Part shown: positions 1 through 64,000 of the stretch, one piece after another | How the letters are laid out: every line of letters begins with the position of its first letter | How positions within the stretch are numbered: position 1 is the stretch's first letter | NCBI GenBank assembly: GCA_965207735.1 | Contig: OZ242296.1 | Span: 3,872,001-3,936,000 of the forward strand | Reading direction: 5' to 3' | Length of the DNA stretch: 64,000 bases | Origin: Candidatus Versatilivorator sp. | GTDB taxonomy: Bacteria; Acidobacteriota; Terriglobia; Versatilivoradales; Versatilivoraceae | The notes under the pieces: model-generated | Database searches by the model: none | What the model was told of the DNA's origin: nothing | Seen by the model: the letters and a program-made list of their open reading frames with translations, nothing else | Position numbers and translations under genes: made by a program

Positions 1-1035
1 CTCGGACTCGGCAGTCTCGCCCTGGTCTCCCTGGCCGAGGCCCGGGAGAAGGCCCTGACCAACCGCAAACTGGCACGCGCGGGAGGGGATCCGCTGGCGG
101 AGAAGCGCCGCGCCGAGGGCATTCCCACCTTCGCCGAAGCCGCCCGGCGGGTGGTGGAGCGGAAGCGGGCCGGCTGGCGCAATCCCAAATCGGCGACGAA
201 CTGGTTGCGCAGCCTGGACGCCTACGTTTTCCCGCGAATCGGGAAGATCAGCGTCTCGGAGGTCACCAGCGCTGACGTGCTGGAGGTCCTCACGCCCATC
301 TGGCACCTCAAGGCCGAGACGGCCCGTGCCGTGCGGCATCGCATGCGCGCGGTGCTGGAATGGAGCATTGCCATGGGTTGGAGAGGGGATAATCCTTGCG
401 ATCGACTGCTGCCGGTGCTGGGTCCCCAACACGATGTCGTCCAACACCGCCGGGCCTTGCCCCACGGGGAGGTGGCGGCGGCCCTGGCGAGGGTGCGGGC
501 GTCGGAACCGGCCACGGCGGACAGGTTGGCCTTGGAGTTTCTGGTGTTGACGGCGGCGCGGGGCGGCGAGGTCCGCGGGGCGCTGTGGACGGAGATCGAT
601 CAGGAGGACGGTGTATGGACGATTCCCGCCAGCCGCATGAAGGCGAACCGCCCGCACCGGGTGCCGCTGTGTGGCCGGGCGCTGGAGACTCTCGATGCCG
701 CCCGGACACTGGGCGGAGGCCGCAGTCCGATCGTCTTTGTCACCGAGCGCGGGCAGCCGCTCAACAACAAGCGGATGTGCCGGTTGCTCGAGAAGTACCG
801 CATCGCGGCCGTGCCGCACGGCTTCCGGTCGTCGTTCCGGGATTGGGCGGCTGAGGAGACGGACCACCCGCGTGAAGTCATTGAGGCGGCCCTGGCGCAT
901 GTAGTCCGAAACCGGGTCGAGGCAGCCTACGCCCGCTCGGACCTGTTCGAGCGTCGGCGCCGGCTCATGGATGACTGGGCCGGCTACCTGGCCGGCGGGT
1001 GTCGAGGGGCGGACCGGTCGGTTGATTCGCCCTAA
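1..1035 (+). CDS. P4-type tyrosine recombinase/integrase, 5'-partial (runs off window)
   Basis: Frame open from base 1 (LGLGSLALVSLAEAREKA...). Catalytic motifs LTAARGGE, HGFRSSFRDW, ALAH and AAY are present. Confidence 0.95.
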   Translation, partial: LGLGSLALVSLAEAREKALTNRKLARAGGDPLAEKRRAEGIPTFAEAARRVVERKRAGWRNPKSATNWLRSLDAYVFPRIGKISVSEVTSADVLEVLTPIWHLKAETARAVRHRMRAVLEWSIAMGWRGDNPCDRLLPVLGPQHDVVQHRRALPHGEVAAALARVRASEPATADRLALEFLVLTAARGGEVRGALWTEIDQEDGVWTIPASRMKANRPHRVPLCGRALETLDAARTLGGGRSPIVFVTERGQPLNNKRMCRLLEKYRIAAVPHGFRSSFRDWAAEETDHPREVIEAALAHVVRNRVEAAYARSDLFERRRRLMDDWAGYLAGGCRGADRSVDSP

Positions 1036-1080
1036 CCCGCATTTCTCAGTGCGCCATGGAAAGGCGCCTTCTTCCAACGG

Positions 1081-1917
1081 GTGCGAAACCCGTCCAACAA
1101 CTGTCGCTCCGGTTGGTAGCAGCCAGGGCGGATCATGGAGGTAACGATATGGTCTGAAGCCCTCTGGTGTCAAAGGGCCGCTTAAGGCGGTTCAGCGAGC
1201 ATGCGGGCCGGAACGCGAGTGAACGTCGAGCAGGCCTCGAAACGGGCAATGCGGGGGCCGACCCACCTGAGAAATGGGGAAGGCCGAAGACGGAGGGGGA
1301 AGCGAGCGACGCGGGCACCCCTTTGGACCCGCCGGGGTAGTGGCGCTGGCACGCATGGAAGGGGAAGAAGGCAGCAACATGGGAAGCCCTGTGGGTGGTG
1401 AGGCACGCACCGAACCGGAAGCTCGCGAGAGTCAGTCTAGGCCGACAGGGTGGCGGAGAGGCCTGTAGTACCGGAGAAGCCGGGTAATACCGGTGGAGGG
1501 AAGGGGCCTCAGGTGAGGAGCGGTGACCGAAGGGGGAAGGGTCCCGGGAGTGGCGAAAGCCTGAAACCCCGACCAAAAAAGGGCCGGAGACTCCGGAAGC
1601 ATCACATGCAAAAGTGAAAGGGTCGTCGGAGGAGGACGGCGTCGTCAGGGCATCAACAGGCCTGGCGGCAACCCGGGAGCGGAAGTGGATGGAGTGGGGG
1701 ACGGGTGCCAATCCCATAGGAGTCGTCCACGGATGCGAGCGGGGACCTGTGTGCGAGACGCATGATCCCACTGGAGAGCCGAGATGCGGGAAAACCGCAC
1801 GTCCGGTTCGGAGAGCGGGGACTGGAAACGTGATAAGGGAGCCGGACTGAGGCCCGAAGCGAAAGCGACGGAATAGCCACCGGACCCTATAGTCAACGCG
1901 CCAGTCCTCGACTCTAC
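1081..1917 (+). ncRNA. ORF-less group II intron (~837 nt)
   Basis: Starts GTGCG. Contains the typical GTAGTACCG..GAAGCCGGGTAA..GGAGGGAAGG segment, domain V GAGCCGAGATGCGGGAAAACCGCACGTCCGGTTC (1776-1809), and a domain VI stem ending CTCGACTCTAC. No RT ORF. Confidence 0.9.
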
Positions 1918-1999
1918 CCAGAGGTAGGAAGCATCGGTTCTCGGAATCTGGTAAAATACTCTTGTCTAAGGAGTTAACCAGATTCTTAAAGGAGAACCG

Positions 2000-3367
2000 A
2001 TGCCGACACAGTGTAACACCAAACCCCTGGAGTTTGAACCCCACGGCCGCCGCCGCGTGGTGGCTGATTTCGACGGCGGTCCCATCACTTCCGATGCCGG
2101 CTCCCTGCTGTTGCGCCGGGTGGATCGGGGCTTATCTCTCTCCGACCAGGTGGCCGACTGTTTCACCGATCACCGCGACCCCAAGCGGACCCAATACAGC
2201 CTGCGCACCCTCATCGCTCAGCGCATCCGTGGCATCGCCCTCGGCTACGAGGATCTCATCGACCACGACCAACTCCGTCACGATCCCCTCATGGCCTTGT
2301 TTTCAGAGAAAGGCCGTCGTGGCGACTCGCCTCCCCTGGCAGGCAAGAGCACCCTCAACCGACTCGAACACGCCCCCACCCAAGGCCCCACCCGCTACCA
2401 CAAGATTGACCACGACCCCGAGGCCTTGCAAGCCCTCCTGGTGAAACTGTTTCTGCAAGCCCATCCCCAACCCCCCGATGAGATCATCCTCGACCTCGAC
2501 GCCACTGACGATCCCCTCCACGGGGAACAAGAGGACCGCTTCTTCCACGGCTACTACCGAGGCTACTGCTACCTGCCCCTCTACATCTTCTCGGGCCGCC
2601 ATCTGCTCTCGGCCCTGCTCAGACCCGCCAACATCGATGCCTCCGCCGGCGCTCTGGAGCAGGTCCAGCGCATCGTCTCCCGCCTACGGCGTGTCTGGCC
2701 TCAGGTCAAGATCCTGCTGCGGGCCGACTCCGGCTTTGCCCGTGAGGAGCTGATGGGGTGGTGTGAGCAGCATCAGGTCGACTATCTCTTCGGCCTGGCC
2801 CGCAACTCCCGCCTCCAAGACGCCATCGCCCCCGAGTTGGCTCAGGCCCAGGCCCTCTCAGACCAGCAACAGCAGCCCGCCCGGATCTTCACCGACCTCT
2901 CCTACCGCACTCACAAGAGCTGGTCCCACGAGCGCCGCCTGGTCGCCAAAGCCGAGGTCCTGCCCCGCGGCCCCAACCCCCGCTTCGTCGTCACCTCTCT
3001 GTCGGTCCAGGACTACCCCGCCCAGTTCCTCTATGAGAAGATCTACTGTGCCCGCGGTGAGATGGAAAACCGCATCAAGGAGCAGCAACTCGACCTGTTT
3101 GCCGATCGCACCTCCACCCACTCCTTCCGGGCGAATCAGCTCCGGCTCCTGATGACCTCTTTCGCCTATGTGCTGGTGGAGGGCTTGCGCCGGCGGGCGC
3201 TGCAATCCACCTGCCTGGCCCGGGCCACCGTCGGTTCCATCAGACTCAAACTGCTCAAGATCGGCGCTCAGGTCACCATCTCGGTCCGTCGCATCAAGGT
3301 CGCCATGGCTTCCGGATGTCCTTACCAGAGGGAGTTCCGCATCGCTTGGGCTCACCTGCCGCCCTGA
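2000..3367 (+). CDS. IS1380-family DDE transposase
   Basis: FDGGPITSDAG, LDLDATDDPLHG, LRADSGF, YCARGEMENRIKEQQLDLF motifs. Confidence 0.96.
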   Translation: MPTQCNTKPLEFEPHGRRRVVADFDGGPITSDAGSLLLRRVDRGLSLSDQVADCFTDHRDPKRTQYSLRTLIAQRIRGIALGYEDLIDHDQLRHDPLMALFSEKGRRGDSPPLAGKSTLNRLEHAPTQGPTRYHKIDHDPEALQALLVKLFLQAHPQPPDEIILDLDATDDPLHGEQEDRFFHGYYRGYCYLPLYIFSGRHLLSALLRPANIDASAGALEQVQRIVSRLRRVWPQVKILLRADSGFAREELMGWCEQHQVDYLFGLARNSRLQDAIAPELAQAQALSDQQQQPARIFTDLSYRTHKSWSHERRLVAKAEVLPRGPNPRFVVTSLSVQDYPAQFLYEKIYCARGEMENRIKEQQLDLFADRTSTHSFRANQLRLLMTSFAYVLVEGLRRRALQSTCLARATVGSIRLKLLKIGAQVTISVRRIKVAMASGCPYQREFRIAWAHLPP

Positions 3368-3610
3368 GGTGCCCTGACCCGACCGTCACTCCTGGCCCTT
3401 GAAGACGCGGCCACCAGGCCCGATGGCAGAGGTGTCGCTGTTTTCGAGGGAAAATGCCGCCTGAGGTTCCTCGGAGAGCCTCAGAAGCCTCCGCTGTTGG
3501 CCTTTGCCTACCGATCCAGCCACCAACGTTGTTAAACTCGGCCTCAAATGCCTCCATGGCCCCTTTTACCGCTCCTGTGCGAACTCTGGTGAGAAATGCG
3601 GGCTAACCGC

Positions 3611-4138
3611 TCAACAGTCGCCCCCAATAGATCGCCCTCTATCGGATTCAAACACTGGAGGGAAGCGGTGAGTGCGGCGTCGTGTGAGCCTGAGGCCTGA
3701 TCGATTCTTCCAGATGCCCACCCCCAGTCTTTGGGCAAGCCTTTCGTCTTCACGGTAATCGTCGTTCCCAAAGGACTTGCCAAGCCCATTTGCCACTACC
3801 CATCGGTTCAGGTTCACTTCCGTCCTTTTGCCTACCAGGTAGCAGGTTCCTAGAAACCACTGTTTGCCGAAGTCGTTGTACTTTTCCAAATCCTCGCACC
3901 GCACCGGTTGCCTATCGAGCATCATCTGGAGGTGGGAAATGGGGTCAAGCTCTTCCGGTTTCCGCTTGTAAGTGACTGCCTTGGCTCCCCGCAAATCCAC
4001 CACGAATCCGTCAACCTTAAGCAGGTCGACACCGACGGCTGTGGCCTTCCCGAAGATGTATCGAGGCACGGGTTCTTGGAGTGAGGGTAGAGGCCCGACA
4101 AGGATTGGCAAGAGGTAGACAAAGGCATGGATCCACAT
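3611..4138 (-). CDS. SNase/thermonuclease-like exported protein (catalytic residues look degenerate)
   Basis: N-terminal hydrophobic signal; C-terminal LGTCY..NLNRWVVANGLG..YREDERLA..LGVGIW pattern. Confidence 0.65.
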   Translation of the reverse strand: MWIHAFVYLLPILVGPLPSLQEPVPRYIFGKATAVGVDLLKVDGFVVDLRGAKAVTYKRKPEELDPISHLQMMLDRQPVRCEDLEKYNDFGKQWFLGTCYLVGKRTEVNLNRWVVANGLGKSFGNDDYREDERLAQRLGVGIWKNRSGLRLTRRRTHRFPPVFESDRGRSIGGDC

Positions 4139-4196
4139 GTGGTATTACCTCCTGTCTTTTGGAGACTCTCGATATCCCTGATCAGAGGAGCAAATC

Positions 4197-4481
4197 ATGG
4201 CTGTTGCAATCTATCCAACCGGGGTCATCAGGCTGGAGGGTGTGGCGGCGTGGGCCGGTAACTGCATCTACTACCCTGTTGTTGGGTTCAGCGCAACTGC
4301 GACTGGTGACGACAGACTCGAATCCGTTAATCTTTCTGGTGCCACCAATGCCATTTGTTTCACTGGCACGATGGCGTCCGACAGAAAGAGCTATAGCGGC
4401 ACGGTCGAACAATGCTCGTCTTTCTGTCAGATTGGAGGGCCAATCTCAGAGTCAGCTACCGTGATGCCGACGGAAATTTGA
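4197..4481 (+). CDS. small hypothetical protein, possibly a fragment
   Basis: AGGAG RBS before ATG; 94 aa. Confidence 0.4.
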   Translation: MAVAIYPTGVIRLEGVAAWAGNCIYYPVVGFSATATGDDRLESVNLSGATNAICFTGTMASDRKSYSGTVEQCSSFCQIGGPISESATVMPTEI

Positions 4482-4634
4482 GACAGAAGCGTCGCTCAGT
4501 CAAGTTGATTATTGACGTCCTAGATGCCGCCACGCCTTAGGGTGTGTTTACAATCATCCAGGTTGTGCTACTGAGGTTTTTGGGGAAATTATATACGGTT
4601 CTAACCACACGCCCGCAAGTCGTTGAAAACAGGT

Positions 4635-5066
4635 TTACTCTTCTGTGATAGTTCTGACGGGAAGGACTTCAAAGTGGAAGTTATCTAAAACCTCCTCGAT
4701 TTTCTTCTTTAGCTGCACCTCTTGGAGTTTCTGTTCAGATTCTCGTTTTCCTTTAAAGATGCTTTCTACAGATTCTCCCATAGCTCTCAGTGCGCTTGAA
4801 CTTTCGTTTGTCCTTTTCACAAACAGCGCTTGCTCAGCAGGATCTTTGATATCAGTGTGTTCTGCGCCTTTAAGTGCGTTAGCAACATCAATTAAGTGAG
4901 AACCTGATTTAATACGCAACGCACTGAAAAAACTGAGCATAGTAACGACTCTGCTCGCATTCATCACCCTGATTTCCAAATCCCTAACTCTTCTTTCCAA
5001 ATCATCTAAACGACTTTCTGACATTGCTTTCTCCTCGAGTTTTTTGACACCTGCGAGATTTGTCAA
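4635..5066 (-). CDS. hypothetical coiled-coil protein (low-GC cargo)
   Basis: 143-aa ORF; a GAGGAG RBS precedes the internal Met MSESRL. Confidence 0.6.
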   Translation of the reverse strand: MTNLAGVKKLEEKAMSESRLDDLERRVRDLEIRVMNASRVVTMLSFFSALRIKSGSHLIDVANALKGAEHTDIKDPAEQALFVKRTNESSSALRAMGESVESIFKGKRESEQKLQEVQLKKKIEEVLDNFHFEVLPVRTITEE

Positions 5067-5214
5067 GTTGTGGTTTTGTCCAACTTCCCCGTCGCCAGTT
5101 TCCGCAGGGCAATAGTCATCCCGACGAAATCCATCTTCGCTCTGAGGCGTCTCGCCTTCTCGGCTAACTACGCCTTCACGAGGGAAGGAGTAAACCCACT
5201 TATGAGCGCCAGGA

Positions 5215-5589
5215 TCATGGAGGAAATCCCAAAAACAGGAACTCTTCCAAACCCTTTCGGATCATTTGCTCGCCAGTGAGTCTTGAGATTGAATCATCGT
5301 CGGTTCTGATGTTGAAAAAGCAGGTGTCGTTCTTCCCAAACACCGGCGTCGCGGTGAAGAAAGTTCCATCGAAGTTCTTCTGGACCAGTATCTGCCCTTC
5401 GCGGATCCCAAAAGTAACCGATCCACCATGGTTATTCCAAACCTCTAAACGGTCGCCGAAACTCTTGCAGAGATACTTGTTGGTTCCGAGGATGGCGTTG
5501 CGCTCCATAACCACCGCCTCCACTTCTACAACTAGACGTTTGAATTGCTCTTGCACGGAGCACTTGCTCCGCTCTGTAACCCAACTCAT
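5215..5589 (-). CDS. hypothetical protein
   Basis: AGGAGG RBS; 124-aa ORF with natural composition. Confidence 0.7.
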   Translation of the reverse strand: MSWVTERSKCSVQEQFKRLVVEVEAVVMERNAILGTNKYLCKSFGDRLEVWNNHGGSVTFGIREGQILVQKNFDGTFFTATPVFGKNDTCFFNIRTDDDSISRLTGEQMIRKGLEEFLFLGFPP

Positions 5590-5607
5590 GATTGACCTCC
5601 TATTGGT

Positions 5608-6192
5608 TCAGTTCAAGAGGATCTGAATCACCCTCCTGTCCTTCATTATTCTGGCCAAATCCAATGGGGAGACGCCGGCGTGGTTCTTGATGTTGGGATC
5701 CGCGCCATACTTCAGAAGAATATTCAATGGGGCGGCGTACTTGAACCCCACCGCCATGTGGAGGGGCGTGTTTCCCTCTGCGTCGTACACGTTCGGGTTT
5801 GCTCCAGCCTCCAGCACTATTCTCAAGGATTGGCCCGAATGGTCGTTTCCCGCGACCACGCTTGATGCGTAAATGAGGGTCAACAGAGGAATGTTGCCTT
5901 TATTCCCCTGTGTGGCGGTCATGGTGATGGCCGGGTTGAACTCTGACGATTTAACGATTCTCTTTACCTTGTCAGTGTCATGGTTGCCAGCCGCCGAAAC
6001 CAGATTGGTCACCCAATTAGCCTGGTCAGCCCACTTGTCGATCAGACTCTTATCGGCAGCACTCATTTCTTCTGTGCTGTTCACCTGGCAGGTCATTCCA
6101 GCCGCAACCAGAAAGACCATAAGGGACTTCAACAAGGCATTTATGGTGTCTCCGCTTAAAAGCGGCGCGGCCCGCCGAAGGAAGGGTGACAC
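5608..6192 (-). CDS. secreted/lipoprotein-like ankyrin-repeat protein
   Basis: GANPNVYDAEGNTPLHMAV and GADPNIKNHAGVSPLDLA ankyrin motifs; hydrophobic N-terminal segment followed by Cys. Confidence 0.85.
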   Translation of the reverse strand: MSPFLRRAAPLLSGDTINALLKSLMVFLVAAGMTCQVNSTEEMSAADKSLIDKWADQANWVTNLVSAAGNHDTDKVKRIVKSSEFNPAITMTATQGNKGNIPLLTLIYASSVVAGNDHSGQSLRIVLEAGANPNVYDAEGNTPLHMAVGFKYAAPLNILLKYGADPNIKNHAGVSPLDLARIMKDRRVIQILLN

Positions 6193-6241
6193 AGCCGACC
6201 GCGCCTGGCCCTAGAGTTCCGGCCCCAGGGTTCCCATCGAA

Positions 6242-6670
6242 TCATTTTAAAGGCCAGACCGGCCATAGCAGGGTGCCGGTATTGGAGCGGTTGTCTACGG
6301 ACACAGCCCACATATAGAGCACCCCACGCTCGATCTCCCACACAATCAAGCCATTGGTGACAGGGGCGCTGATGTGTTTCTGAGTCCAGGCCCATGGATC
6401 GACTGTGAATCGGATCTCTTCGACCAACATGCTGGCGGCGTCATAGACCTTGGCCCGAACCACGGTGTCGCCGACTTCCACGAAGTTGAACACTCCGATA
6501 TTGTCCCGCTGGTTCTCGTTAACGGTAATGCCGGCGTTGTAGGCCATGGGCTTGCGGAGGATCAGCGGAAGCAGCCCGTTGGCGACCGTGGTGGTGAGGC
6601 GCCCATCGGTTGAGTCGTTATAGACCTCTACCGTTATGGAGAACTCCTCCTCGATGTCCTCATTGGATAA
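6242..6670 (-). pseudogene. C-terminal fragment of a beta-rich exported protein
   Basis: Frame of ORF 6242-6547 continues upstream to ~6670 (LSNEDIEEEFSITVEVY...) without a clear start. Confidence 0.4.
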
Positions 6671-6829
6671 GGAGAGAAGGATGGGAAACGAACTTGTTAA
6701 ACAAGGATTTCAAAGTTCAGCAATAATCGAGCAATAATCGATGGCCAACACGTCGTTGCCTTCGCGATGCTTAAGTCCGTAGTGGTTCCATTACTTTTCA
6801 TTCCCAAACCTTTTTCTCTTGTTTAAAAC

Positions 6830-7327
6830 CTAATCCAGAACTATCGGCCGCATCGAAGTCAGCGGCTTGCAACCCGCCGCTTTGAGTTTCCTAACGGTCG
6901 CCTGATAACCTTCCCTGGCCGCTATCTGCTTCGCTCGCTTCTGGCCAGCCTCTTGCTTCGCTTTCTTATAATGCCCCCAGGCCCTTTGGACGTTACGCCG
7001 CTTGGCAGCGGGGCCTCCGACGCGATGGGCCTTCTGGCGCTGGGCCTGAGCAACAATCACCGGTATCCCCGATTTCTCTAGCTCAAGAATGGGGCTGGAC
7101 GGATCGTTGTTTCGGTGCCGGCAAATGTACACCCGGGCGTCATAGCGCAACTTCTCGCAGGCGTTCGAATCGGACGGTACGGGAATTCCACCGCCGGAAT
7201 CAACGTAGCGTTGACCCCACTCTTGGATGTAATACTGTCTGAGGGTGGGCTTCAGATCGGGGCAATCCTGAGCCGAAAGCGGAAGGGCCACCAAGGCGGC
7301 AAGGCACGAGAGGGCGTAGATTCGCAT
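6830..7327 (-). CDS. hypothetical secreted protein
   Basis: AGGAAGAG RBS; signal peptide MRIYALSCLAALVALPLSA. Confidence 0.7.
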   Translation of the reverse strand: MRIYALSCLAALVALPLSAQDCPDLKPTLRQYYIQEWGQRYVDSGGGIPVPSDSNACEKLRYDARVYICRHRNNDPSSPILELEKSGIPVIVAQAQRQKAHRVGGPAAKRRNVQRAWGHYKKAKQEAGQKRAKQIAAREGYQATVRKLKAAGCKPLTSMRPIVLD

Positions 7328-7564
7328 TTCTCTTCCTTTCGTTACAGGGACACCTTAAGATCGATGCTGGGTTTTGCAACTGGCAGAAAGGGGATGGTCG
7401 CTCGTCTATTTCCCTAATTCTGCGCCCAAGCGCCGCTGGGCGTGGAAACATACTGCGGGTGTTGTATCGAACGAAGATCCGAAGACCGACACAAGATGTG
7501 GTTTCTTTCGTTTGGTTGCGGGGCTGATAGTAGCAGGCTCTTAAGCAAAAATGCCATATAGTTG

Positions 7565-7735
7565 TGTTGGTAATACGTCAAGATGATCGGTTTTAGTGAA
7601 ACGTGAAGTGTCCGGTTTGGGCAGCCAAAGAAACCTCCCATAGTCGCAGTCGCCGGGCCTGTGAAAGTGGGCAACTCGAAGAGTTTTCCAAGGACCCGGA
7701 GAGACCGGCTTTTCCACAGCTACCGTCGCCGGGGG
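7565..7735 (-). mobile_element. orphan IS end remnant (TGT-terminated, IS481/IS1202/IS21-like)
   Basis: Reads ACCGGACACTTCACG..AAACCGATCATCTTGACGTATTACCAACA on the minus strand, with GTGGAAAA/TTTCAC subterminal motifs; no transposase adjacent. Confidence 0.45.
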
Positions 7736-7842
7736 CTCGAAATTGCTCCGGCGCAAGGAACCCCAGCGAGTTGTGCGTGTCCAAACCGCTCGTGCTCAAC
7801 GGCGACCAAGGACTGATGGAGTTCTGCCTGTACAGTGTGCAC

Positions 7843-8080
7843 TGAAAAGCAACTGCGGTGGCTGGTCCGCGCGCAGGGGATTGCAGCGGTGTCGCACGGG
7901 TTCAGATCCAGCTTCCGGGACTGGGCGGGTGAGGAGACCGATCACCCCCGGGAGGTGATCGAGGCGGCCCTTGCCGTCCGCAACCCGGTCGAGGCAGCCT
8001 ACGCCCGCTCGGACCTGTTCGAGCGTCGGCGCCGGCTCATGGATGACTGGGCCGGCTACCTGGCCGGCGGGTGTCGAGGG
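7843..8080 (+). pseudogene. integrase C-terminal fragment
   Basis: HGFRSSFRDWAGEETDHPREVIEAALA..AAYARSDLFERRRRLM, near-identical to ~800-1008. Confidence 0.9.
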
Positions 8081-8326
8081 CCGCAGGCCGGAGTAGCGCT
8101 CGATGGCCGTGCGAGGCGGGGACAGCGGGGCCGGCGCCGCACCGCGTAGTGCCGGGGAGCCAGCCTACCCAATGTAGTACATTGGGGCTGGCGAGGGGCT
8201 CCGGCCCCTTCGAACCCCCGACCGGGGAGAGCTCTCCCCCGGCCCCTCCATCACCCCCGCCGCTCCCTTCTCCCTCTCCCATGACCGAGGCCTCGATGGC
8301 GCGGGAAGCGAAAGCGACCAGGGTGT

Positions 8327-8548
8327 GTGGAGCATCCCGGCCCGCGCGCGAAGGGGAATCGCGAGCACCGGGTCCCCCTGTGCCGCCGTGCCCTGGAGAT
8401 CCTGGAGGCTGCCCTGGCGCACAAGGTCCGCAGCCGGATCGAGGCCGCCTACCGGCGCTCGGACCTGTTCGAGCGTCGGCGCCGGCTCATGGAGGACTGG
8501 GCCGGCTACCTGGCCGGCGGGTGTCGAGGGGCAGGACCGATCGGTTGA
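8327..8548 (+). pseudogene. integrase C-terminal fragment with internal deletion
   Basis: HRVPLCRRALEIL fused directly to EAALAHKVRSRIEAAYRRSDLFERRRRLM. Confidence 0.9.
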
Positions 8549-8909
8549 TCGGCCCTGACCTCGGCAGCGCTCGATGGCCTTCCCGCCAGGGATCACTGTG
8601 GAGGGAGCGACCCCCGAAAAGGGGAGGGAAGGTGGTGGATTTTGGCGTGCACCACCTCCCCCTCCCCGGTGCCGCACCAGCGGCAAAAAACAGGGGGTCG
8701 CTCCCTCCACTTCCTCCCCCTCCTGTGCGGCGCCACGACGCGCCGGGCGAGGGGGCGGACACGCGATGCCGACGCCCCACGGGGCTTTACCCCATAGGAC
8801 TTGGGAAATCCGTGCCAACCTGCGTCCAATGCGGGTTTCCGGGAACAGCCTGGACCACGGCGGCGAGGGCTTCGCCCTCTGAGAGTGGAGCGTTGGGGTT
8901 GTCAAAAGC

Positions 8910-8964
8910 GTGAGCCACCTGGTGCGCCACCTACGTGAGCCACCCCCCTTTTGTAAGGTGGCCA
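8910..8964. repeat. iteron-like GTG(A/C)GCCACC x3 plus a partial inverted copy
   Basis: Copies at 8910, 8922, 8935; GGTGGC at ~8957. Confidence 0.55.
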
Positions 8965-9311
8965 CCCATACGACGCCACGTCCTTGACCCCCGGAGGCGG
9001 AAATCGTCGATCATTCCTCGGCCGTTCGAGGCCGGGATTTCCTGCTCCCATTGGACGATCTTCTCCAGGACGACATCGAGGCTGGCGTGGCGTTCGACGG
9101 TGTCCTCCTGCACCCTGAATCCGCGAGCTTTGCCGGGCAGGCTGGACTTTCTCACTCCCTGGCATAGCAGAACACCCCGAAACGCCTCCTGGACCGATTC
9201 CCCTCTCAGGGACCGCAGGTCCCGCCGCCTGTGGGGAAACCAGAATGGTCGGATGGGTCAGTGGTCACCATTCGGTCCGGACCAACTGTCCCGATTAGCG
9301 ACTGGTCCGCC

Positions 9312-9648
9312 AGTAACTGTTAGGTCGAGCCGTGGGGAGCATCGTCCTGCGCCGGGCCTATGGCTTCGCGCTCAATGGCGACCGAGCACCCGACGAAGTG
9401 GCACTCTTTCACCTCCATGGGATGGAGACACAGAGCCGAGAAGCGACCCGTGCTTGTCGGAACGATACGGTCGGATCGCGTGGTGCGTAAGGACTTCGAG
9501 GCTGACGATCGTTTGCCGTTATCCTGTATGTGGGAGGTCTTGCCGCCGCGACGGGTAGCTCAAGCCCGACAGCAACCCAACGGGAATTGATCGCTGCGGA
9601 GAGGATGTCGTTTCGACCACTCCACCACAGCTTGACCGAACAGTTACT
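9312..9648. mobile_element. ~335-bp TIR element (MITE-like), copy 1
   Basis: AGTAACTGTTAGGTCGAGCCGTGG ... CCACAGCTTGACCGAACAGTTACT; collinear homolog at 12836-13158. Confidence 0.8.
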
Positions 9649-10175
9649 CGCGGACGGGTCAGCCGAGTATCAATCCTGAGTCCGAGGCCGTCAAGTGGAT
9701 GGTGAGCCGGTAGGTTATCTCAGAGGGCGACGCTCTTTCTGCTATGGGTTGGTCTTGTGACTGTGAGCTATACTGAAGGCAAGAGCTAACTGATGTCTGG
9801 CAATTTCCACATTCTGGTTCCCCCGAGGCTTAAGCGAGCCGCCAAAGACTGCCCCCTGCTTGAAGGCAACAGCAAAGCCGGGACCGTCTGATGCTCTTGC
9901 CACTTTTCCCCCTCGCCAAGCGTATCGCAGGCGACGTCCGCACCCCTCGAAGTCTGGAGGTCTGCCCCGCCTCGCCGATGGCTCCTGGGGAAGCCTCTAC
10001 GTGGGTGGCCATTCCAAGACCCTGTCCCCCACGACTACTTTGGTTAGAGAAGGCGCGGCGTGTCCGGGACCGAGGACGTTTCATGTCATTTCACCTCGCC
10101 GTGCATGGTCACAGGCTTTTTCTCTCAGAGGGCGAAGTCCCCCCTGTGGTGTTTTGGGGTGTGGGGTCTCCCCCA

Positions 10176-10310
10176 CTCGGAGACCGGCATCTTACCGATG
10201 CGCGGGAAGGCGAAACGCCTCAGGCTGGACATCCACTCTCGGTGGCGACGCCGGCCGCGCCAGCCGCCCCGCCTCTGTTCCAGCACCCGCGAGGCGGCTT
10301 CGGCGAACGT
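10176..10310 (-). pseudogene. integrase N-terminal/central fragment
   Basis: Closely matches ~13567-13701 on the same strand. Confidence 0.85.
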
Positions 10311-10354
10311 GCGGCAAGGTCTGCGAACCCGACCGGGCCGACGTCAACAGCGAC

Positions 10355-10417
10355 CGCGTCGAGGCCGCCTACCGCTGCAACGACCTCTTCGAACGCCGCC
10401 GGAATCTCATGCAGTAC
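10355..10417 (+). pseudogene. integrase extreme C-terminal fragment
   Basis: RVEAAYRCNDLFERRRNLM. Confidence 0.75.
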
Positions 10418-10523
10418 CGGTCCAAATGCTTGACCTGCGCATTGCGTCGACTCGTCACGGACGGCTCATCGCGGCGCATTTGCCGTTGCCGACGCCCGCA
10501 CCCGTTGCCTCAACCATTGACCC

Positions 10524-11522
10524 TCACCCCACAGGCCAGTAGATGCGGCGCAGCGGGACCAGCCGTCGCGTCTCGCCGTCGAGAGATTCGTAGTTCTCAA
10601 CAAGCATCTTCGCCAGGTCGTGGAGATCCAGCAGCGTCACCAGGACGTTTGCCCGGTCCGCTTCATATCTCGCTTCCTTGCTGAATCCCCCCGTGCTCAC
10701 GTAGAGGCACTTGTCGTCGATATGACGGCCACCCACGAAGCTCCGGATTCCCGGCGCGCCTACCTGATCCCCAGTCCTGTGCTTGACCTCCACCACGATC
10801 CTCGGGCTCTCGAAACCGAAGCCGTCCCGAGACGCCACGATGTCCACTCCTCGGTCCGGCCCGCGCGCTGAAATCCGGGCCTTGTAGCCCAACGCGCCGA
10901 GCGCTCCCGCAATCAGCGACTGCATCTCCTTCCAGTCCAGCCCGACGATCCGATCCTTGATGAATTCGATGCTCCTTGACTCAAGATCCTCCAGAAGCAG
11001 CTTCTCTTCCTCGTCGCCCTCCTCTTCGTCTTCCGACGGCTCCCCCTGCTCCCCTGTGGCCGCTCGCCAGACATCCTTCTCGGCCGTCTCCGGCAGTTGA
11101 AAGAGCGTCAGAGTCGATCCCAACGAGTTCTTCGTCGCGGTGGCTAACGCGTCACGTGGAACCTCCATCGCCTTCCATTCGACACCCCAGACGTTCGGAT
11201 AGGCGAGATCGAAACCTGGGTCGAACCTGTACTCTTCCTGCAGCTCACCGACCGCGTAGACGCGTCTCGTGCGGTCGTAACTGACTACGCCATCGTCCGC
11301 CTGCAGCTCCCTAGAGAAGCGGTGCAACATCCCTCCCGCATTCGCGTACCACCCCGCTCGTTCGCTCGGATACCTGTCGCGCAGCTCCGCCAGAAGCGTC
11401 TCCCTCGACTCAAACCGGCCAAGATCTCCCATGTCGGGCCAGCCAATGGCAACAAGGCCCTTGTCAATGAAACGCTGGAAAAGGCTGCCGTCACTTTCGG
11501 CTCGTACCATCCACATCGTCAT
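10524..11522 (-). CDS. Mrr-family (type IV-like) restriction endonuclease
   Basis: N-terminal MWMVRA..IGW domain; C-terminal Mrr_cat motifs GPDRGVDI..IVVEVKH..YVSTGGFS. Confidence 0.88.
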   Translation of the reverse strand: MTMWMVRAESDGSLFQRFIDKGLVAIGWPDMGDLGRFESRETLLAELRDRYPSERAGWYANAGGMLHRFSRELQADDGVVSYDRTRRVYAVGELQEEYRFDPGFDLAYPNVWGVEWKAMEVPRDALATATKNSLGSTLTLFQLPETAEKDVWRAATGEQGEPSEDEEEGDEEEKLLLEDLESRSIEFIKDRIVGLDWKEMQSLIAGALGALGYKARISARGPDRGVDIVASRDGFGFESPRIVVEVKHRTGDQVGAPGIRSFVGGRHIDDKCLYVSTGGFSKEARYEADRANVLVTLLDLHDLAKMLVENYESLDGETRRLVPLRRIYWPVG

Positions 11523-11984
11523 CTGTTGCTCTTCCTCTTTGTCGTTGTCCCAATAACTTGATCCACCCACGCCGCCGGGACGGGACCATCAACCAGTATT
11601 GATCCGACTATCGATCCGCTACCCCTGACAATCCGGCGTCACCGTCTTCCCCTACGTTCCGGCACGTCCGAAAGCCATGCATCGGCGACAGGCCCTGCCG
11701 ATCGGTTTGCGGCGCGAAACCGCTTCGCAATGTCGACACCCGTGCTTCAGGAAAAATCACAGCGCGGGATCGAGCGCGGCGCAGGTTCCCTCGATGCCCG
11801 CTGGACCCTGCATGTTACCTGCGCTCACGGCGGCATGCCAAGCAACCTGAATCGCCCGTTTGCCTCCCGCCTCTCCCGTCCCTGCCACGCACAAGGCCAT
11901 CTGCGTCTACGAGGCTGTCATCGCCTACAGATTCAGTGGGATCCACGGAGCCGACAATATCGGTTCCTCCTTGAATCACCTCCG

Positions 11985-12548
11985 TCACTGCGGTAGCGGT
12001 CTACCAAATCTCATATCAATTAAGGCCCAGTTTTGGCGAAGTTCCAAAGCCTCGTCCGTCATATTGTCAGGGTCCCCTTCAAATCTAATAGTACAAACAT
12101 ATTCCGTTCGCATGGTTGTGCCATAAACATTCTTAGAATCGAAGTGAGATGTGATTCGATAAGTATTGTTTCCAAACCGTTCAGTTGTACTTCCGATGCT
12201 GGCAAAGGGGAAGTCTGCTGCTTCAGGGGAGTCGAGATATAAGCGAACGTAGTTTCTGCAATGCATTCTGGCCTCAGTTTCAACGTAGATACGATCTCCT
12301 GGACAAAACAAGCTGCCTAATATCACTATGCCGAGCACCACAAGGCATCCATACTTAAATTCTTTCCACTTCTTCGGCTCTTCTGGCGTTAGCGTGCGTT
12401 TCTCCGTCTTTTTTTCGGCAGCCAGTCTGTCTCTGGTTTCAGCCCGCGCCTTTTCTTCCAGGTAAATTTTCCGCCGCTCTTCGGACGTTAGCCTGCTTTT
12501 CTCACCAGATCGCTGAGCAGATGGTAGAAAAGGGTTTTTCCTCATCAT
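11985..12548 (-). CDS. hypothetical single-pass membrane protein
   Basis: EERRKIYLEEKAR N-terminus, TM segment, LDSPEAADFP..FDSKNVYG domain; low GC. Confidence 0.7.
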   Translation of the reverse strand: MMRKNPFLPSAQRSGEKSRLTSEERRKIYLEEKARAETRDRLAAEKKTEKRTLTPEEPKKWKEFKYGCLVVLGIVILGSLFCPGDRIYVETEARMHCRNYVRLYLDSPEAADFPFASIGSTTERFGNNTYRITSHFDSKNVYGTTMRTEYVCTIRFEGDPDNMTDEALELRQNWALIDMRFGRPLPQ

Positions 12549-12835
12549 CTTGCAGGGCTTAGTTTGGAGTATTCAGCGCACAGAATGTGCTAGGCCCACC
12601 CTAGCTTGTCCCTTTCCCTCAGCGCACGTTCGCTTTGGACGGCTGAGCGGCAAACGTTGAGTTTGAGTATAGCAGTACAGGAACCATGGCCGAGGGTTTG
12701 CTGTCAATCAGCATCGAAACTGTCAGGGTCATGGGCATCGAAATCCCCGATCCGCAGCAAGGGCAGCGTGCCACCCCGCTCGACGGTCCCGGACGAAGAG
12801 TCTCCGGAATTGAACCATCGCAGGATCTGCCCGTA

Positions 12836-13158
12836 AGTAACTGTTCGGTCAAGCTGTGGGCTCGACCTCCTGCGGGTTTGTCCTCTATGCCAACCGAGCA
12901 ACCGACGAAGCGTCCCCCTTCCACCTCCATCGGACTGGGGGCAGAGAGCGGAGATGAAACCCGTGGAGTCGGTCCGATATGGTCGGTTCGCCATCCGTGC
13001 AGAGGGGTTTCGTGGCTAGCGAGCACTCTCGGCTGGCCTGTCCTGGGGGGCAGCCGCTACGATGGCGGCTCAGCGGCGACACCGACGCAATGTGGCTTGA
13101 TCGCTGCGGGAAGGATGCCGGTCCGACCGGTATTCCACACCTTGAGCGAACAGTTACC
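12836..13158. mobile_element. ~322-bp TIR element (MITE-like), copy 2
   Basis: AGTAACTGTTCGGTCAAGCTGTGG ... CCACACCTTGAGCGAACAGTTACC. Confidence 0.8.
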
Positions 13159-13278
13159 GTCCGCCAACGTCCTGAATGGTCCAATGGATTCCCGTTCACA
13201 AAGCGGGATTCAATAAGGGGATTGTAGCGGACTAGGTGTGAATATATCTTGTAATATCAGTTAGTTATACTAGACGAT

Positions 13279-14031
13279 CTACACCAGGAACTCGAAGGCC
13301 AGCTTGGCCACCTCCTGCGCTGTTGCTGCCCGCACCGTCCAAATGGCCGCAGCTACCTCCCGATGCGGCAAAGCCCGCATGTGCTCGGTAACGTCCTGTT
13401 GGGGACCCAGGACCGGGCCGATCCTGTCACAGGGGTTGTCGATCCTGTACTCCATGGCTACGGCCCATTCCAGGACCGCCCGCAGGCGCTGGCGCACCCG
13501 CCGGGCGCTGGAGGCCTTCCGGTGCCAGATAGGGGTGAGGATCTCAAGCAGATCGGCGCTGGTGACCTCGGAGACCGGCATCTCGCCGATGCGGGGAAAG
13601 GCGAACCTCCTCAGGCTCGACATCCACTCGCGGTGGTGACGCCGGCCGCGCCAGCCGTCCCGCTTCTGTTCCAGCACACGCGAGGCGGCTTCGGCGAAGG
13701 TGGGGATGCCCTCGGTGCGGCGTTTCTCGGCAAGGGGATCTCCGCCCTGGCGGGCGAGCTTGCGGTTGGCCAGCGCCTTCTTCCTGGCCTCGGCCAGGGG
13801 GACCAGGGCGAGACTGCCGAGACCGAGCTCCCGGCGACGGCCACGGACGACGAGGCGTTGAATCCAACTGCGGGTTCCGCTGGGCTGGACGAAGAGGTAC
13901 AATCCGTTTCCATCGGCGAATCTTCCGGGCGGAGCGGAGCGCAGAAAGGCGGCCGAAAGGGCGTTGCTGGGGTGGCGGCCGGTGGGTTTGGTTTTAGGTC
14001 GGACAGGCGCGAAGTCCGTTACAGCATCCAT
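13279..14031 (-). pseudogene. P4-type integrase truncated before the catalytic domain
   Basis: Arm-binding domain DGNGLYLFVQPSGTRSW is present; the ORF stops at LAFEFLV, just before the TAAR catalytic Arg. Confidence 0.9.
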
Positions 14032-14280
14032 CCCCCCATTATATGGGGGATGGCAGTGGATTGCAAGGGATGTTGGTAGCAAGACAAGCCACAGCAGTAC
14101 TTAGATAAGACACTCATATATAACACAGTTATAGACACTACTGGACGGCGCTAGACATCACTGGATCTTATAGGGACGTTGCGGCGGCGACAGCAGGTAG
14201 CCGTTAGTGGCATAGGGTTTTGGCCGAGTCCCCGCTCCATACAATGGGCGGCTTCTACCGGGCGAAACAGGGGTGTTCCT

Positions 14281-14435
14281 GACAAGCCGTCCCCCCGCCC
14301 TACCGGACGGATCATTCGAGAGTGAAACAATCAGAAATCGACCAATCCTTTCGCGACCTTTGTACCCCGTTGCGGTTAACCTCAACGCCTTAGTGGCCCT
14401 CCGTGGATCACTCCTTTTTCTTTGTTTCTGCGATG
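14281..14435 (+). repeat. IS110-end cassette (type A), solitary copy
   Basis: GACAAG..CGGATCATTCGAGAGTGAAACAATCAGAAATCGA...TTGTTTC, homologous to 45742-45925. Confidence 0.85.
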
Positions 14436-14555
14436 ATCGGCCGAACCACGACGCATGGAGCCCGACAGCGGCGCGGATTGCCGTCGGGTACCCCGTTTGG
14501 TATAATTTCATAAGCGTTCTTGGTCCCTGGCTCTCTTCCAACGACTCGATATTCC

Positions 14556-16529
14556 ATGGCGCCGCGCTTCAGAATCCCTGTCCTGTTGACCCTCTGCAGT
14601 CTCCTTTGGGTTGACCCCTACCCCGGGGCGGCCGAGGAGGCCAAGCCGAATCTGGAGCCGGAGGCGATGTGGCTGTTTCCCTTGGGGGGGCAGCGCGGAA
14701 CCGCCCTGGAGGTCGAGATTCGGGGGAAAGCACTGCAGTCGGCCTATGCGGTGGTTGCCGAGGAAGAGGGAATCCGGACCGAGTTCCGCGCGGTTGAGGA
14801 AATTTTGGAGGAGAGCGAAGAGGGTGCCCCGAAGCAAGATGACAAGAAGGAGCCGGAGTACCGGGTGCGAGTGGGCGTGGAAATCGATGCGGCGGCCCGC
14901 CCGGGGAACCACTGGTTGCGGGTGGTCACTCCCGGGGGAATCACCAACGGGGTCCACTTTCGGGTGAATGCGGATCGTGTGATCCGGGAGTCGGCCGACC
15001 CTCATGACCTCCCCGACAGGGCCCAGGCGATCGACTACCCGGTGGTGGTCAACGGGCAGATCGACAAGCCCGCCCAGATGGATTTCTACCAGGTTGAGGT
15101 CGCCGGGGGGCAGGAGCTTCTGTTTGAAGTGACTCGCAGCCAGGAATCGGCGGCCAACGTCTTTCGCTCCCAGATATCGATCCATGGGCGCCGGGGAAGC
15201 TGGTTCGATCCTGATCGGGTAGTGCGCCTGGCTTTCAGCGACAAGGACCGGGGGGAACGCGTCACGGCGGCCCGGGACCCCAGGCAGAGAACCGGGACTC
15301 GAGTCAGCCTGCGGCACCGGTTCGCTGAGGCGGGCCGCTACTTTGTGGAGATTGGCTCGCTGGGTGGGCAGGCCAAGGCCGATTTTGTCTACCAGTTGCG
15401 GGTGGCGCCACCGGACCAACCCTCCCATGAGACTCCGGGGCCTCGGGATTGGAGTGAACGGAGTTTCGTGCGGAAACTCACCGGTGACCGGCTCAAGCAG
15501 TTGTGGTCGAGGGGAGTCAGGGACGATGGGCCGGCCTTGGAGAACAAACCGGAGGGCGACCAGGAAGACGAAAGCTCCAAGGAGCCCGACCCGGCCCAAA
15601 TCGACCTCAAGCTCTCCGACCCTACCCTTGCCCTCGGCGTCCATTCGGAAAAGGAACCCGGGGACCGGCTGGAAGACGCCGTCGAGATTCCGGTGCCGTC
15701 AATCGTCGAGGGGGTCGTGCAACACCCCGGGGACAGCGACCTGTTCAAGTTCAAGGTTCACTCCGGACAGAAGCTGGCCTTTGAGGTCGAGACTCCCCAG
15801 TCCACTCGCCCCGATTTCAACCCCTTGCTGCAAATTATCGATTCCAGGGAACGGGACCTGTTCAGCAGCCTGCGCCGAACCGAAAAGTACCGGAGCGTCA
15901 CCAGTGTTCACCTGGTTGCGGTGGATCCCAAGGTGATCGGCACATTTGAAAAAGGGGGGGACTACTACTTGCGGGTCCGGGATGTGACTCTCAGGAAAGG
16001 CGAACCCGGCTTTCGCTACCGGGTGCTGGTCCGGCCACAAATCCCCCACGTCGGCGACATCCATCTGGAAACGCGAACGCGAGACTTCGAGGATGGCCGG
16101 GTGGACCCGCACCGCGTCAATCTGCCGGTCGGTAAAGCCGCAAAGCTCACCTTGATCATGGAGCAGGAAGAGGGTTTCTTCCTGCCCTCCAATCAGATTG
16201 CGGTGTCGGTCAAAGGCCTGCCGGCGGGGGTCGAGGCTCTTCCCGGCGCCAGCAGCTACAGATTGCCGGGTTCTCCCAAGCCGCCGGTCATCAAGGGGGC
16301 CGACCACCACCTGCCCGAGGTCCAGACCATCAGCGTGGTGCTTCATTCCCGGGACGATGTGGCGCCCACCCACCTGCCCGTCTGGGTCACGGTGACCGCC
16401 CGACCCATTGTCGGGGGCAGGCTGGGTCCCAAGCTGACGGTCAAGAAGATTCCACTGACGATCCTGGATCCCGATCCAGCCGGAAAACTGAGCCGGCTGG
16501 CGACCCGGCGACCCGGGGGTGAAAGGTAA
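14556..16529 (+). CDS. PPC-domain (pre-peptidase C-terminal) exported protein, module 1
   Basis: Signal peptide, FPLGGQRGT motif, repeated G.I..PGD.D.F.F..GQ PPC units. Confidence 0.85.
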   Translation: MAPRFRIPVLLTLCSLLWVDPYPGAAEEAKPNLEPEAMWLFPLGGQRGTALEVEIRGKALQSAYAVVAEEEGIRTEFRAVEEILEESEEGAPKQDDKKEPEYRVRVGVEIDAAARPGNHWLRVVTPGGITNGVHFRVNADRVIRESADPHDLPDRAQAIDYPVVVNGQIDKPAQMDFYQVEVAGGQELLFEVTRSQESAANVFRSQISIHGRRGSWFDPDRVVRLAFSDKDRGERVTAARDPRQRTGTRVSLRHRFAEAGRYFVEIGSLGGQAKADFVYQLRVAPPDQPSHETPGPRDWSERSFVRKLTGDRLKQLWSRGVRDDGPALENKPEGDQEDESSKEPDPAQIDLKLSDPTLALGVHSEKEPGDRLEDAVEIPVPSIVEGVVQHPGDSDLFKFKVHSGQKLAFEVETPQSTRPDFNPLLQIIDSRERDLFSSLRRTEKYRSVTSVHLVAVDPKVIGTFEKGGDYYLRVRDVTLRKGEPGFRYRVLVRPQIPHVGDIHLETRTRDFEDGRVDPHRVNLPVGKAAKLTLIMEQEEGFFLPSNQIAVSVKGLPAGVEALPGASSYRLPGSPKPPVIKGADHHLPEVQTISVVLHSRDDVAPTHLPVWVTVTARPIVGGRLGPKLTVKKIPLTILDPDPAGKLSRLATRRPGGER

Positions 16530-16534
16530 CGAGC

Positions 16535-19084
16535 ATGGGAACGAGATCCTGCAGGAAGACCGTCGCCGGCCGCCGAAAGCCGGCTGCTCTTTTTGCGATG
16601 CTGACCCTGGGGGCAGTCTGTTTCCTGGCGGTCTTTGCCCAGGCTGCCGACGTCGGAGGAACCGCGCCGGGAGCTTCCGCCCAATTGTTGTCACTCCGCC
16701 TGGTGCCCTCCGAGGTTCGGCTTCAGGGGGCCGATGCCTCCCAGCAGTTTCTGGTGATGGGAAAGTTCTCGGACGGCCTGGAGCGCGACCTCACCGCGCA
16801 GGCCGAGTTTTCCGGCTCCAAGCACGGTCTGATCCGGTTCACCGCTCACAGCCGCATCCAACCGCTTGCGGACGGCGACCTGGTCCTCACGGCCAAAGTG
16901 GCGGGAAGAACGTCCACGACCGCCATCGCCATTCGGGGATCCCAAGAGAAGCGCCCCTTCAGCTTTCCCCGGGATATCGGGTCGCTGCTGACTCAACAGG
17001 GTTGCAACAACACCACCTGCCACGGCGCCGTTCCCGGACAGGGCGGTTTCAAGCTTTCCACCAATGCCACCTATCCGCGCGACGACTACAAGTGGATCGT
17101 GGAGGGAGGGAAGTTCGAGGTCCTCATTGCCGAAGCGGAGGAACCTCCCCATCCGCGTGTGAATCTGAAGAGTCCGGAGAAGAGCCTGATTCTCCAGAAA
17201 GCCACTCTCCAGGTACCGCACGGAGGCGGGCTCCGGTTCGGTGCCGACTCCCCGCAGTACGCCAGAATCCTCCAGTGGATTCAAGCTGGGGCGCCTTACG
17301 GAGAGGAAGGTGAGTCGGAGAACATCCAGATCGAGAGCCTGGAAGTCTATCCTCGGGAGAGCGTGCTGGCTCTGGATGGCAAGCAGCAGATTCTGGTCAC
17401 GGCCCACCTCAGCAATGGCCGGCGCGAGGATGTAACCCAGCAGGTCGTCTACGAGTCCATGAACCGGTCGGTGGTGGACGTCGACGAAAGGGGCTTGGTG
17501 GGAGCCCACAAGACCGGGGAGACCAGCGTCCTGATTCGGGCGCCGGGCCGAGCCGCCGCCGTCCGTTTCGGCGTGATCGCCAATCCACTGCCCAGCTACC
17601 CCGAGGTGCCGGAAAACAACTTCATCGACCGGCATGTCTTCGCCAAGCTGAAAAAATTCAATATCGTTCCCTCGGAGCTCTCCAGCGACGCCGAGTTTCT
17701 CCGGCGGGTCTGTCTGGACTTGACCGGGACCCTGCCGCCGCCCAACCGGGTGCGCCAGTTCCTGGCCTCCCGGGACCCCGACAAGCGCAACCGGATCATC
17801 GAGATCCTGCTGAATTCACCCGAGTTCGAGGAGTTTCTATTCTTCCGGTACGGGGAGATCTTCCGCTGGTATGGCGGCGCCACCCAGTTGGGCAAGGATA
17901 CCCAGCTCTACGGGGAGTGGTTGAAACAAAGCATCGCCATCAACAAGCCTTACGACGAGTTGGCGGTGGACAGGATTGCGGCTCAGGGTTACGACGGGCC
18001 TTCCCGCTTTTTCTACCAGTTGCGGTTCATCATTCCCCCGGAGGAAATGATTGCCGAGCAGGTGAGGATCTACCTGGCCCGGCGGCTGGACTGCGCCCGC
18101 TGCCACAACCATCCCTTCGAAGCCTGGAGCCAGGATCAGTTTTGGGGGATGGCCGCCTTTTACGGCCGGATGGTGGATCTGCGTGACTCTGTCATGGACG
18201 ACTCCCTGCTGGTGGACGACCCCGCGCTCAAGGATCGGGTGGTTCATCCCAGGACCAAGAAGGTGGTCCATCCGCGCTTCCTGGATGGGCAGGAATTGCC
18301 GGAAGGCGAGCGAACCGATTTGCGGATGAAGCTGGCCCGGTGGATCGTGTCCCACCCCTATTTCGCCGAAGCTTTTGTCAATCGCGTCTGGGACTGGTTC
18401 CTGGGCAAGGGCATCGTCGATCCCGTGGACGACTTCCGCTCCACCAATCCACCCACCCACCCGGAGTTGCTGAAAGCCCTGGCCGAGGACTTCCGGGTCA
18501 ACGGCCATGACGTGAAACACCTGATGCGGGTGATCGTCCAGTCCAGGACCTACCAACTGTCGGGCATCCCCAACGAGACGAACCGGGGCGATCGCTTGAA
18601 CTTTTCTCACGCGCTGCCGAAGCCGCTTTCGGCGGCGGTGCTACTGGATGCCATTTCGCAGGTAACCGAGGTTCCCGAGAAGTTCGCCAGCGGCGATCGG
18701 GGTTTTGCCGCGGGAACGCGGGCCATCGCTTTGATGCCGGACATGCCCTCCCAGTTCATGGAGGTCTTTGAACGCAATGAGCGCAAGACGCTTCCCGAAG
18801 GCAAGCCCGAGCCCGCCCTGGCCCAGGCCTTGCACATGTTGACGGGGAAGACCTTTACCGAAAAGCTGGCGAGGGAAGGCGGGCGGGTGGACCGGCTGAT
18901 CCGGAGCGGAGCGGGAGACGGAGAAATCGTGGAGGAGCTCTATTTGTCTGCCCTGTCACGGTTTCCCACTGCCGCGGAGCGGACCCGGTTGGAAGAAATG
19001 ATCGCCGTGCGCCCTCGAAGAGAAGCCATCGAGAGCCTGACTTGGGGTCTAATTAGTTCTCGACAATTTTCGCACAATCATTAA
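16535..19084 (+). CDS. DUF1549/DUF1553 (PSCyt2/PSD1) protein with Ig-like domains, module 1
   Basis: GCNNTTCHG, NNFIDRHV, DAEFLRRVCLDLTG, CARCHNHP, VNRVW..GIVDPVDD, NPPTHPELL. Confidence 0.93.
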   Translation: MGTRSCRKTVAGRRKPAALFAMLTLGAVCFLAVFAQAADVGGTAPGASAQLLSLRLVPSEVRLQGADASQQFLVMGKFSDGLERDLTAQAEFSGSKHGLIRFTAHSRIQPLADGDLVLTAKVAGRTSTTAIAIRGSQEKRPFSFPRDIGSLLTQQGCNNTTCHGAVPGQGGFKLSTNATYPRDDYKWIVEGGKFEVLIAEAEEPPHPRVNLKSPEKSLILQKATLQVPHGGGLRFGADSPQYARILQWIQAGAPYGEEGESENIQIESLEVYPRESVLALDGKQQILVTAHLSNGRREDVTQQVVYESMNRSVVDVDERGLVGAHKTGETSVLIRAPGRAAAVRFGVIANPLPSYPEVPENNFIDRHVFAKLKKFNIVPSELSSDAEFLRRVCLDLTGTLPPPNRVRQFLASRDPDKRNRIIEILLNSPEFEEFLFFRYGEIFRWYGGATQLGKDTQLYGEWLKQSIAINKPYDELAVDRIAAQGYDGPSRFFYQLRFIIPPEEMIAEQVRIYLARRLDCARCHNHPFEAWSQDQFWGMAAFYGRMVDLRDSVMDDSLLVDDPALKDRVVHPRTKKVVHPRFLDGQELPEGERTDLRMKLARWIVSHPYFAEAFVNRVWDWFLGKGIVDPVDDFRSTNPPTHPELLKALAEDFRVNGHDVKHLMRVIVQSRTYQLSGIPNETNRGDRLNFSHALPKPLSAAVLLDAISQVTEVPEKFASGDRGFAAGTRAIALMPDMPSQFMEVFERNERKTLPEGKPEPALAQALHMLTGKTFTEKLAREGGRVDRLIRSGAGDGEIVEELYLSALSRFPTAAERTRLEEMIAVRPRREAIESLTWGLISSRQFSHNH

Positions 19085-19171
19085 TAATTTGGGGTTGGAA
19101 AACTCTATAAGAATCTGGGGGTTCGGTCAGCTCGGCCGTAACCCCGTTTCAATTAGTGTCTTTGGGGGATC

Positions 19172-20500
19172 GTGATGAACCTGCCGGAATGTTTTTCCTG
19201 TACCGGAGGCGACTTTGAGCGGCGCCAGTTCCTCAGGGTGGGCGGCCTGACGTTCCTCGGCATTACGCTGAGCGATTACTTCAGGCTGGCCGACACATTG
19301 GCCGACACCGGCACCGGTGCGCGCAAGAAGGCCGAGTCGGTCATTCTCATCTGGCTTTCCGGCGGTCCGCCCCACATGGACATGTGGGATCCCAAGACCA
19401 ACAGCAATTTCAAGCCCATCTCGACCAACGTGGCCGGGATTCAGATTTCCGAGACGCTTCCCCGGGTGGCGCGGCAGATGGACAAGTTGTCCATCATCCG
19501 TTCCATGCATAGCGAGGAGGGGAACCATCCCGAAGGCACCTACTATGGGATGACCGGACATCGCCCCAGTCCGGCCTTCCGTTTTCCCAGCCTGGGATCG
19601 ATCGTCTCCCGAGAGCTCGGCGGGCGACACAATATCCCGCCCTACGTGGTCACTCCGCCTCTCTCCTACGGGCACTCCTACATGGCGGGGAACATGGGGC
19701 CCCAGTACAACCCCATGATCGTTCCCGATCCCAGCAAGGAAGACTTCAAGATTCCCGATCTGACCTTGCCCAAGTCCCTCTCCCCGGATCTGCTTCAGGA
19801 CCGTCAGTCCTTCCTGAAGGTGGTCGATCACCATTACCGGCAGCAGGAGGAGTTTGCCCGGTTTGCCAAGATGGATACCTATCAGCAGCAGGCCCTGAGA
19901 ATGATCCTCTCGCCCAACGTCAAGAAGGCCTTTGACCTTTCGGCGGAGCCGGACCAGGTACGGGAAGCCTACGGCAAGACGCGCTTTGGACAGTCGGTCT
20001 TGCTGGCTCGCCGCCTGGTGGAGGCGGGCTGCCGCTTCGTGACCGCCGAGGGATTCAACCACAGCGAATGGGATATCCATTTCGACAACGACAAGAAGCT
20101 GTCGGAGAATCTGGCCCCTCGCTTCGATCAAGCGCTTTCGATGTTGCTGACCGAGTTGGAGGAAAGGGGTTTGCTGGAGACGACGGTGGTCATGGCCATG
20201 GGCGAATTCGGGCGAACTCCGAAAATCAACGCCAGGGCCGGTCGAGATCACTGGGCCCATTGCTGGTCGATGGTGTTGGGAGGTGGCGGAATCAAGGGCG
20301 GCCAGATCGTCGGCGCCAGCGACGAACGCGGAGCCTACGTGGCCGAGCGCGAAGTGACCATCGGTGATCTCTTCGCCACGGTTTACAAGGCCCTGGGAGT
20401 GGATTGGACCAAGACCTATACCGGTCTGGACGGTCGGCCTCTCTACATCGCCAATTCCATCGGGGACAAGCAGGGCCATCCGGTTCACGAGCTGGTTTAG
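19172..20500 (+). CDS. DUF1501 protein (Tat signal), module 1
   Basis: RRQFLRVG, WLSGGPPHMDMWDPK, LARRLVEAG, GEFGRTP, GRDHW. Confidence 0.94.
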   Translation: MMNLPECFSCTGGDFERRQFLRVGGLTFLGITLSDYFRLADTLADTGTGARKKAESVILIWLSGGPPHMDMWDPKTNSNFKPISTNVAGIQISETLPRVARQMDKLSIIRSMHSEEGNHPEGTYYGMTGHRPSPAFRFPSLGSIVSRELGGRHNIPPYVVTPPLSYGHSYMAGNMGPQYNPMIVPDPSKEDFKIPDLTLPKSLSPDLLQDRQSFLKVVDHHYRQQEEFARFAKMDTYQQQALRMILSPNVKKAFDLSAEPDQVREAYGKTRFGQSVLLARRLVEAGCRFVTAEGFNHSEWDIHFDNDKKLSENLAPRFDQALSMLLTELEERGLLETTVVMAMGEFGRTPKINARAGRDHWAHCWSMVLGGGGIKGGQIVGASDERGAYVAEREVTIGDLFATVYKALGVDWTKTYTGLDGRPLYIANSIGDKQGHPVHELV

Positions 20501-20720
20501 CCCGGCTCAGGCGACCGCAGAGTCGCGCCTGTCCCGGTGAGGGTGCGCCGATCGCCTATTTCAGCGCCGCACCTGCCGCCCGTTCCTTTCTTACTTCTCA
20601 ATTCCAATAGATTTTCCCCGGGCGTCAGCCCGAGGTTTTCGCTAAGCTGCGATGCGGGTTCGCATTTTGCCGTGGGCGTAAGCCATTGGATTGCTCTTCC
20701 CGGGTGACGAGGAGGTCGGC

Positions 20721-22637
20721 GTGAAGCGGGTTGCAGGGTTGCTCTCTTTGGTGCTGGTGCTGACCGCCGGGGGCCTTTGGGCCAATGAGGCCCCGGAGAA
20801 TCGGAAAAGAAATCCGAAACTGCTCTCAATGACACCCATGGGCGGTCACCCGGGCTCCTCCCTGGAATTCCGAGTGCGCGGAGAAGATCTGGAGGGGATC
20901 CGTTCCGTCTGGCTGGATTGTGATGGCTTGACTGCCAAAGTGAAGACGGTCAAGGAGATCAAGCTGGAAAAGGCCAGGTTCTCGAGGAAGACCTACTCCC
21001 CGGGACAGGAGGTGTGGATCCAGGTCGAAATCGCGGCGGATGCCGCGCAGGGGGCTCACTCCCTCCGACTCCTCACCGAGTGGGGCCTGTCGGGGCCGGT
21101 GACACTGGTGGTCAGCAACCGGAAGGTCGCGCGGGAACAGCCGAATCCCCATCACGACCCCGACAGTGCTCAGATGCTTGAGTTGCCGGCCAATCTCAAC
21201 GGCAGGATCGGCCGGAACGGGGAGGTGGATTTCTATGCCTTCGAGGTGCTTGAGAACCAGGAACTGCAGTTCGAAGTCCTGGTTGCCGGCGGAATCCTGT
21301 CGGGCTCTCCCATTCACTTGCGGGACCCCGAGCTGATTCTCTACCAACCTTCCCAGGGTTGGTTTCAGGGTGAAGCCCGGCGGCTGGAAACTCGCGTTGA
21401 ATCGACGATTTTCCTCCTGCCGGTAGAGGGAGGAATCCTGAGGCCCCGGCTGCGGCACCGCTTCAGCAAACCGGGCCGTTACCTGGTTGCCGTCGGAAGC
21501 CTGGCTCAAAAAGGGGGTCCCGGCCACAACTATCAATTGCGGATCGCTCCGGTCGGGTCAAGCTCCCGGCACGGTCAGGAACATTGGACCCGTTACCGTC
21601 CGGCCCATGCTGCCCCCCTTGTCGACTGGCAGGAGAGAGGTTTTGGTCGGGAGATCCATCCCGGCCGGCGCCAACAACTCCGGTCCCGCGCCTTCGCTGA
21701 ACCTGACGGCAACCCCGCTACGACTCCTGTGGGAGAGGGTACGGATCAGCCAGACCGGTCCAGTGCCGGCCCCGGCGATCAGACTGCGCCCCTGGCCCGG
21801 TATCCTTCCCTGGTGGAATCCGAACCCGACGAGACGCCGGATTCAGCTTCAGCCATTTCCCTTCCCGTCATGCTCGAGGGGAGAATTGACGCTCCCGGGG
21901 ACCTCGACCACTTCCGTTTTTCGGTGCAGGCAGGGCAGAGAGTCGCCTTCGAGATCCAGACCGTGGACCGGATGTTCCCGGAGCTGAGCCCTTGGCTGGA
22001 GGTGCTGGATGCCTCCGGAAAAGCCGTCTGCTCCAATGTCTATCGAAACGTGGAGAACAATTCCGCCTACTGGCAGAGGTTTCTCCAGTCCAAGACGATC
22101 TTTACCTTCGAGGAAGCGGGCGACTACATTTTGCGGCTCAGGGACCTGACCTCCCGGCGAGGAGGGAATGGATTCACCTACCGGGTGCTGGTTCGTCCTC
22201 AGGTGCCCCACATCGGCGAGGTGAGCTTGGCGGGTGGAGACCCCATCAACCTGGTTCCGGGTGAAGCCAGAACCCTCAAGCTGACCCTGGAGAGGGAAGA
22301 GGGGTTGGATCAGATGGTGACGCTGCATCTGGAGAATCTGCCCCCGGGGGTTCAAGTGCTCCCGACAGTCGTCCCGGAGCAAGAATCGGGGAATCCCAGA
22401 CGCACGCGGAACGAAGTCCATCCGGACCGGTTTTTCCCGCGGAAACAGGAAGTATCCTTGACGCTTTTGGCGGAGGGAGACACTCCGGGTCGCTTGCGCC
22501 CTCATCCGGTGAGATTGGTTGCCCGGGTGGTAGCGGAGGGGCGTCCAGGTCAACCCTTTCCCTTGAAGGATCTCTTCCTGACGGTGGTCGACCCGGTGAT
22601 GCCCAAGACGGTCAGTCAAATCGCAGCGGGAGATTAG
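20721..22637 (+). CDS. PPC-domain exported protein, module 2
   Basis: GTG start after GAGGAGG; paralog of 14556-16529. Confidence 0.85.
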   Translation: MKRVAGLLSLVLVLTAGGLWANEAPENRKRNPKLLSMTPMGGHPGSSLEFRVRGEDLEGIRSVWLDCDGLTAKVKTVKEIKLEKARFSRKTYSPGQEVWIQVEIAADAAQGAHSLRLLTEWGLSGPVTLVVSNRKVAREQPNPHHDPDSAQMLELPANLNGRIGRNGEVDFYAFEVLENQELQFEVLVAGGILSGSPIHLRDPELILYQPSQGWFQGEARRLETRVESTIFLLPVEGGILRPRLRHRFSKPGRYLVAVGSLAQKGGPGHNYQLRIAPVGSSSRHGQEHWTRYRPAHAAPLVDWQERGFGREIHPGRRQQLRSRAFAEPDGNPATTPVGEGTDQPDRSSAGPGDQTAPLARYPSLVESEPDETPDSASAISLPVMLEGRIDAPGDLDHFRFSVQAGQRVAFEIQTVDRMFPELSPWLEVLDASGKAVCSNVYRNVENNSAYWQRFLQSKTIFTFEEAGDYILRLRDLTSRRGGNGFTYRVLVRPQVPHIGEVSLAGGDPINLVPGEARTLKLTLEREEGLDQMVTLHLENLPPGVQVLPTVVPEQESGNPRRTRNEVHPDRFFPRKQEVSLTLLAEGDTPGRLRPHPVRLVARVVAEGRPGQPFPLKDLFLTVVDPVMPKTVSQIAAGD

Positions 22638-22642
22638 CCATG

Positions 22643-23195
22643 TCCCCGGTTCATTCGATGGGGCGGATCATTCGAGGGTGAAACAACGGAGCTTCATGGC
22701 CTATCGGGAACAAGGACCCTGTCCCGTGAATCCGGATTCACGGACTATTGAACATGGATGGACAGGATGCACAGGATAATCAGGACGAGACGATGCCGCA
22801 CAGGGAGCGGATTCGCTCAATGGTCGGGTCCGTCTTCGAGGGGTTCCAGGAGCTTGGGAGCGGGATCTGGAATCCTGGTTGAAAGCGGGGCGATGGTTGA
22901 GCGCAAGGCGGTGGAAACTCTCGTCCAATAATCCTGTATATCCTGTCCATCCATGTCAATAAACCCTCGACTCATGCTTGACTTTGGACCGGATTCCCGC
23001 CACCAGGCGCAGCGTTTGGTTCAGGCAAGCCGGGCCCCCGCCCTAGTGTGCGGATCATACATAGAGTGAAACAATCGGAAATCGATATTCCCTTCGTGAA
23101 CTTGGTATCCCGTCGCGGTTAACTTCAGCGCCTTAGTGGCCCTTCGTGCCCCTTCGTCGATAAATCTTTTTCTTTTGTCGGTTGTTTCAGGTAAG
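22643..23195 (+). repeat. tandem IS110-end cassettes: type B (22643-23029) plus type A (23030-23195)
   Basis: Each begins ..CGGATCAT..GTGAAACAA and ends TTG(T/G)TTCAGG(C/T)AAG. Confidence 0.85.
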
Positions 23196-23204
23196 GCGGT
23201 TACG

Positions 23205-25775
23205 ATGATCATGGCGCCAGCCAGGCGAAATCAGCTGTTCCGGTCGATCCTCATTGCCGGATCCCTGGGCTTGGCGGTCGGTTTGCTTGGAGCCCTCGGT
23301 CCGGGCCGCGCCTTGGCCGAGGATCGACTGTCCGCCTCCGGGATCGTTTCCCTGCGGCTGATGCCGGAGCAGGTGGTGCTTGAAGGAGCCGGCGCCGGCC
23401 AGCGCGTTCTGGTGCTGGCGACGGGTGGCGACGGCCTGGAGCGGGAGGTAACGGTGCAGGCAAGCCTGTCGATTTCCCACCAGGACGTAGCCAGGCTGGG
23501 TCCGAGAGGCAAGGTGGTTTCGGTTTCCGATGGAGAGACCGCCCTCCGGGCGTCACTGGGCGGCCGGAGCGCCCTGGCCACGGTCCGCACCAGTCAATCC
23601 GGAAGGAAGGAACAGGTCAGCTTCGCCACCGACATCGCCAGAATACTGACCAGGCAGGGTTGCAATGGCAGCAGTTGTCACGGAGGCGTGAAGGGCCGGG
23701 GCGGGTTTCGACTCTCCTCCAATGCCATGCATCCCGCCGAAGATTACGATTGGATTGTGCGGGGCGGAGGCTACCAGGTTCTCACCGACAAGCCCCGCGG
23801 TGCCCGAATTCCCCGCATCGACCTCAAAGATCCAGACAACAGCCTCTTCCTGCTGAAGCCGACTCTGGAGCAACCCCATGGCGGTGGGATGCGGTTTGAA
23901 AAAGGTTCCACGGACTACCGGACGATCCATAGCTGGATTCGAGCCGGTGCACCCTATGGCCGGGCCGCGGGGACGGATCCGGTCATCCGGCGACTGGAGG
24001 TCTTTCCGGAAGAGGCGGTGGTGCTTGAGGACGGCCGCTACCAGATGCTGGTCACGGCTTACTTCTCCGACGGCCGCAGCCAAGACCTTACCGAGCAGGT
24101 TCGCTTTGAATCGTTGGATCGGGAAGTGTTGGAGGTAAGTTCCGGCGGGCGGGTGCAGGGAAGGCGCGTCGGCGAAGCCGTGGTCCTGGTTCGGGCGGCA
24201 GGCAAGGTGGGCCACGCCCGCTTCGGCGTGATCCGCCGGACCCTGGACGGTTTCCCCCGGGTGGCGCGGAACAATCTTGTCGACGAGGAAATCTTTGACA
24301 AGCTGGAGCGCTTCCACATCCTTCCCTCTCCGCCGGCTGACGATGCCGAGTTTCTGCGTCGGGTCTGCCTGGATGTAACGGGAACCCTGCCGCCTCCCCA
24401 GCGGGTTCGGGAGTTCCTGGCCAGCCACGATCCGGAAAAGCGGGAGAAGCTGGTAGAAGTCCTGCTCGATTCCGCTGAATACGTTGACTATTGGACCTTC
24501 CGCTGGTCGGATCTCTTTCGGGTCCGGCTTTCCGCCTACGACTATTGGGAGTGGGTACGCCAGAGCCTGGCCTCCAACAAGCCTTACGACCTGGTCGCCC
24601 AGGAGAGGATCGCCGCCCAGGGAGCCGATGGCGCCTCCAAACACCTCATACGGGCCGGCGCCAACGTGGAACGGGTGGTGGCGGAGCAGTTCCGGGTCTT
24701 CTTCGGCCGCCGCATGGATTGCGCCCAGTGCCACAACCATCCCTACGATCTGTGGACCCAAAACCAGTTCTGGGGGCTGGCCGCCTTCTTCGGTCGAGCC
24801 ACCAATATCGGGAGCGGGTCGAACCAGGTCGTCTTTGACGATCCGGCGGGACAGGAACAGGACTATGGGGAGATGGGACAGACTTCGCTGGTCTTCAAGC
24901 AGGTCACCCATCCCCGGAACAAGACCCGGGTGGAACCCGCCTTCCTGGACGGGACTGTCCTGGCTCCCACTTCCAGAACCGATCAGCGCCTGGAACTGGC
25001 TCGCTGGATGACGGACCATCCGGACTTTGCCAGGGCGACGGTCAATCGTTACTGGGGCCATTTTTTTGGAAGAGGGTTGGTGGAACCGGTGGACGACTTC
25101 CGTTTGGGGAATCCGGCCACCCATCCCCGGCTGCTGAATCGGCTGGCCGAGGATTTTCGCGAGCACGGCTACGACCTGAAGCACCTGATCCGGCGAATCG
25201 TCCTGTCCAGGACCTATCAACTCTCCAGCCGGACCAATCCGGGGAATCGAGAGGACGGCATCAATTACTCCCACGCGCTGCCTCGACCTCTCGAAGCAGA
25301 AGTGCTGTTGGACGCTATTTCGGCCGCGACCGGCGTCCCCCAGGATTTCGTTCCCCCCGGCGGAGAAATCTACGCCTACGAAACCGCGGCCCCGGGAACA
25401 CGGGCCATCAATCTGAAGTTTCCCGCCAGCTACCGATCCCGGTTCCTGGACATCTATGGCCGGCCTCAGCGGGATTCGGTGGGAGGACGGGACAACAAGG
25501 CCAATCTCAGCCAGGCGCTGCACATCCTGGTCGGCTCGACCTACAACCGTAAGCTCGGCCAGCCGGGAGGGCGCCTGGCGGCGTTGCTCAGCCGTCGAGC
25601 TTCGGACCGGGAGGCGATCGAGGAACTCTACCTGGCCACCCTCTCCCGCTTTCCCGCGGACGAGGAGTTGGGCCGGCTGACCGCGCTGGTTCGCTCCCAC
25701 CCCCAGCGCGGGGAAGCCCTGGAAGACCTGCTGTGGGCTCTGATCACTTCCCGGGAGTTCGCGGAAAACCACTGA
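23205..25775 (+). CDS. DUF1549/DUF1553 protein, module 2
   Basis: GCNGSSCHG, DDAEFLRRVCLDVTG, CAQCHNHP, VNRYW..GLVEPVDD. Confidence 0.93.
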   Translation: MIMAPARRNQLFRSILIAGSLGLAVGLLGALGPGRALAEDRLSASGIVSLRLMPEQVVLEGAGAGQRVLVLATGGDGLEREVTVQASLSISHQDVARLGPRGKVVSVSDGETALRASLGGRSALATVRTSQSGRKEQVSFATDIARILTRQGCNGSSCHGGVKGRGGFRLSSNAMHPAEDYDWIVRGGGYQVLTDKPRGARIPRIDLKDPDNSLFLLKPTLEQPHGGGMRFEKGSTDYRTIHSWIRAGAPYGRAAGTDPVIRRLEVFPEEAVVLEDGRYQMLVTAYFSDGRSQDLTEQVRFESLDREVLEVSSGGRVQGRRVGEAVVLVRAAGKVGHARFGVIRRTLDGFPRVARNNLVDEEIFDKLERFHILPSPPADDAEFLRRVCLDVTGTLPPPQRVREFLASHDPEKREKLVEVLLDSAEYVDYWTFRWSDLFRVRLSAYDYWEWVRQSLASNKPYDLVAQERIAAQGADGASKHLIRAGANVERVVAEQFRVFFGRRMDCAQCHNHPYDLWTQNQFWGLAAFFGRATNIGSGSNQVVFDDPAGQEQDYGEMGQTSLVFKQVTHPRNKTRVEPAFLDGTVLAPTSRTDQRLELARWMTDHPDFARATVNRYWGHFFGRGLVEPVDDFRLGNPATHPRLLNRLAEDFREHGYDLKHLIRRIVLSRTYQLSSRTNPGNREDGINYSHALPRPLEAEVLLDAISAATGVPQDFVPPGGEIYAYETAAPGTRAINLKFPASYRSRFLDIYGRPQRDSVGGRDNKANLSQALHILVGSTYNRKLGQPGGRLAALLSRRASDREAIEELYLATLSRFPADEELGRLTALVRSHPQRGEALEDLLWALITSREFAENH

Positions 25776-25807
25776 GGGACCGTTACCGGTCATAGCGAGG
25801 TAGTTCC

Positions 25808-27151
25808 ATGAAAAAGCCAAGTCGTTGGATAGTCGACGGAGCCGATCTCAGCCGCCGTTCCATGCTGCGGGTAGGTGCCTTGAGCTTCATGGGAATGAAC
25901 CTGAGCCGTTATCTGCAGGCGGCTCCGCTCGTGAACTCGAGCGGCACGGCGCTGCCGGGCAAGGCTCAGGCTTGCATTCTGCTCTGGCTCAACGGAGGTC
26001 CCAGCCACATCGACATGTGGGACCCCAAGGTCAACAGCTCCTTCAAGCCCATCTCGACCAACGCGCCGGGCATTCAGATCTCTGAACTTCTGCCTCGTTC
26101 GGCCAGGCACATGGACAAGCTGGCGGTCATTCGTTCCATGCATACCGAGGAGAACAACCATGGCATGGGGCACCACTATGTCATGACCGGGCATCGTCCC
26201 AACCCCTCCATGAAATTTCCGGCCTTCAGCTCCATCATCACCAAGGAGATGGGGCCGCGCAAGGGCGTGCCGGCCAATATCATCGTCCCCAAGATCCATC
26301 CGGGATACAGGAACTATTACAAGGCTCACTTTCTGGGAGCCCAATATGAACCCCTGGAGATTCCCGATCCCAACGACCAGGGGTTCGAGGTGCCCGACCT
26401 GAGCTTGCCGGACTGGCTCACGGTGGAGCGCATGGAGTCGCGGCGCACCTTCCTGGGGGTGGTGGACCAGCTCTACCGACAGAAGGTGGAAAGGGCCGAG
26501 CATGCCAGCATGGATGCCTTTCGGGCGCAGGCCTGGAACATGATCCTGTCTCCGGCTGTCCGCGAGGCCTTCGACCTCTCCAAGGAGTCGGAGGCGACCC
26601 GGGATGCCTATGGCCGCAACACCTTTGGCCAGAGCGTGCTGATCGCTCGGCGCATGGTGGAGGCGGGCAGCCGCTTCGTGACGGCTCTGGATCTGAACCG
26701 GCCCGAGACGGGGCGCGATTGGGACACCCACTTCGGCAACGATTACCAGCACCGCGACTACCTGGTGCCGGTGGTGGACCGGACGCTGTCGGCGCTGCTG
26801 GAGGATCTTGAGCAGAGAGGCCTGCTGGAGTCAACGGTGGTGGTGGTGACGGGGGAGTTCGGCCGGACCCATGACCTCAATGTAGGCGGCGGCCGGGATC
26901 ACTGGTGCCATTGCTTCTCGGTGGCGCTGGGCGGCGGCGGAATCCGAGGCGGCCAGGTGATCGGATCCAGCGACGAGCGCGGGGCCTATGTGGCCGATCG
27001 GATGGTGACCGTCGGGGACCTGCTGGCGACCATCTACAAGGCCTTCGGCATCGATTGGACCAAGGAGTACATGCATCCCATCGGCCGCCCGCTCAAGATT
27101 GCCAACTCCATCAACGACGAGACCGGAACGCCCATCCAGGAACTGGTATAG
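25808..27151 (+). CDS. DUF1501 protein (Tat signal), module 2
   Basis: SRRSMLRVG, WLNGGPSHIDMWDPK, GEFGRT, GRDHW. Confidence 0.94.
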   Translation: MKKPSRWIVDGADLSRRSMLRVGALSFMGMNLSRYLQAAPLVNSSGTALPGKAQACILLWLNGGPSHIDMWDPKVNSSFKPISTNAPGIQISELLPRSARHMDKLAVIRSMHTEENNHGMGHHYVMTGHRPNPSMKFPAFSSIITKEMGPRKGVPANIIVPKIHPGYRNYYKAHFLGAQYEPLEIPDPNDQGFEVPDLSLPDWLTVERMESRRTFLGVVDQLYRQKVERAEHASMDAFRAQAWNMILSPAVREAFDLSKESEATRDAYGRNTFGQSVLIARRMVEAGSRFVTALDLNRPETGRDWDTHFGNDYQHRDYLVPVVDRTLSALLEDLEQRGLLESTVVVVTGEFGRTHDLNVGGGRDHWCHCFSVALGGGGIRGGQVIGSSDERGAYVADRMVTVGDLLATIYKAFGIDWTKEYMHPIGRPLKIANSINDETGTPIQELV

Positions 27152-28036
27152 CCTTGCGGTTGACGCCCGAACTTTCGCAGCGGGCGGATCGACCCGTTTG
27201 GCCGCGGCGCCCTCCCGGTGCTTGATGGTGCCGAAGAGCTTCCCGAACTTGACCTGGGCCTCGTATTTGACGGGGATTCTGGCTCCGTCATCGCTGAACC
27301 AGAGCACGAAGCTTCCGCCCCCCTTGAAGAGACCTCCCACCGAAACGGTGTCGATCCTGATGGCGGACCAGGTTCCCGCAATGGCCTCCACCTGCTCGCG
27401 CCTCACTGCCCGGATGTCGACTTCCTTGACCACCCCGTTGTCGCTTACGTGCAGTGGATAGTTATCTCCCACCCGGAGTCCTCGCAATCGCGTGCGGTAA
27501 ATGGCCGACAGGAAGTCCTGGACGCAGGGGGGAAGGTCCTCCAGTTCCTCATTCTTCAACTCCCTGGGCGGCCTTTGGGCAGCGTCGTAGGCCAGGTACC
27601 GCCCCCGGCGTGCCTGCTGGTCGAAGGTGAGCACCACGTCGCGGTGCCGCCTGCCTTCCCGGGTGATCTTGGTGAATCGATTGGGGCAGAACCCCTCAGC
27701 CGCCACCAGCGACTCGAAGTGGTCCTTGACGGTGATGCCTGTCAGTCTGGGCAGCACTCCCGAAGAAACCGCGTCGGCCGTGATCCTGAAAATCGGCTTC
27801 CCGCCGTCGTCAACTCCCTTCTCGAATTTGAGGGTCATCTCGCCGGCGCTGATGGTGGGGATGAAGAATAGCCAGGCCGGCGGGTCCCAGCGGACCTCGT
27901 AGACGAGGGTCTCACCGCCGGGGATAACCTCGGAAGGGTTGCTCAAGCCGGAGGATTGGAGACAAGGCGATCCGGGGAAGGCCAGGGTCCACACCGCCAG
28001 CAGGATCGGTGCGGAGATTGGAGAGCTCGCCCGCAT
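26831..28036 (-). CDS. DUF3108-like exported protein (frame overlaps the DUF1501 3' end)
   Basis: PGGETLVYEVRW, QDFLSAIYRTR, LWFSDDGARIPVK; family-like region ends near 27220. Confidence 0.75.
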   Translation of the reverse strand: MRASSPISAPILLAVWTLAFPGSPCLQSSGLSNPSEVIPGGETLVYEVRWDPPAWLFFIPTISAGEMTLKFEKGVDDGGKPIFRITADAVSSGVLPRLTGITVKDHFESLVAAEGFCPNRFTKITREGRRHRDVVLTFDQQARRGRYLAYDAAQRPPRELKNEELEDLPPCVQDFLSAIYRTRLRGLRVGDNYPLHVSDNGVVKEVDIRAVRREQVEAIAGTWSAIRIDTVSVGGLFKGGGSFVLWFSDDGARIPVKYEAQVKFGKLFGTIKHREGAAAKRVDPPAAKVRASTARLYQFLDGRSGLVVDGVGNLERAADGMHVLLGPIDAEGLVDGRQQVPDGHHPIGHIGPALVAGSDHLAASDSAAAQRHREAMAPVIPAAAYIEVMGPAELPRHHHHR

Positions 28037-28137
28037 ATCTCACCGGGGGGTTGGAAACGTCGGTTCTCAATCCACGAAGGGATGCGAAGGAAAAAAGATA
28101 TCCACGAAAGGCCACGGAGAAAAACCCAAAGAAAATG

Positions 28138-28648
28138 GAGCCTTTTGCAAAATTCGTCGTCAGGCGATCCTTTTTCGGATCGCGGCATTTTCCTCCCGAG
28201 TCCCTCAAGGATCCGGTGACACTGAACCGGTTTGCCGTCTGAAGCTCAATGGCCACAAAAGGCACAAAAACACAAAAAGAACCATCGGATGGGCAATTCT
28301 CGAAATCAAGAAACCCGTTTTGTGCCTTTTGTGGTTTCTGTTGTCTCTTGTGCTTATCGTGGTGAATGCCGGAGCCTGCAGCACATCATCCTTGCCGCCT
28401 CAATGTCATTCCCGATGGCGATATTTGCAAAAGGCTCATAATAAACATGGATGCACAGGATGCACAGGATAACCAGGACGGGACGCTGCTGCACGAGAAG
28501 CCAACTCCGGCAATGATCGTGTGCGGATTTGCGGATGCTCAGGATTATCAGTTAGCCGTTTCCTGAAAAAATCCTGTGCATCCATGTTGATCAAAACCTG
28601 TTCCGAGCCTCCATAAAACCGTTGGCTGCGGAATTTTGCAAAAGGCTC
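28138..28648. mobile_element. MITE with 18-bp TIRs and AATG duplication (IS1182/IS5-like ends)
   Basis: GAGCCTTTTGCAAAATTC / GAATTTTGCAAAAGGCTC; AATG at 28134-28137 and 28649-28652. Confidence 0.85.
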
Positions 28649-28694
28649 AATGAGCTATTTCGCTACTCAGGGGCGACCCGGGAAGTCATGCGGG

Positions 28695-29969
28695 TTAGCC
28701 GCCGGGCTCTTGCACCACCGGAAGCGCGGCGTCTCTGCTGGAGTAGTGCGAGTCCACGTATCCGTCGATCAGCTCCAGGAACTCGGCCACCAGTCCTGCG
28801 CCGCGCAAGGTGGTCTTGAGTTGGCCGTCGACAAACACGGGCGCTTTGGGGTCTTCTCCCGTTCCCGGAAGGGAAATGCCGATATGGGCGTGCTTGGATT
28901 CCCCGGGGCCGTTGACGATGCAGCCCATGACCGCAACCTTGAGGTCTTCGACACCCTCATACCGATCCTTCCAGATCGGCATTTGAGCTCTCAAGTAGCT
29001 CTGGATCTCCTCGGCCATCTCCTGAAAAAAAGTGCTGGTGGTGCGGCCGCAGCCCGGGCAGGCGGTCACTTGAGGCAGAAAGCTGCGAATTCCCATGGAC
29101 TGGAGAATCTGTTGGCAGACCTGGACCTCTTCGGTGCGGTCGCCCCCGGGTGCAGGTGTCAGGGAGACCCTGATGGTATCTCCGATTCCCTCCTGAAGCA
29201 GTACAGCCAGGGCGGCCGCGCTGGCCACGATCCCCTTGGCCCCCATGCCCGCCTCGGTCAATCCCAGGTGAAGGGGGTAGTCGCAGCCCCTCGCCAGGAC
29301 CCGGTAGACCTGGATGAGATCCTGAACTCCCGAGACCTTGGCGCTCAAGATGATGCGGTCGTGAGGCATCCCGTATTCTTCCGCCAAGCGGGCCGATTCC
29401 AGCCCGCTCCTGACGATGGCGTCCCGGGTCACCTCGGCGGCGTCCTTCGGCTGGGAGGAGGCCGCATTTTCGTCCATCAGGCGGACCAGCAGCGCCTGAT
29501 CCAGCGACCCCCAGTTCACCCCGATCCTGACCGGCTTGGCGTTTTCGTTGGCCACCTCGATCATGCGCCGGAAGTTGTTGTCCCGGTGCCTGCCGGCGCC
29601 GACGTTGCCGGGGTTGATGCGGTACTTGGCCAGGGTTCGGGCGCAGCCGGGAAAGCGGCTGAGCAGGAGATGCCCGTTGTAATGAAAATCCCCTATCAGC
29701 GGGACTCCGATCCCCAGGTCGCGCAGCCGGGACGCGATCTCGGGGACCGCCCGGGCTGCCTGATCGTTGTTTACCGTGATCCGAACCAGCTCCGAGCCCG
29801 ACAGGGCCAGAGCGGCCACCTGGTTGGCGGTGGCGGCAGCATCGGCAGTGTCGGTGTTGGTCATGGACTGCACCGCCACCGGATATCCGTAGCCTACCAT
29901 GACCGGTCCTACCCGGACCGCCACCGTCTGCCGCCGTTGAATCGTGTCCATCCGAAGCCTCTCCGCCAC
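28695..29969 (-). CDS. ispG: flavodoxin-dependent HMBPP synthase
   Basis: [42 protein letters not shown]. Confidence 0.97.
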
Positions 29970-30054
29970 GTTTGCATTGAGATCAGGCCAATGCCAACAC
30001 AGAGTAAAGGAATTGCCGATATCGGGTCAAGCCGGGGGCATTGTCCTTGTTAAT

Positions 30055-30480
30055 CACGGGGCGCCGAGCTTGCCCCCCTCCGGATCGACTGCGGGCTCCG
30101 CCTATTGGTAGTCACGCACGGGGCGCCGCGTCTGCCCCCCTCCGGCTCGACTGCGGGCTGGCGCACCTTCGGGACGCCGAGTTTGCCCCCCTCCGGCTCG
30201 ACAGCGGGCTCCGCCCTCTCGCCGACTCCCCCTCAAGGGGGGAGTGATACTTGAGGCTTGCACATGGCTTCTTGCCCCATTCCTGGGCAGGATGTAAACC
30301 ATGTTTCCGGTCTAACGCATAAACTCCGTTCCCTCTTCATAACACGGATATCACTCCCCCCTTGAGGGGGAGTCGCAGAAGCCGAGCCGAATGGCGAAGG
30401 CTGATGCGGAGGGGGGCCAACGCGGCGCCTCCGAACGGTAGCGCCGAATGGCGAAGGCTGATGCGGTGGGGGGTGGAACG
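30055..30480. repeat. palindromic REP-like cluster
   Basis: Three CCCCCCTCCGG(A/C)TCGAC units; perfect 27-bp IR at 30223-30249/30349-30375; two GCCGAATGGCGAAGGCTGATGCGG units. Confidence 0.85.
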
Positions 30481-30676
30481 CGGGCCGCTGGGGCTCAGCA
30501 CAATTTTTGTACGGGTTTCAATAAATGCATCCTTCCTGAACGCACGGCCTCTCAAGAACCACAAGCACGCCCCTGCCCAACCACGTCCTGGACGTACGCC
30601 CATGGTAGCGCTTAAGTTCCTATAAATCAATTTCTTGCATTGCCTAGTAGCTTTGGTTATCCTACTCGCCATAGCT

Positions 30677-31165
30677 ATGCATTCCGAAGATCAGAACCAA
30701 GAACAGGCGCGCACCCTTTGGGAAGAGGGAGTCAAACACCTGGTCAAGGGCCGCTTTCTGACGGCGGTCGGACTGTTCAACCGCAGCGTCGCCGCCCATC
30801 CAACCGCCGAAGGCTACACCTACCGGGGTTGGGCCGTATCTTTTCTGGGCATGCTGGACCAGGCCATCCGCGATTGCCACTTGGCGATTGCCGTCGATCC
30901 CGAATTCGGCAATCCCTACAACGACATCGGCGTCTACCTGATGCGCCAGGGTCAAATGGACGAGGCCGTCGACTGGCTGGAAAAAGCCAAGAAGGCCAAG
31001 CGGTACGACCCCAAGCACTTCCCCTACCTGAACCTGGGGCACATCTACCTGGCCAAGGGTGAGCAGATGAAGGCCCTGGACGAGTACATGCAGGCGCTGG
31101 AAATCGATCCCGAGAATGAGGTGGCCCTGAAAGCCATCGGCAACATGGATCTGACCGTCCACTAG
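30677..31165 (+). CDS. TPR-repeat protein
   Basis: PTAEGYTYRGW, DPEFGNPYNDIG, PYLNLG. Confidence 0.88.
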   Translation: MHSEDQNQEQARTLWEEGVKHLVKGRFLTAVGLFNRSVAAHPTAEGYTYRGWAVSFLGMLDQAIRDCHLAIAVDPEFGNPYNDIGVYLMRQGQMDEAVDWLEKAKKAKRYDPKHFPYLNLGHIYLAKGEQMKALDEYMQALEIDPENEVALKAIGNMDLTVH

Positions 31166-31228
31166 AACGTCTGTTCCTCAGATCGATAGACATAACAAGA
31201 AAGTTCTCCACGAAGGGGACACGAAGGC

Positions 31229-32353
31229 ATGATCAGCGTGGAAGAGCGCGAGACGAGATCCGTCCCGGCCGGCGAGGCGGCGCCCGCCAGGGTGCGGGAC
31301 AGCCGGCTGTTTCGCGTTCCTTTCGGCAACGGGGTGCGGGTCAGCTTTCCGGTGATCTTCGCGCCCATGGCGGGATTGTCGCACCTGGCCTTTCGCCAGC
31401 TGGTTCGAACCTACCTTCCGGCCAATGCCGGAACGCTGCTGTTTACGGAGATGCTATCCACGCGCATTCTGCCCGGCGAGGAGGTCGGCCGGACACCCAA
31501 GACCCGGGTGGCCGCGGGGGAGCGGGACCTGATTCCCCAGCTTCTGGGTAACGATGAGTGTTGGATCGCGCCTTCGCTCAGAAAATTGATGACCCTCTCG
31601 CCGGCCGGAATCGATATCAACATGGGCTGTCCGGTCAGCAAGGTCCTCAAGCACAACTGGGGAGTGGCCCTGATGGGCGACATCCGGTACGCGGAAGAAG
31701 TGGTGCGCACGACCCGGCGGCTTACCTCCCTGCCGCTCTCGGTGAAGATGAGGACCGGCCTCAAGGACGACCCCGAGTATCTGGTGGATTTTGCCAGAAT
31801 GCTGGAGCAGGCTGGGGCGGACTGGGTTACGCTCCATCCCCGAATTCAGTCTCAGCACCGGCGTGGCCAGGCCAACTGGGAGTACATCGGTAGGGTGCGG
31901 GATGCCGTGCGAATCCCGGTCATCGGGAATGGGGATGTCCAGCAGGCCTCGGATATTGTGCGCATGCTGCAGCAGACGGGTTGTGACGGCGTGATGGTGG
32001 CTCGGGCCGCTACCGCCAGGCCCTGGATTTTCTGGCGGGTGGCCGAACAGTTGGGGTTTGACCATCCCAGGGGAAGGGAGGGGCAGCAGGCTCCCCGGAC
32101 CGCGGAGGAGGAAGGCCGGGAATACCAGCGTGCCCTTTCGTTTTTCTGCGATCGGCTGGAAGCCGGGTTCGCGCCGGCCGAGCAATTGCCTCGCCTGCGG
32201 CTGTTTCTGGCTTGGGGACACAAGTGGGTCCATTTCGGGCATTACCTTTCCACCCAGGTGAACCGCTGCCGCGACCTGAAGTCGGCGCGCCGGGTGATTG
32301 ACGATTTTTTTGACACCCCCAAGCCGATGAAAGGCCGCACTCGACTCCAGTAG
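31229..32353 (+). CDS. tRNA-dihydrouridine synthase family protein
   Basis: FAPMAG, IDINMGCP, TLHPR, IGNGDV, GVMVAR. Confidence 0.92.
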   Translation: MISVEERETRSVPAGEAAPARVRDSRLFRVPFGNGVRVSFPVIFAPMAGLSHLAFRQLVRTYLPANAGTLLFTEMLSTRILPGEEVGRTPKTRVAAGERDLIPQLLGNDECWIAPSLRKLMTLSPAGIDINMGCPVSKVLKHNWGVALMGDIRYAEEVVRTTRRLTSLPLSVKMRTGLKDDPEYLVDFARMLEQAGADWVTLHPRIQSQHRRGQANWEYIGRVRDAVRIPVIGNGDVQQASDIVRMLQQTGCDGVMVARAATARPWIFWRVAEQLGFDHPRGREGQQAPRTAEEEGREYQRALSFFCDRLEAGFAPAEQLPRLRLFLAWGHKWVHFGHYLSTQVNRCRDLKSARRVIDDFFDTPKPMKGRTRLQ

Positions 32354-32374
32354 CCCTTCGGCGGCCGTTCCTCA

Positions 32375-32549
32375 GGCCAAGGGCGGCCCCGGCCCTGGTG
32401 GACGGATCGTTTGAGGATGAAATAGTCGGGAATCGACAATCCGTTCGTGACCTTGGTATCCCTTCGCGGTTGACCTCAACGCCTTGGTGGCCCTTCGTTG
32501 ATCTTCGTGTCTCTTCGTGGATTACTCTTTTTCTCTTGTTTCGAATAGG
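32375..32549 (+). repeat. IS110-end cassette (type A), diverged solitary copy
   Basis: GGCCAAG..CGGATCGTTTGAGGATGAAATAG..GACCTTGGTATCCC..TTGTTTC. Confidence 0.8.
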
Positions 32550-32557
32550 GCAGGACC

Positions 32558-33289
32558 ATGTTGAGGGAGATACGGACAGCCGTGGCGCTGCTGAAATGGC
32601 GCAAGGTCGGGGTCAGGCTCGGTGATTGTCCCTTGTGCGGCCGGACGGGGTTTATCAAGCTGGATGACTACGAGATGGCCGTCCGCTGTCTCAGGTGCCG
32701 CTCCAGCGCGGCCACTCTCAGCTTTGTGAGCGTGCTGAAGGGCGTCCTCCCCGACCTGTCCCGCCGGCATGTGTACGAGTTGTCCTCAAGAGGCCCCCTG
32801 GTGGGCTATCTTCGCGGGCGTGCCGGCAAGCTGACGCTTTCGGAGTATTTCGATGACGTGCCGCCCGGGCAATACAAGGCAGGGGTTCAATGTCAGGATG
32901 TGCAACAACTGACCTATCCCGACGGCTGCTTCGACGTCTGCACCTCGACCGAAGTCTTCGAGCACGTTCCCTGCGACCTGGAGGGCTTTCGAGAGCTGCA
33001 CCGGGTGCTCAGGCCGGACGGGGTCCTCCTGTTCACCGTTCCCATGGACGGCGGTGAGAAGACGGTGGAGAGAGTCCGGCTGGTCAATGGTGGGCTGGAG
33101 CACCTGCTGCCACCGGAATATCATGGGGACCGCATTCGGGGTTCCGGGGCCGTTCTCTGCTTTCGCAACTATGGGACCGATATTCTGGATCGGCTGGGCG
33201 CGGCCGGCTTCAGCCGGCGTCGGCTGGTCCGGGGCGAGGATGTGACCGGCTGGGGTTTCGATCGACAGGTCGTGGTGGCTCGCAAGTAG
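32558..33289 (+). CDS. class I SAM-dependent methyltransferase
   Basis: QDVQQLTYPDGCFDV..EVFEHV..ELHRVLRPDG; N-terminal CxxC pairs. Confidence 0.88.
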   Translation: MLREIRTAVALLKWRKVGVRLGDCPLCGRTGFIKLDDYEMAVRCLRCRSSAATLSFVSVLKGVLPDLSRRHVYELSSRGPLVGYLRGRAGKLTLSEYFDDVPPGQYKAGVQCQDVQQLTYPDGCFDVCTSTEVFEHVPCDLEGFRELHRVLRPDGVLLFTVPMDGGEKTVERVRLVNGGLEHLLPPEYHGDRIRGSGAVLCFRNYGTDILDRLGAAGFSRRRLVRGEDVTGWGFDRQVVVARK

Positions 33290-33342
33290 GCAGCCGGTAT
33301 GACCGAGAAGCCCCAATTTCTTTAATCCCGAGGGTCGCCTGA

Positions 33343-34572
33343 GTGGCCGTTTCCGCCGGCATGCAATGGTTCAAGAGCCATCTTGACCCCATCGTCTTCG
33401 GATTGACGACCCTGGCGGTCGCCTTGCCGGTGATCAGCATTGCGGTATCTCAGATCTTCCTGGGGCTGGCCATTCTGGGCTTCCTGCTGGACTGCCTCCT
33501 GAATCGCCGCAAGCGCGTCCATTTCCCTCCCATCAAACTGCCCCTGCTGCTCTTTGTCGGGACCACCATGGCGTCCTGGGCAGTCTCCCCTGAACCCGAA
33601 ATCGGCTTGCCTCCCATTTACAAGTTCTGGCTGTTTGCCATCCTCTTGCTGGTGGCCAATTATTTCTCCGGAACCAGGGCGCGCCTGGCCTTCCATGCAC
33701 TGTTCGCCACGGGTCTGGTGGCGGCCGGTTTTGCGCTGGCTCAATACGTGGCGCCTTCCCTGGGGAGTGTCCACGGCCGGTTGACCGGCTTCATGGGCCA
33801 TTGGATGACCTTGAGCGGGGGCCTGATGCTGGTGTTCCTGGCCATGCTCGGCTACCTGCTCTTCTCCGCCCCCAGGCGCCGAACGCTCTGGATGCTGGCC
33901 GTCTGCTTCCTGGGTGTGACCCTGCTGCTGACCCTGACCCGAAGTGTCTGGATCGCCAGTCTGGCCGGACTGCTGGTGGCCGCCTGGCTGAGGTTCCCCA
34001 CTCTGAAAACGGTGCTCGTCAGCAGCGCCGGCATCCTGATACTGGTGGTGTGCCTGCCCGATTCCCTTCAGCAGCGGCTGGCCAGCATCTGGGACCCGGC
34101 GCACCCGTCCAACGCCGCCCGCCTGGAGATCTGGAAGACGGGTGCGCAGATGGTGCAGGCCAACCCCTGGTTCGGGGTGGGTCCCCAGCGAGTCTCCGAA
34201 GTCTTCTTCGACTATCATCCCGACCCGGGAGCCCGTCACCGCGGGGGCTTCTTCTGGATCCACATGCACAACAACCTGCTTCAGTTCGCGGCCGAGCGAG
34301 GCGTTCCTTGTGCCCTTGCCTGGCTCTGGCTCATCCTCCGCATGGGGTGGGACCACTGGCGAGGCTTCAGGCGGGCCAGTCTTCCGTCCCTGGAAAAATC
34401 CGTTTATGCCGGGGGATTGCTCGGCCTGCTGGGGCTCTTCCTGGCCGGGCTGTTCGAGTTCAATTTCGGAGACTCCGAAGTATTGATGGTCTTTCTGTTC
34501 CTGGTGTCGGCCCCCTATGCCTTGGGCTCAACCACGCGGGACGCGCTCGGGGACCCCGAACCGGCCGTGTGA
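33343..34572 (+). CDS. O-antigen ligase (Wzy_C) family membrane protein
   Basis: Multi-TM; LTRSVW, RLEIW, PWFGVG, HMHNNLLQ. Confidence 0.9.
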   Translation: MAVSAGMQWFKSHLDPIVFGLTTLAVALPVISIAVSQIFLGLAILGFLLDCLLNRRKRVHFPPIKLPLLLFVGTTMASWAVSPEPEIGLPPIYKFWLFAILLLVANYFSGTRARLAFHALFATGLVAAGFALAQYVAPSLGSVHGRLTGFMGHWMTLSGGLMLVFLAMLGYLLFSAPRRRTLWMLAVCFLGVTLLLTLTRSVWIASLAGLLVAAWLRFPTLKTVLVSSAGILILVVCLPDSLQQRLASIWDPAHPSNAARLEIWKTGAQMVQANPWFGVGPQRVSEVFFDYHPDPGARHRGGFFWIHMHNNLLQFAAERGVPCALAWLWLILRMGWDHWRGFRRASLPSLEKSVYAGGLLGLLGLFLAGLFEFNFGDSEVLMVFLFLVSAPYALGSTTRDALGDPEPAV

Positions 34573-34575
34573 AAA

Positions 34576-34691
34576 GGGGACGTTGTTGAATTACTGGAAT
34601 TACTTGTAGAGAGCGCATAGGAGACGTCATTGAATCAAAGCAATTCAGCAGCAGCTGATTGAAGTAATTCCAGTAATTCAACAACGTCCCC
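34576..34691. repeat. 116-bp element with perfect 30-bp inverted repeats
   Basis: GGGGACGTTGTTGAATTACTGGAATTACTT and its exact reverse complement at 34662-34691. Confidence 0.9.
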
Positions 34692-34913
34692 AGCGCTGTG
34701 CGCGAAGCGCACCGGCTTGCAGAGGAGTCGGGGCGCGCCTCGTCGGACAAGGAGGTCCATTTCTCTTAGTGTTCCTTGGAGCGAGTGCTACTGTACAATA
34801 CGGTGGCGCCCACTGAAGACAAGCCGGTATCTTTTCTCTCCTCGGGCGGCGGCGGAGAGGGAAGAGCGACAGGCTCCCCGTTCGTGGGTCAGGACTGAAC
34901 CCCGGAACCAGCC

Positions 34914-36086
34914 ATGGCTGAGATCACCATGCCGAAACTCAGTGACACCATGGAAGACGGCGTGGTGTTGCGTTGGCTCAAGAGTATCGGAGAGACGGTG
35001 GCCAAGGGAGAGGTGGTGGCGGAGATCGAGACCGACAAGGCCACAATGGAGATGGAGTCCCGGGAGGACGGCGTTCTGTCGGAAATTTACGTTGAGGAGG
35101 GCCAAAGGGCTTCCGTCGGTCAACCTATGGCTGCAATCGATGCCGGAGGCCAGTCGTCGCGATCGGCTGAGGTAGCCGCGGAAGTTGCGTCTCCCGAGAT
35201 ACCCGCGAGGACCACCGGCGGAGCGGCTCCCTCAGGGAGGGTCAAGGCCTCGCCCCGGGCTCGAAAAGCCGCCGAGGAGATGAATCTGGACTTGGCCGGC
35301 GTGGAGGGTTCCGGACCCTCGGGCCGCGTTCTCTATCGAGACGTTCTGGCTGCCGGCAGCGCCGGAGCATCCTCGGACCACCCCCCCGCGGCCGGAAGCC
35401 ACCGGGTTCCGCTGAGTTCCATGCGGCAGCTCATCGCTGAACGCATGGTGGAGAGTAAGACCCGGATTCCCCATTTCTATCTGCAGGTGGAGATCGATGC
35501 CGAACCCCTGCTGGAGTTGCAGGGCCAGGTCAACTCCGCCTTGGAGGAGTGGGGCGGAAGCAGGCTGAGCCTCAATGACATGGTGTTGAAGGCGGCGGCC
35601 GTGGCCCTGACCCGGGTGCCTCAGCTCAATGCTTCCTTCACGCCGGAGGGCATTGTTCGCCATGATCAGGTGGACCTGGAGTTTGCGGTCAGCCTGGAGG
35701 AGGGGTTGTTGACGCCGGTGATCCGAAGCGCCGAATCCAAGAGCCTGCGACAGATCAGCCGGGAGGCGAAGGATCTGATTGAAAGAGCGCGCAGTCAGCG
35801 GTTGAACCCCGATGAGTATCGCGGCGGCACCTTTACCGTTTCCAACCTGGGCGCCCGGGGCATTGACAGCTTCCAGGCCATCATCGATCCCCCCCAGGCA
35901 GCCATTCTGGGAGTGGGCGCCATCGTCAAGAAGCCGGTGGTCGACAAGGACGATCGCATTCGGCCGGGTCATCGGCTCAACCTGACCTTGAGTTGCGATC
36001 ACCGGGTGGTCGACGGCGCCGTGGCGGCCGAATTTCTTGGCCGGATTCGGAGGCTGCTCCAGCAACCGGCGTTGCTGCTGTTGTAG
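34914..36086 (+). CDS. pdhC: dihydrolipoamide acetyltransferase (E2)
   Basis: Lipoyl ETDKATME, E3-binding GSGPSGR, DHRVVDG. Confidence 0.92.
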   Translation: MAEITMPKLSDTMEDGVVLRWLKSIGETVAKGEVVAEIETDKATMEMESREDGVLSEIYVEEGQRASVGQPMAAIDAGGQSSRSAEVAAEVASPEIPARTTGGAAPSGRVKASPRARKAAEEMNLDLAGVEGSGPSGRVLYRDVLAAGSAGASSDHPPAAGSHRVPLSSMRQLIAERMVESKTRIPHFYLQVEIDAEPLLELQGQVNSALEEWGGSRLSLNDMVLKAAAVALTRVPQLNASFTPEGIVRHDQVDLEFAVSLEEGLLTPVIRSAESKSLRQISREAKDLIERARSQRLNPDEYRGGTFTVSNLGARGIDSFQAIIDPPQAAILGVGAIVKKPVVDKDDRIRPGHRLNLTLSCDHRVVDGAVAAEFLGRIRRLLQQPALLLL

Positions 36087-36229
36087 CCCGCGGTCGAGCC
36101 GCCCGGCCAAGACCTCCGTGGCGGGAGCCGCCCCCGCGGGCAATTGCGATCGGGTCCGGCTAAAGTTCCCGGAGTGTCTTCCCTCAACCGAAGCCATCCA
36201 TAGGGTTCATCGATCTCGAGAGACTCACG

Positions 36230-37609
36230 ATGCCTGAGAGCTACGACCTGGTGGTGATTGGAGGTGGCCCCGCGGGATACGTGGGCGCCATTCGGGCGGC
36301 GCAGTTGGGCAAGAGGGTGGCTTGCGTCGAGATGGACCGGGCCGGGGGGACCTGCCTGAACTGGGGATGCATTCCCAGCAAGTCGCTGCTGCGGAACGCC
36401 GAGCTCTATCGGCTTCTGAAAAACCGGGCCGGGGACTTTGGCCTGAAGTTCGAGGGATTGTCCTTCGAGTGGTCCGGGATCATGGGAAGAAGCCGAAAGG
36501 TGGCCGATCAGCTTGCCGGAGGCGTCGCTTTCCTGTTCCGGAAAAACCGGGTCGACTACCTGGTGGGCAAGGCAGAGCTGGCCGAGCCGGGTCTGGTCAC
36601 CGCGGAACTCTCCGACGGCTCCAGGCGTCGCCTGGAGGCTGCTTGCGTCCTGGTCAGCACCGGGGTTCGCCCCCGCTCCCTGCCGGGTCTGCCCTTCGAT
36701 GGAAAGAGGGTCATCGGAAGCAAGGAGGCCTTGGCGTTGAACGCGCCTCCGGCATCCATGGTGATCATTGGGGCCGGGGCCATCGGGGTGGAGTTCGCTT
36801 ACTTCTACAACGCCTTCGGCACCCGTGTCACCTTGCTGGAAATGATGCCGCGTGTGCTTCCGGTCGAAGACGAGGAAGTGTCCCTAGCCCTGGCCCGGTC
36901 CTTCAGCCGGCAGGGCATCGAGGTTCACACCTCCACCCGGGTGGAAGAGGGGGTGGCGACTCAATACGGTGTTCAGGTGAGCTTCGGTGGTGAAACTACC
37001 GGCAGAGTGGAGGCTGAGGCGGTACTGGTGGCCGTGGGGGTGGATGCGCTTCTGCCACCCGGGCTGGAACTCGAAACCGATCGGGGCTATATCAAGGTGG
37101 ATCGCAACTATCGGACCTCGGTAGAGGGCGTCTATGCCGCCGGGGATGTGATTGGGCCGCCCTGGTTGGCTCATGTGGCCAGCTACCAGGCCGTTCAGGC
37201 CGTCGAGGGTCTTTTCGGGAAAGGGAAGCCCAGGCCGCTCCCCCATTATCCGAGCTGCACCTACTGCAACCCTCAGGTCGCCAGCGTCGGGCTCACCGAA
37301 CGGGCCGCCAGGGAATCGGGCCAGTCCTACCGCGTCGGCCGATACCCCTTCAGGGCCAATGGCAAGGCCCTGGCGGTTGGGGAGAGCGAGGGGTTTGTGA
37401 AGCTGATTTTCGGCAAAGCTGACGGGGAACTATTGGGGGCTCACCTGATCGGCTCCGAGGCCACCGAGCTGATCGGACAGCTTGGGTTGGCCATGACGCT
37501 GGGAGCCACCTTCGAAGACCTCGAGGCCACCATCCAGGCCCATCCCACGCTGGGTGAAGCCGTTCATGAAGCCGGCGCGGCCGCCTTTGGCCGGGCTATC
37601 CACCTCTGA
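36230..37609 (+). CDS. lpdA: dihydrolipoyl dehydrogenase
   Basis: GGTCLNWGCIPSK, GAGAIG, HPTLGE. Confidence 0.96.
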   Translation: MPESYDLVVIGGGPAGYVGAIRAAQLGKRVACVEMDRAGGTCLNWGCIPSKSLLRNAELYRLLKNRAGDFGLKFEGLSFEWSGIMGRSRKVADQLAGGVAFLFRKNRVDYLVGKAELAEPGLVTAELSDGSRRRLEAACVLVSTGVRPRSLPGLPFDGKRVIGSKEALALNAPPASMVIIGAGAIGVEFAYFYNAFGTRVTLLEMMPRVLPVEDEEVSLALARSFSRQGIEVHTSTRVEEGVATQYGVQVSFGGETTGRVEAEAVLVAVGVDALLPPGLELETDRGYIKVDRNYRTSVEGVYAAGDVIGPPWLAHVASYQAVQAVEGLFGKGKPRPLPHYPSCTYCNPQVASVGLTERAARESGQSYRVGRYPFRANGKALAVGESEGFVKLIFGKADGELLGAHLIGSEATELIGQLGLAMTLGATFEDLEATIQAHPTLGEAVHEAGAAAFGRAIHL

Positions 37610-37639
37610 CAATTGCAGTTCCAAACGAGGTCTCCATCC

Positions 37640-39055
37640 GTGAGCCATCCTCTTCCTGAGTACTTTCGCCCCCTGGGGGATACCGATATCCGGTGTCATC
37701 CTCTGGGATTCGGCTGCTATCGCATCGCCGAGGGGGTCGCAGAACACGAAGCCGCGCTTCGGGAGTACCTGGGGCGGGGAGGGAACCTGATCGACACCAG
37801 CGCCAACTACACCGACGGCCGGTCGGAATCGCTGGTGGGCAAGGTTCTTTCCGGGAACGGGGCTTCCGGGGCGGTGGTGGTCACCAAGGCCGGCTACATT
37901 CAGGGTCAGAACATGACCCTGGCCCAACAGCACTCCTTCCCGGAGGTGGTGGAGTACGGCGAGGGGATCTGGCACTGCATCCACCCCCGGTTCCTGGAGA
38001 CCCAGCTCAGGGCTTCCTGCCGGCGTCTGAAGCGGGATCGGGTGGACGTGTTTCTGCTGCACAATCCGGAATACTTTCTCAGCCACCAGGCCCACGACCA
38101 CACGCCGACACCTCAGGACCACCAGGAGTTCTACCGCCGCATCGGACAGGCCTTCGATTATCTCGAGGACCAGGCCAGGGAGGGTCGCATAGGCTGGTAC
38201 GGAATCAGTTCCAACCACTACGGCCTGTCCGCCGCGGATCCAACCATGACCAGCGTCCAGCGGTGCCTCCGCCAGGCGGAAGGGATTTCCTCCGGCCATC
38301 GCTTCCGAGTGGTCCAGCTACCGCTCAACCCCTACGAGAGCGGCGGTGCCCTGGAGCCTAACAACGACGGCCTGACCGCCCTCGAATTCTGCCGGCGGGA
38401 AGGACTGGGGGTGCTCATCAATCGCCCCCTCAACGCCTTCTCCGAGAACCGGATGTTTCGGCTTTCCGATTTCCCCGGGCAGGGTCAGGCGGCGGGCGGC
38501 CCGAAGGGTCTCGAACTGCTGGTCGGCCCGTTGCGCCAGTTGGAGCAGTCGTTGGCCGACCGACTGAAGGTTCCCTTGCTTGGCGGCCCCGACTATGGCG
38601 TGGCCGGATTGATCCTCCGGATCGCTCCCCAGGTGCGCGCCGCCTCAGACTGGGACTGGGTGGTGGAGAGATATGTGGCTCCTCCCCTTCAGCAGTGGAT
38701 CCAGGATTGCCAAAAAGCTTGTCAGGGCGAGGCCTTTTGGGAAGAGTGGCGGGAGCGGTACTTTCAGGCCATTCGAACCCTACTGGAAGATCTGGAGCAC
38801 TTTACGCTGTCTCAGCAGCAGGAAGAGTCCGACCGGGTCCGGAGCCTGCTGGAGGCGTGCGGGTATCCGAGGACCCGGGCTTCGCTGAGTCAGATAGCCA
38901 TGAGCCTCCTGCTGAATCTCGAGGGGGTCTCCTGCGTCCTCAATGGAATGCGGCGGGTAACCTATGTGCAGGATGCGATGGGGGCCGTTGGACTGCCTCC
39001 GGTGGACGCTCTCTCCATTCTGCAGGAGTTCTCACGGAAGGGGTTGGCGAAGTAA
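37640..39055 (+). CDS. aldo/keto reductase family protein
   Basis: LGFGCYR, NLIDTSANYTDG, LLHNPE. Confidence 0.88.
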   Translation: MSHPLPEYFRPLGDTDIRCHPLGFGCYRIAEGVAEHEAALREYLGRGGNLIDTSANYTDGRSESLVGKVLSGNGASGAVVVTKAGYIQGQNMTLAQQHSFPEVVEYGEGIWHCIHPRFLETQLRASCRRLKRDRVDVFLLHNPEYFLSHQAHDHTPTPQDHQEFYRRIGQAFDYLEDQAREGRIGWYGISSNHYGLSAADPTMTSVQRCLRQAEGISSGHRFRVVQLPLNPYESGGALEPNNDGLTALEFCRREGLGVLINRPLNAFSENRMFRLSDFPGQGQAAGGPKGLELLVGPLRQLEQSLADRLKVPLLGGPDYGVAGLILRIAPQVRAASDWDWVVERYVAPPLQQWIQDCQKACQGEAFWEEWRERYFQAIRTLLEDLEHFTLSQQQEESDRVRSLLEACGYPRTRASLSQIAMSLLLNLEGVSCVLNGMRRVTYVQDAMGAVGLPPVDALSILQEFSRKGLAK

Positions 39056-39069
39056 GCCGAGGTGTGACC

Positions 39070-41061
39070 ATGATTTGTGGGATTCAAGCCACTACCGCCA
39101 TGCTGTTGCAGAGCCCTCTTTCAATCCTGGCGCGGCACGGATTCAGGTCTGGACGGCTGCCATTGGCGGCGGCGCTCCTGCTCCCGGCCGCGAACGGCCT
39201 CTGCCAGAATCCGCCCCCGGCCCAATCTCCCTCCCTTCAGCCCGATCCGATCGTGGTCACGGTCTCGGCCAAGGCCATTCCGCTCTCGGCCAGTTCGGCC
39301 TCGGTGACCATCCTCACCAGAGAGTTCGTGGAAAACAGCCGGGCCGAAAGCATGGCCGACCTGCTGCGCCAGGTCCCGTTTCTCTATCTGTCTCAGACCG
39401 GGGGGCGGGGCGGGTTGACGACGATTTCCCTGCGGGGAGGCGAAGCCAACTTCACCCTGGTCATGATCGACGGGGTTCCGGTGAACGATCCCACCAACCT
39501 GCTCGGGGGCGCGGTCGACTTCTCAACCCTGAGCACGGACAACGTCGAGCAAATCGAGATCGTTCGTGGGCCGATATCCTCTCTGTACGGGTCGGAGGGG
39601 ATCGGCGGAGTCATCAACATCCTTACCCGAGGCGGAGGGGACGTTCCCCACTTCTCCGTGGAAGGGGCGCTGGGCAATTTCGGCTCCGGTCGAGCCGGAT
39701 TTCAGTCCGGAGGCAAGTTGGGTGGGATCGACTGGTCCCTGTCCGGATCCTACTTCGACATCGACGAGCAGATCGAAAACGATGACTTTTCGGTGGGGAC
39801 GTTCTCATTCAAGTCGGCGCTTCCCTTGGGAGACGGCAAGGCGCTGCAGTTCGCCACCCGCTACCAGGACAGCCGCTCCAAGGGATTCCCGGAAAACGGC
39901 GGCGGCCCCGGGTTCTCCATCCTGCGGGATCCCAAGGTTGCCGACGTCGAGCAACTGACCCTGCGAATGGGGTACCAGCAGCAGGTCTCCCCGGGGTGGC
40001 TCTACGGCTTCGACTTCGACCTGTTCTCCCGCCAACAGGACGATACGGCTCCAGCGGTCCTGGACGGATTGCCCCCATCCCCCCGTGCCCTTCCCCCGCT
40101 GAGCAGCCAAACCGGTTTCCACCGGTTGCGGGTGGGTTTCACGACTCAACTGGACCTGACTCCGGAACTGTCGCTCAACCTGGGGGCCCGGGTCAGAAAC
40201 GAAGATGGGTCCAACGACACTCTGATTGCCGGCATTTTCCCCAGTGTCTTCGACCTGGAGCGCCAAACTCTGGCCGGCACCGGAGAAATCCTCTATCGAG
40301 CCGGCCGGCTCACCCTGAGCTTCGGCGGCCGGGTGGACGGCGCCGAAGGCTTCGACGCCGTGTTCTCTCCCAGAGCAGGCGCGGTGGTTTCCCTGGGAGA
40401 GCGGACCCGCTTGAAAACCAGCTGGGGAGACGGGTTCAAGTTGCCCTCCTTCTACGCCCTGGCGGAACCGAATATCGGCAATCCCGAGCTTCAGCCGGAG
40501 AGGAGCCGCGGTTTTGACCTCGGCTTCGAGCACACTCTGCAGGTGTCTCGATTGCATCTGTCCGGAGCCGTCTTCCACAACTCGTTCAGAGACCTGGTCG
40601 ACTTCAGTCCCCAGTTGTTCCAGCTCGTCAACCGAAGCCGGGCCACCACCCGAGGAGTGGAATTCGGAGCCGCCCTGCCACTGAATGGAAAGGGGCGGTT
40701 GGGAGGCCACCTGCAGTTCCTGGACTGGGAGTTGCAAGGAACCACTGAACCTCTGAGGGACCGCCCTCGCTGGAGGGGAGGCTCCTATGTGGACTGGGAA
40801 CTCCACCCCCGAGCTCGCTTGCGATGGGATATCCTCTGGGTGGGCGAGCGCTTCGATTTCCAGCTTCCCATTCCGGACATGGAAACCGTGGGGGGGTACT
40901 CCACCTCCAGCGTGGTTTTCGGCTACCAGCTTCCCCACGGACTGGAGGCTTTCGGGCGGGTCGACAACGTCTTCGACAGCAGCTACCACGAGTTCATAGG
41001 ATTCCCGCATCCGGGCATTTACGCCCGGGCCGGACTTCGCCTCCGGGTGCTCGGCCGATGA
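39070..41061 (+). CDS. TonB-dependent receptor (BtuB-like)
   Basis: Plug motifs LRGGEANFTLVMIDG and IEIVRGPISSLYG; GNPELQPE; start uncertain. Confidence 0.9.
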   Translation: MICGIQATTAMLLQSPLSILARHGFRSGRLPLAAALLLPAANGLCQNPPPAQSPSLQPDPIVVTVSAKAIPLSASSASVTILTREFVENSRAESMADLLRQVPFLYLSQTGGRGGLTTISLRGGEANFTLVMIDGVPVNDPTNLLGGAVDFSTLSTDNVEQIEIVRGPISSLYGSEGIGGVINILTRGGGDVPHFSVEGALGNFGSGRAGFQSGGKLGGIDWSLSGSYFDIDEQIENDDFSVGTFSFKSALPLGDGKALQFATRYQDSRSKGFPENGGGPGFSILRDPKVADVEQLTLRMGYQQQVSPGWLYGFDFDLFSRQQDDTAPAVLDGLPPSPRALPPLSSQTGFHRLRVGFTTQLDLTPELSLNLGARVRNEDGSNDTLIAGIFPSVFDLERQTLAGTGEILYRAGRLTLSFGGRVDGAEGFDAVFSPRAGAVVSLGERTRLKTSWGDGFKLPSFYALAEPNIGNPELQPERSRGFDLGFEHTLQVSRLHLSGAVFHNSFRDLVDFSPQLFQLVNRSRATTRGVEFGAALPLNGKGRLGGHLQFLDWELQGTTEPLRDRPRWRGGSYVDWELHPRARLRWDILWVGERFDFQLPIPDMETVGGYSTSSVVFGYQLPHGLEAFGRVDNVFDSSYHEFIGFPHPGIYARAGLRLRVLGR

Positions 41062-41085
41062 TGCTCGGATTCCTATTGATGGAGA

Positions 41086-41145
41086 GAGCCTTTTGCAAAA
41101 AATCCGCAAGTAGGGGCGCTGAGCGACGAATCTTGCAAAAGGCTC
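41086..41145. mobile_element. 60-bp mini-MITE with GAGCCTTTTGCAA TIRs
   Basis: Same ends as 28138-28648. Confidence 0.75.
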
Positions 41146-42445
41146 AGAGAGTCCTGGCAGTCCAGGAATCGGGGAGGACGATGGTGTGTTCCCGATCGGG
41201 ACCTGTCGAGATGAAGGAGCATTCCGTCTGGGTGATGTCTGACAAAATTTTCAGATAGTCTCTTGCCTTCACCGGCAACTCGTCGTAGTCCCGCATGCCT
41301 GCCGTCGGACTTTGCCAGCCGGGGACCGACTTGTAGATCGGTTTGACGGCTTCCAGGACCTTGATCTCCGGCGGAAATTCCTTGAGTCGGCAGCCCCGGT
41401 AGTCATATCCCGTACAGACCAGTATCTGTTCGAATTCGTCCAGGACATCCAGCTTGGTGATGACGATGGCCTGCAGGTTGTTCAGGACGGCCGCATAGAA
41501 GGTCGCAACCCCATCGAACCATCCGCAGCGGCGGGGTCGGCCCGTAGAGGCTCCGAATTCGGCTCCCCGTCTTCGGATTTCGTCTCCGATGGTACCGTTG
41601 GCTTCGGTGGGGAAGGGGCCCCCGCCGACTCGGGTGGTGTAGGCCTTGGCAATTCCGATCACTCCCGTAATCCAGGAGGGGGCTACCCCGGATCCCACAC
41701 AAGCCGCCCCGGCAGTGGCATTCGAAGAGGTGACATAGGGGTAGGTTCCGTGGTCGACGTCGAGGAGCGTCCCCTGGGCGCCTTCGAACAACACCCGTTT
41801 GCCGCGCCGGATATGATCGTTCAGGAAAAAGGCCGTATCCACCACGAATTCCTTCAGCCGTTGACCATATTGCAGGTACTCCTCGTAGATCTTCCCGGCA
41901 TCCAGGGGGGGACCTCCATACAGGGATTGAATCAGGCAGTTCTTCTCTCGGGTAAGCTCGAAGATCGTCTCCCTCAGAGTCTCCGCATCGAAGAGATCGA
42001 CCACTCTCAAGCCCCGCCGGCCCGATTTGTCTTCGTAGGCGGGTCCGATCCCCCGGGAGGTGGTCCCGATCTTCTTGGCCCCCCGGGCCTCCTCGGCGGC
42101 CTGCTCGACGGCACGGTGATAGGGCAGGATCAAGTGGGCGCGGTTACTGACGAAGAGGTTTCCCCGGACCTGGATGCCGGCTTGCTCCAGCATGTCGAGC
42201 TCTTCAAAAAAGGCCTTGGGGTCGAGGACGACGCCCGGTCCGATGACGCACAGCCGGCCCCCGTGAAGAATTCCCGAGGGAATCAGGTGCAGGATGAACT
42301 GCTTGCCGTTGATGGTCACGGTGTGACCGGCATTGTGTCCCCCCTGGTACCTGGCGACGATGTCGAATTTCTCGGTCAGCAGGTCGACGATCTTCCCCTT
42401 GCCCTCATCTCCCCACTGGGCGCCGATAATGATGATGTTGGCCAT
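41144..42445 (-). CDS. purA: adenylosuccinate synthetase
   Basis: QWGDEGKG, GGHNAGHT, GIGPAY, TGRPRRCGW. Confidence 0.98.
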   Translation of the reverse strand: MANIIIIGAQWGDEGKGKIVDLLTEKFDIVARYQGGHNAGHTVTINGKQFILHLIPSGILHGGRLCVIGPGVVLDPKAFFEELDMLEQAGIQVRGNLFVSNRAHLILPYHRAVEQAAEEARGAKKIGTTSRGIGPAYEDKSGRRGLRVVDLFDAETLRETIFELTREKNCLIQSLYGGPPLDAGKIYEEYLQYGQRLKEFVVDTAFFLNDHIRRGKRVLFEGAQGTLLDVDHGTYPYVTSSNATAGAACVGSGVAPSWITGVIGIAKAYTTRVGGGPFPTEANGTIGDEIRRRGAEFGASTGRPRRCGWFDGVATFYAAVLNNLQAIVITKLDVLDEFEQILVCTGYDYRGCRLKEFPPEIKVLEAVKPIYKSVPGWQSPTAGMRDYDELPVKARDYLKILSDITQTECSFISTGPDREHTIVLPDSWTARTL

Positions 42446-42565
42446 TGCCTCTGTCCGTTTGAATAGCGGCTCCAGGCAAATTCTCCGGCAGCCGCTTCAG
42501 GATTCCCCCGGTCCGTTTCGGCGGGGCGGGAAAGCGGTCCGGAACTACCGAACCGGTCCTTCCCG

Positions 42566-44014
42566 TTATTGTCTCCCCTGGTCCCGCGTGGCGATCAGGG
42601 AGCGATACAGTTCCAGGTAGCTGCGCGCGGCAGCCTCCCAGGAAAAATCCATTCCCATGCAGTTGTCTGCCAGGTCTCTCCAGCGTTGGGGCGAACGATA
42701 GACTTGCAGGGCCCGACGCATCGCCTGCAGCAACTCGCCGGAATCATAGTTGCTGAACTTGAATCCGTTGCCGCTGCCGTCCTCCCGATAATCCTCGATG
42801 GTGTCATCGAGACCGCCGGTGGCTCTCACCACTGGAACGGTGCCGTATTTCAACGAGTAAATCTGATTGAGCCCGCAGGGTTCGTAGCGGGAAGGCATGA
42901 GAAAGAGATCGGCCCCCGCCTCGACCTTATGGGCCAAGGCGTCATGATACATAATTTTGACGGAGACATAGTTGGGGAATTTCCGTTGGAGGCCCCGAAA
43001 GAAGCGGGCGTATCGCTCTTCGCCCGTACCCAGCACCACCAGGGAAAAGCCCTCGGCGATGAATTTCGGGGCGGCATGGGGAAGCAGGTCGAACCCCTTC
43101 TGACCGGTCAGGCGGGAAACGATCCCGACCAGGGGACGGCGGTCATCCCGGGGCAGGCCGTAAGTCGCCAGCAGATCCCGTTTGCAGGCCTGTTTGCCTT
43201 CCAGGGAATGGACCGAATAGTTGGAAGCCAGGTGGGGATCGGTTGCGGGGTTCCATTGATCGTAGTCGGCGCCGTTCAAGATTCCGGTCAGCTCCCCGGC
43301 TCTTGTCCGTAGCACACCGTCCAGACCCGCTCCATATTCCGGGGTGAGAATCTCGCGGCTGTATTTCTTGCTGACCGTGTTGATCTTGTCGGCAAAGACC
43401 AGTCCCGCTTTCAGGAAGTTCAGTTTTCCCGACAGCTCGAGCTCCGCGGGGTTCAACCGAGGGTTGGACAGGGAGACCCTGCGCAGCGTCGACCTCGGGA
43501 ACCTTCCCTGATAGGCCAGATTGTGGATGGTCAGGAGCGTGCGGGTGCGGCGAAAAAAGGAATCGGCAGCATAGATCGTTTTCAGATAGGCCGGGATGAG
43601 GGCGGTGTGCCAGTCGTGGCAATGAATCACGTCGGGCGGGGTAGGGGAGCGTTTGGCAAGCTCCAGAGCAGCCAGGGAAAGCAGAGCAAAGCGTTCGGCA
43701 TTGTCCGGATGTTCCCGTTGGCCCGCCAGGTACAAGCCGTCTCGATCATAATATGGCGGGTAGTCGATGAAGAAAAATCTGACTTGACGGCGGGTGACTG
43801 TATAGACGGGACAGAACCTCAGCCGGTCTCCCAGGGGAACCGTGAGGCTGGCAATGCGCCGCCGCCCGGCTTCGATCCCTCGATAGCGGGGCAGGACCAC
43901 CGAAACCTCCTGACCGAGCTGCCGGAGCCGCTTGGGCAGGGCGCCCAGAACATCGCCCAACCCCCCGGTCTTGGCCCAGGGGACCACCTCTGAAGCGACG
44001 AACACAATGCGCAT
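42566..44014 (-). CDS. glgA: glycogen synthase
   Basis: KTGGLGDV, HCHDWH, PSRYEPCGLNQ. Confidence 0.97.
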   Translation of the reverse strand: MRIVFVASEVVPWAKTGGLGDVLGALPKRLRQLGQEVSVVLPRYRGIEAGRRRIASLTVPLGDRLRFCPVYTVTRRQVRFFFIDYPPYYDRDGLYLAGQREHPDNAERFALLSLAALELAKRSPTPPDVIHCHDWHTALIPAYLKTIYAADSFFRRTRTLLTIHNLAYQGRFPRSTLRRVSLSNPRLNPAELELSGKLNFLKAGLVFADKINTVSKKYSREILTPEYGAGLDGVLRTRAGELTGILNGADYDQWNPATDPHLASNYSVHSLEGKQACKRDLLATYGLPRDDRRPLVGIVSRLTGQKGFDLLPHAAPKFIAEGFSLVVLGTGEERYARFFRGLQRKFPNYVSVKIMYHDALAHKVEAGADLFLMPSRYEPCGLNQIYSLKYGTVPVVRATGGLDDTIEDYREDGSGNGFKFSNYDSGELLQAMRRALQVYRSPQRWRDLADNCMGMDFSWEAAARSYLELYRSLIATRDQGRQ

Positions 44015-44164
44015 GGCGCCCTTTCTTGATCCATCCGACTCTACCGGGTTAAGCTCACCTGAGACAAACGGCTGTGAACCGTCCGCTTGGCTGTCCGACC
44101 GGTGGGCCGGGAAGACAGGAGCCGGATAGAACAAACAGTTCAGACTACTAGGTCTCAACCATCG

Positions 44165-44998
44165 ATGCAACAGCAAGCCGTGCGGGCCAAAAAGAGGCTG
44201 GGACAACACTTCCTGCGCCACCCTTCCCTGGCCAGGAAGATCGTGGTTGGCCTGGGTATGGAAGAGGGCGACACTGTCCTGGAGATCGGGTGCGGTACCG
44301 GCGCCTTGACCGGGAACCTGGTTGGACTGGGCTGCCACTATATCGGGGTAGAGGTGGATGCCGTTCTCTGTTCGCAATTGCGGCGGCGATTCGGCGGTCC
44401 CGGGATCGAATTCCTCAATCGCGACATCCTGACCCTGCACCTGGGCGAGCTTCGCAAGCGCCATGCCAACGGGAGTTTCAAAGTCGTGGGAAACCTCCCT
44501 TACGCCATTTCGTCCCCGATACTGCAGCATATCGCCCGCCACGCCGGTGTCATCGACCTGGCTGTGGTCATGTTGCAAGCCGAGGTAGCCGATCGTCTGG
44601 CGGCCAGCCCCGGCGGACGGGACTATGGAGTGCTGTCTCTGATCGTCCAGTACCATTTCCGTCCCGTGCCGCTTTTTTTAGTTCCACCGCAGGCTTTCAA
44701 GCCCAAACCCAAAGTGGACTCCAAGGTGGTACGTCTGGTTCCCCGGTCCCACCGCCCCTTGAGGCCCGCGGAGGAGAGCCTTTTCTTCGGATTCGTCAAG
44801 CAGGCATTCTCCCAGAGGCGAAAGACTTTCAGGAATTGCCTCGGTGAGGTCCAGCCGGAAGCCTGGGCGCGGATGGACGAAACCTTGCGGGAACTCGGCT
44901 ATCCCGAAACGGTTCGCGCAGAGAAGATTTCCCTGGCCCACTTCCTGCAACTCTTTGGCTCGTTCCGGGGGAGCAGCCGACCCTTGGATTTCCAGTGA
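44165..44998 (+). CDS. rsmA: 16S rRNA adenine dimethyltransferase
   Basis: KKRLGQHFL, LEIGCGTG, GNLPYAISSP. Confidence 0.96.
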   Translation: MQQQAVRAKKRLGQHFLRHPSLARKIVVGLGMEEGDTVLEIGCGTGALTGNLVGLGCHYIGVEVDAVLCSQLRRRFGGPGIEFLNRDILTLHLGELRKRHANGSFKVVGNLPYAISSPILQHIARHAGVIDLAVVMLQAEVADRLAASPGGRDYGVLSLIVQYHFRPVPLFLVPPQAFKPKPKVDSKVVRLVPRSHRPLRPAEESLFFGFVKQAFSQRRKTFRNCLGEVQPEAWARMDETLRELGYPETVRAEKISLAHFLQLFGSFRGSSRPLDFQ

Positions 44999-45231
44999 AT
45001 GGTATCTCCGGGCCGAACGGGTGCGATTGGCCAGCTCTTCGAACCCTGACGAGACCGGCCCCGGCGTGCGGGTCATTCCGAGGGGAAACAGCCAGCCGTA
45101 TTCGTTTTGGAAATGAAGACGAACCACGAATGAACGCGAATATACACGAATACGGGTGGAGCTCCTTCAATGACGAGCAGCGCCCGAATGCTTCTGCATT
45201 ATTGTGACGTTGGTGTCACGACGTCATGGGA

Positions 45232-45741
45232 GGAAGCCCACCCGGGAGCGCGGGCGTCCCGCCCGCACAAATCCTGGTATAGCCTCACCCATCTCCTCGA
45301 CCGGGATCGAACGGCAACGGCGCAGGACTCTGCTTCGGCCGGGCCCATGCGATTTCCACCGGCAGGGGGGCGGACTGCCGCATCTCAGGGAAACTGAGCG
45401 GCAACCCAAGGGACAGGATTAATAGGAGCAGAGGCCGCTGCACGGGACGCTGACTGGGAATCGGGGCGTTGGGCACAGCCAAGGCCCGCCACGGGGAAGA
45501 TCAATCGAGAAGGACAATAAATTGAACATGGATGCACAGGATAACCAGGACGGGACGCTACGCACGAAACGCTGACTCCGGCGATGATCGTGTGCGGATT
45601 TGCGGATGTCCAGGAATACAAGCCGGCCGTCTCCGGAAAAAATCCTGCGCATCCTGTGCATCCAGGTGAACCAAAAATCTACCCGTGCTTGACTTGGAAC
45701 CGGTTTCCAGCCACCCGGCGCAGCGGGTTGTTTCAGACAAG
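45232..45741 (+). repeat. mosaic repeat: REP-containing segment + GxxExxY-derived mini element + IS110-type right end
   Basis: GGGAGCGCGGGCGTCCCGCCCGC REP; inverted homolog at 57284-57485 and 59415-59730. Confidence 0.85.
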
Positions 45742-45925
45742 TCCCGCCCCCGCCTTGGTGTGCGGATCATACATAGAGTGAAACAATCGGAAATCGATCA
45801 TCCCTTCGCGACCTTGGTATCCCGTCGCGGCCAACCTCAGCGCCTTAGTGTCCCTTCGTGGTCCTTCGTGCCCCTTCGTGGATAAGTCTTTTTTCTTTTG
45901 TCTATTGTCGGTTGTTTCAGACAAG
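45742..45925 (+). repeat. IS110-end cassette A1 (184 bp)
   Basis: Starts after GACAAG; CGGATCATACATAGAGTGAAACAA ... GTTGTTTCAGACAAG. Confidence 0.9.
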
Positions 45926-47610
45926 TCCCGCCCCCGCCCCCCACGACGGGCGGATCATTCGAGGGTGAAACAACGGATCATTGTGAAAGAATAAGCACCT
46001 GGCGAGACTCCGGCAGCTACGCCCCGTTCCAGCATTGGTGCCCCGTGCCCCAAGACAAGTCTGGGTCCGAGCAGGTCATCATTCATTAGTGAGGCTTCCC
46101 GGGAAGCTCTCCTCAAGGCAAGAATCCGAACGACCACGCCAACTCGGGCCGGAGCCCTCGCCCTGGAGGAGGCCAATCTCATGCAAAAGAGCAGGAAAGT
46201 CAACACGAAGGCGAAGAAGACCCCGAAGAAGAAGCGCAGCCGTTCGACAGCCTTGTCGCGGATCCACCCCGAGGTGGCAGGGATCGACCTGGGGAGTCGG
46301 GAGCACTGGGTGTGCGCTCCGGAGGTGACCCCAGGGAAGCCGAACGTGCGCACCTTCGGCACCACCATGGAGCAGTTGCAGCAACTGGCCGACTGGTTGC
46401 TGGAGCAAGGGGTGGAGTCGGTGGCGATGGAGAGCACCAACGTGTATTGGATTCCCCTCTACGAACTGCTGGAGTCCTGCGGCATCGAGGTCTTGCTGGT
46501 CAACGCCCGGCAGTTGCGCTACGTTCCGGGCCGCAAGACCGACATGCGGGACTGCCAGTGGATCCAGTTGCTGCACAGTTGCGGCTTGCTGCGGGGATCC
46601 TTCCGTCCGCACGAGGCGATCGTCCGGGTTCGGACCCTGCACCGGCAACTGAGCACTCTGGGGGCCGAGAGTACCCGCTTTGTGCAGTGGATGCAGAAGG
46701 CGCTGGATCAGATGAACGTCCAGATCCATCGTGCGGTCACCGATCTGACCGGTCAGACGGGGATGGCGATCGTGCGGGCGATTGTCGACGGCGAACGGGA
46801 CCCGGTCCGTCTGGCGGGTCTGCGGGACCGACGGTGCAAGAAGTCCAGCCGGGAGTTTGCCGAGCACCTCAGAGGCAACTGGCGAGAAGAGCATCTGTTC
46901 AACCTCAAGTCGGCGCTGAAGCTCTACGACATGACTCAACGCGAGATTGCGGCCTATGAGGCCCGCATCCTGGAGGAAATCCAGGCGCTGCAACCGGTGG
47001 AGCGCCACGACCAGCCCGTGCCGAAGCATCCCAATGCGATCAAGGAAAAGGCGATTCGCCGCCGCGGTGGGCACCACCTGCGCACCGAACTGTGGCGCTT
47101 TGCCGGAGTCGATCTGACGCGTATCGACGGCATCGGCACCGAAGCGGCCCTGACCCTGCTGACTGAGGCCGGCCTCGACCTGACGGCCTTCCCCTCGGAG
47201 AAGCACTTTGTATCCTGGCTGCGCCTGGCTCCAAAAACGGCCGTCTCCGCAGGCAAGCCGCTCCACTACAAGAAGGCCAACAGCACCGGGTCTACTCGCG
47301 CCGCCGCCGTCCTGCGCATGGCAGCCGTCTCTCTGAAGCACTCCAAGACCGCTCTGGGGGCCGCCTTCCGTCGCAAGGCCCGCCACAAGGGATGGAGTGT
47401 CGCCGTCTTCTCCATGGCCCGCCGGCTGGCCGTTCTCGTCTACCGCATGCTGCGCTACGGCCAGGACTACATCGACATCGGGGAAGCGTGCTACGAGGAC
47501 CGGTTCCGGCGACGACGCCTCGCGGGCCTCAAAGATGCCGCTAAGTCTCTTGGTTTCAACCTGGTTCCACAAATCGCAGCCGCTTGAACTGCGGGGTTGT
47601 TTCAGGCAAG
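45926..47610 (+). mobile_element. IS110-family element with a long left non-coding end
   Basis: Subterminal IRs TGAAACAAC (45966-45974) and GTTGTTTCA (47596-47604); ends inferred from the shared cassette junctions. Confidence 0.85.
46181..47587 (+). CDS. IS110-family DEDD recombinase/transposase
   Basis: GIDLG, AMESTNVYW, RKTDMRDC, FPSEKHFVSWLRLAP..SAG. Confidence 0.96.
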   Translation: MQKSRKVNTKAKKTPKKKRSRSTALSRIHPEVAGIDLGSREHWVCAPEVTPGKPNVRTFGTTMEQLQQLADWLLEQGVESVAMESTNVYWIPLYELLESCGIEVLLVNARQLRYVPGRKTDMRDCQWIQLLHSCGLLRGSFRPHEAIVRVRTLHRQLSTLGAESTRFVQWMQKALDQMNVQIHRAVTDLTGQTGMAIVRAIVDGERDPVRLAGLRDRRCKKSSREFAEHLRGNWREEHLFNLKSALKLYDMTQREIAAYEARILEEIQALQPVERHDQPVPKHPNAIKEKAIRRRGGHHLRTELWRFAGVDLTRIDGIGTEAALTLLTEAGLDLTAFPSEKHFVSWLRLAPKTAVSAGKPLHYKKANSTGSTRAAAVLRMAAVSLKHSKTALGAAFRRKARHKGWSVAVFSMARRLAVLVYRMLRYGQDYIDIGEACYEDRFRRRRLAGLKDAAKSLGFNLVPQIAAA

Positions 47611-47976
47611 CGGGGCCCCTTCCCTGTCGGGCAGATCATCCGAGGGTGAAACAATCAGAAATCGACAATCCTTTCGCGACCTTGGTATCCCGTCGCGGCC
47701 AACCTCAGCGCCTTAGTGTCCCTTCGTCGTTCTTCGTGCCCCTTCGTGGATAAGTCTTTTTTCTTTTGTCTTTTTTCGGTTGTTTCAGACAAGCCGAACC
47801 CCCACCCTGGTGTGCGGATCATACATAGAGTGAAACAATCGGAAATCGACCATCCCTTCGCGACCTGGGCATCCCGTCGCGGTTAACCTCAACGCCTTAG
47901 TGGCCCTTCGTCGTCCTTCGTGTCCCTTCGTGGATAGCTCTTTTTCTTTTGTCTTTTTTCGTTTGTTTCAGCCAAG
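47611..47976 (+). repeat. IS110-end cassettes A2 (47611-47793) and A3 (47794-47976), 183 bp each
   Basis: Head-to-tail copies with the same ends as the IS110. Confidence 0.9.
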
Positions 47977-48090
47977 AAAGGGGGCGGGGCGTCTTTGCAT
48001 CCGAACCCCTGCAGGTTATATTACACCTCCCGGTTCAGGGGTCGGACGGTAGTCATTCCATAGGCAGGCTCAAAAACAACGAGGTTAGAG

Positions 48091-49041
48091 GTGTCAGATC
48101 GAGTCGAAAAACTTGTGATTGTGGGTTCGGGTCCCGCGGGGCATACGGCCGCCATCTATTCCGCGCGGGCCGATCTCTCCCCCTTGATGTATGAGGGATT
48201 CATGGCAGGCGGCGTGGCGGCCGGAGGTCAGTTGACCACCACCAACGATGTCGAAAACTATCCGGGCTTCCCCGAGGGTATTAACGGGCCGGAAATGATG
48301 GACCTGTTCCGCCAACAGTCGCTGCGTTTCGGCACCCGTATTCTTACGGAGACGGTGGAGAAGGTGGATCTGGGCCGCCGTCCCTTCCGGGTGATGACTT
48401 CCAGCGGGGAAACCTTGACCGAGACCCTGATTGTGGCCACCGGCGCCACGGCCCGGCGCCTGGGCATCCCCGGAGAGGAACACTACTGGCAGCAGGGCAT
48501 TTCCGCCTGCGCCGTATGTGACGGCGCCCTCCCCATATACCGCAACAAGGTGTTGATGGTCATCGGTGGAGGGGATACCGCGGTAGAGGAGGCCACCCAT
48601 CTGACCAAGTTCGGGACCGAGGTCGTCGTGGTTCATCGCAGGGACACCTTGAGAGCCTCCAAGATCATGCAGCAGCGTCTGCTTTCCCATCCCAAGATCC
48701 GGATGCAATGGAGTGCGGTGGCGGAAGAGGCCCTGGGCGACGATGCGCTCAAGAGCGTTCGCATTCGCAACGTCAAGTCGAATGAAACCAATGTGATAGA
48801 GGCCGAGGGACTCTTTTACGCCATCGGGCACGTTCCCAACACGAGCTTCCTGGACGGACAGCTCGAACTGGACGACACCGGCTACATCGTGACCACCCCG
48901 GGGACCACCCGAACCTCGGTCGAGGGTGTATTTGCCGCCGGCGACGTCCAGGACAAGGTGTGGCGCCAGGCTGTCACAGCGGCCGGAACGGGATGCATGG
49001 CCGCGTTGGAGGCCGAGCGCTTTCTGGTGGAGCAGGCCTGA
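48091..49041 (+). CDS. trxB: thioredoxin reductase
   Basis: GSGPAG, CAVCDG, GGGDTA, FAAGDV. Confidence 0.97.
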
Positions 49042-49170
49042 AAAGGACAGATGTACATGACTCTACCAAGCGGTAGAGGAGCGCCCGATAAAACCCTCCG
49101 TAAGTTGACCAGGGCATTGGAGAAGCGGTTGGGTTCCGACTGCCTGAATTAATCCACATTCCTCACCGGC

Positions 49171-49563
49171 TCAGGAAATGACGGCCGTGGCATTGATTTC
49201 GATCAGATAGTCGGGGTGCACCAGGCCCGCCACCTGAACCAGGGTGCTGGCCGGATAGTCGGCGCTCCAGAATTCAGCTCTCACCTCGTGAACGGCCTTC
49301 AGGTGTTCCATGTTCACCAGGAAGACGTTGATACAGGCAATGTCCTCCAGGGTGCCGCCGACAGGTTTCAGGGCGGCCAGGATGTTATGGAGCACCTGCC
49401 GGGTTTGCAGCCGGATGTCCCCTTTCCCTACCAGGCGCCCCTCGGCATCGATAGCTACCTGGCCGGAGATGAAGCACATGCGGCCCTGTCCCGCCAGGAC
49501 TGCGTTGGAAAAGATGCCGAATGGCCGGCAGAGAGTGGGGGGATTATGGACGGTCTTGCCCAT
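49171..49563 (-). CDS. RidA/YjgF family protein
   Basis: FISGQV, YPASTLVQV, IEINA. Confidence 0.9.
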   Translation of the reverse strand: MGKTVHNPPTLCRPFGIFSNAVLAGQGRMCFISGQVAIDAEGRLVGKGDIRLQTRQVLHNILAALKPVGGTLEDIACINVFLVNMEHLKAVHEVRAEFWSADYPASTLVQVAGLVHPDYLIEINATAVIS

Positions 49564-49744
49564 GCTTGTTTCCTCCTGTGACAGAGACTGATCGGAAATG
49601 CCGTCGCTGTAGTCGCGAGACCTCAGTCTAACCCAAACGCATCCCGGAAGGCCGGCCGGGGTGTCGTCCGGCCCGTCGAACGCCGCGAACGCCACCCAGA
49701 CCCGACCGCGCGAGCGGTCAGCCACCATTCCTGAAGGGACTTTC

Positions 49745-50536
49745 ATGTTTCCCTACTTTGAAGCTCCAGCCGTCAGACTGGGCCCCTTTACCTTGCACGC
49801 CTTCGGGGTGTTGGTTGCAGCCGCAATCCTGTTGGGCCGCTGGATGCTGGTGCGGCGAGCCAAGAAGAGAGGGCTGGACGAGGACACGACCTCCCGGCTT
49901 GTCCTCTGGATAGTCGCCGGCGGCCTGGCGGGAGCCCATCTGGTTGCCGTGACTCTCTCCGACCCGAGGGATGTATTGCAGGACCCGCTGGTCCTGATTC
50001 GACTGTGGGAGGGGCTGTCTTCGGTAGGTGGGATTGCAGCCGGGATCCTTGCCGGACTTTGGTGGATGCGGCGTTCCGGCTTGAGGCCCGCCGAGGTCCG
50101 GGTTTATCTGGATCAGGTCGCCTTTGTTTTCCCTTTTGCCTGGATCCTGGGGCGGGCCGGTTGTGCCGTGGCCCACGACCATCCGGGAATTCTCACCCAG
50201 GGGTGGTGGGCCGTACAGTATCCGGATGGCCCGCGCTTCGATCTGGGTCTATTGGAATTCTTCTACGCCCTGTTTCTGGCAGGCCTGTTTCAGTGGCTGG
50301 ATCGGCGTCCCAGGCAGGACGGCTTTTTTTTGGGCCTCTTTTTCGTACTCTACGGCCCGGTTCGCTTCTTTCTGGACGAGCTTCGAATCGGTGACGCCCG
50401 GTACCTGGGCTTCACGCCGGCACAGTATGGGTGTGTGGTGGCAGTAATTCTGGGCGTGATGGTCTTATTGAACTTGGGAGAGGGTTCCAGGCGAAAACGT
50501 CGCACATCCTGGAAGCGGAAGCAAGCGGTTGGTTGA
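49745..50536 (+). CDS. lgt: prolipoprotein diacylglyceryl transferase family protein
   Basis: LHAFG, WEGLSSVGG, LGRAGC, YGPVRFFLDELR. Confidence 0.85.
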   Translation: MFPYFEAPAVRLGPFTLHAFGVLVAAAILLGRWMLVRRAKKRGLDEDTTSRLVLWIVAGGLAGAHLVAVTLSDPRDVLQDPLVLIRLWEGLSSVGGIAAGILAGLWWMRRSGLRPAEVRVYLDQVAFVFPFAWILGRAGCAVAHDHPGILTQGWWAVQYPDGPRFDLGLLEFFYALFLAGLFQWLDRRPRQDGFFLGLFFVLYGPVRFFLDELRIGDARYLGFTPAQYGCVVAVILGVMVLLNLGEGSRRKRRTSWKRKQAVG

Positions 50537-50565
50537 TCGGCAGGATGGGGCTGCCCGGATCGGCT

Positions 50566-52896
50566 TCACTCCACCCGGGATTCGTCCATCTCGCGGTAGT
50601 AGTCCGGGCGCTTCAGAACCTCTCGCGGCTTGCTGCCGTCGGGTGGGCCCACAATACCGTCGTTTTCCATGATGTCGAGCAGGCGGGCCGCCCGGCCATA
50701 GCCTATGCGCAAACGGCGCTGCAGGGTGGAAGTGGAGGCCTTACCCATTTCCACCACGATGCGGACCGCCTCGTCGTAGAGCTCGTCCGTATCCCGTTCC
50801 ATTTCCTCCGTGTCTGCCTTCTCGGAGCGGTCTTCCACCACCCCTTGATCGTAGACCGGTTGCGCCTGGGACTTGAGGTGCTCCACCACGCGGGCGATCT
50901 CCTCGGTGGTCACCAGGGCGCCGTGGACCCGGGTCATCCTCGAGGTCCCGGGTGGAATGAAGAGCATGTCTCCTTTCCCCAGGAGCTGTTGAGCTCCCAT
51001 CTGGTCCAGAATAGTGCGCGAGTCCACCTTCTGAGCGACACGAAAGGAAATCCGGGAAGGGAAATTGGCCTTGATGATTCCCGTAAGCACGTCCACCGAG
51101 GGGCGCTGGGTGGCCACGATCAGGTGGATCCCCACGGCCCGGGCCATCTGAGCCAGGCGCATGATGGATTCTTCGACGTCCTTTGAGGCCACCATCATCA
51201 AGTCGGCCAGTTCATCGATCACGATGACGATGTAAGGCAGGGGTGTGAGAGGAGCGTTCTGCTCTTCCGAGAACAGCTCCAGATTCCGGGGCTTCCGCAC
51301 AAAGGTGTTGAACTGGTCGATGCTGCGGACGCCCACCGAGGCCAGCAGCTTGTACCGGTTTTCCATCTCCTTGGTCGCCCATTTCAAGGCATTGGAAGCC
51401 CGCTTGGGTTCCACCACCACCGGGGTCAGCAGATTGGGAATGTCCTCGTAGACACCCAGTTCCAGGCGCTTGGGATCCACCATGATCAACTTCACTTCTT
51501 CCGGCGGGGACTTGTAGAGGATGGAAAGGATCATGGCATTGATCCCCACGCTTTTGCCGGCGCCGGTCTGCCCGGCGATGAGCAGGTGAGGCATCTTGGC
51601 CAGATCGGCAACGACGATTTTTCCGACAATGTCCTTGCCCAGAGCGATGGTCAGCCGGGAGGTGGACTTCTTGAATTCAGTGGACTGGATGACCTCGCTG
51701 AGAAGAATCTGCTCCCGATTGGCGTTGGGGACCTCGACTCCAACCGTGGATTTCCCCGGCAATCGATTGATGCGCACCGACTCCGCCTTGAGGGCCAGGC
51801 ACAGGTCGTCCACCAGGTTGGTGATTCGACTGTACTTGACTCCGGCTTCCGGCTTGAATTCGTAGGTGGTGACGACCGGGCCGGGATGAATATGCAAGAC
51901 CTGCCCACCAACGCCGAACTCCCTGCACTTCTCCGTCAATAGGCCGGCACGCTCCAGAAGTTCCTCCTCGCCGACGTCCGCCCGCTCGCCGGGGGCCTGG
52001 AGCAGGGCGATGGAGGGCATGGGGAAGTCGGTCGGGGATGTCCCAGTCGTCCGTCTGGCTTTGGTCTTTCTCTTGGCGGGAAGGGGAGCAGCCTCCTCGG
52101 ATTCCTCTTCGCCATCGAAAAGCGTCGGCGCGGACGGCTCCTCCTCGGCAGCTTCCCACTGCTTTATCTCGGAAACCTTTTGAGTGGTGACCACCTTTCT
52201 TTCCTCGCCCCGCTTCAGTCTGGCCTCCAACCTCTTTTTCTGTCTCTTCTTCTCTGCCGCCTTGCGCCTATTCCGCCATTGGTCCTGCCACCCCCGCAAG
52301 AATTGCAGTCGTCTGTCCAGCCAGTCCAGACAAACTTTGAAGGAGAAACGGGTGGCAACAAAGAGGGAGGCCATGAAAATCATGAAGCCAACGATGCAGG
52401 CGCCGGCCCAATTGAAGCGGACCTGAAACCATTCCGCCAGCAGGTCTCCGACCACCCCTCCGGCCTTGGTGGCGCCGCCGGTGCCGACGACGTCGCCGGC
52501 CTGGAGCGACCACCCCACCGTCACAGGCTGAGGGAACAGCAACGCCAGGAGAAGACATCCGGAGCCGGCCAGGCAAAGCAGGCCCACGACTTTGGTGACT
52601 GGTGTGCCGATGTCCTGAGAACGCAACCATTTCCAGCCGAAAATCGCGAAGGTCACCGGAAAAAGGAATGAGGCGTATCCGAAGAACATCAGCAACAGAT
52701 CGGCCACGACGGACCCGAACTTGCCGATGTAGTTGTGCACCGTATCCTGGCTGAGCAGCTGGCGCGACACGTTGAGGGAAGGGTCCATCGGATGGAAGGA
52801 GACCAGGCTCAACACCAGCAGGAGAGCCAGGCTGAGCAGCATCAGTCCTACGGCTTCGTTGAGACGCGGATGTGCGGTGGGGGCCAGAAAACTCAT
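50566..52896 (-). CDS. ftsK: DNA translocase FtsK
   Basis: N-terminal TMs, GQTGAGKS, IDELADLMM, gamma domain LQRRLRIGYGRAAR. Confidence 0.97.
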   Translation of the reverse strand: MSFLAPTAHPRLNEAVGLMLLSLALLLVLSLVSFHPMDPSLNVSRQLLSQDTVHNYIGKFGSVVADLLLMFFGYASFLFPVTFAIFGWKWLRSQDIGTPVTKVVGLLCLAGSGCLLLALLFPQPVTVGWSLQAGDVVGTGGATKAGGVVGDLLAEWFQVRFNWAGACIVGFMIFMASLFVATRFSFKVCLDWLDRRLQFLRGWQDQWRNRRKAAEKKRQKKRLEARLKRGEERKVVTTQKVSEIKQWEAAEEEPSAPTLFDGEEESEEAAPLPAKRKTKARRTTGTSPTDFPMPSIALLQAPGERADVGEEELLERAGLLTEKCREFGVGGQVLHIHPGPVVTTYEFKPEAGVKYSRITNLVDDLCLALKAESVRINRLPGKSTVGVEVPNANREQILLSEVIQSTEFKKSTSRLTIALGKDIVGKIVVADLAKMPHLLIAGQTGAGKSVGINAMILSILYKSPPEEVKLIMVDPKRLELGVYEDIPNLLTPVVVEPKRASNALKWATKEMENRYKLLASVGVRSIDQFNTFVRKPRNLELFSEEQNAPLTPLPYIVIVIDELADLMMVASKDVEESIMRLAQMARAVGIHLIVATQRPSVDVLTGIIKANFPSRISFRVAQKVDSRTILDQMGAQQLLGKGDMLFIPPGTSRMTRVHGALVTTEEIARVVEHLKSQAQPVYDQGVVEDRSEKADTEEMERDTDELYDEAVRIVVEMGKASTSTLQRRLRIGYGRAARLLDIMENDGIVGPPDGSKPREVLKRPDYYREMDESRVE

Positions 52897-52898
52897 GC

Positions 52899-53717
52899 CT
52901 ACAGTCCACCCCGTTGGAGGATGATGAGAATCACGATACCCAAAAGGATACGGTAATGGACAAAAACATAAAGCGTTTTTTTCTGAAGGAAACGCATGAA
53001 GATCTTGATGGTGATGTGACCGACGATCAGGGCCGTGAAGAAGCCGGCCAACAGACTGGCGGCCTCGCCCTCGGGAATTCCTAACTGATTGATTTCGAGG
53101 AGCTTCTTCAGGCTGGCTCCCGCAAGGATGGGGATCGCAAGCAGGAAGGAGAATCGGGCGGCCGCCTCCCGCGTCATCCCTCGAAAAAGTCCGGCCGTTA
53201 TGGTGATGCCCGAGCGGGAGGTCCCGGGAATCAGAGCCAGTGCCTGGGCTATCCCCACCCATAGCGCGTCCATCAGGGCAATTTTCTCCACTCCCTTCTT
53301 CAAAGTGGCTCGACGTTCCGCCAGCCAGAGCAGGAGCGCAAAGAAGATCAGCGTCATGGGAATGATGCCGGCACTCCGAAGCTGGGTGGCAACCAGCTCT
53401 TCCGCCAACAACCCGGTAGTGGCGGCGGGAAGGGTTCCCAGGAACAGAAACAGAAGCATGCCGCGCCCTCCGGGCCGCTCGGGGGCGAGGGCTCGCGAGG
53501 GCTGAATGCTCTCCCGAAGGATTCGGAAGCAGTCTCGCCAAAAGCAAGAGAGAATGGCCAGGAGAGTCGCAGCGTGCAGGACGACGTCGAAGGTGAGCCC
53601 CTGGTCGGGCCAACCCGTTATCCAGGGAACCAGAATCAAATGAGCGGAACTGCTGATAGGCAGGAACTCCGTCAGGCCTTGCACGGTTCCCAGGACAATC
53701 GCCTGCCTGATGGTCAT
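52899..53717 (-). CDS. uppP: undecaprenyl-diphosphatase
   Basis: QGLTEFLPISSSAH, PGTSRSG. Confidence 0.96.
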   Translation of the reverse strand: MTIRQAIVLGTVQGLTEFLPISSSAHLILVPWITGWPDQGLTFDVVLHAATLLAILSCFWRDCFRILRESIQPSRALAPERPGGRGMLLFLFLGTLPAATTGLLAEELVATQLRSAGIIPMTLIFFALLLWLAERRATLKKGVEKIALMDALWVGIAQALALIPGTSRSGITITAGLFRGMTREAAARFSFLLAIPILAGASLKKLLEINQLGIPEGEAASLLAGFFTALIVGHITIKIFMRFLQKKTLYVFVHYRILLGIVILIILQRGGL

Positions 53718-53769
53718 GGAGTTCTCGCGTGGCTGCGGGCGCCCTCGACCAAAGCCGTCGGGCGACTCG

Positions 53770-55443
53770 TCAAATCTCCAGGATGACCGGCAGCACCAGC
53801 GGCCGCTTGGCCGTCTGCTTGAACAGGAAGCGGCGCAAGTCGGTGCGGATCTTCTCCTTGATGAGGGACCAGTCGGTTCTCTCTTCCACGCTGGAGTCCT
53901 CCAGGGTTTCCAGCACACGGCCGCGGGCTTCTTCCAGGAGAGTGTCGTCTTCGTCCACGAAGACGAAGCCTCGGGTGATGATCTCGGGCTGGGTCTCCAT
54001 CTGGCCGCTGGCCTTGTTGATGGCCAGAATGGGAAGCACAATGCCGTCCTCGGAAAGATGGCGGCGGTCCCTCACCACCACTTCCTCCAGCTCGTCCAGG
54101 CTGCCCTCATCGATAAAGATTCGGCCCACGGGCGCCTTGCCGTTGACCTCGGCCCCCTCCCGGCTCAGTTGAATGCGATCGCCGGTCTCCGCGACCAGCA
54201 CCGTGTCTCCCACCGCGTGCAGGTTTCTGGCCAATTCCGCGTGGCGATGGAGTTGGCGGTATTCTCCATGGATGGGCACGAAATGCCTGGGGCGTACCAG
54301 GTTTAGCAGCAGCTTCAGCTCCTCGGAGCTGGCGTGTCCTGAAACGTGAATGGGAGGCAGGGATCCGTCATCGTAATGGACGGCCGCACCCCTCTTGTAG
54401 AGATGGTTGACCATGCGGGAAATGGTCTTTTCGTTGCCGGGAATGATGCGCGCCGAAATCACCACGGTGTCTTCCCGCCCGATTTTCACGTTCTTGAAGT
54501 TGTCCACGGCCATCTGGGGCAGGGCGGCCAGCGGTTGCCCCTGACAGCCCGTCAGAATCAAGACGACGCGTTCCGGCGGCATTCTCCTGACGTCCTGTAT
54601 CTTGACCAGCAGTCCGTCCGGAATGTTCAGGTAGCCGAGCTGGTGGGCGACCCTGGTCGTCGACAGCATGCTCCGTCCGGCGATGGCCACCTTGCGCCCA
54701 TAGCGCTGGGCCAGGTTGAACACGGTCTGAATGCGATGGATGGAGGAGGTGAAACAGGAAACGATCACCTTGCCCGGAGCGTGGTGAAAGATCTCGTCCA
54801 GCTTTTCGATCACGGCGGTTTCCGAGGGGGTAAATCCCGGCCGATCCACGTTGGTGCTGTCTGAAAACAACGCCAGCACCCCCCGGCTTCCGTACTCGGC
54901 AATTCGGGGCAGGTCGGTGACCCGGCCATCCAGGGGTGAGAGGTCGATCTTGAAATCCCCCGTGTGGAGAATCACTCCCGCCGGGGTGGTGATCGCCAGC
55001 ATGACGGCATCCACAATGCTGTGGGTGACATGGATGAACTCCACCCGGAAGTCTCCCATTTGGTGGGTCTGGCCGGCCTCGACGGTGATGAGCTCGGCCT
55101 GATCCAGCAAATGGTGCTCGGCCAGCTTGGCGGAGGCCAGGCCCAGGGTGTATCCGGTGCCGTATATGGGAACATGGCTCAAGGCGGGGAACACGAAGGG
55201 TAGGGCCCCGATGTGATCCTCGTGGCCGTGGGTCAGCACGATGGCTTGAACCTGGGAGGCATTGTCAATCAGGAAGGAGATGTCGGGGACGATGACGTCG
55301 ATGCCCAGGAGCTCTTCATCGGGAAACATCAAGCCCGAATCCACCACGATCATCTGATCGCCGTAGCGGAACACCATCATGTTCATCCCGAACTCCCCCA
55401 AGCCGCCGAGCGGGATGGCTTCAATAAACTCCTTAGAATTCAC
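53770..55443 (-). CDS. rnj: ribonuclease J
   Basis: PLGGLGEFG, THGHEDHIG, HVSGH. Confidence 0.96.
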   Translation of the reverse strand: MNSKEFIEAIPLGGLGEFGMNMMVFRYGDQMIVVDSGLMFPDEELLGIDVIVPDISFLIDNASQVQAIVLTHGHEDHIGALPFVFPALSHVPIYGTGYTLGLASAKLAEHHLLDQAELITVEAGQTHQMGDFRVEFIHVTHSIVDAVMLAITTPAGVILHTGDFKIDLSPLDGRVTDLPRIAEYGSRGVLALFSDSTNVDRPGFTPSETAVIEKLDEIFHHAPGKVIVSCFTSSIHRIQTVFNLAQRYGRKVAIAGRSMLSTTRVAHQLGYLNIPDGLLVKIQDVRRMPPERVVLILTGCQGQPLAALPQMAVDNFKNVKIGREDTVVISARIIPGNEKTISRMVNHLYKRGAAVHYDDGSLPPIHVSGHASSEELKLLLNLVRPRHFVPIHGEYRQLHRHAELARNLHAVGDTVLVAETGDRIQLSREGAEVNGKAPVGRIFIDEGSLDELEEVVVRDRRHLSEDGIVLPILAINKASGQMETQPEIITRGFVFVDEDDTLLEEARGRVLETLEDSSVEERTDWSLIKEKIRTDLRRFLFKQTAKRPLVLPVILEI

Positions 55444-55508
55444 GCGTTAACCTCCTGTTTGGGTGCCACATCCATTTGCCGGGGGTTTCAATCTGACCTG
55501 AATGCGAG

Positions 55509-57146
55509 CTAGGGGAAGACGGACATGGCCGTTTCCTGGGTGGTCATGAACTCCAGCAACACCGGTACGCCTTCCCGGGTTTTCCGGATTCCTCGCTCAA
55601 GGGCCGGAACAATGGCCTCGGCCTTTTCCACCCGTTCGGAATAGCAGCCCAGAGATCGGGCCATGTCGGCGTAATTGCCGGAAATATCGGTGATGCGGTG
55701 CTTGACGCTGGCCGTGGGATAGAACATCAACTCGGTGGCCATGCAGAAATTGTTGAACAGGATGGAGAGGATGGGGATCTTTTCTCGAACCGCCGTCTCC
55801 AGGTCGGTGCCGGTAAACCCGATGGCGGCGTCTCCCCAGAGGTTGATGCACAGTTTGTCCGGCCGGGCCAGCTTGGCTCCCAGGGCCAGGCCCAATCCGT
55901 AGCCGAGCTGGGTCGACTTGCCCCAGCCTATGTAGGACAGCGGGCTGACGCATTCCCAGAAAGGAGAGAGCTGGTCTCTGGGACCTCCGGAGTCGTGGGT
56001 GATGATGGTTTCGGCAACGTCCACCGTCCGCATCAGGTCCCCGATCACCCGGTAGGGGGTAAAGGGCTGATGGGAGGCGGTCAATTTCGGTCTCCAGACA
56101 GCCATCCATTCCTTCCTGATGGCTTGAATCCGCTGGGCGATTCCCTCGCCCCTCCCTCGCCCCTCTGGATTCAGGCGAGGTCCGATCTTCTCGAGCAAGG
56201 CTTCCAGCACCAGGCGCGCATCCCCGACCAATCCGTGCTCTACGGCAACGTCCTTGTTGATGTCGGCGGAATCCACCGTGGCGTGCAGGATCCGGGCGCT
56301 GCTCGGCATCGACAACCCGAAGGGCGTGGAGGTAAAGCTGCAGCCCACCCCGAAGACGAGGTCGGCCTGGCTGAGGAACTCATGCACCATCCGGGTGGTG
56401 GAACGTCCGCCCGAGCCCAGCGAGAGCGGGTGGTTTTCCGGAAAGGCGCTCTTTCCGCCCAGGCTGGTCGTCACCGGTGCTTCCAGCAGTTCGGCCAATT
56501 CCCGCAAGGCCTGCCAGGCCTTGGCGTAATGGATGCCCTGCCCGGCGTAGATGACAGGCCGTTCCGCCTCGAGCAGCATCTCGACCGCCCGTGTCACCGA
56601 CGGTCCATCCGGACCGTATCGGATCCTTGGCGCCGGCTGGTAGGAGAAAGGCTCGGGGACTTCCTCGGTCAGCAGGTCGGAGGGAAACTCCACCATAACC
56701 GGACGAGGACGTCCGTTCCTGACCTGGGTAAAGGCGCGGCGAAGCGTTGCCGTCAGGTGAGCCGGGAGCGTGACCTGCTCGCAGGACTTGGTCACCTGGC
56801 GGTAGTTGAGCGAGGAGTTGAAGTTGGGCTGCACCTGGGCCCATTCCCGGGAATGCCCCATCGGCAAGACCACGATCGGGGAGGATTCAGCGTAGGCCTG
56901 GGCCACGCCGCCAAAGGCGTTTTCGGCGCCGGGCCCGTTCTGCATGCAGAAGACGCCGATCCGTTCGCCGCTGTGCATCCGGCTGAAGGCATCGGCCATG
57001 TGCAGGCCGGTTCTTTCCTGGCGCACGATGATGGGCCGAATGCCTGCCTTGGATGCCGATTCGATGAGAGGGTTCAGGGGGTAAGCGAAAAGGACATCCA
57101 CTCCCTCCAGAATCAGAATACGGGCGACTGCATCAGCAACGGTCAT
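55509..57146 (-). CDS. thiamine pyrophosphate-requiring enzyme (acetolactate synthase-like)
   Basis: RQERTGLHMAD, GPGAEN, GDAA..N motif. Confidence 0.9.
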   Translation of the reverse strand: MTVADAVARILILEGVDVLFAYPLNPLIESASKAGIRPIIVRQERTGLHMADAFSRMHSGERIGVFCMQNGPGAENAFGGVAQAYAESSPIVVLPMGHSREWAQVQPNFNSSLNYRQVTKSCEQVTLPAHLTATLRRAFTQVRNGRPRPVMVEFPSDLLTEEVPEPFSYQPAPRIRYGPDGPSVTRAVEMLLEAERPVIYAGQGIHYAKAWQALRELAELLEAPVTTSLGGKSAFPENHPLSLGSGGRSTTRMVHEFLSQADLVFGVGCSFTSTPFGLSMPSSARILHATVDSADINKDVAVEHGLVGDARLVLEALLEKIGPRLNPEGRGRGEGIAQRIQAIRKEWMAVWRPKLTASHQPFTPYRVIGDLMRTVDVAETIITHDSGGPRDQLSPFWECVSPLSYIGWGKSTQLGYGLGLALGAKLARPDKLCINLWGDAAIGFTGTDLETAVREKIPILSILFNNFCMATELMFYPTASVKHRITDISGNYADMARSLGCYSERVEKAEAIVPALERGIRKTREGVPVLLEFMTTQETAMSVFP

Positions 57147-57216
57147 TGAGACACAGTCTAGCACAGGTCCCGAACAATGCCCGCCAACCATCGGCTGCCG
57201 TCCGCGGCGGGCGGCG

Positions 57217-57485
57217 CTTACCTGGAACAGAAGAAAAAGGAGTGATCCACGAAGACACACGAAGGACCACTAAGGCAATGATGTTTATTTGAAACAACGC
57301 CTTGTGCCGGGTGGCGGAACATCCGTTCAAAGTCCAGCATAGTCAGACGGCTAATTTACATGGATGCACAGGATGCACAGGATTTTTTCCGGAGACGGCT
57401 GGCTTGTATTCCTGGAAATCCGTAAATCCTCACTCGATCTTTGAGCGAATCTGCTTCCCGTGCGGCGGCCTCTCGTCCTTTTAAT
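57217..57485 (-). repeat. inverted mosaic cassette (truncated A plus B), interrupted by IS1634
   Basis: Reverse complement matches 45525-45741 and type A ends. Confidence 0.8.
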
Positions 57486-59414
57486 CCGAAGTTCCTCCCA
57501 TTTTACACCCAAAAAATCGCCTTAAGCCATTTGTTTTCTTGGGGAAGAGGATTGAGGCGTGTGGAGTGTTGTTCCCATGTATATGATTAGCATTTATCTT
57601 GACATGATAGTTGTATGTGATATCGTAGTCCCATGTACGTCGAAACCGTCCCCAACCGCAACTCTCCCCCTGCCATCCTCCTGCGCGAAGGCCGCCGTGA
57701 GGGTAAAAAGGTCCATAAACGCACCCTGGCCAATCTCTCCCATTGGCCCAAGGACAAGATCGAGCGCCTCCGGCGCGTGCTCAAGAACGAACCCCTGGTC
57801 CATCCCGACCAACTCTTCGCCATCGAACGCTCCCTGCCTCATGGCCACGTCGAGTTGCTGCTGGAAGTGGTGCGGCAGCTGAAGCTGCCGGCGCTGATCG
57901 ATTCCCGACCCTCTCCCCAACGGGACCGGGTCTTGGCCATGATCCTGCAGCGTCTGCTCTATCCGGCCTCCAAGCTGGCCACCACCCGTCTTTGGCACAC
58001 CACCACGTTGGGTGAGGAACTGTCCCTTGAGGACACCGACGAGGACGATCTCTATGAGGCCATGGACTGGTTGCTGGAGCGTCAGGACCGGATTGAGCGC
58101 AAGCTGGCCAAGCGGCACCTGGCGGAAGGGGATGCGGTGCTCTATGACGTCAGCAGCAGTTACTACGAAGGCCAGACCTGCTCGCTGATGCAGTTCGGCC
58201 ACAACCGGGACGGCAGGCGGGACCGGCCCATGGTGGTCTACGGGGTGCTGGCCGACCAGATGGGGCGGCCGCTGTCGGTGCAGGCCTATGCCGGCAACAC
58301 GGGGGATCCGACCACGGTGGGGGATCAGGTGGAGAAGGTGCGGGGTCGGTTTGGTCTGGAGCGGGTGGTGCTGGTGGGGGACCGCGGGCTGCTGACCGAG
58401 ACGCAGATCAGCCATCTGAAGCGTCATCCGGGAGTGGGGTGGGTCTCAGCCCTGCGCCACCACCAGATACGCCGTCTGGTGGAGAGCGAGGCGGTTCAGC
58501 TCTCCCTGTTCGACGAGCGTCATCTGGCCGAAGTCCGCAGCCCGGACTATCCGGGCGAGAGGCTCATCGTCTGCCACAACCCGCTGCTGGCCGAGCATCG
58601 GCGGCGGAAGCGGGAGGCTTTGCTGACAGCCACCGAGGAGGCGCTGGCCGGAATCGCCCGCCAGGTGGCCAGACGGACCCGCACGCCCTTGTCGGCGACC
58701 GAGATCGCCGAGAAAGTCGGCCGGGTCAAGAACCGCTTCCAGGTGGCCAAACACTTCCGGACCCAGATCGCAGACGGGTCCTTCCACTATGAACGGCGCA
58801 CCGACGCCATCATCCGGGAGGCGCAACTGGACGGGTTCTACATGCTGAGGACCAGCGAGCCAGCCGATCGCCTGCCAACAGCCGCGGTGGTGCGCCGCTA
58901 CAAGGACCTGACGCGGGTGGAGCGGGCCTTCCGCTCCCTCAAGACCGTCGACCTGCACATCCGCCCCATCCGTCATCGGGTGGAGAGCCGGGTGCGGGCT
59001 CATCTGTTCCTGTGCCTGCTGGCCTATTACGTTCAGTGGCATCTGCGGCTGGCCCTGGCTCCGTTGCTGTTCGATGACGAGGAGTTGGAAGCGGAACGGG
59101 CACGGCGAGACCCGGTGCTGGCGGCCCAGCCGTCGGACTCCGCCAAACGGAAGAAGAGCAAACGCCTCACCGAGGACGGCTTGCCGCTGCAGAGCCTGGA
59201 GACGTTGATGGCGCAGATGGCGACGCGGGCCCGCCACCAGTGCCGATTGCCCTCCGAACCCGATGGTCCGCGAGTCCAGCGATTGACCGAGCCGACCCCG
59301 CTACAGCAAAGGGCCTTCGAGCTCATCAGGATGTTCCCAGGCAAGACAACCTGAGATTCCTGATTGATGATTGAAGATAAAGGAGTTATCTTGTCGGTGG
59401 GTCAGGAACTTCGG
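57486..59414 (+). mobile_element. IS1634-family element
   Basis: TIRs CCGAAGTTCCT / AGGAACTTCGG; TTTAAT duplication at 57480-57485 and 59415-59420. Confidence 0.93.
57633..59354 (+). CDS. IS1634-family transposase
   Basis: LYDVSSSYYEG, VLVGDRG, VERAFRSLK, RVRAHLFLC. Confidence 0.95.
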   Translation: MYVETVPNRNSPPAILLREGRREGKKVHKRTLANLSHWPKDKIERLRRVLKNEPLVHPDQLFAIERSLPHGHVELLLEVVRQLKLPALIDSRPSPQRDRVLAMILQRLLYPASKLATTRLWHTTTLGEELSLEDTDEDDLYEAMDWLLERQDRIERKLAKRHLAEGDAVLYDVSSSYYEGQTCSLMQFGHNRDGRRDRPMVVYGVLADQMGRPLSVQAYAGNTGDPTTVGDQVEKVRGRFGLERVVLVGDRGLLTETQISHLKRHPGVGWVSALRHHQIRRLVESEAVQLSLFDERHLAEVRSPDYPGERLIVCHNPLLAEHRRRKREALLTATEEALAGIARQVARRTRTPLSATEIAEKVGRVKNRFQVAKHFRTQIADGSFHYERRTDAIIREAQLDGFYMLRTSEPADRLPTAAVVRRYKDLTRVERAFRSLKTVDLHIRPIRHRVESRVRAHLFLCLLAYYVQWHLRLALAPLLFDDEELEAERARRDPVLAAQPSDSAKRKKSKRLTEDGLPLQSLETLMAQMATRARHQCRLPSEPDGPRVQRLTEPTPLQQRAFELIRMFPGKTT

Positions 59415-59730
59415 TTTAATCCTGTGCATCCATGTTCAATTTATAGTCCTTCTCGATTGATCTTCCCCGTGGCGGGCCTTGCCTGTGCCCAACGCCCCGA
59501 TTCCCAGTCAGCGTTTGTGCAACGGCCTCTGGTCCTATTAATCCTGTCCCTTGGGTTGCGGCTCAGTTTCCCTTTGATGCGGCAGCCCGCCCTTCCCGCC
59601 GGTGGGAACCGCATAAGCCCGGTCGAAGCAGAGCCTTGGCTCCCTTGCTGCTCGACCCAGGTCGAGGAGATAGGCAAGGCTGTGCCAGGACTTGTGCGGG
59701 CGGGACGCCCGCGCTCCCGGGTGGGCTTCA
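59415..59730 (-). repeat. continuation of the mosaic repeat (REP-containing segment)
   Basis: Inverted homolog of 45232-45545. Confidence 0.85.
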
Positions 59731-59859
59731 TCCCGTGACATCCTCGTTCCTTTGGATAGAATGGGGGACGGGTGCACGCCGGCGAACGCACCGGTTCCCG
59801 GCCTGAACGAGCGTACGCGCATCCCGCCCGAAATGTGGGTCAGCCCCCACGGAAATATC

Positions 59860-61245
59860 TTGAGCAAGACCCCCGATCAAAAAGTGGCGCTGGTCATCGC
59901 TACCCTGGCCGCCTTCTTCATCCCCTTCATGGGCTCCTCGGTGAATATCGCCTTGCCCACCATCGGCGAGCACTTCGGCATGGACGCGGTCTCGCTGAGC
60001 TGGGTAGCCACCTCGTTTCTGCTGGCGGCCGCCATGTTTCTTCTGCCTTGCGGGAGGCTGGCGGATATCTATGGCCGCAAACGCTTCTTTGCCTGGGGAA
60101 TCGCCGTCTACACCCTGGCCTCCTTCCTTTCAGCGGTTGCGCCCTCGGGATTGACGCTGATCCTGTTTCGATGGCTCCAGGGGTTGGGGGGCGCCATGAT
60201 CTTCAGCACCGGAATCGCCATCCTGACCTCCGTCTACCCGCAGGAGGAGAGGGGCAAGGTGTTGGGATTCAGCGTGGGGGCCGTCTACCTGGGGCTGAGC
60301 TTCGGCCCCTCCATCGGGGGGATTCTGACCGAGCAGTTCGGCTGGCGATCGGTGTTTCTGGTGCACGTCCCCATCGGCCTGCTGATAGTGTCCCTGATTG
60401 CAGCCAAGCTCAAGGGGGAGTGGGCCGATGCCCGGGGGGAGAAATTCGACTGGCCGGGCTCTCTGATCTACACCATTTCCCTGTTGGGGGTGGTCTACGG
60501 GCTTTCCCTGCTGCCCCAGGCGCTGGGAGGCTGGCTGGCCCTGGCCGGCGCGGCGGGGCTGGTCCTGTTTGTGGGATGGGAACTGAGGACCGAGAGTCCC
60601 TTGATGAACATCAAGCTGTTCCGGACCAGCACCGTCTTTGCCTACTCCAACCTGGCCGCGTTGATCCACTACAGCGCCACCTTTTCGGTGGGATTTCTGC
60701 TGAGCCTCTACCTCCAGTACATTCAGGGCTACGGGGCTCAGAGCGCCGGCATCGTCCTGATCGCCCAACCGGTGGTGATGGCCGCCTTCTCGCCCTATGC
60801 CGGCAAGCTCTCGGACCGCATCGAGCCCAGGTTGGTGGCCTCGGTCGGAATGGCCTTGACGGCCCTGGGACTGTTCCTGCTGGTCCTGATCGACAGCCGG
60901 ACCGGCGTGGGGATGGTCATTGCCAACCTGATTCTTCTTGGACTCGGGTTCGCGCTGTTTTCCTCGCCCAACACCAATGCCGTCATGAGCTCGGTGGACA
61001 AGAAGTATTTCGGCGTAGCCTCCGGCACCCTGGGGACCATGCGGTTGACCGGCCAGATGCTCAGCATGGGCATCGCCACCCTGATTTTCGCCGTTTATAT
61101 CGGGAGAGTGCAGATCACGCCCGAGCAGTATCCGCTGTTCCTGAAGAGCACCCAGGTGGCCTTCCTGATTTCCGGCGTGCTCTGTGTGTTCGGCATCCTG
61201 GCCTCGCTGGCCCGGGGAAGGTTGCGGGGTGCTGCCCGAGGTTGA
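59860..61245 (+). CDS. MFS drug:H+ antiporter (DHA2-like)
   Basis: VNIALPTI, GRLADIYGRKR, many TMs; start uncertain. Confidence 0.92.
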   Translation: MSKTPDQKVALVIATLAAFFIPFMGSSVNIALPTIGEHFGMDAVSLSWVATSFLLAAAMFLLPCGRLADIYGRKRFFAWGIAVYTLASFLSAVAPSGLTLILFRWLQGLGGAMIFSTGIAILTSVYPQEERGKVLGFSVGAVYLGLSFGPSIGGILTEQFGWRSVFLVHVPIGLLIVSLIAAKLKGEWADARGEKFDWPGSLIYTISLLGVVYGLSLLPQALGGWLALAGAAGLVLFVGWELRTESPLMNIKLFRTSTVFAYSNLAALIHYSATFSVGFLLSLYLQYIQGYGAQSAGIVLIAQPVVMAAFSPYAGKLSDRIEPRLVASVGMALTALGLFLLVLIDSRTGVGMVIANLILLGLGFALFSSPNTNAVMSSVDKKYFGVASGTLGTMRLTGQMLSMGIATLIFAVYIGRVQITPEQYPLFLKSTQVAFLISGVLCVFGILASLARGRLRGAARG

Positions 61246-61281
61246 GCCTCCAATAGAGGAATCGGTTCACCACAAGGGACT

Positions 61282-61524
61282 ATGAGAACAATCGGCGCCT
61301 CCGCGGCCAGAACCCATTTTTCCGCGCTTCTCGATGAAGTCGCCGGCGGAGAAACCATCATCATCACCAGGCGCGGACGCCCGGTGGCTAGGTTGACACC
61401 GTCGGAAGCGCCCGCCCGTCGAAGCGCTATTGCCGCAGCCGCGACCCTGCGCGACTTGTGCAAACGTGTCGGGCGGGCGACAACCGAAGAGATTCTTCAG
61501 TTGCGAAACGAAGGGCGGCGATGA
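61282..61524 (+). CDS. Phd/YefM-family antitoxin (no intact partner)
   Basis: ARTHFSALLDEVAGGETIIITRRGRPVARL. Confidence 0.9.
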   Translation: MRTIGASAARTHFSALLDEVAGGETIIITRRGRPVARLTPSEAPARRSAIAAAATLRDLCKRVGRATTEEILQLRNEGRR

Positions 61525-61588
61525 AGGCCTCGATACCGGATGGTTTCGTCACCAAGTGCTGCAAGACGAGAGACCACTATTTTCGGCC

Positions 61589-61627
61589 TTGACATGTGGA
61601 GAACATGTAAGTAGGTTTTTCACATGT
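61589..61627 (+). promoter_or_regulatory. sigma70-type promoter, probably leaderless, with three ACATGT palindromes
   Basis: TTGACA-17-TAGGTT with ATG 6 nt downstream; ACATGT at 61592, 61603, 61622. Confidence 0.65.
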
Positions 61628-61854
61628 CCAAGATGATTCAGTTGCGGAATGTCCCCGATGACCTTCACCGGGTTCTCAAGTCCCGGGCTGCGTTGGCCGG
61701 AAAATCTCTGTCGGACTATCTGATTGCGGAGATTCGGCGTCATGCCGAACGCCCAACCATGGAGGAACTTCGTCGACGGCTCCTGGCTCGAACCCGGGTA
61801 CATCCAACTGTGCGGCCGGCCCAAATGATCCGGGAAGAACGGGACAGGCGGTGA
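61624..61854 (+). CDS. FitA/VapB-like ribbon-helix-helix antitoxin
   Basis: IQLRNVPDDLHRVLKSRAALAGKSLSDYL. Confidence 0.88.
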   Translation: MSKMIQLRNVPDDLHRVLKSRAALAGKSLSDYLIAEIRRHAERPTMEELRRRLLARTRVHPTVRPAQMIREERDRR

Positions 61855-62258
61855 TCGTTGCAGACGCTTCGGCCGTCCTTGAGCTGCTCTTGGGAACAAC
61901 TGCCGCGTTGGATATTCAGAGGCGGCTTCTCGATGGCGAAGAGTCTCTGCATGCGCCCCATCTGATTGATCTCGAGATAGCTCAGGTCCTGCAGCGGTAC
62001 GTACTGATTGGGGAACTGACGTCGCAACGAGGGAAGCAGGCGCTAACCGACTTGGCGGATCTTCCGATTATTCGCTACCCGCATGACTTGTTTCTCTCGC
62101 GCATTTGGGCACTTCGTCACAACGTCACCGCCTACGATGCAGCCTACCTGGCTCTCGCAGAATCGCTTCCGGCGCCATTGATCACCTGTGACGCCCGATT
62201 GGCCGCCACACACGGTCATCGGGCGACCGTTGAGCTCGTCCGGACCGGTCGCGCTTGA
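61851..62258 (+). CDS. vapC: VapC PIN-domain toxin
   Basis: IVADASA, HAPHLIDLE, YDAAYLALAE, TCDARL; GTGA overlap with the antitoxin. Confidence 0.92.
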   Translation: MIVADASAVLELLLGTTAALDIQRRLLDGEESLHAPHLIDLEIAQVLQRYVLIGELTSQRGKQALTDLADLPIIRYPHDLFLSRIWALRHNVTAYDAAYLALAESLPAPLITCDARLAATHGHRATVELVRTGRA

Positions 62259-62282
62259 GCATTCACCACTCAACCTCACGGA

Positions 62283-62320
62283 TGGTGTGTTGTCATATTG
62301 GTGTATTGATGCTATGGTGT
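62283..62320 (+). promoter_or_regulatory. promoter with three TGGTGT direct repeats (16-bp period)
   Basis: TTGTCA-17-TATGGT; TGGTGT at 62283, 62299, 62315. Confidence 0.6.
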
Positions 62321-62347
62321 GTCAGTTACTGAATCGGAGTCCCTACC

Positions 62348-62593
62348 ATGCCTCGCTTGACCATTAGTCTGCCTGACCGGACACATCGGGCACTGAAGGA
62401 AACTGCGGCCCGACAGAATCGTTCCATGGGTTCAATCATCGAGGAGAGCCTGGAATTGAGAGGTGTACGGCCCTACGACACTGCCAGGGAGATCGTTGCC
62501 AGGGCGCGAGCGAAGTCCGGATTGAGCGCTGACGAGGCAATGGTCCTGGCAGTTGAGGAAACGAGAAGATTTCGCGACGAACCATCGGGCTGA
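62348..62593 (+). CDS. CopG/RHH putative antitoxin
   Basis: RLTISLPDRTHRALKE; AMVLAVEETR C-terminus. Confidence 0.85.
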   Translation: MPRLTISLPDRTHRALKETAARQNRSMGSIIEESLELRGVRPYDTAREIVARARAKSGLSADEAMVLAVEETRRFRDEPSG

Positions 62594-62635
62594 TCGGCGC
62601 CAACCGCCAGATCGTGGAGGTGTGGAAGAGAGCCG

Positions 62636-63073
62636 ATGACGCTCCAGCCTTGTATTGTGGATACCAACGTCATCGTCTCGGGCGTGATCGGTGCAGACCC
62701 GCAGAGCCCCCCTGCTCTGATCCTGGAGGCCATGCTTGATGGCACGCTCCTCTATCTGATGTCAGACGCCCTTCTCAACGAGTATTCGTCAGTGTTGCGG
62801 CGCCCGGGTCTCGTCCGACTGCACGGACTGACAGACGACGAAATCGACCGACTCCTTGCCGACCTGGTCGCCAACGCCGTGTGGCGCGAGCCTGTCGCCG
62901 GCGGCAATGCGCCCAGCGCGGGGGACGTCCACCTGTGGGCGTTGCTCGCGACCCATCCGCAGACACAACTGGTCACGGGTGACCGGCTTCTTGTCGAGAA
63001 CCCTCCAACCGGTTCTTCTTTGATCTCCCCCCGCCATTTCGTGGATACGGGTTTTTCCCCGAAGACTACCTGA
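62636..63073 (+). CDS. PIN-family putative toxin
   Basis: IVDTNVIVSG, EY..VLRR, LVTGDRLL. Confidence 0.88.
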   Translation: MTLQPCIVDTNVIVSGVIGADPQSPPALILEAMLDGTLLYLMSDALLNEYSSVLRRPGLVRLHGLTDDEIDRLLADLVANAVWREPVAGGNAPSAGDVHLWALLATHPQTQLVTGDRLLVENPPTGSSLISPRHFVDTGFSPKTT

Positions 63074-63308
63074 ATGGATCGCGACAGATAGATTACTTGG
63101 CAAAGTGCATTGTGGCCTCGTTGTGGGTTGGCACACAACGTAGCGAATGCGCGTCTTGTCTTTAGAATTCGTCACAGGTCATTGTGAACCGATACCCTGG
63201 GATTCCCAATTTTCCTGCAAAGGTCACCGGTCGCTTCGGGCCATGAGGGAAACTGAAATGCAAACCCTTGTTCGTCGAGGATAGCAGGGATAACTCGCGG
63301 GCTCTTCC

Positions 63309-64000
63309 TCAGTACTCCAACCTCGCCGGCGCTCCGCCGTTCTTGCTTGCCCGGATGTCGTAGCAGTTGAGCACGCCCTGGTTGCGGATGTAGAGTCTGC
63401 CGCCGCTCACCACCGGGTGGGCCCAACTGGGCCATCCCTGGTCGGCCACCTCGAAGCGGCCTTTCTCCCGGTACTCTTCGGTCGTAGCTTCGGCCAGGCC
63501 CACCACGTTCTTTTCGCTGAAGAGGTAGAGATGGCCGTCGGCATAGATGACCGATCCCTTGCCCACGCTGCGGTCCTTCCACATCACCTTGCCGGTCTCG
63601 AACTCCATGCAGGTGAGGATGGCGTTGGAGAACCCGTAGAGGTAGCCGTCGACCAGGACCACCCCGCCGTGGTGGTTCATCATTTCGCGGTTGAAGTAGA
63701 CCTCCTCGGCATCCATGGAGCCGTTGTCGGCCTTGAGCTGCAGCAAGGCGCAGCCGGTGCCGTAGGCGGAGCTGTAGAAAGCCCGGTCCCGGTATAGGAC
63801 CGGAGTGGTGACGTTGGCGGTCCGGTTGGCCACCGGCTCATAGCGCCACAACAGGTGCCCGTCATCGGCCCTCAGCCCCACGGCCGCGGCGGCGGTAAAG
63901 GCCAGCAGGGTGCGGATGCCCTGGACTTCAGCCACCACGCAGGAGGAGTAGCCGGCCCGGTCGCTGAGCTCCTTGCTGGTCCAAATGGTTTTTCCGGTAT
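63309..64000 (-). CDS. PQQ-binding-like beta-propeller protein, 5'-partial
   Basis: G.LLW repeats, YSS, WAHPVVSGGRLYIRN. Confidence 0.88.
   Translation of the reverse strand, partial: TGKTIWTSKELSDRAGYSSCVVAEVQGIRTLLAFTAAAAVGLRADDGHLLWRYEPVANRTANVTTPVLYRDRAFYSSAYGTGCALLQLKADNGSMDAEEVYFNREMMNHHGGVVLVDGYLYGFSNAILTCMEFETGKVMWKDRSVGKGSVIYADGHLYLFSEKNVVGLAEATTEEYREKGRFEVADQGWPSWAHPVVSGGRLYIRNQGVLNCYDIRASKNGGAPARLEY

Follow-up and report, generated by a model that had tools for sequence, protein, structure and literature searches.

Two different IS66-type MITEs bound a transposase-less unit that probably inserted in one piece in the attR arm of an island with a P4-type integrase

The window analysed here, a stretch of 64,000 nucleotides, begins within a P4-type integrase island, the island's own integrase gene lying on the plus strand at 1-1035 with its start to the left of the window. 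An island repeat segment (seg/left3) is found at 8567-9304 and the attR arm of the island at 13159-13281 (plus strand), the latter with GTCC repeats at a 10-bp spacing, a purine-rich doublet from 13203 and an AT-rich IHF-like block from 13255, motifs whose roles in the arm are our assumption. An 11-bp att core, CACCAGGAACT, follows at 13282-13292 (plus strand) and is repeated at the left end of the island, upstream of the co-oriented integrase and ~360 bp to the left of the window (G000:C1:3871634-3871644). The island has split another P4-type integrase gene, of which the N-terminal half occupies 13282-14034 on the minus strand and the C-terminal half is found immediately to the left of the window; the repeated core and the split gene identify the arm as attR. 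No tRNA was found in the 64-kb window. Between the repeat segment and the arm is a block of 3,845 bp (9313-13157) consisting of two MITEs, A and B, with ~3.2 kb of DNA between them.

MITE A (335 bp, plus strand, 9313-9647) ends in IS66-type 23-bp terminal inverted repeats (TIRs) at 9313-9335 and 9625-9647, and MITE B (321 bp, plus strand, 12837-13157) has its TIRs at 12837-12859 and 13135-13157. The two are collinear, with 68.3-68.5% identity across ~340 bp, and their nearest paralogues are 92% (A) and 97% (B) identical. The original prediction had placed two collinear TIR elements at 9312-9648 and 12836-13158; these exist, with their ends now drawn at 9313-9647 and 12837-13157 because the outermost letters differ among copies, and the first letter of the TIR is G rather than A. 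It had also remarked on the inner TIRs, which are indeed exact reverse complements over 23-24 bp, a feature that is nothing special, as the same 23-mer terminates four other copies in this genome. The outer TIRs of the unit have two and three mismatches to the consensus. Comparison of the flanks bears out that neither A nor B has a target duplication of its own, and the outer direct repeat, first given as 7 bp, is present and 8 bp long (GTCCGCCA, plus strand), the left copy at 9305-9312 and the right copy at 13159-13166 being offset by one extra C at 13158. This offset and the mismatches in the outer TIRs were both counted against movement of A and B as one unit. In the short-read contigs X1 and X2, which are not independent as they are possibly from the source sample, the A-right, B-left and B-right junctions recur with zero differences, none of the pieces listed bridges the A-left junction and none of the contig matches listed contains an empty-allele joint.

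A and B belong to a family of short, transposase-less elements with 16 copies in this genome, and the GTAAC terminal repeats and 8-bp duplication of the family match those of IS66-family elements of the genus, with IS66 elements of the same TIR occurring in three of the 14 genus genomes. The left end of A matches the end of an element in genome G005 over about 28-33 bp. The cognate 3.2-kb element encodes a transposase of 743-754 aa with a long N-terminal extension, which passes the cut-off for both PF03050 and NCBIfam IS66, and carries with it a coupled DruA/DUF4338-like gene, to which a GNAT domain is attributed in PMC10853773; in copy L022 the two reading frames (PF03050 and PF14236) span 41-3147 of 3,202 bp. 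Genes for TnpA and TnpB are absent, as in the ISBst12 group; the element has a second, DruA-like ORF in place of the single ORF of that group and is classed no further than IS66 family. Autonomous copies L022, L026 and L160 have exact 8-bp duplications, and those in genomes G005 and G002 occupy the same arm site as the MITEs. The check for a cognate transposase and its duplication length was thus answered in relatives within the genus: no IS66 or DruA-like gene was found in this genome, and the G002 transposase gave 0 matches at E<=1e-60 among 201 phylum genomes, in a search that had no positive control. From the shared ends, the duplication length and the common target we infer that A and B may be mobilised by an IS66 transposase.

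An exact duplication of at least 8 bp was found at 40 of the 79 single small elements, without offset in 33 of these and with a small offset in the other 7. A duplication of at least 7 bp is missing in 37 of the 79, from which it follows that shuffling of flanks by recombination is common in the family; this figure, too, was counted against joint movement of A and B.

The interior of MITE A is non-coding and unstructured, and no match to A was found among plasmids. A coding interior was considered for the family and rejected, there being no reading frame open across 36 copies, and derivation by deletion from the cognate element was not borne out, since only the ends and one 41-bp stretch of 80% identity match the five IS66 regions compared. 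The original prediction had offered the alternative of a structured RNA or a recombination site in the conserved interior; in its fuller form, the 330 bp of interior would have such a function and the TIR-like ends would be part of it. The conservation of the interiors across three phyla, with so restricted a match to autonomous IS66, would suit such a function, and RNAalifold does find some pairs with double changes (13/51 and 8/36). However, the interior has no match in Rfam, the minimum free energy z-scores of 22 folds range from -1.4 to +2.3, the consensus energies of -27 and -13 kcal/mol compare with about -103 to -136 for single A or B sequences, the covariation term is about -1.3 and no stable, covarying consensus structure was obtained. 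As the ends and the duplication are moreover those of IS66 and no frame is open in the 36 copies, the structured-RNA alternative was rejected and a functional interior of either kind is considered extremely improbable. The idea of a recombination site does hold for the flank, the target being an integrase attR arm, and not for the interior.

The cargo between the MITEs is a patchwork of island remnants, made up of scraps of ECF-sigma and integrase genes, a PDC-S02/Mrr nuclease gene and an orphan gene. Next to A, 9648-9941 is the interior side of another island end ('left2', facing A), which includes the former 8-bp target half of A at 9648-9655 and, on the plus strand at 9793-9941, what is left of the 5' portion of a broken ECF sigma gene. 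Scraps of P4-type integrase genes follow at 10176-10414, namely a 45-aa piece (91%, minus strand) and a 33-aa C-terminal piece (plus strand). The gene at 10524-11519 on the minus strand, with an alternative start at an upstream GTG (11570), encodes a restriction endonuclease of 331 aa whose matches to Mrr_cat (E 3.5e-22) and, over the full length, to the PADLOC candidate PDC-S02 (E 3.4e-88) confirm the Mrr-type endonuclease predicted for the cargo. Its D...D-x(n)-EVK residues are presumably the motif of Mrr-type endonucleases, and no match was found among PDB sequences. In its profile matches it resembles other PDC-S02 and Mrr-type endonucleases and has nothing distinctive. The nuclease is a passenger, with restriction of phages or of modified DNA as its predicted role, and its module has three further occurrences at 96-97% identity, none of them bracketed by MITEs. 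The description of the whole as a defence unit is therefore not borne out as worded, the cargo being island debris, the nuclease module occurring also without MITEs and the entire unit having been found once. The orphan gene (11985-12548, minus strand; 46.5% GC) encodes a protein of 187 aa with one hydrophobic stretch, seen by eye, and with 13 unnamed homologues; it falls in no family of Pfam, NCBIfam or PADLOC, and the best score in an Atlas search, 0.85, is a lead only. Finally, 12739-12836 (plus strand) comes from yet another island end, the third ('left1'), of which it is the interior side, with the former 8-bp target half of B at 12829-12836. Both inner flanks, that of A and that of B, thus derive from the interior half of some other island end, and each has an 8-mer unlike the outer one.

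An important consideration in interpreting the outer repeat is that GTCCGCCA is the favourite target of the family, so that the repeat is weak proof alone. When outer flanks taken from two different elements are paired, at least 7 bp agree in 44 of 728 cases (6%), and in 22 of 170 (13%) when an att arm is the right flank, against 63 in 100,000 random position pairs. A chance 7-mer match, which had been named at the outset as a possible refutation, is thus much likelier than a GC-rich background implies, and it is the empty site rather than the repeat that constitutes the real evidence. Such a site, the subject of a further check proposed at the start, was found in a homologous island in genome G011 (L176). 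There a single GTCCGCCA is present, seg/left3 abuts the attR arm directly, and the sequences corresponding to window positions 8971-9312 and 13159-14165 adjoin with an 8-bp overlap (87% and 84% identity). The G011 island is of the same family and has entered its integrase gene at the same codon; it is homologous to the host island and not its direct ancestor, since it lies elsewhere on the chromosome and its identity is about 85-88%, a circumstance also counted against the single-jump model. Comparison at the locus itself is precluded, since nothing of the host island is found in the 19.5 kb lying upstream of the adjacent core gene in six relatives or in 11.6 kb of a seventh.

The initial reading of the locus, in which much confidence was placed, was that A and B had inserted independently and that the repeat was a shared target; the G011 empty site overturned it. 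In its full form, A and B entered neighbouring island ends, local deletions made the junctions, and the 'empty' site of G011 arose by a later deletion between repeats. Besides the cross-pair match rate of 6-13%, it has in its favour that the left and right flanks of B are both natural modules of island ends, found side by side in other islands, and that host modules whose break falls exactly at the target 8-mer are known also without a MITE. Against this, in the other three copies of this island end (G005, G011 and G013) the arm is preceded by a flank of the left3 type, as found to the left of A, and never by left1, and the inner flank of B is therefore foreign to this arm. With the empty site, the sequence comparison largely refutes independent insertion, which we regard as very unlikely.

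A second line of evidence comes from genome G013, in which the same base is occupied by a C-type MITE, a gene of 193 aa (weak HEPN match, E 9e-4, under cut-off) and another C-type MITE, 1,071 bp in all, with an exact outer 8-bp duplication. The G005 island has two tandem MITEs at the same site, and G004 a TIR stub following the same left flank. The G013 copies, in direct orientation and 85.5% identical, and the single and tandem MITEs in G005 would also fit a stepwise origin, in which one MITE inserted first, with an 8-bp duplication, and the cargo and second MITE were added later, either by recombination, for example of a circle with one crossover in an A-type copy and a further one in similar arm sequence, or through a transposase-made cointegrate. 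This is the route proposed for MITESen1 composites in PMC13367494, and the non-matching flanks of nearly half of the single elements are in keeping with it. However, a single crossover or cointegrate gives the same MITE type at both ends, whereas A and B are subfamilies of 68% identity, so that two events would be needed, and both inner flanks resemble untouched donor junctions. The stepwise route is therefore considered unlikely, if less so than independent insertion.

In the reading preferred here, 9313-13157 forms one unit without a transposase, with an IS66-type MITE of a different kind at each end. An IS66 transposase acting in trans on the two outermost ends likely moved it in a single jump into the attR arm of the P4-type island, with duplication of 8 bp. 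It starts from what was observed directly, namely the element ends, the 8-bp duplication of the family, the IS66 elements of the same TIR, the G011 empty site and the att-arm position. Two oppositely facing island ends elsewhere would each have gained a MITE at the arm hotspot, leaving A and B to bracket the 3.2 kb of debris from islands; a transposase of the IS66 family, which has been lost in the meantime or came from a transient element, would then have moved A, cargo and B by way of the outer TIRs, the use of which would account for the old target halves kept by the inner flanks; and the unit would have landed in the same arm hotspot as single MITEs. The G011 empty site and the independent MITE-gene-MITE arrangement at the same base in G013 together make the jump likely, and homologous recombination between A and B is unlikely as they are only 68% identical. 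Two MITEs enclose passenger DNA without a transposase gene, and duplication is confined to the outer ends (with one extra C on the right) around a site that exists empty; these features, with the IS66 ends and 8-bp duplication, support the composite mobilised in trans that was originally proposed. The unit was found once, at one target, in the 14 genus genomes, which contained no second insertion site or donor copy.

All 14 insertion sites of the family in this genome lie next to the attR arm of an island with a P4-type integrase. Taken by itself, A would be the only stand-alone copy without an att arm beside it, whereas A and B taken as one unit fit the rule. Among loci of Acidobacteriota and Gammaproteobacteria 27 of 29 sites adjoin an attR arm, about 125 bp from the core, and in Gemmatimonadota the preference falls short of absolute (8 of 15 sites). 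A repeat of at least 7 bp starting 123-129 bp from the MITE target was found for 25 of 35 arms, 3 of the 25 being less sure as they pair across >40 kb.

Composites of MITEs are already known, mainly Tn3-derived, and the targeting is the newer result. According to PMC4133298 and PMC13367494, TIME-COMPs are Tn3-derived MITE composites in which two transposase-less miniature elements enclose passenger DNA captured from the neighbourhood, with duplication at the outer ends only and transposition in trans. The A/B unit works like a TIME-COMP and is not one, having IS66-type 23-bp TIRs and an 8-bp duplication rather than Tn3 38-bp inverted repeats and 5-6 bp, MITEs of different subfamilies (68%) rather than near-identical ones, and a fixed target site in integrase att arms. 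PMC13367494 states that composites with non-TIME MITEs as their ends had not been reported in Enterobacteriaceae, and a 2024 MITE review leaves IS66 unmentioned. Among IS66 elements of the ISBst12 group, likewise without TnpA/TnpB, TIRs begin GTAA and those of ISDge4 (GTAACTGCTCAGCA) are close to the A/B ends, according to PMC12898284, which also calls IS66 transposition insufficiently characterised; the cognate element shares the PF03050 transposase and 8-bp duplication of the family, the latter also given for ISPpa5a and ISPpa7 in PMC3281130, and differs from the group in its 743-754-aa transposase and DruA/DUF4338-like gene. A passenger-carrying tIS66, ISPa75, is described in PMC12888890. 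The literature searched, outside which most subscription papers lay, contained no account of MITEs or MITE composites of IS66, of the target specificity of IS66, of targeting to att arms or of transposases associated with DUF4338.

What distinguishes the A/B unit is its empty site, its two MITE subfamilies as ends and the independent second composite at the same base, and specialists would notice above all the targeting, in which a base-precise natural target, a candidate transposase with its accessory gene and ready MITE substrates are all at hand, making target choice directly testable. Tn5053/Tn402 (the res-site hunters), IS1111-attC elements and IS4321 in Tn21 ends insert at the recombination sites of other elements. 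It is tentatively suggested, at somewhat less than even confidence, that an undescribed IS66 lineage (long transposase and coupled DruA/GNAT-like gene) is an 'att hunter' counterpart of the res-hunting transposons, homing base-precisely on P4-type attR arms in marine Acidobacteriota, Gemmatimonadota and Gammaproteobacteria, probably via an arm protein-DNA complex, and that its MITE pairs dock cargo there, including defence-type genes (Mrr here, HEPN-like in G013), after which the islands would spread by their integrase. Such targeting would account for the gain of cargo at the far end of small integrase islands with their att sites undamaged. Like the res-site hunters, the A/B family inserts at a set point within the region where a different mobile element recombines and hence rides on that element, but it does so with another enzyme family and its target is the attR arm of a P4-type tyrosine integrase.

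The MITE-flanked feature of the window is real. Sequence comparison bore out both predicted elements with terminal inverted repeats (TIRs), A and B, which share their parts in collinear order and are 68.5% identical, but comparison of all such ends in the genome showed that each begins with the G of GTAAC, correcting 9312-9648 and 12836-13158 to 9313-9647 and 12837-13157. Likewise the outer direct repeat stood but not its length of 7 bp, as it is the 8-bp GTCCGCCA at 9305-9312 and 13159-13166, the right copy following an extra C at 13158. As had been predicted, comparison of the flanks found no target duplication belonging to A alone or to B alone. Three of the four junctions were reproduced without differences by short-read contigs that are possibly from the source sample.

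The source genome carries 16 such elements, comprising four A-type, seven B-type and five of a third, 138-bp type, C. Matches to B occur in 9 of the genus's 13 other genomes and in none of 27 relatives further removed; at least 120 stretches carry the exact TIR pattern, those listed naming Acidobacteriota, Gemmatimonadota and Gammaproteobacteria MAGs. Of the 79 distinct elements no longer than 700 bp, 40 are flanked by an exact duplication of at least 8 bp (exactly 8 bp with no offset in 33 of them) and 37 lack a duplication of at least 7 bp. The alternative first suggested for the A/B-type interiors, a structured RNA, was rejected by Rfam, folding and consensus-structure tests, and conserved coding DNA was rejected too; apart from the ends and a single 41-bp stretch, the interiors do not match the cognate IS66 elements. 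There is no IS66 domain in the source genome and tblastn with the genes of the cognate elements found no trace there. A search for the cognate transposase across the genus found IS66 transposases in 3 of 14 genomes, every one beside the TIR shared with the MITEs. The complete element in G002, a genome of this genus, is 3,202 bp long, is flanked by an exact 8-bp duplication and consists of two genes, for a 743-aa PF03050 transposase and a 293-aa DruA/DUF4338-like protein, a layout repeated in the copy in another such genome, G005, and in Gemmatimonadota copies. Ends that begin GTAA and duplications of 8 bp are characteristic of IS66 according to PMC12898284, PMC3281130 and PMC12888890. At one arm in G005 (L160:4390-10588) a pair of C-type MITEs and an end derived from B are arrayed with an IS4/Tn5-like transposase that has a fused DruA domain and with the IS66 element, which brings a DruA-like gene of its own, and thus DruA/DUF4338 domains accompany two unrelated transposase families.

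The flanks of the MITEs are conserved among copies because insertion goes into a multi-copy module, and this module is the far end, or attR arm, of P4-type integrase islands. Among 35 arms inspected, 25 have a repeat of at least 7 bp whose start is 123-129 bp away from the MITE target and whose second copy lies upstream of a co-oriented integrase. The window island, itself P4-type, spans 13.65 kb (G000:C1:3871634-3885292 of the source contig; window about -366 to 13292), has an 11-bp core at 13282-13292 and G000:C1:3871634-3871644, and splits another P4-type integrase gene at the same codons on both sides; in G005, G011 and G013, all of the same genus, this island end is found at that codon too. 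With an HMM built from 14 empty arms, an arm was scored beside 14 of 14 insertion sites of the source genome (the A-B pair and one C-B tandem each counting as one site), compared to 1 of 3,000 random positions; the genome has about 38 arms (37 and one found additionally). At those of loci L022-L104 where both outer flanks are visible, an arm adjoins 27 of 29 Acidobacteriota or Gammaproteobacteria sites and, by the HMM, 4 of 15 in Gemmatimonadota, or 8 of 15 under a looser AT-block rule written after the data had been seen (null 92/20,000); Gemmatimonadota autonomous copies have the arm in three of six cases.

The HMM placed 40 sites, and 36 of these fall at one position to within 1 bp. Some insertion sites shared by related genomes are not independent of each other, but there is wide variation in element type, orientation and 8-mer, so many separate insertion events are involved. 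GTCCRCCA is the favourite 8-bp target. Precision to the base across arms with differing 8-mers argues for active targeting, the alternative being that harmless insertions survived. The arm may be recognised by DNA shape, by bound integrase, IHF or excisionase, or via the DruA-like gene.

The source genome encodes about 27 P4-type integrase N-termini; many of its islands have a REP-like palindromic repeat at their end, with a common 7-9-bp core, and several terminate within other integrase genes or island repeats, so the targets of a large island family seem to be dispersed repeats and not tRNAs. At the outer end of the island to which the split integrase belongs (window 14250-14400) there is a dispersed repeat that BLAST matches more than 200 times across the genome. 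The window island also contains group II intron domains (Rfam RF02003 and RF00029) directly before an IS1380-type transposase (PF13701), at 1075-1917 and 2000-3367, and at 3611-7327 several small orphan ORFs together with a protein of ankyrin repeats whose N-terminus is signal-like (5608-6192).

The outer repeat of A and B was initially read as a coincidence, since the favoured GTCCRCCA leaves the outer flanks of unrelated elements with 7 bp in common in 6-13% of pairings, but this was overturned by comparing the same island end across genomes. The distal arm of the window island is matched over its full length in three other genomes of the 14. In G011 the predicted empty site was found, window 8971-9312 and 13159-14165 being joined over a single GTCCGCCA. 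In G013 there is another unit, C-gene-C, which is 1,071 bp long, is enclosed by an exact outer duplication and has a gene giving a weak HEPN match; G005 has a tandem of C and a reversed B. In all three the arm is preceded by the flank type found left of A, and B's inner flank is therefore foreign to the window arm. The inner flanks of A and B are interior halves of other island ends, each with its own 8-mer, and, alone among the stand-alone copies, A has an arm on neither side. The empty site, the foreign inner flanks and the arm-less A are the signature that transposition by the outer ends would leave. Counting against it, the A-cargo-B unit was found once in 14 genomes, the right repeat is one base off and flank shuffling is common in the family. 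Assembly by stepwise recombination, the route proposed for MITESen1 in PMC13367494, fits the G013 unit, but it fits the A-cargo-B unit less well and is considered improbable. The most likely history, in which we have fair confidence, is that MITEs inserted at two facing island ends, bracketing the block between, and that an IS66 transposase acting in trans then moved this block onto another arm; the G011 site and the cognate elements elsewhere in the genus favour the transposase-less composite of the original prediction.

Between the 8-mer of the island repeat left of A (left3) and GTCCGCCA there are 9-10 bp (window 9288-9304; L176, L012, L184) that look like the start of a TIR in G011 and in G013, while in G005 a whole C-type MITE takes their place; this stretch may be a scar left by an older MITE from which this island end arose. 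A multi-MITE cluster in G013 (L182:10659-15260), with a B, TIR starts 4 kb apart and tandem ends at an arm, lacks a matching outer duplication and is possibly an older or rearranged composite.

The cargo between A and B comprises the broken 5' end of an ECF sigma gene (9793-9941), integrase scraps (10176-10414), a nuclease gene matching Mrr_cat and PADLOC candidate PDC-S02 along its length, and an orphan gene whose product has 13 homologues, all unnamed. The nuclease module recurs at 96-97% identity elsewhere in the source genome and in two genomes of the genus, G008 and G012, with no MITE near the other source-genome copy or the G008 copy and just half an A, 1.6 kb off, in G012. The cargo is thus debris captured from islands, in which a single defence-type gene is intact, and not a conserved defence unit. 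The second source-genome copy of the nuclease (97%; L021:6377-10781, G000:C1:3166000-3171000) is convergent with the gene for a 296-aa protein without Pfam, NCBIfam or PADLOC match, and a DDE transposase adjoins. Cargo movement by this IS66/MITE family recurs, as two TIR-bounded Gemmatimonadota units with 8-bp duplications, L056:1146-3022 (1.9 kb) and L098:1385-3022 (1.6 kb), are passenger-carrying IS66 derivatives, their 433-437-aa passenger protein matching no family above cut-off.

The composite unit is ordinary in concept. A-cargo-B works in the manner of the TIME-COMPs of PMC4133298, yet it is not one of them. The literature searched, including PMC10969869 and PMC10853773, revealed neither an IS66 MITE composite nor att-arm targeting; any novelty is provisional, and the lead worth following is the att-arm-targeting IS66 family around the composite.

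What the first reader, a model, noticed from the sequence alone, without database searches (positions are those of the whole stretch)
45727..47976. IS110 recombinase embedded in a head-to-tail array of non-coding cassettes that share its ends
Seen: the order is B - A1 (184 bp) - IS110 (1685 bp) - A2 (183) - A3 (183). Every unit ends TTGTTTCA-G(A/G/C)CAAG. A1, the IS110, A2 and A3 each begin with ~21-25 variable C-rich bases, then C(G/A)GATCAT..GTGAAACAA. The transposase-bearing unit therefore has the same ends as the short cassettes. The same cassettes occur at 14287, 22643+23030 (tandem B+A), 32382 and 57217 (inverted), always intergenic. Solitary copies are preceded by a right-end-like motif (GTTCCTGACAAG, CTCAGGCCAAG). 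Known: IS110 enzymes recombine circular donors into RNA-specified targets without TSDs. Inference: each right end recreates a target, so one recombinase builds integron-like arrays of non-autonomous cassettes with different cargo. This is the best candidate for an undescribed system here.
Basis: partly seen in the sequence, partly recalled or inferred. Interest (0 to 1): 0.88.

Follow-up and report, generated by a model that had tools for sequence, protein, structure and literature searches.

The report
IS110 element and its mini-cassette arrays
An IS110-type jumping gene, whose guide RNA is aimed at its own kind of right end, sits in a head-to-tail row of short gene-less units that carry the same two ends and that it likely moves, a large-scale variant of an arrangement described in Pseudomonas in 2025.

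Summary
Window 45484-47976 reads B, A1, a 1685-bp IS110 unit, A2, A3, all head to tail. Every unit ends in TTGTTTCAG-N-CAAG and starts with a C-rich stretch, GGATCAT-N-C and GTGAAACAA.

The genome holds 226 complete units of this build: 147 of the A family, 16-18 minimal units of about 60 nt, and 10 IS copies. They form arrays of up to six units.

I found the bridge RNA in the IS leader by covariation across 13 lineages. Its target guide (AAGACAAG) nearly equals its donor guide (AAGGCAAG), and both match the shared right end plus an AG core. Each insertion would therefore recreate a target.

Short units have moved as discrete units. One A unit is precisely absent from a sister species. Identical A and 60-nt units lie at unrelated loci. 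Neighbours in arrays are no more alike than random pairs.

That this recombinase moves them is inferred, not shown. One relative has 240 left ends and no recombinase homologue.

The "different cargo" is wrong. The larger units are A copies invaded by an IS5-type IS or a group II intron.

The system is not undescribed. ISPpu9/MITEPpu9 and two 2026 preprints cover the principle. I class it as a new variant of a known kind. Earlier notes of this scan saw these repeat mosaics but not the IS110 link.

The parts
45484..45741 (+). Unit B: non-coding unit with a degenerate left end (GAAGATCAATCGAGAAGGACAA), preceded by CAGCCAAG, and a canonical right end TTGTTTCAGACAAG (45728-45741). It contains a 25-nt inverted repeat.
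   Evidence: about 98 BLAST hits in the genome
45742..45925 (+). A1: 184-nt non-coding unit of the A family, with both shared ends
45926..45973 (+). Left end of the IS110 unit. It holds 5 nt TCCCG, a C-run, the inverted repeat CCGCCC/GGGCGG (45934-45953), the box ATCATTCG (45954-45961) and the subterminal inverted repeat GTGAAACAA (45965-45973).
   Evidence: identical in 10 of 10 copies apart from one G insertion in a subfamily; the box covaries with the bridge RNA
46004..46156 (+). Predicted bridge RNA core. It is closed by the stem CUCCGGC/GCCGGAG. It holds the target guide AAGACAAG (46052-46059), the box AUCAUUCA on the 5' side of the donor loop (46078-46085) and the donor guide AAGGCAAG (46115-46122).
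   Evidence: alignments; RNAalifold gave 39 pairs, 8 with compensatory changes; guide tests
46181..47587 (+). Recombinase gene, 468 aa, with DEDD_Tnp_IS110 and Transposase_20 domains
47597..47610 (+). Right end of the IS110 unit, TTGTTTCAGGCAAG, ending in the AG core
47611..47793 (+). A2: 183-nt non-coding unit
47794..47976 (+). A3: 183-nt non-coding unit. It is the only unit of the array with an orthologue at the same site in G002, sharing the unusual end ..CAGCCAAG.
22643..23029 (+). 387-nt unit (B/F type) with both ends. Its right end was the target of the next unit.
23030..23195 (+). A unit (166 nt) that is precisely absent from G002. The empty site there reads ..TTTGGTTCAGGCAAG|GCGGTTACG.
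14287..14360 (+). Left end of a solitary A-type unit, preceded by GTTCCTGACAAG. Only the start of the unit is given; no canonical right end was found with my motifs.

Best explanation
This is an IS110-family insertion sequence whose 5' leader encodes a bridge RNA with a target guide that matches the family's own right end, and the short gene-less units around it carry the same two ends and are likely moved by its recombinase and RNA supplied in trans. Shown: the unit boundaries, the AG core on both sides, the guide-to-DNA matches and their covariation, one precise gain or loss of a short unit, and identical short units at unrelated loci. Inferred: a unit is excised as a circle in which the right end, AG and the left end are joined. 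The donor loop of the RNA would read the right end (AGRCA+AG) and a box 28-35 nt inside the left end (ATCATTC). The target loop would read any AGRCA+AG. Strand exchange at AG would place the unit directly after an existing right end, or after a look-alike in unique DNA. The inserted unit brings a new right end, so the target is regenerated and head-to-tail arrays would grow. Units without recombinase or RNA (A, B/F, 60-nt minimal units) would ride on the 10 IS copies, as MITEPpu9 does on ISPpu9.
For: (1) Boundaries. 10 of 10 IS copies follow ..TTGTTTCA(G/A)(A/G)C(A/G)AG and end in TTGTTTCAG(G/A)CAAG. Six have unique DNA on the right, one a truncated left-end-like stretch and three a further unit, so both ends belong to the IS. 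The copies read in G002, G004, G005, G008 and G013 show the same.

(2) Bridge RNA. The 8-mer before UGGGUCCG changes with the left flank across lineages. It is AAGACAAG or AAGGCAAG where insertions follow CAGRCAAG. It is AAGGUCAG in G008, where 5 of 5 copies read follow GGT(C/T)AG. It is AAGGUAAG, AGCCCUAG, ACCGUAAG, AGGGCUAG, AAGGCUAG, AGGGCAAG and AGGGUCAG in distant relatives, each with a matching flank. The exact 7-mer is found at the expected place in 8 of 13 cognate cases against 4 of 150 non-cognate pairs. The donor-guide 7-mer is found at the right end in 11 of 13 against 18 of 148.

(3) Distal donor box. The 5' side of the donor loop equals a box inside the left end, in the same sense, at 7 or more of 8 positions in 12 of 13 lineages. 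Five different box sequences are involved. Among non-cognate pairs, 8 of 64 reach 7 of 8 and 0 of 64 reach 8 of 8.

(4) Structure. RNAalifold predicts 39 pairs, 8 of them with compensatory changes.

(5) Mobility of short units. An A unit is exactly absent from G002 within flanks that align almost without differences. Of 12 pairs of short units with at least 98.5% identity, 10 have unrelated flanks on both sides. These include two 100% identical A pairs and four 100% identical 60-nt units. Adjacent A-A pairs are 87.0% identical against 86.6% for all pairs, and the neighbour is the closest relative in 3 of 37.

(6) Target choice. 93 of 100 solitary units have AG at the junction. Of 61 distinct left flanks, 23 match at least 4 of 5 positions of AGRCA, against 2.9% of random AG sites.

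(7) These 10 genes are the only IS110-family genes found in the genome.

(8) Precedent. ISPpu9 has an AG core, a palindrome in its left box, a tandem MITE-like unit and circles of that unit alone (PMC12288879, passages read). An LE-cargo-RE construct was mobilised in trans by ISPpu10 (10.64898/2026.03.19.712850, section 6 read).
Against: No experiment or read shows a circle, or any dependence on the enzyme. The public runs are kept as short-read contigs that break at the repeats.

G009 is a complete genome with 240 left-end motifs and no homologue of the recombinase at E <= 1e-5. G011 has 64 motifs and none. The units therefore persist, and may spread, without this IS.

Most A copies are older than the IS copies. 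Their nearest-neighbour identity has a median of 94.3%, against at least 99.5% for the IS.

Only 64 of 226 units carry the exact box ATCATTC; 102 have ATCATAC and 31 ATCATCC.

I found no guide for the right half of the target, and the right flanks are poorly conserved.

The first 5 nt of the IS differ between near-identical copies in G002 and G005. Simple crossover at AG does not explain this.

The G+C-rich inverted repeat in the left end folds no better than shuffles in the 5 correctly anchored lineages scored (14 to 91 of 200 shuffles fold as well).

The leader as a whole folds no better than shuffles (z = +1.76).
Confidence: 0.7

Rival explanations
1. The short units are host REP-like repeats that spread or persist by means unrelated to this IS. 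The IS110 merely targets their right end, and its own ends resemble them because it arose from one, or picked one up.
For: G009 has 240 left-end motifs and G011 has 64, and neither has a recombinase homologue. A copies are mostly older than the IS copies. IS110-family elements that target REP sequences are well known (IS621, ISPpu9, ISPpu10; passages read).
Against: The IS carries the complete end module in all copies, including 6 with unique DNA on the right. Both donor-reading parts of its RNA match the ends of the short units. Identical short units lie at unrelated loci in the genome that has 10 near-identical IS copies. The left flanks of solitary units resemble the target guide.
Confidence: 0.17
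2. The arrays arise by local tandem duplication, slippage or unequal homologous recombination between repeats, not by site-specific insertion.
For: One difference between G000 and G002 has its breakpoints inside the C-run of two adjacent left ends, as expected for recombination between direct repeats. A2 and A3 are both 183 nt long.
Against: Adjacent units are no more alike than random pairs (87.0% against 86.6%), and the neighbour is the closest relative in 3 of 37. A1 is 77% identical to A2 and 89% to A3. Arrays mix unit types, for example 182, 60, 182, 492 and 190 nt.
Confidence: 0.05
3. A single-strand (HUH/Y1, RAYT-type) transposase moves the units. This would account for insertion 3' of a short word (..AAG), a right end that ends in the same word, and a hairpin near the left end.
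For: The pattern is formally like IS200/IS605 (recalled, not tested). The genome has one Y1_Tnp match (29.9 bits).
Against: That gene is flanked by a different palindromic repeat (CCCGGGAGCGCGGGCGTC-N-CGCCCGC). None of the 226 complete units lies within 15 kb of it. The IS110 guides explain the same pattern.
Confidence: 0.04

Closest known systems
ISPpu9 and MITEPpu9 of Pseudomonas putida KT2440 (Pares-Guillen et al. 2025, PMC12288879; abstract and passages read)
   Same: Both are IS110-group elements with an invariant AG at both ends. Both have a G+C-rich palindrome in the left-end box. Both have a non-coding unit flanked by near-copies of the IS ends, sitting in tandem with the IS and also alone. 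For ISPpu9, circles of the small unit alone were detected and trans-mobilisation was proposed.
   Different: MITEPpu9 has 8 copies and carries an sRNA gene. Here there are 226 complete units of several families, arrays of up to 6, and zero-cargo units of 60 nt. ISPpu9 inserts into REP sequences that differ from its own end. Here the target guide equals the donor guide, so the element's own right end is the target. Relatedness of the two recombinases was not tested.
IS621 bridge RNA system (Durrant et al. 2024, PMC11208160; Hiraizumi et al. 2024, PMC11208158; passages read)
   Same: Both have a DEDD recombinase and a leader RNA with two internal loops. In both, guides of 7-9 nt have the sense of the left target and of the right IS end and include a 2-nt core. 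Neither makes a target-site duplication. Both have a long left and a short right non-coding end.
   Different: The core is AG here, not CT. In the predicted fold both left guides lie on the 3' side of their loops, whereas in IS621 they lie on the 5' side. The second donor contact has the same sense as the DNA and lies 28-35 nt inside the left end, not antisense next to the core. No right-target guide was found. The subterminal inverted repeats are 8-9 nt, which is IS1111-like. phmmer found no PDB relative.
Expanded IS110 loci (Hu et al. 2026 preprint, 10.64898/2026.08.14.744561; abstract and section 8 read)
   Same: [quoted passage not shown] In both, unit boundaries keep matches to the donor end.
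   Different: [quoted passage not shown] Here the units keep both ends, the target is regenerated, and units are dispersed at more than 100 loci without an adjacent IS.
ISPpu10 'dual-match' targeting and trans capture (Na et al. 2026 preprint, 10.64898/2026.03.19.712850; abstract and section 6 read)
   Same: An LE-cargo-RE unit without recombinase is inserted in trans. A G+C-rich stem-loop beside the recombination site acts as an added determinant.
   Different: ISPpu10 has a CT core and IS621-type guide logic, and its stem-loop is in the target. Here the inverted repeat is in the donor left end, and in next-unit targets, and its role is untested.
Integrons
   Same: Serial site-specific insertion produces head-to-tail cassette arrays, because a recombination site is present at every cassette boundary.
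   Different: Here there is no tyrosine integrase, no attI platform with a promoter and no gene cassettes. Arrays are dispersed and specificity is RNA-guided.
REP/REPIN elements with RAYT
   Same: Both are abundant short intergenic repeats with hairpin potential.
   Different: The genome's RAYT-like gene is flanked by a different repeat. The units here are directional, carry IS110 ends and abut at an AG core.

Membership tests
IS110 family (DEDD recombinase with bridge RNA) | Recombinase with DEDD_Tnp_IS110 (RuvC-like) and Transposase_20 domains | tested here: met
   PF01548 2.7e-22 at residues 33-178; PF02371 8.8e-12 at residues 312-389
IS110 family (DEDD recombinase with bridge RNA) | Catalytic D, E, D, D and Ser residues (IS621 D11, E60, D102, D105, S241; from the passage) | tested here: inconclusive
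   By eye in the translation: GID36LG, AME84ST, KTD121MRD124 and VSAGK. No structural or profile alignment to IS621 was made, and phmmer against the PDB found nothing.
IS110 family (DEDD recombinase with bridge RNA) | Non-coding RNA whose guides covary with the target and with the element's own ends | tested here: met
   Target guide found in 8 of 13 cognate cases against 4 of 150 non-cognate; donor guide in 11 of 13 against 18 of 148; alignments; fold. Rfam has no matching family.
IS110 family (DEDD recombinase with bridge RNA) | Site-specific insertion without target duplication; the same core dinucleotide on both sides | tested here: met
   AG precedes the left end and ends the right end in all copies read. 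The empty site in G002 confirms this.
IS110 family (DEDD recombinase with bridge RNA) | Circular intermediate with joined ends | not testable with these tools
   Only contigs of short-read runs were available. Contigs of 3 studies join a right end to a left end of the IS type, but tandem units give the same picture.
IS110 group as against IS1111 group | Long left end that holds the RNA and a short right end (IS110 group); subterminal inverted repeats of 7-17 bp (IS1111 group) | tested here: inconclusive
   The left non-coding end is 255 nt and holds the RNA; the right is 23 nt, as in the IS110 group. But GTGAAACAA/TTGTTTCAC forms 8-9 bp subterminal repeats, as in the IS1111 group (definitions from the passage).
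MITE-like non-autonomous derivative (as MITEPpu9) | Shares both ends with an autonomous element and has no transposase | tested here: met
   Logos of 226 units: GGATCAT-N-C and GAAAC in the left end and TTGTTTCAG-N-CAAG in the right end are at least 95% conserved. The units are 60-600 nt long.
MITE-like non-autonomous derivative (as MITEPpu9) | Evidence of movement as a discrete unit | tested here: met
   Precise presence/absence between G000 and G002. Of 12 near-identical pairs, 10 have unrelated flanks.
MITE-like non-autonomous derivative (as MITEPpu9) | Terminal inverted repeats and target-site duplication (classical MITE definition) | tested here: not met
   The inverted repeats are subterminal and there is no duplication beyond the AG core. 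Hence 'MITE-like', not a classical MITE.
MITE-like non-autonomous derivative (as MITEPpu9) | Mobility depends on the partner's enzyme | not testable with these tools
   Co-occurrence is mixed. G000, G002 and G008 have both the IS and the units. G009 and G011 have units only. G001 has neither.
REP/RAYT | The repeat flanks a single-copy Y1 (RAYT) gene | tested here: not met
   The only Y1_Tnp match is flanked by a different palindrome, and none of the 226 complete units lies within 15 kb of it.
Integron | Tyrosine integrase IntI with attI, and gene cassettes with attC | tested here: not met
   The recombinase in the array is of the DEDD IS110 type and the cassettes are non-coding. IntI was not searched for in the genome.

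The most novel reading that the evidence does not exclude
A bridge-RNA recombinase whose target and donor guides have converged on the same word has become a genome-wide, RNA-guided cassette assembler. Every unit boundary is at once a donor junction and a target, so single units or runs of units can be inserted, excised and reshuffled at more than a hundred loci. Its RNA would represent a separate architectural class, with both donor contacts on the same DNA strand on either side of a DNA inverted repeat, and no RNA reading of the right half of the target.
Probability: 0.3. Interest if true: 0.75.

Novelty: new variant of a known kind. Interest (0 to 1): 0.6.

Why it matters
It is a natural case in which a programmable bridge recombinase is aimed at its own end. 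Published work on expanded IS110 loci states that insertion does not regenerate the target (10.64898/2026.08.14.744561, section 8); here it would.

If the inference holds, it explains how one small IS can seed hundreds of gene-less units and multi-unit arrays across a genus of uncultured Acidobacteriota.

It also gives a compact definition of a sufficient donor: the 60-nt units, about 47 nt of left end plus 14 nt of right end.

It points to a bridge-RNA layout with a distal, same-strand donor contact that differs from IS621. That is of interest for the design of donor sites and for annotating orphan repeats as IS110 relics.

Tried and rejected
Rfam found no family in 45300-48100 at E <= 1.

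A single-sequence fold of the leader is no better than shuffles (z +1.76). Structure came only from the comparison of lineages.

The promoter and terminator scan found nothing at the unit junctions.

phmmer of the recombinase against PDB sequences gave 0 hits.

DNA runs X1, X3, X4 and X5 and RNA-library runs X15-X18 are held only as contigs, which break at the repeats. Right-end-to-left-end joints (47619 to 45938 in 3 studies) cannot be told apart from tandem units. RNA-library contigs cover parts of the leader and the gene (for example 45935-46099 in X17), but this does not show transcription.

I looked by eye for a right-target guide, antisense or sense, in the variable 5' side of the target loop against the right flanks of 10 lineages. 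I found no consistent match.

GCGAGACU in the leader, as a right-donor guide of the IS621 kind, matches TCCCGC at 7 of 8 positions. I rejected it because it does not change where the first nucleotides of the left end change.

The idea that the larger units carry cargo was rejected. They are nested insertions.

The inverted repeat in the left end is not energetically better than shuffles. Six lineages were scored before the script stopped, one of them mis-anchored. The second pair of its stem shows some covariation among units: C-G 174, T-A 24, T-G 14, C-A 8.

The pattern fixed the spacer at 5 nt and so missed most left ends. It was replaced.

The scripts failed in part. The regex found 1 of 13 sequences and was redone. 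One search stopped before its third control, which was redone.

The 60-nt and 190-nt indels between G000 and G002 at window 41086 and at G000:2080455 are other repeat families, not these units.
Full report
THE OBSERVATION

Unit B (about 45484-45741) has a degenerate left end. It is followed by A1 (45742-45925), a 1685-bp unit with a 468-aa ORF (45926-47610; ORF 46181-47587), A2 (47611-47793) and A3 (47794-47976), with no spacer between them.

Each unit ends in TTGTTTCAG(A/G/C)CAAG. Each begins with 5 variable nt, a C-run, a short G+C-rich inverted repeat, GGATCAT-N-C, 4-5 nt and GTGAAACAA.

The ORF has the DEDD_Tnp_IS110 and Transposase_20 domains. By eye the translation has the D, E and DxxD pattern at D36, E84, D121 and D124, and a VSAGK serine. 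This was not checked against a structure, and phmmer against the PDB found nothing.

SCALE IN THE GENOME

The window lies in a complete 5.26-Mb genome with 61.9% G+C. The right-end word occurs 202 times exactly and 394 times with up to 2 mismatches. The left-end motif occurs 187 times exactly.

Pairing each left end with the next right end gives 226 complete units, 71 left ends without a right end and 168 right ends without a left end. By length:
- 145 units of 151-200 nt
- 18 units of 70 nt or less
- 23 units of 201-600 nt
- 17 units of 1501-1800 nt
- 14 units above 1800 nt
- 9 others

Clustering gives an A family of 147, a family of 16 minimal units of 60-61 nt, the 10 IS units and smaller families. 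Runs of complete units have lengths 1 (82 runs), 2 (30), 3 (12), 4 (8), 5 (2) and 6 (1).

The larger units are not cargo carriers. The 1.67-kb units are A copies with an IS5-type IS (DDE_Tnp_1 and DUF772) inserted in either orientation in the T-rich part of A. The 2.16-kb units are A copies with a group II intron (RVT_1 and GIIM).

BOUNDARIES OF THE IS

The genome has 10 full copies, 97.2-100% identical to the one in the window.
- All 10 begin TCCCGCCCCCGCC directly after ..TTGTTTCA(G/A)(A/G)C(A/G)AG.
- All 10 end in TTGTTTCAGGCAAG (8 copies) or ..GACAAG (2 copies).
- On the left is an A unit (6, one of them carrying a nested group II intron), an A unit carrying the nested IS (3), or one other unit.
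- On the right is another unit (3), a truncated left-end-like stretch (1), or unique DNA (6).

The end module therefore travels with the IS.

The same IS occurs in five other species of the genus at 82-98% identity, with the same boundaries. Tandem IS-IS copies occur in G013 and in a distant relative, L074. Record titles of related loci name MAGs of Terriglobia and 'Candidatus Versatilivorator'.

THE BRIDGE RNA

Aligning the leaders of the genus lineages with those of relatives at 59-88% protein identity from other Acidobacteriota and other phyla shows a conserved scaffold with a few hypervariable words.

Target guide. The 8-mer before UGGGUCCG follows the left flank of each lineage:
- AAGACAAG or AAGGCAAG where insertions follow CAGRCAAG
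- AAGGUCAG in G008, where 5 of 5 copies read follow GGT(C/T)AG inside arrays of a 7-nt word
- other words in distant relatives, each matching its own left flank

Donor guide. The 8-mer after CUCCYC follows each lineage's own right end.

Tests. The exact 7-mer is found at the expected place in 8 of 13 (target guide) and 11 of 13 (donor guide) cognate cases, against 4 of 150 and 18 of 148 non-cognate pairs. The misses are one-base differences, one indel, one extraction error of my own (L068) and one real mismatch (the right end of L069).

Both guides end in AG, and AG flanks every copy on both sides. AG is therefore the core, as in ISPpu9 (passages of PMC12288879).

Fold. RNAalifold on 13 sequences predicts a closing stem (CUCCGGC/GCCGGAG), a second long-range stem (CCGAG/CUCGG) and two internal loops. 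It gives 39 pairs, 8 with compensatory changes.

Differences from IS621 (passages):
- Both left guides lie on the 3' side of their loops.
- The 5' side of the donor loop (AUCAUUCA) has the same sense as a box 28-35 nt inside the left end (ATCATTCG). It matches at 7 or more of 8 positions in 12 of 13 lineages, with five different box sequences. Of 64 non-cognate pairs, 8 reach 7 of 8 and none reaches 8 of 8. Both donor contacts would then lie on the bottom strand, on either side of the inverted repeat.
- I found no guide for the right half of the target.

In this lineage the target guide and the donor guide differ at one position, which is also the A/G position that varies in the right ends. 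The right junction of every inserted unit is therefore again a target.

ARE THE SHORT UNITS MOBILE?

1. Presence/absence. At window 23030-23195 an A unit is present in G000 and exactly absent from G002, within flanks that align almost without differences. The empty site reads ..TTTGGTTCAGGCAAG|GCGGTTACG and the filled site ..GGCAAG|CCGGGCC...TTGTTTCAGGTAAG|GCGGTTACG.

2. Identical copies. Of 12 pairs of equal-length short units with at least 98.5% identity, 10 have unrelated flanks on both sides. These include two 100% identical A pairs and four 100% identical 60-nt units. One pair lies in a segmental duplication and one shares its left flank.

3. Arrays are not local duplications. The 40 adjacent A-A pairs have a median identity of 87.0%, against 86.6% for all pairs. 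The neighbour is the closest relative in 3 of 37, and 3 pairs were not alignable.

4. Target choice. Of 100 units not preceded by a canonical right end, 93 have AG at the junction. After collapsing repeated flanks to 61, 23 match at least 4 of 5 positions of AGRCA before the AG, against 2.9% of 20,000 random AG sites. Some flanks end in GGTTAG or GATTAG inside 7-nt-word arrays, the target class of the G008 lineage.

5. The main locus. The array lies in a gap that has no unit in G009. In G002 only the orthologue of A3 is present, together with other repeats.

In total I compared six unit loci between G000 and G002:
- one clean presence/absence (23030)
- one shared (32382)
- one array of different content (45484-47976)
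- one shared A unit with an extra minimal unit upstream in G002, whose breakpoints lie inside the C-run of two left ends (G000:2069601)
- one complex (57217)
- one without synteny (14287)

IS THE IS110 THE MOVER?

This step is inferred. In favour:
- These 10 genes are the only DEDD_Tnp_IS110 matches in the genome.
- A 19-nt scaffold anchor specific to the bridge RNA occurs only in the 10 IS copies, so I found no orphan RNA genes.
- The best-conserved parts of the short units are exactly the words that the RNA matches.
- The one RAYT-like gene is tied to another repeat.
- In Pseudomonas, circles of a MITE-like unit beside ISPpu9 were detected, and an LE-cargo-RE construct was moved in trans by ISPpu10.

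Against:
- G009 has 240 left-end motifs and G011 has 64 without any homologue of the recombinase. G001 has neither motifs nor homologue. G002 has 181 motifs with 4 IS copies, and G008 has 47 with 6.
- Most A copies are older than the IS copies.
- Only 64 of 226 units carry the exact box ATCATTC.

This is what one expects of MITE-like relics that outlive their partner. It also leaves room for the rival view that the units are independent repeats.

LOOSE ENDS

The first 5 nt after the core differ between near-identical IS copies in G002 (TCCCG in two copies, CGACG, CCGGG) and in G005. The G000/G002 difference, where an upstream unit's first nucleotides are fused to the next unit's body, suggests exchange between adjacent left ends as one route. 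This is inference.

Fourteen of 210 right ends are followed by a second RCAAG; my own estimate is about 0.4 expected by chance. This fits recombination at the other AG of TTTC-AG-RCA-AG, as insertion or as off-register excision. This too is inference.

The inverted repeat in the left end is placed as in the ISPpu9 A box, but it folds no better than shuffled sequence.

Public runs gave only contigs and decide nothing.

WHAT IS KNOWN

Searches of the paper library found the IS621 papers, ISPpu9/MITEPpu9 (2025) and three 2026 preprints, on half-match recombination, expanded IS110 loci and the ISPpu10 stem-loop. Nothing was found on this genus. Supplements of the preprints were not seen and may hold similar cases.

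The principle is therefore in print: IS110 units with non-coding hitch-hikers that share their ends, tandem growth, and action in trans. I did not find the following described in those texts:
- a target guide that equals the donor guide, so that the target is regenerated
- expansion to hundreds of units and zero-cargo 60-nt units
- the same-sense distal donor contact

VERDICT

It is a new variant of a known kind, with interest 0.6.

Noticed in passing
window 41086-41146: A 60-nt miniature element with inverted ends GAGCCTTTTGCAAAA.../...TTTTGCAAAAGGCTC is present in G000 and absent from G002. The ends are those of the IS5-type IS (391-aa DDE_Tnp_1/DUF772 ORF) found nested in A units.
   Followed up: partly
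G000:C1:3821730-3823402 (L099) and six similar units: An IS5-type IS is inserted in either orientation at the same T-rich spot (CTTTTG) of A units. There are 7 such copies in two subfamilies. The A unit is therefore itself a preferred target of another IS.
   Followed up: partly
G000:C1:1237084-1239242 (L100) and five similar units: A group II intron (452-aa RVT_1 + GIIM ORF, copies 99% identical) is nested in A units.
   Followed up: partly
window about 45230-45270; G000:C1:2226500-2228150: A separate palindromic repeat, CCCGGGAGCGCGGGCGTC-N-CGCCCGC, flanks the genome's only Y1_Tnp (RAYT-like) gene in several tandem copies. This is a classical REP/RAYT arrangement. One copy lies just upstream of the array in the window.
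   Followed up: partly
L026-L030 (G008): The 83%-identical lineage of the same IS has target guide AAGGUCAG. It sits in arrays of a 7-nt word (..GTGATCAGTGGTCAG..). This is a natural retargeting event within one genus. Its left-end box and the matching RNA box have also changed (ATCATACA / AGCAUACA).
   Followed up: partly
genome-wide; e.g. G000:C1:62821, 344891, 466511, 758920, 1615675: In 14 of 210 cases the right end is followed by a second copy of its last five letters (..CAGACAAG ACAAG..). This is far more than chance gives and may be a scar of recombination at the other AG.
   Followed up: partly
window 46055: Contigs of 4 of 4 DNA runs from different studies carry G instead of A at the variable position of the target guide (AAGACAAG / AAGGCAAG). 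The same A/G difference separates the IS subfamilies in this genome.
   Followed up: no
L020 (G013) and L074: Whole IS110 units stand head to tail, with right end, AG and left end joined, in G013 and in a distant Acidobacteriota relative whose target and donor guides also nearly coincide (AGGGUCAG / ACGGUCAG).
   Followed up: partly
G000:C1:2080455-2080639 (L095:18455-18639): A 190-nt insertion relative to G002 belongs to yet another repeat family, with tandem ..CTCGGGGCGCCG..CCCCCCTCCGGATCGACGGCGGGC.. modules. It is unrelated to the IS110 units.
   Followed up: no
G009:C1:923672-926533: At least six tandem copies, with a period of about 494 nt, of a B-like unit occur in a genome that has no homologue of the recombinase.
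   Followed up: no
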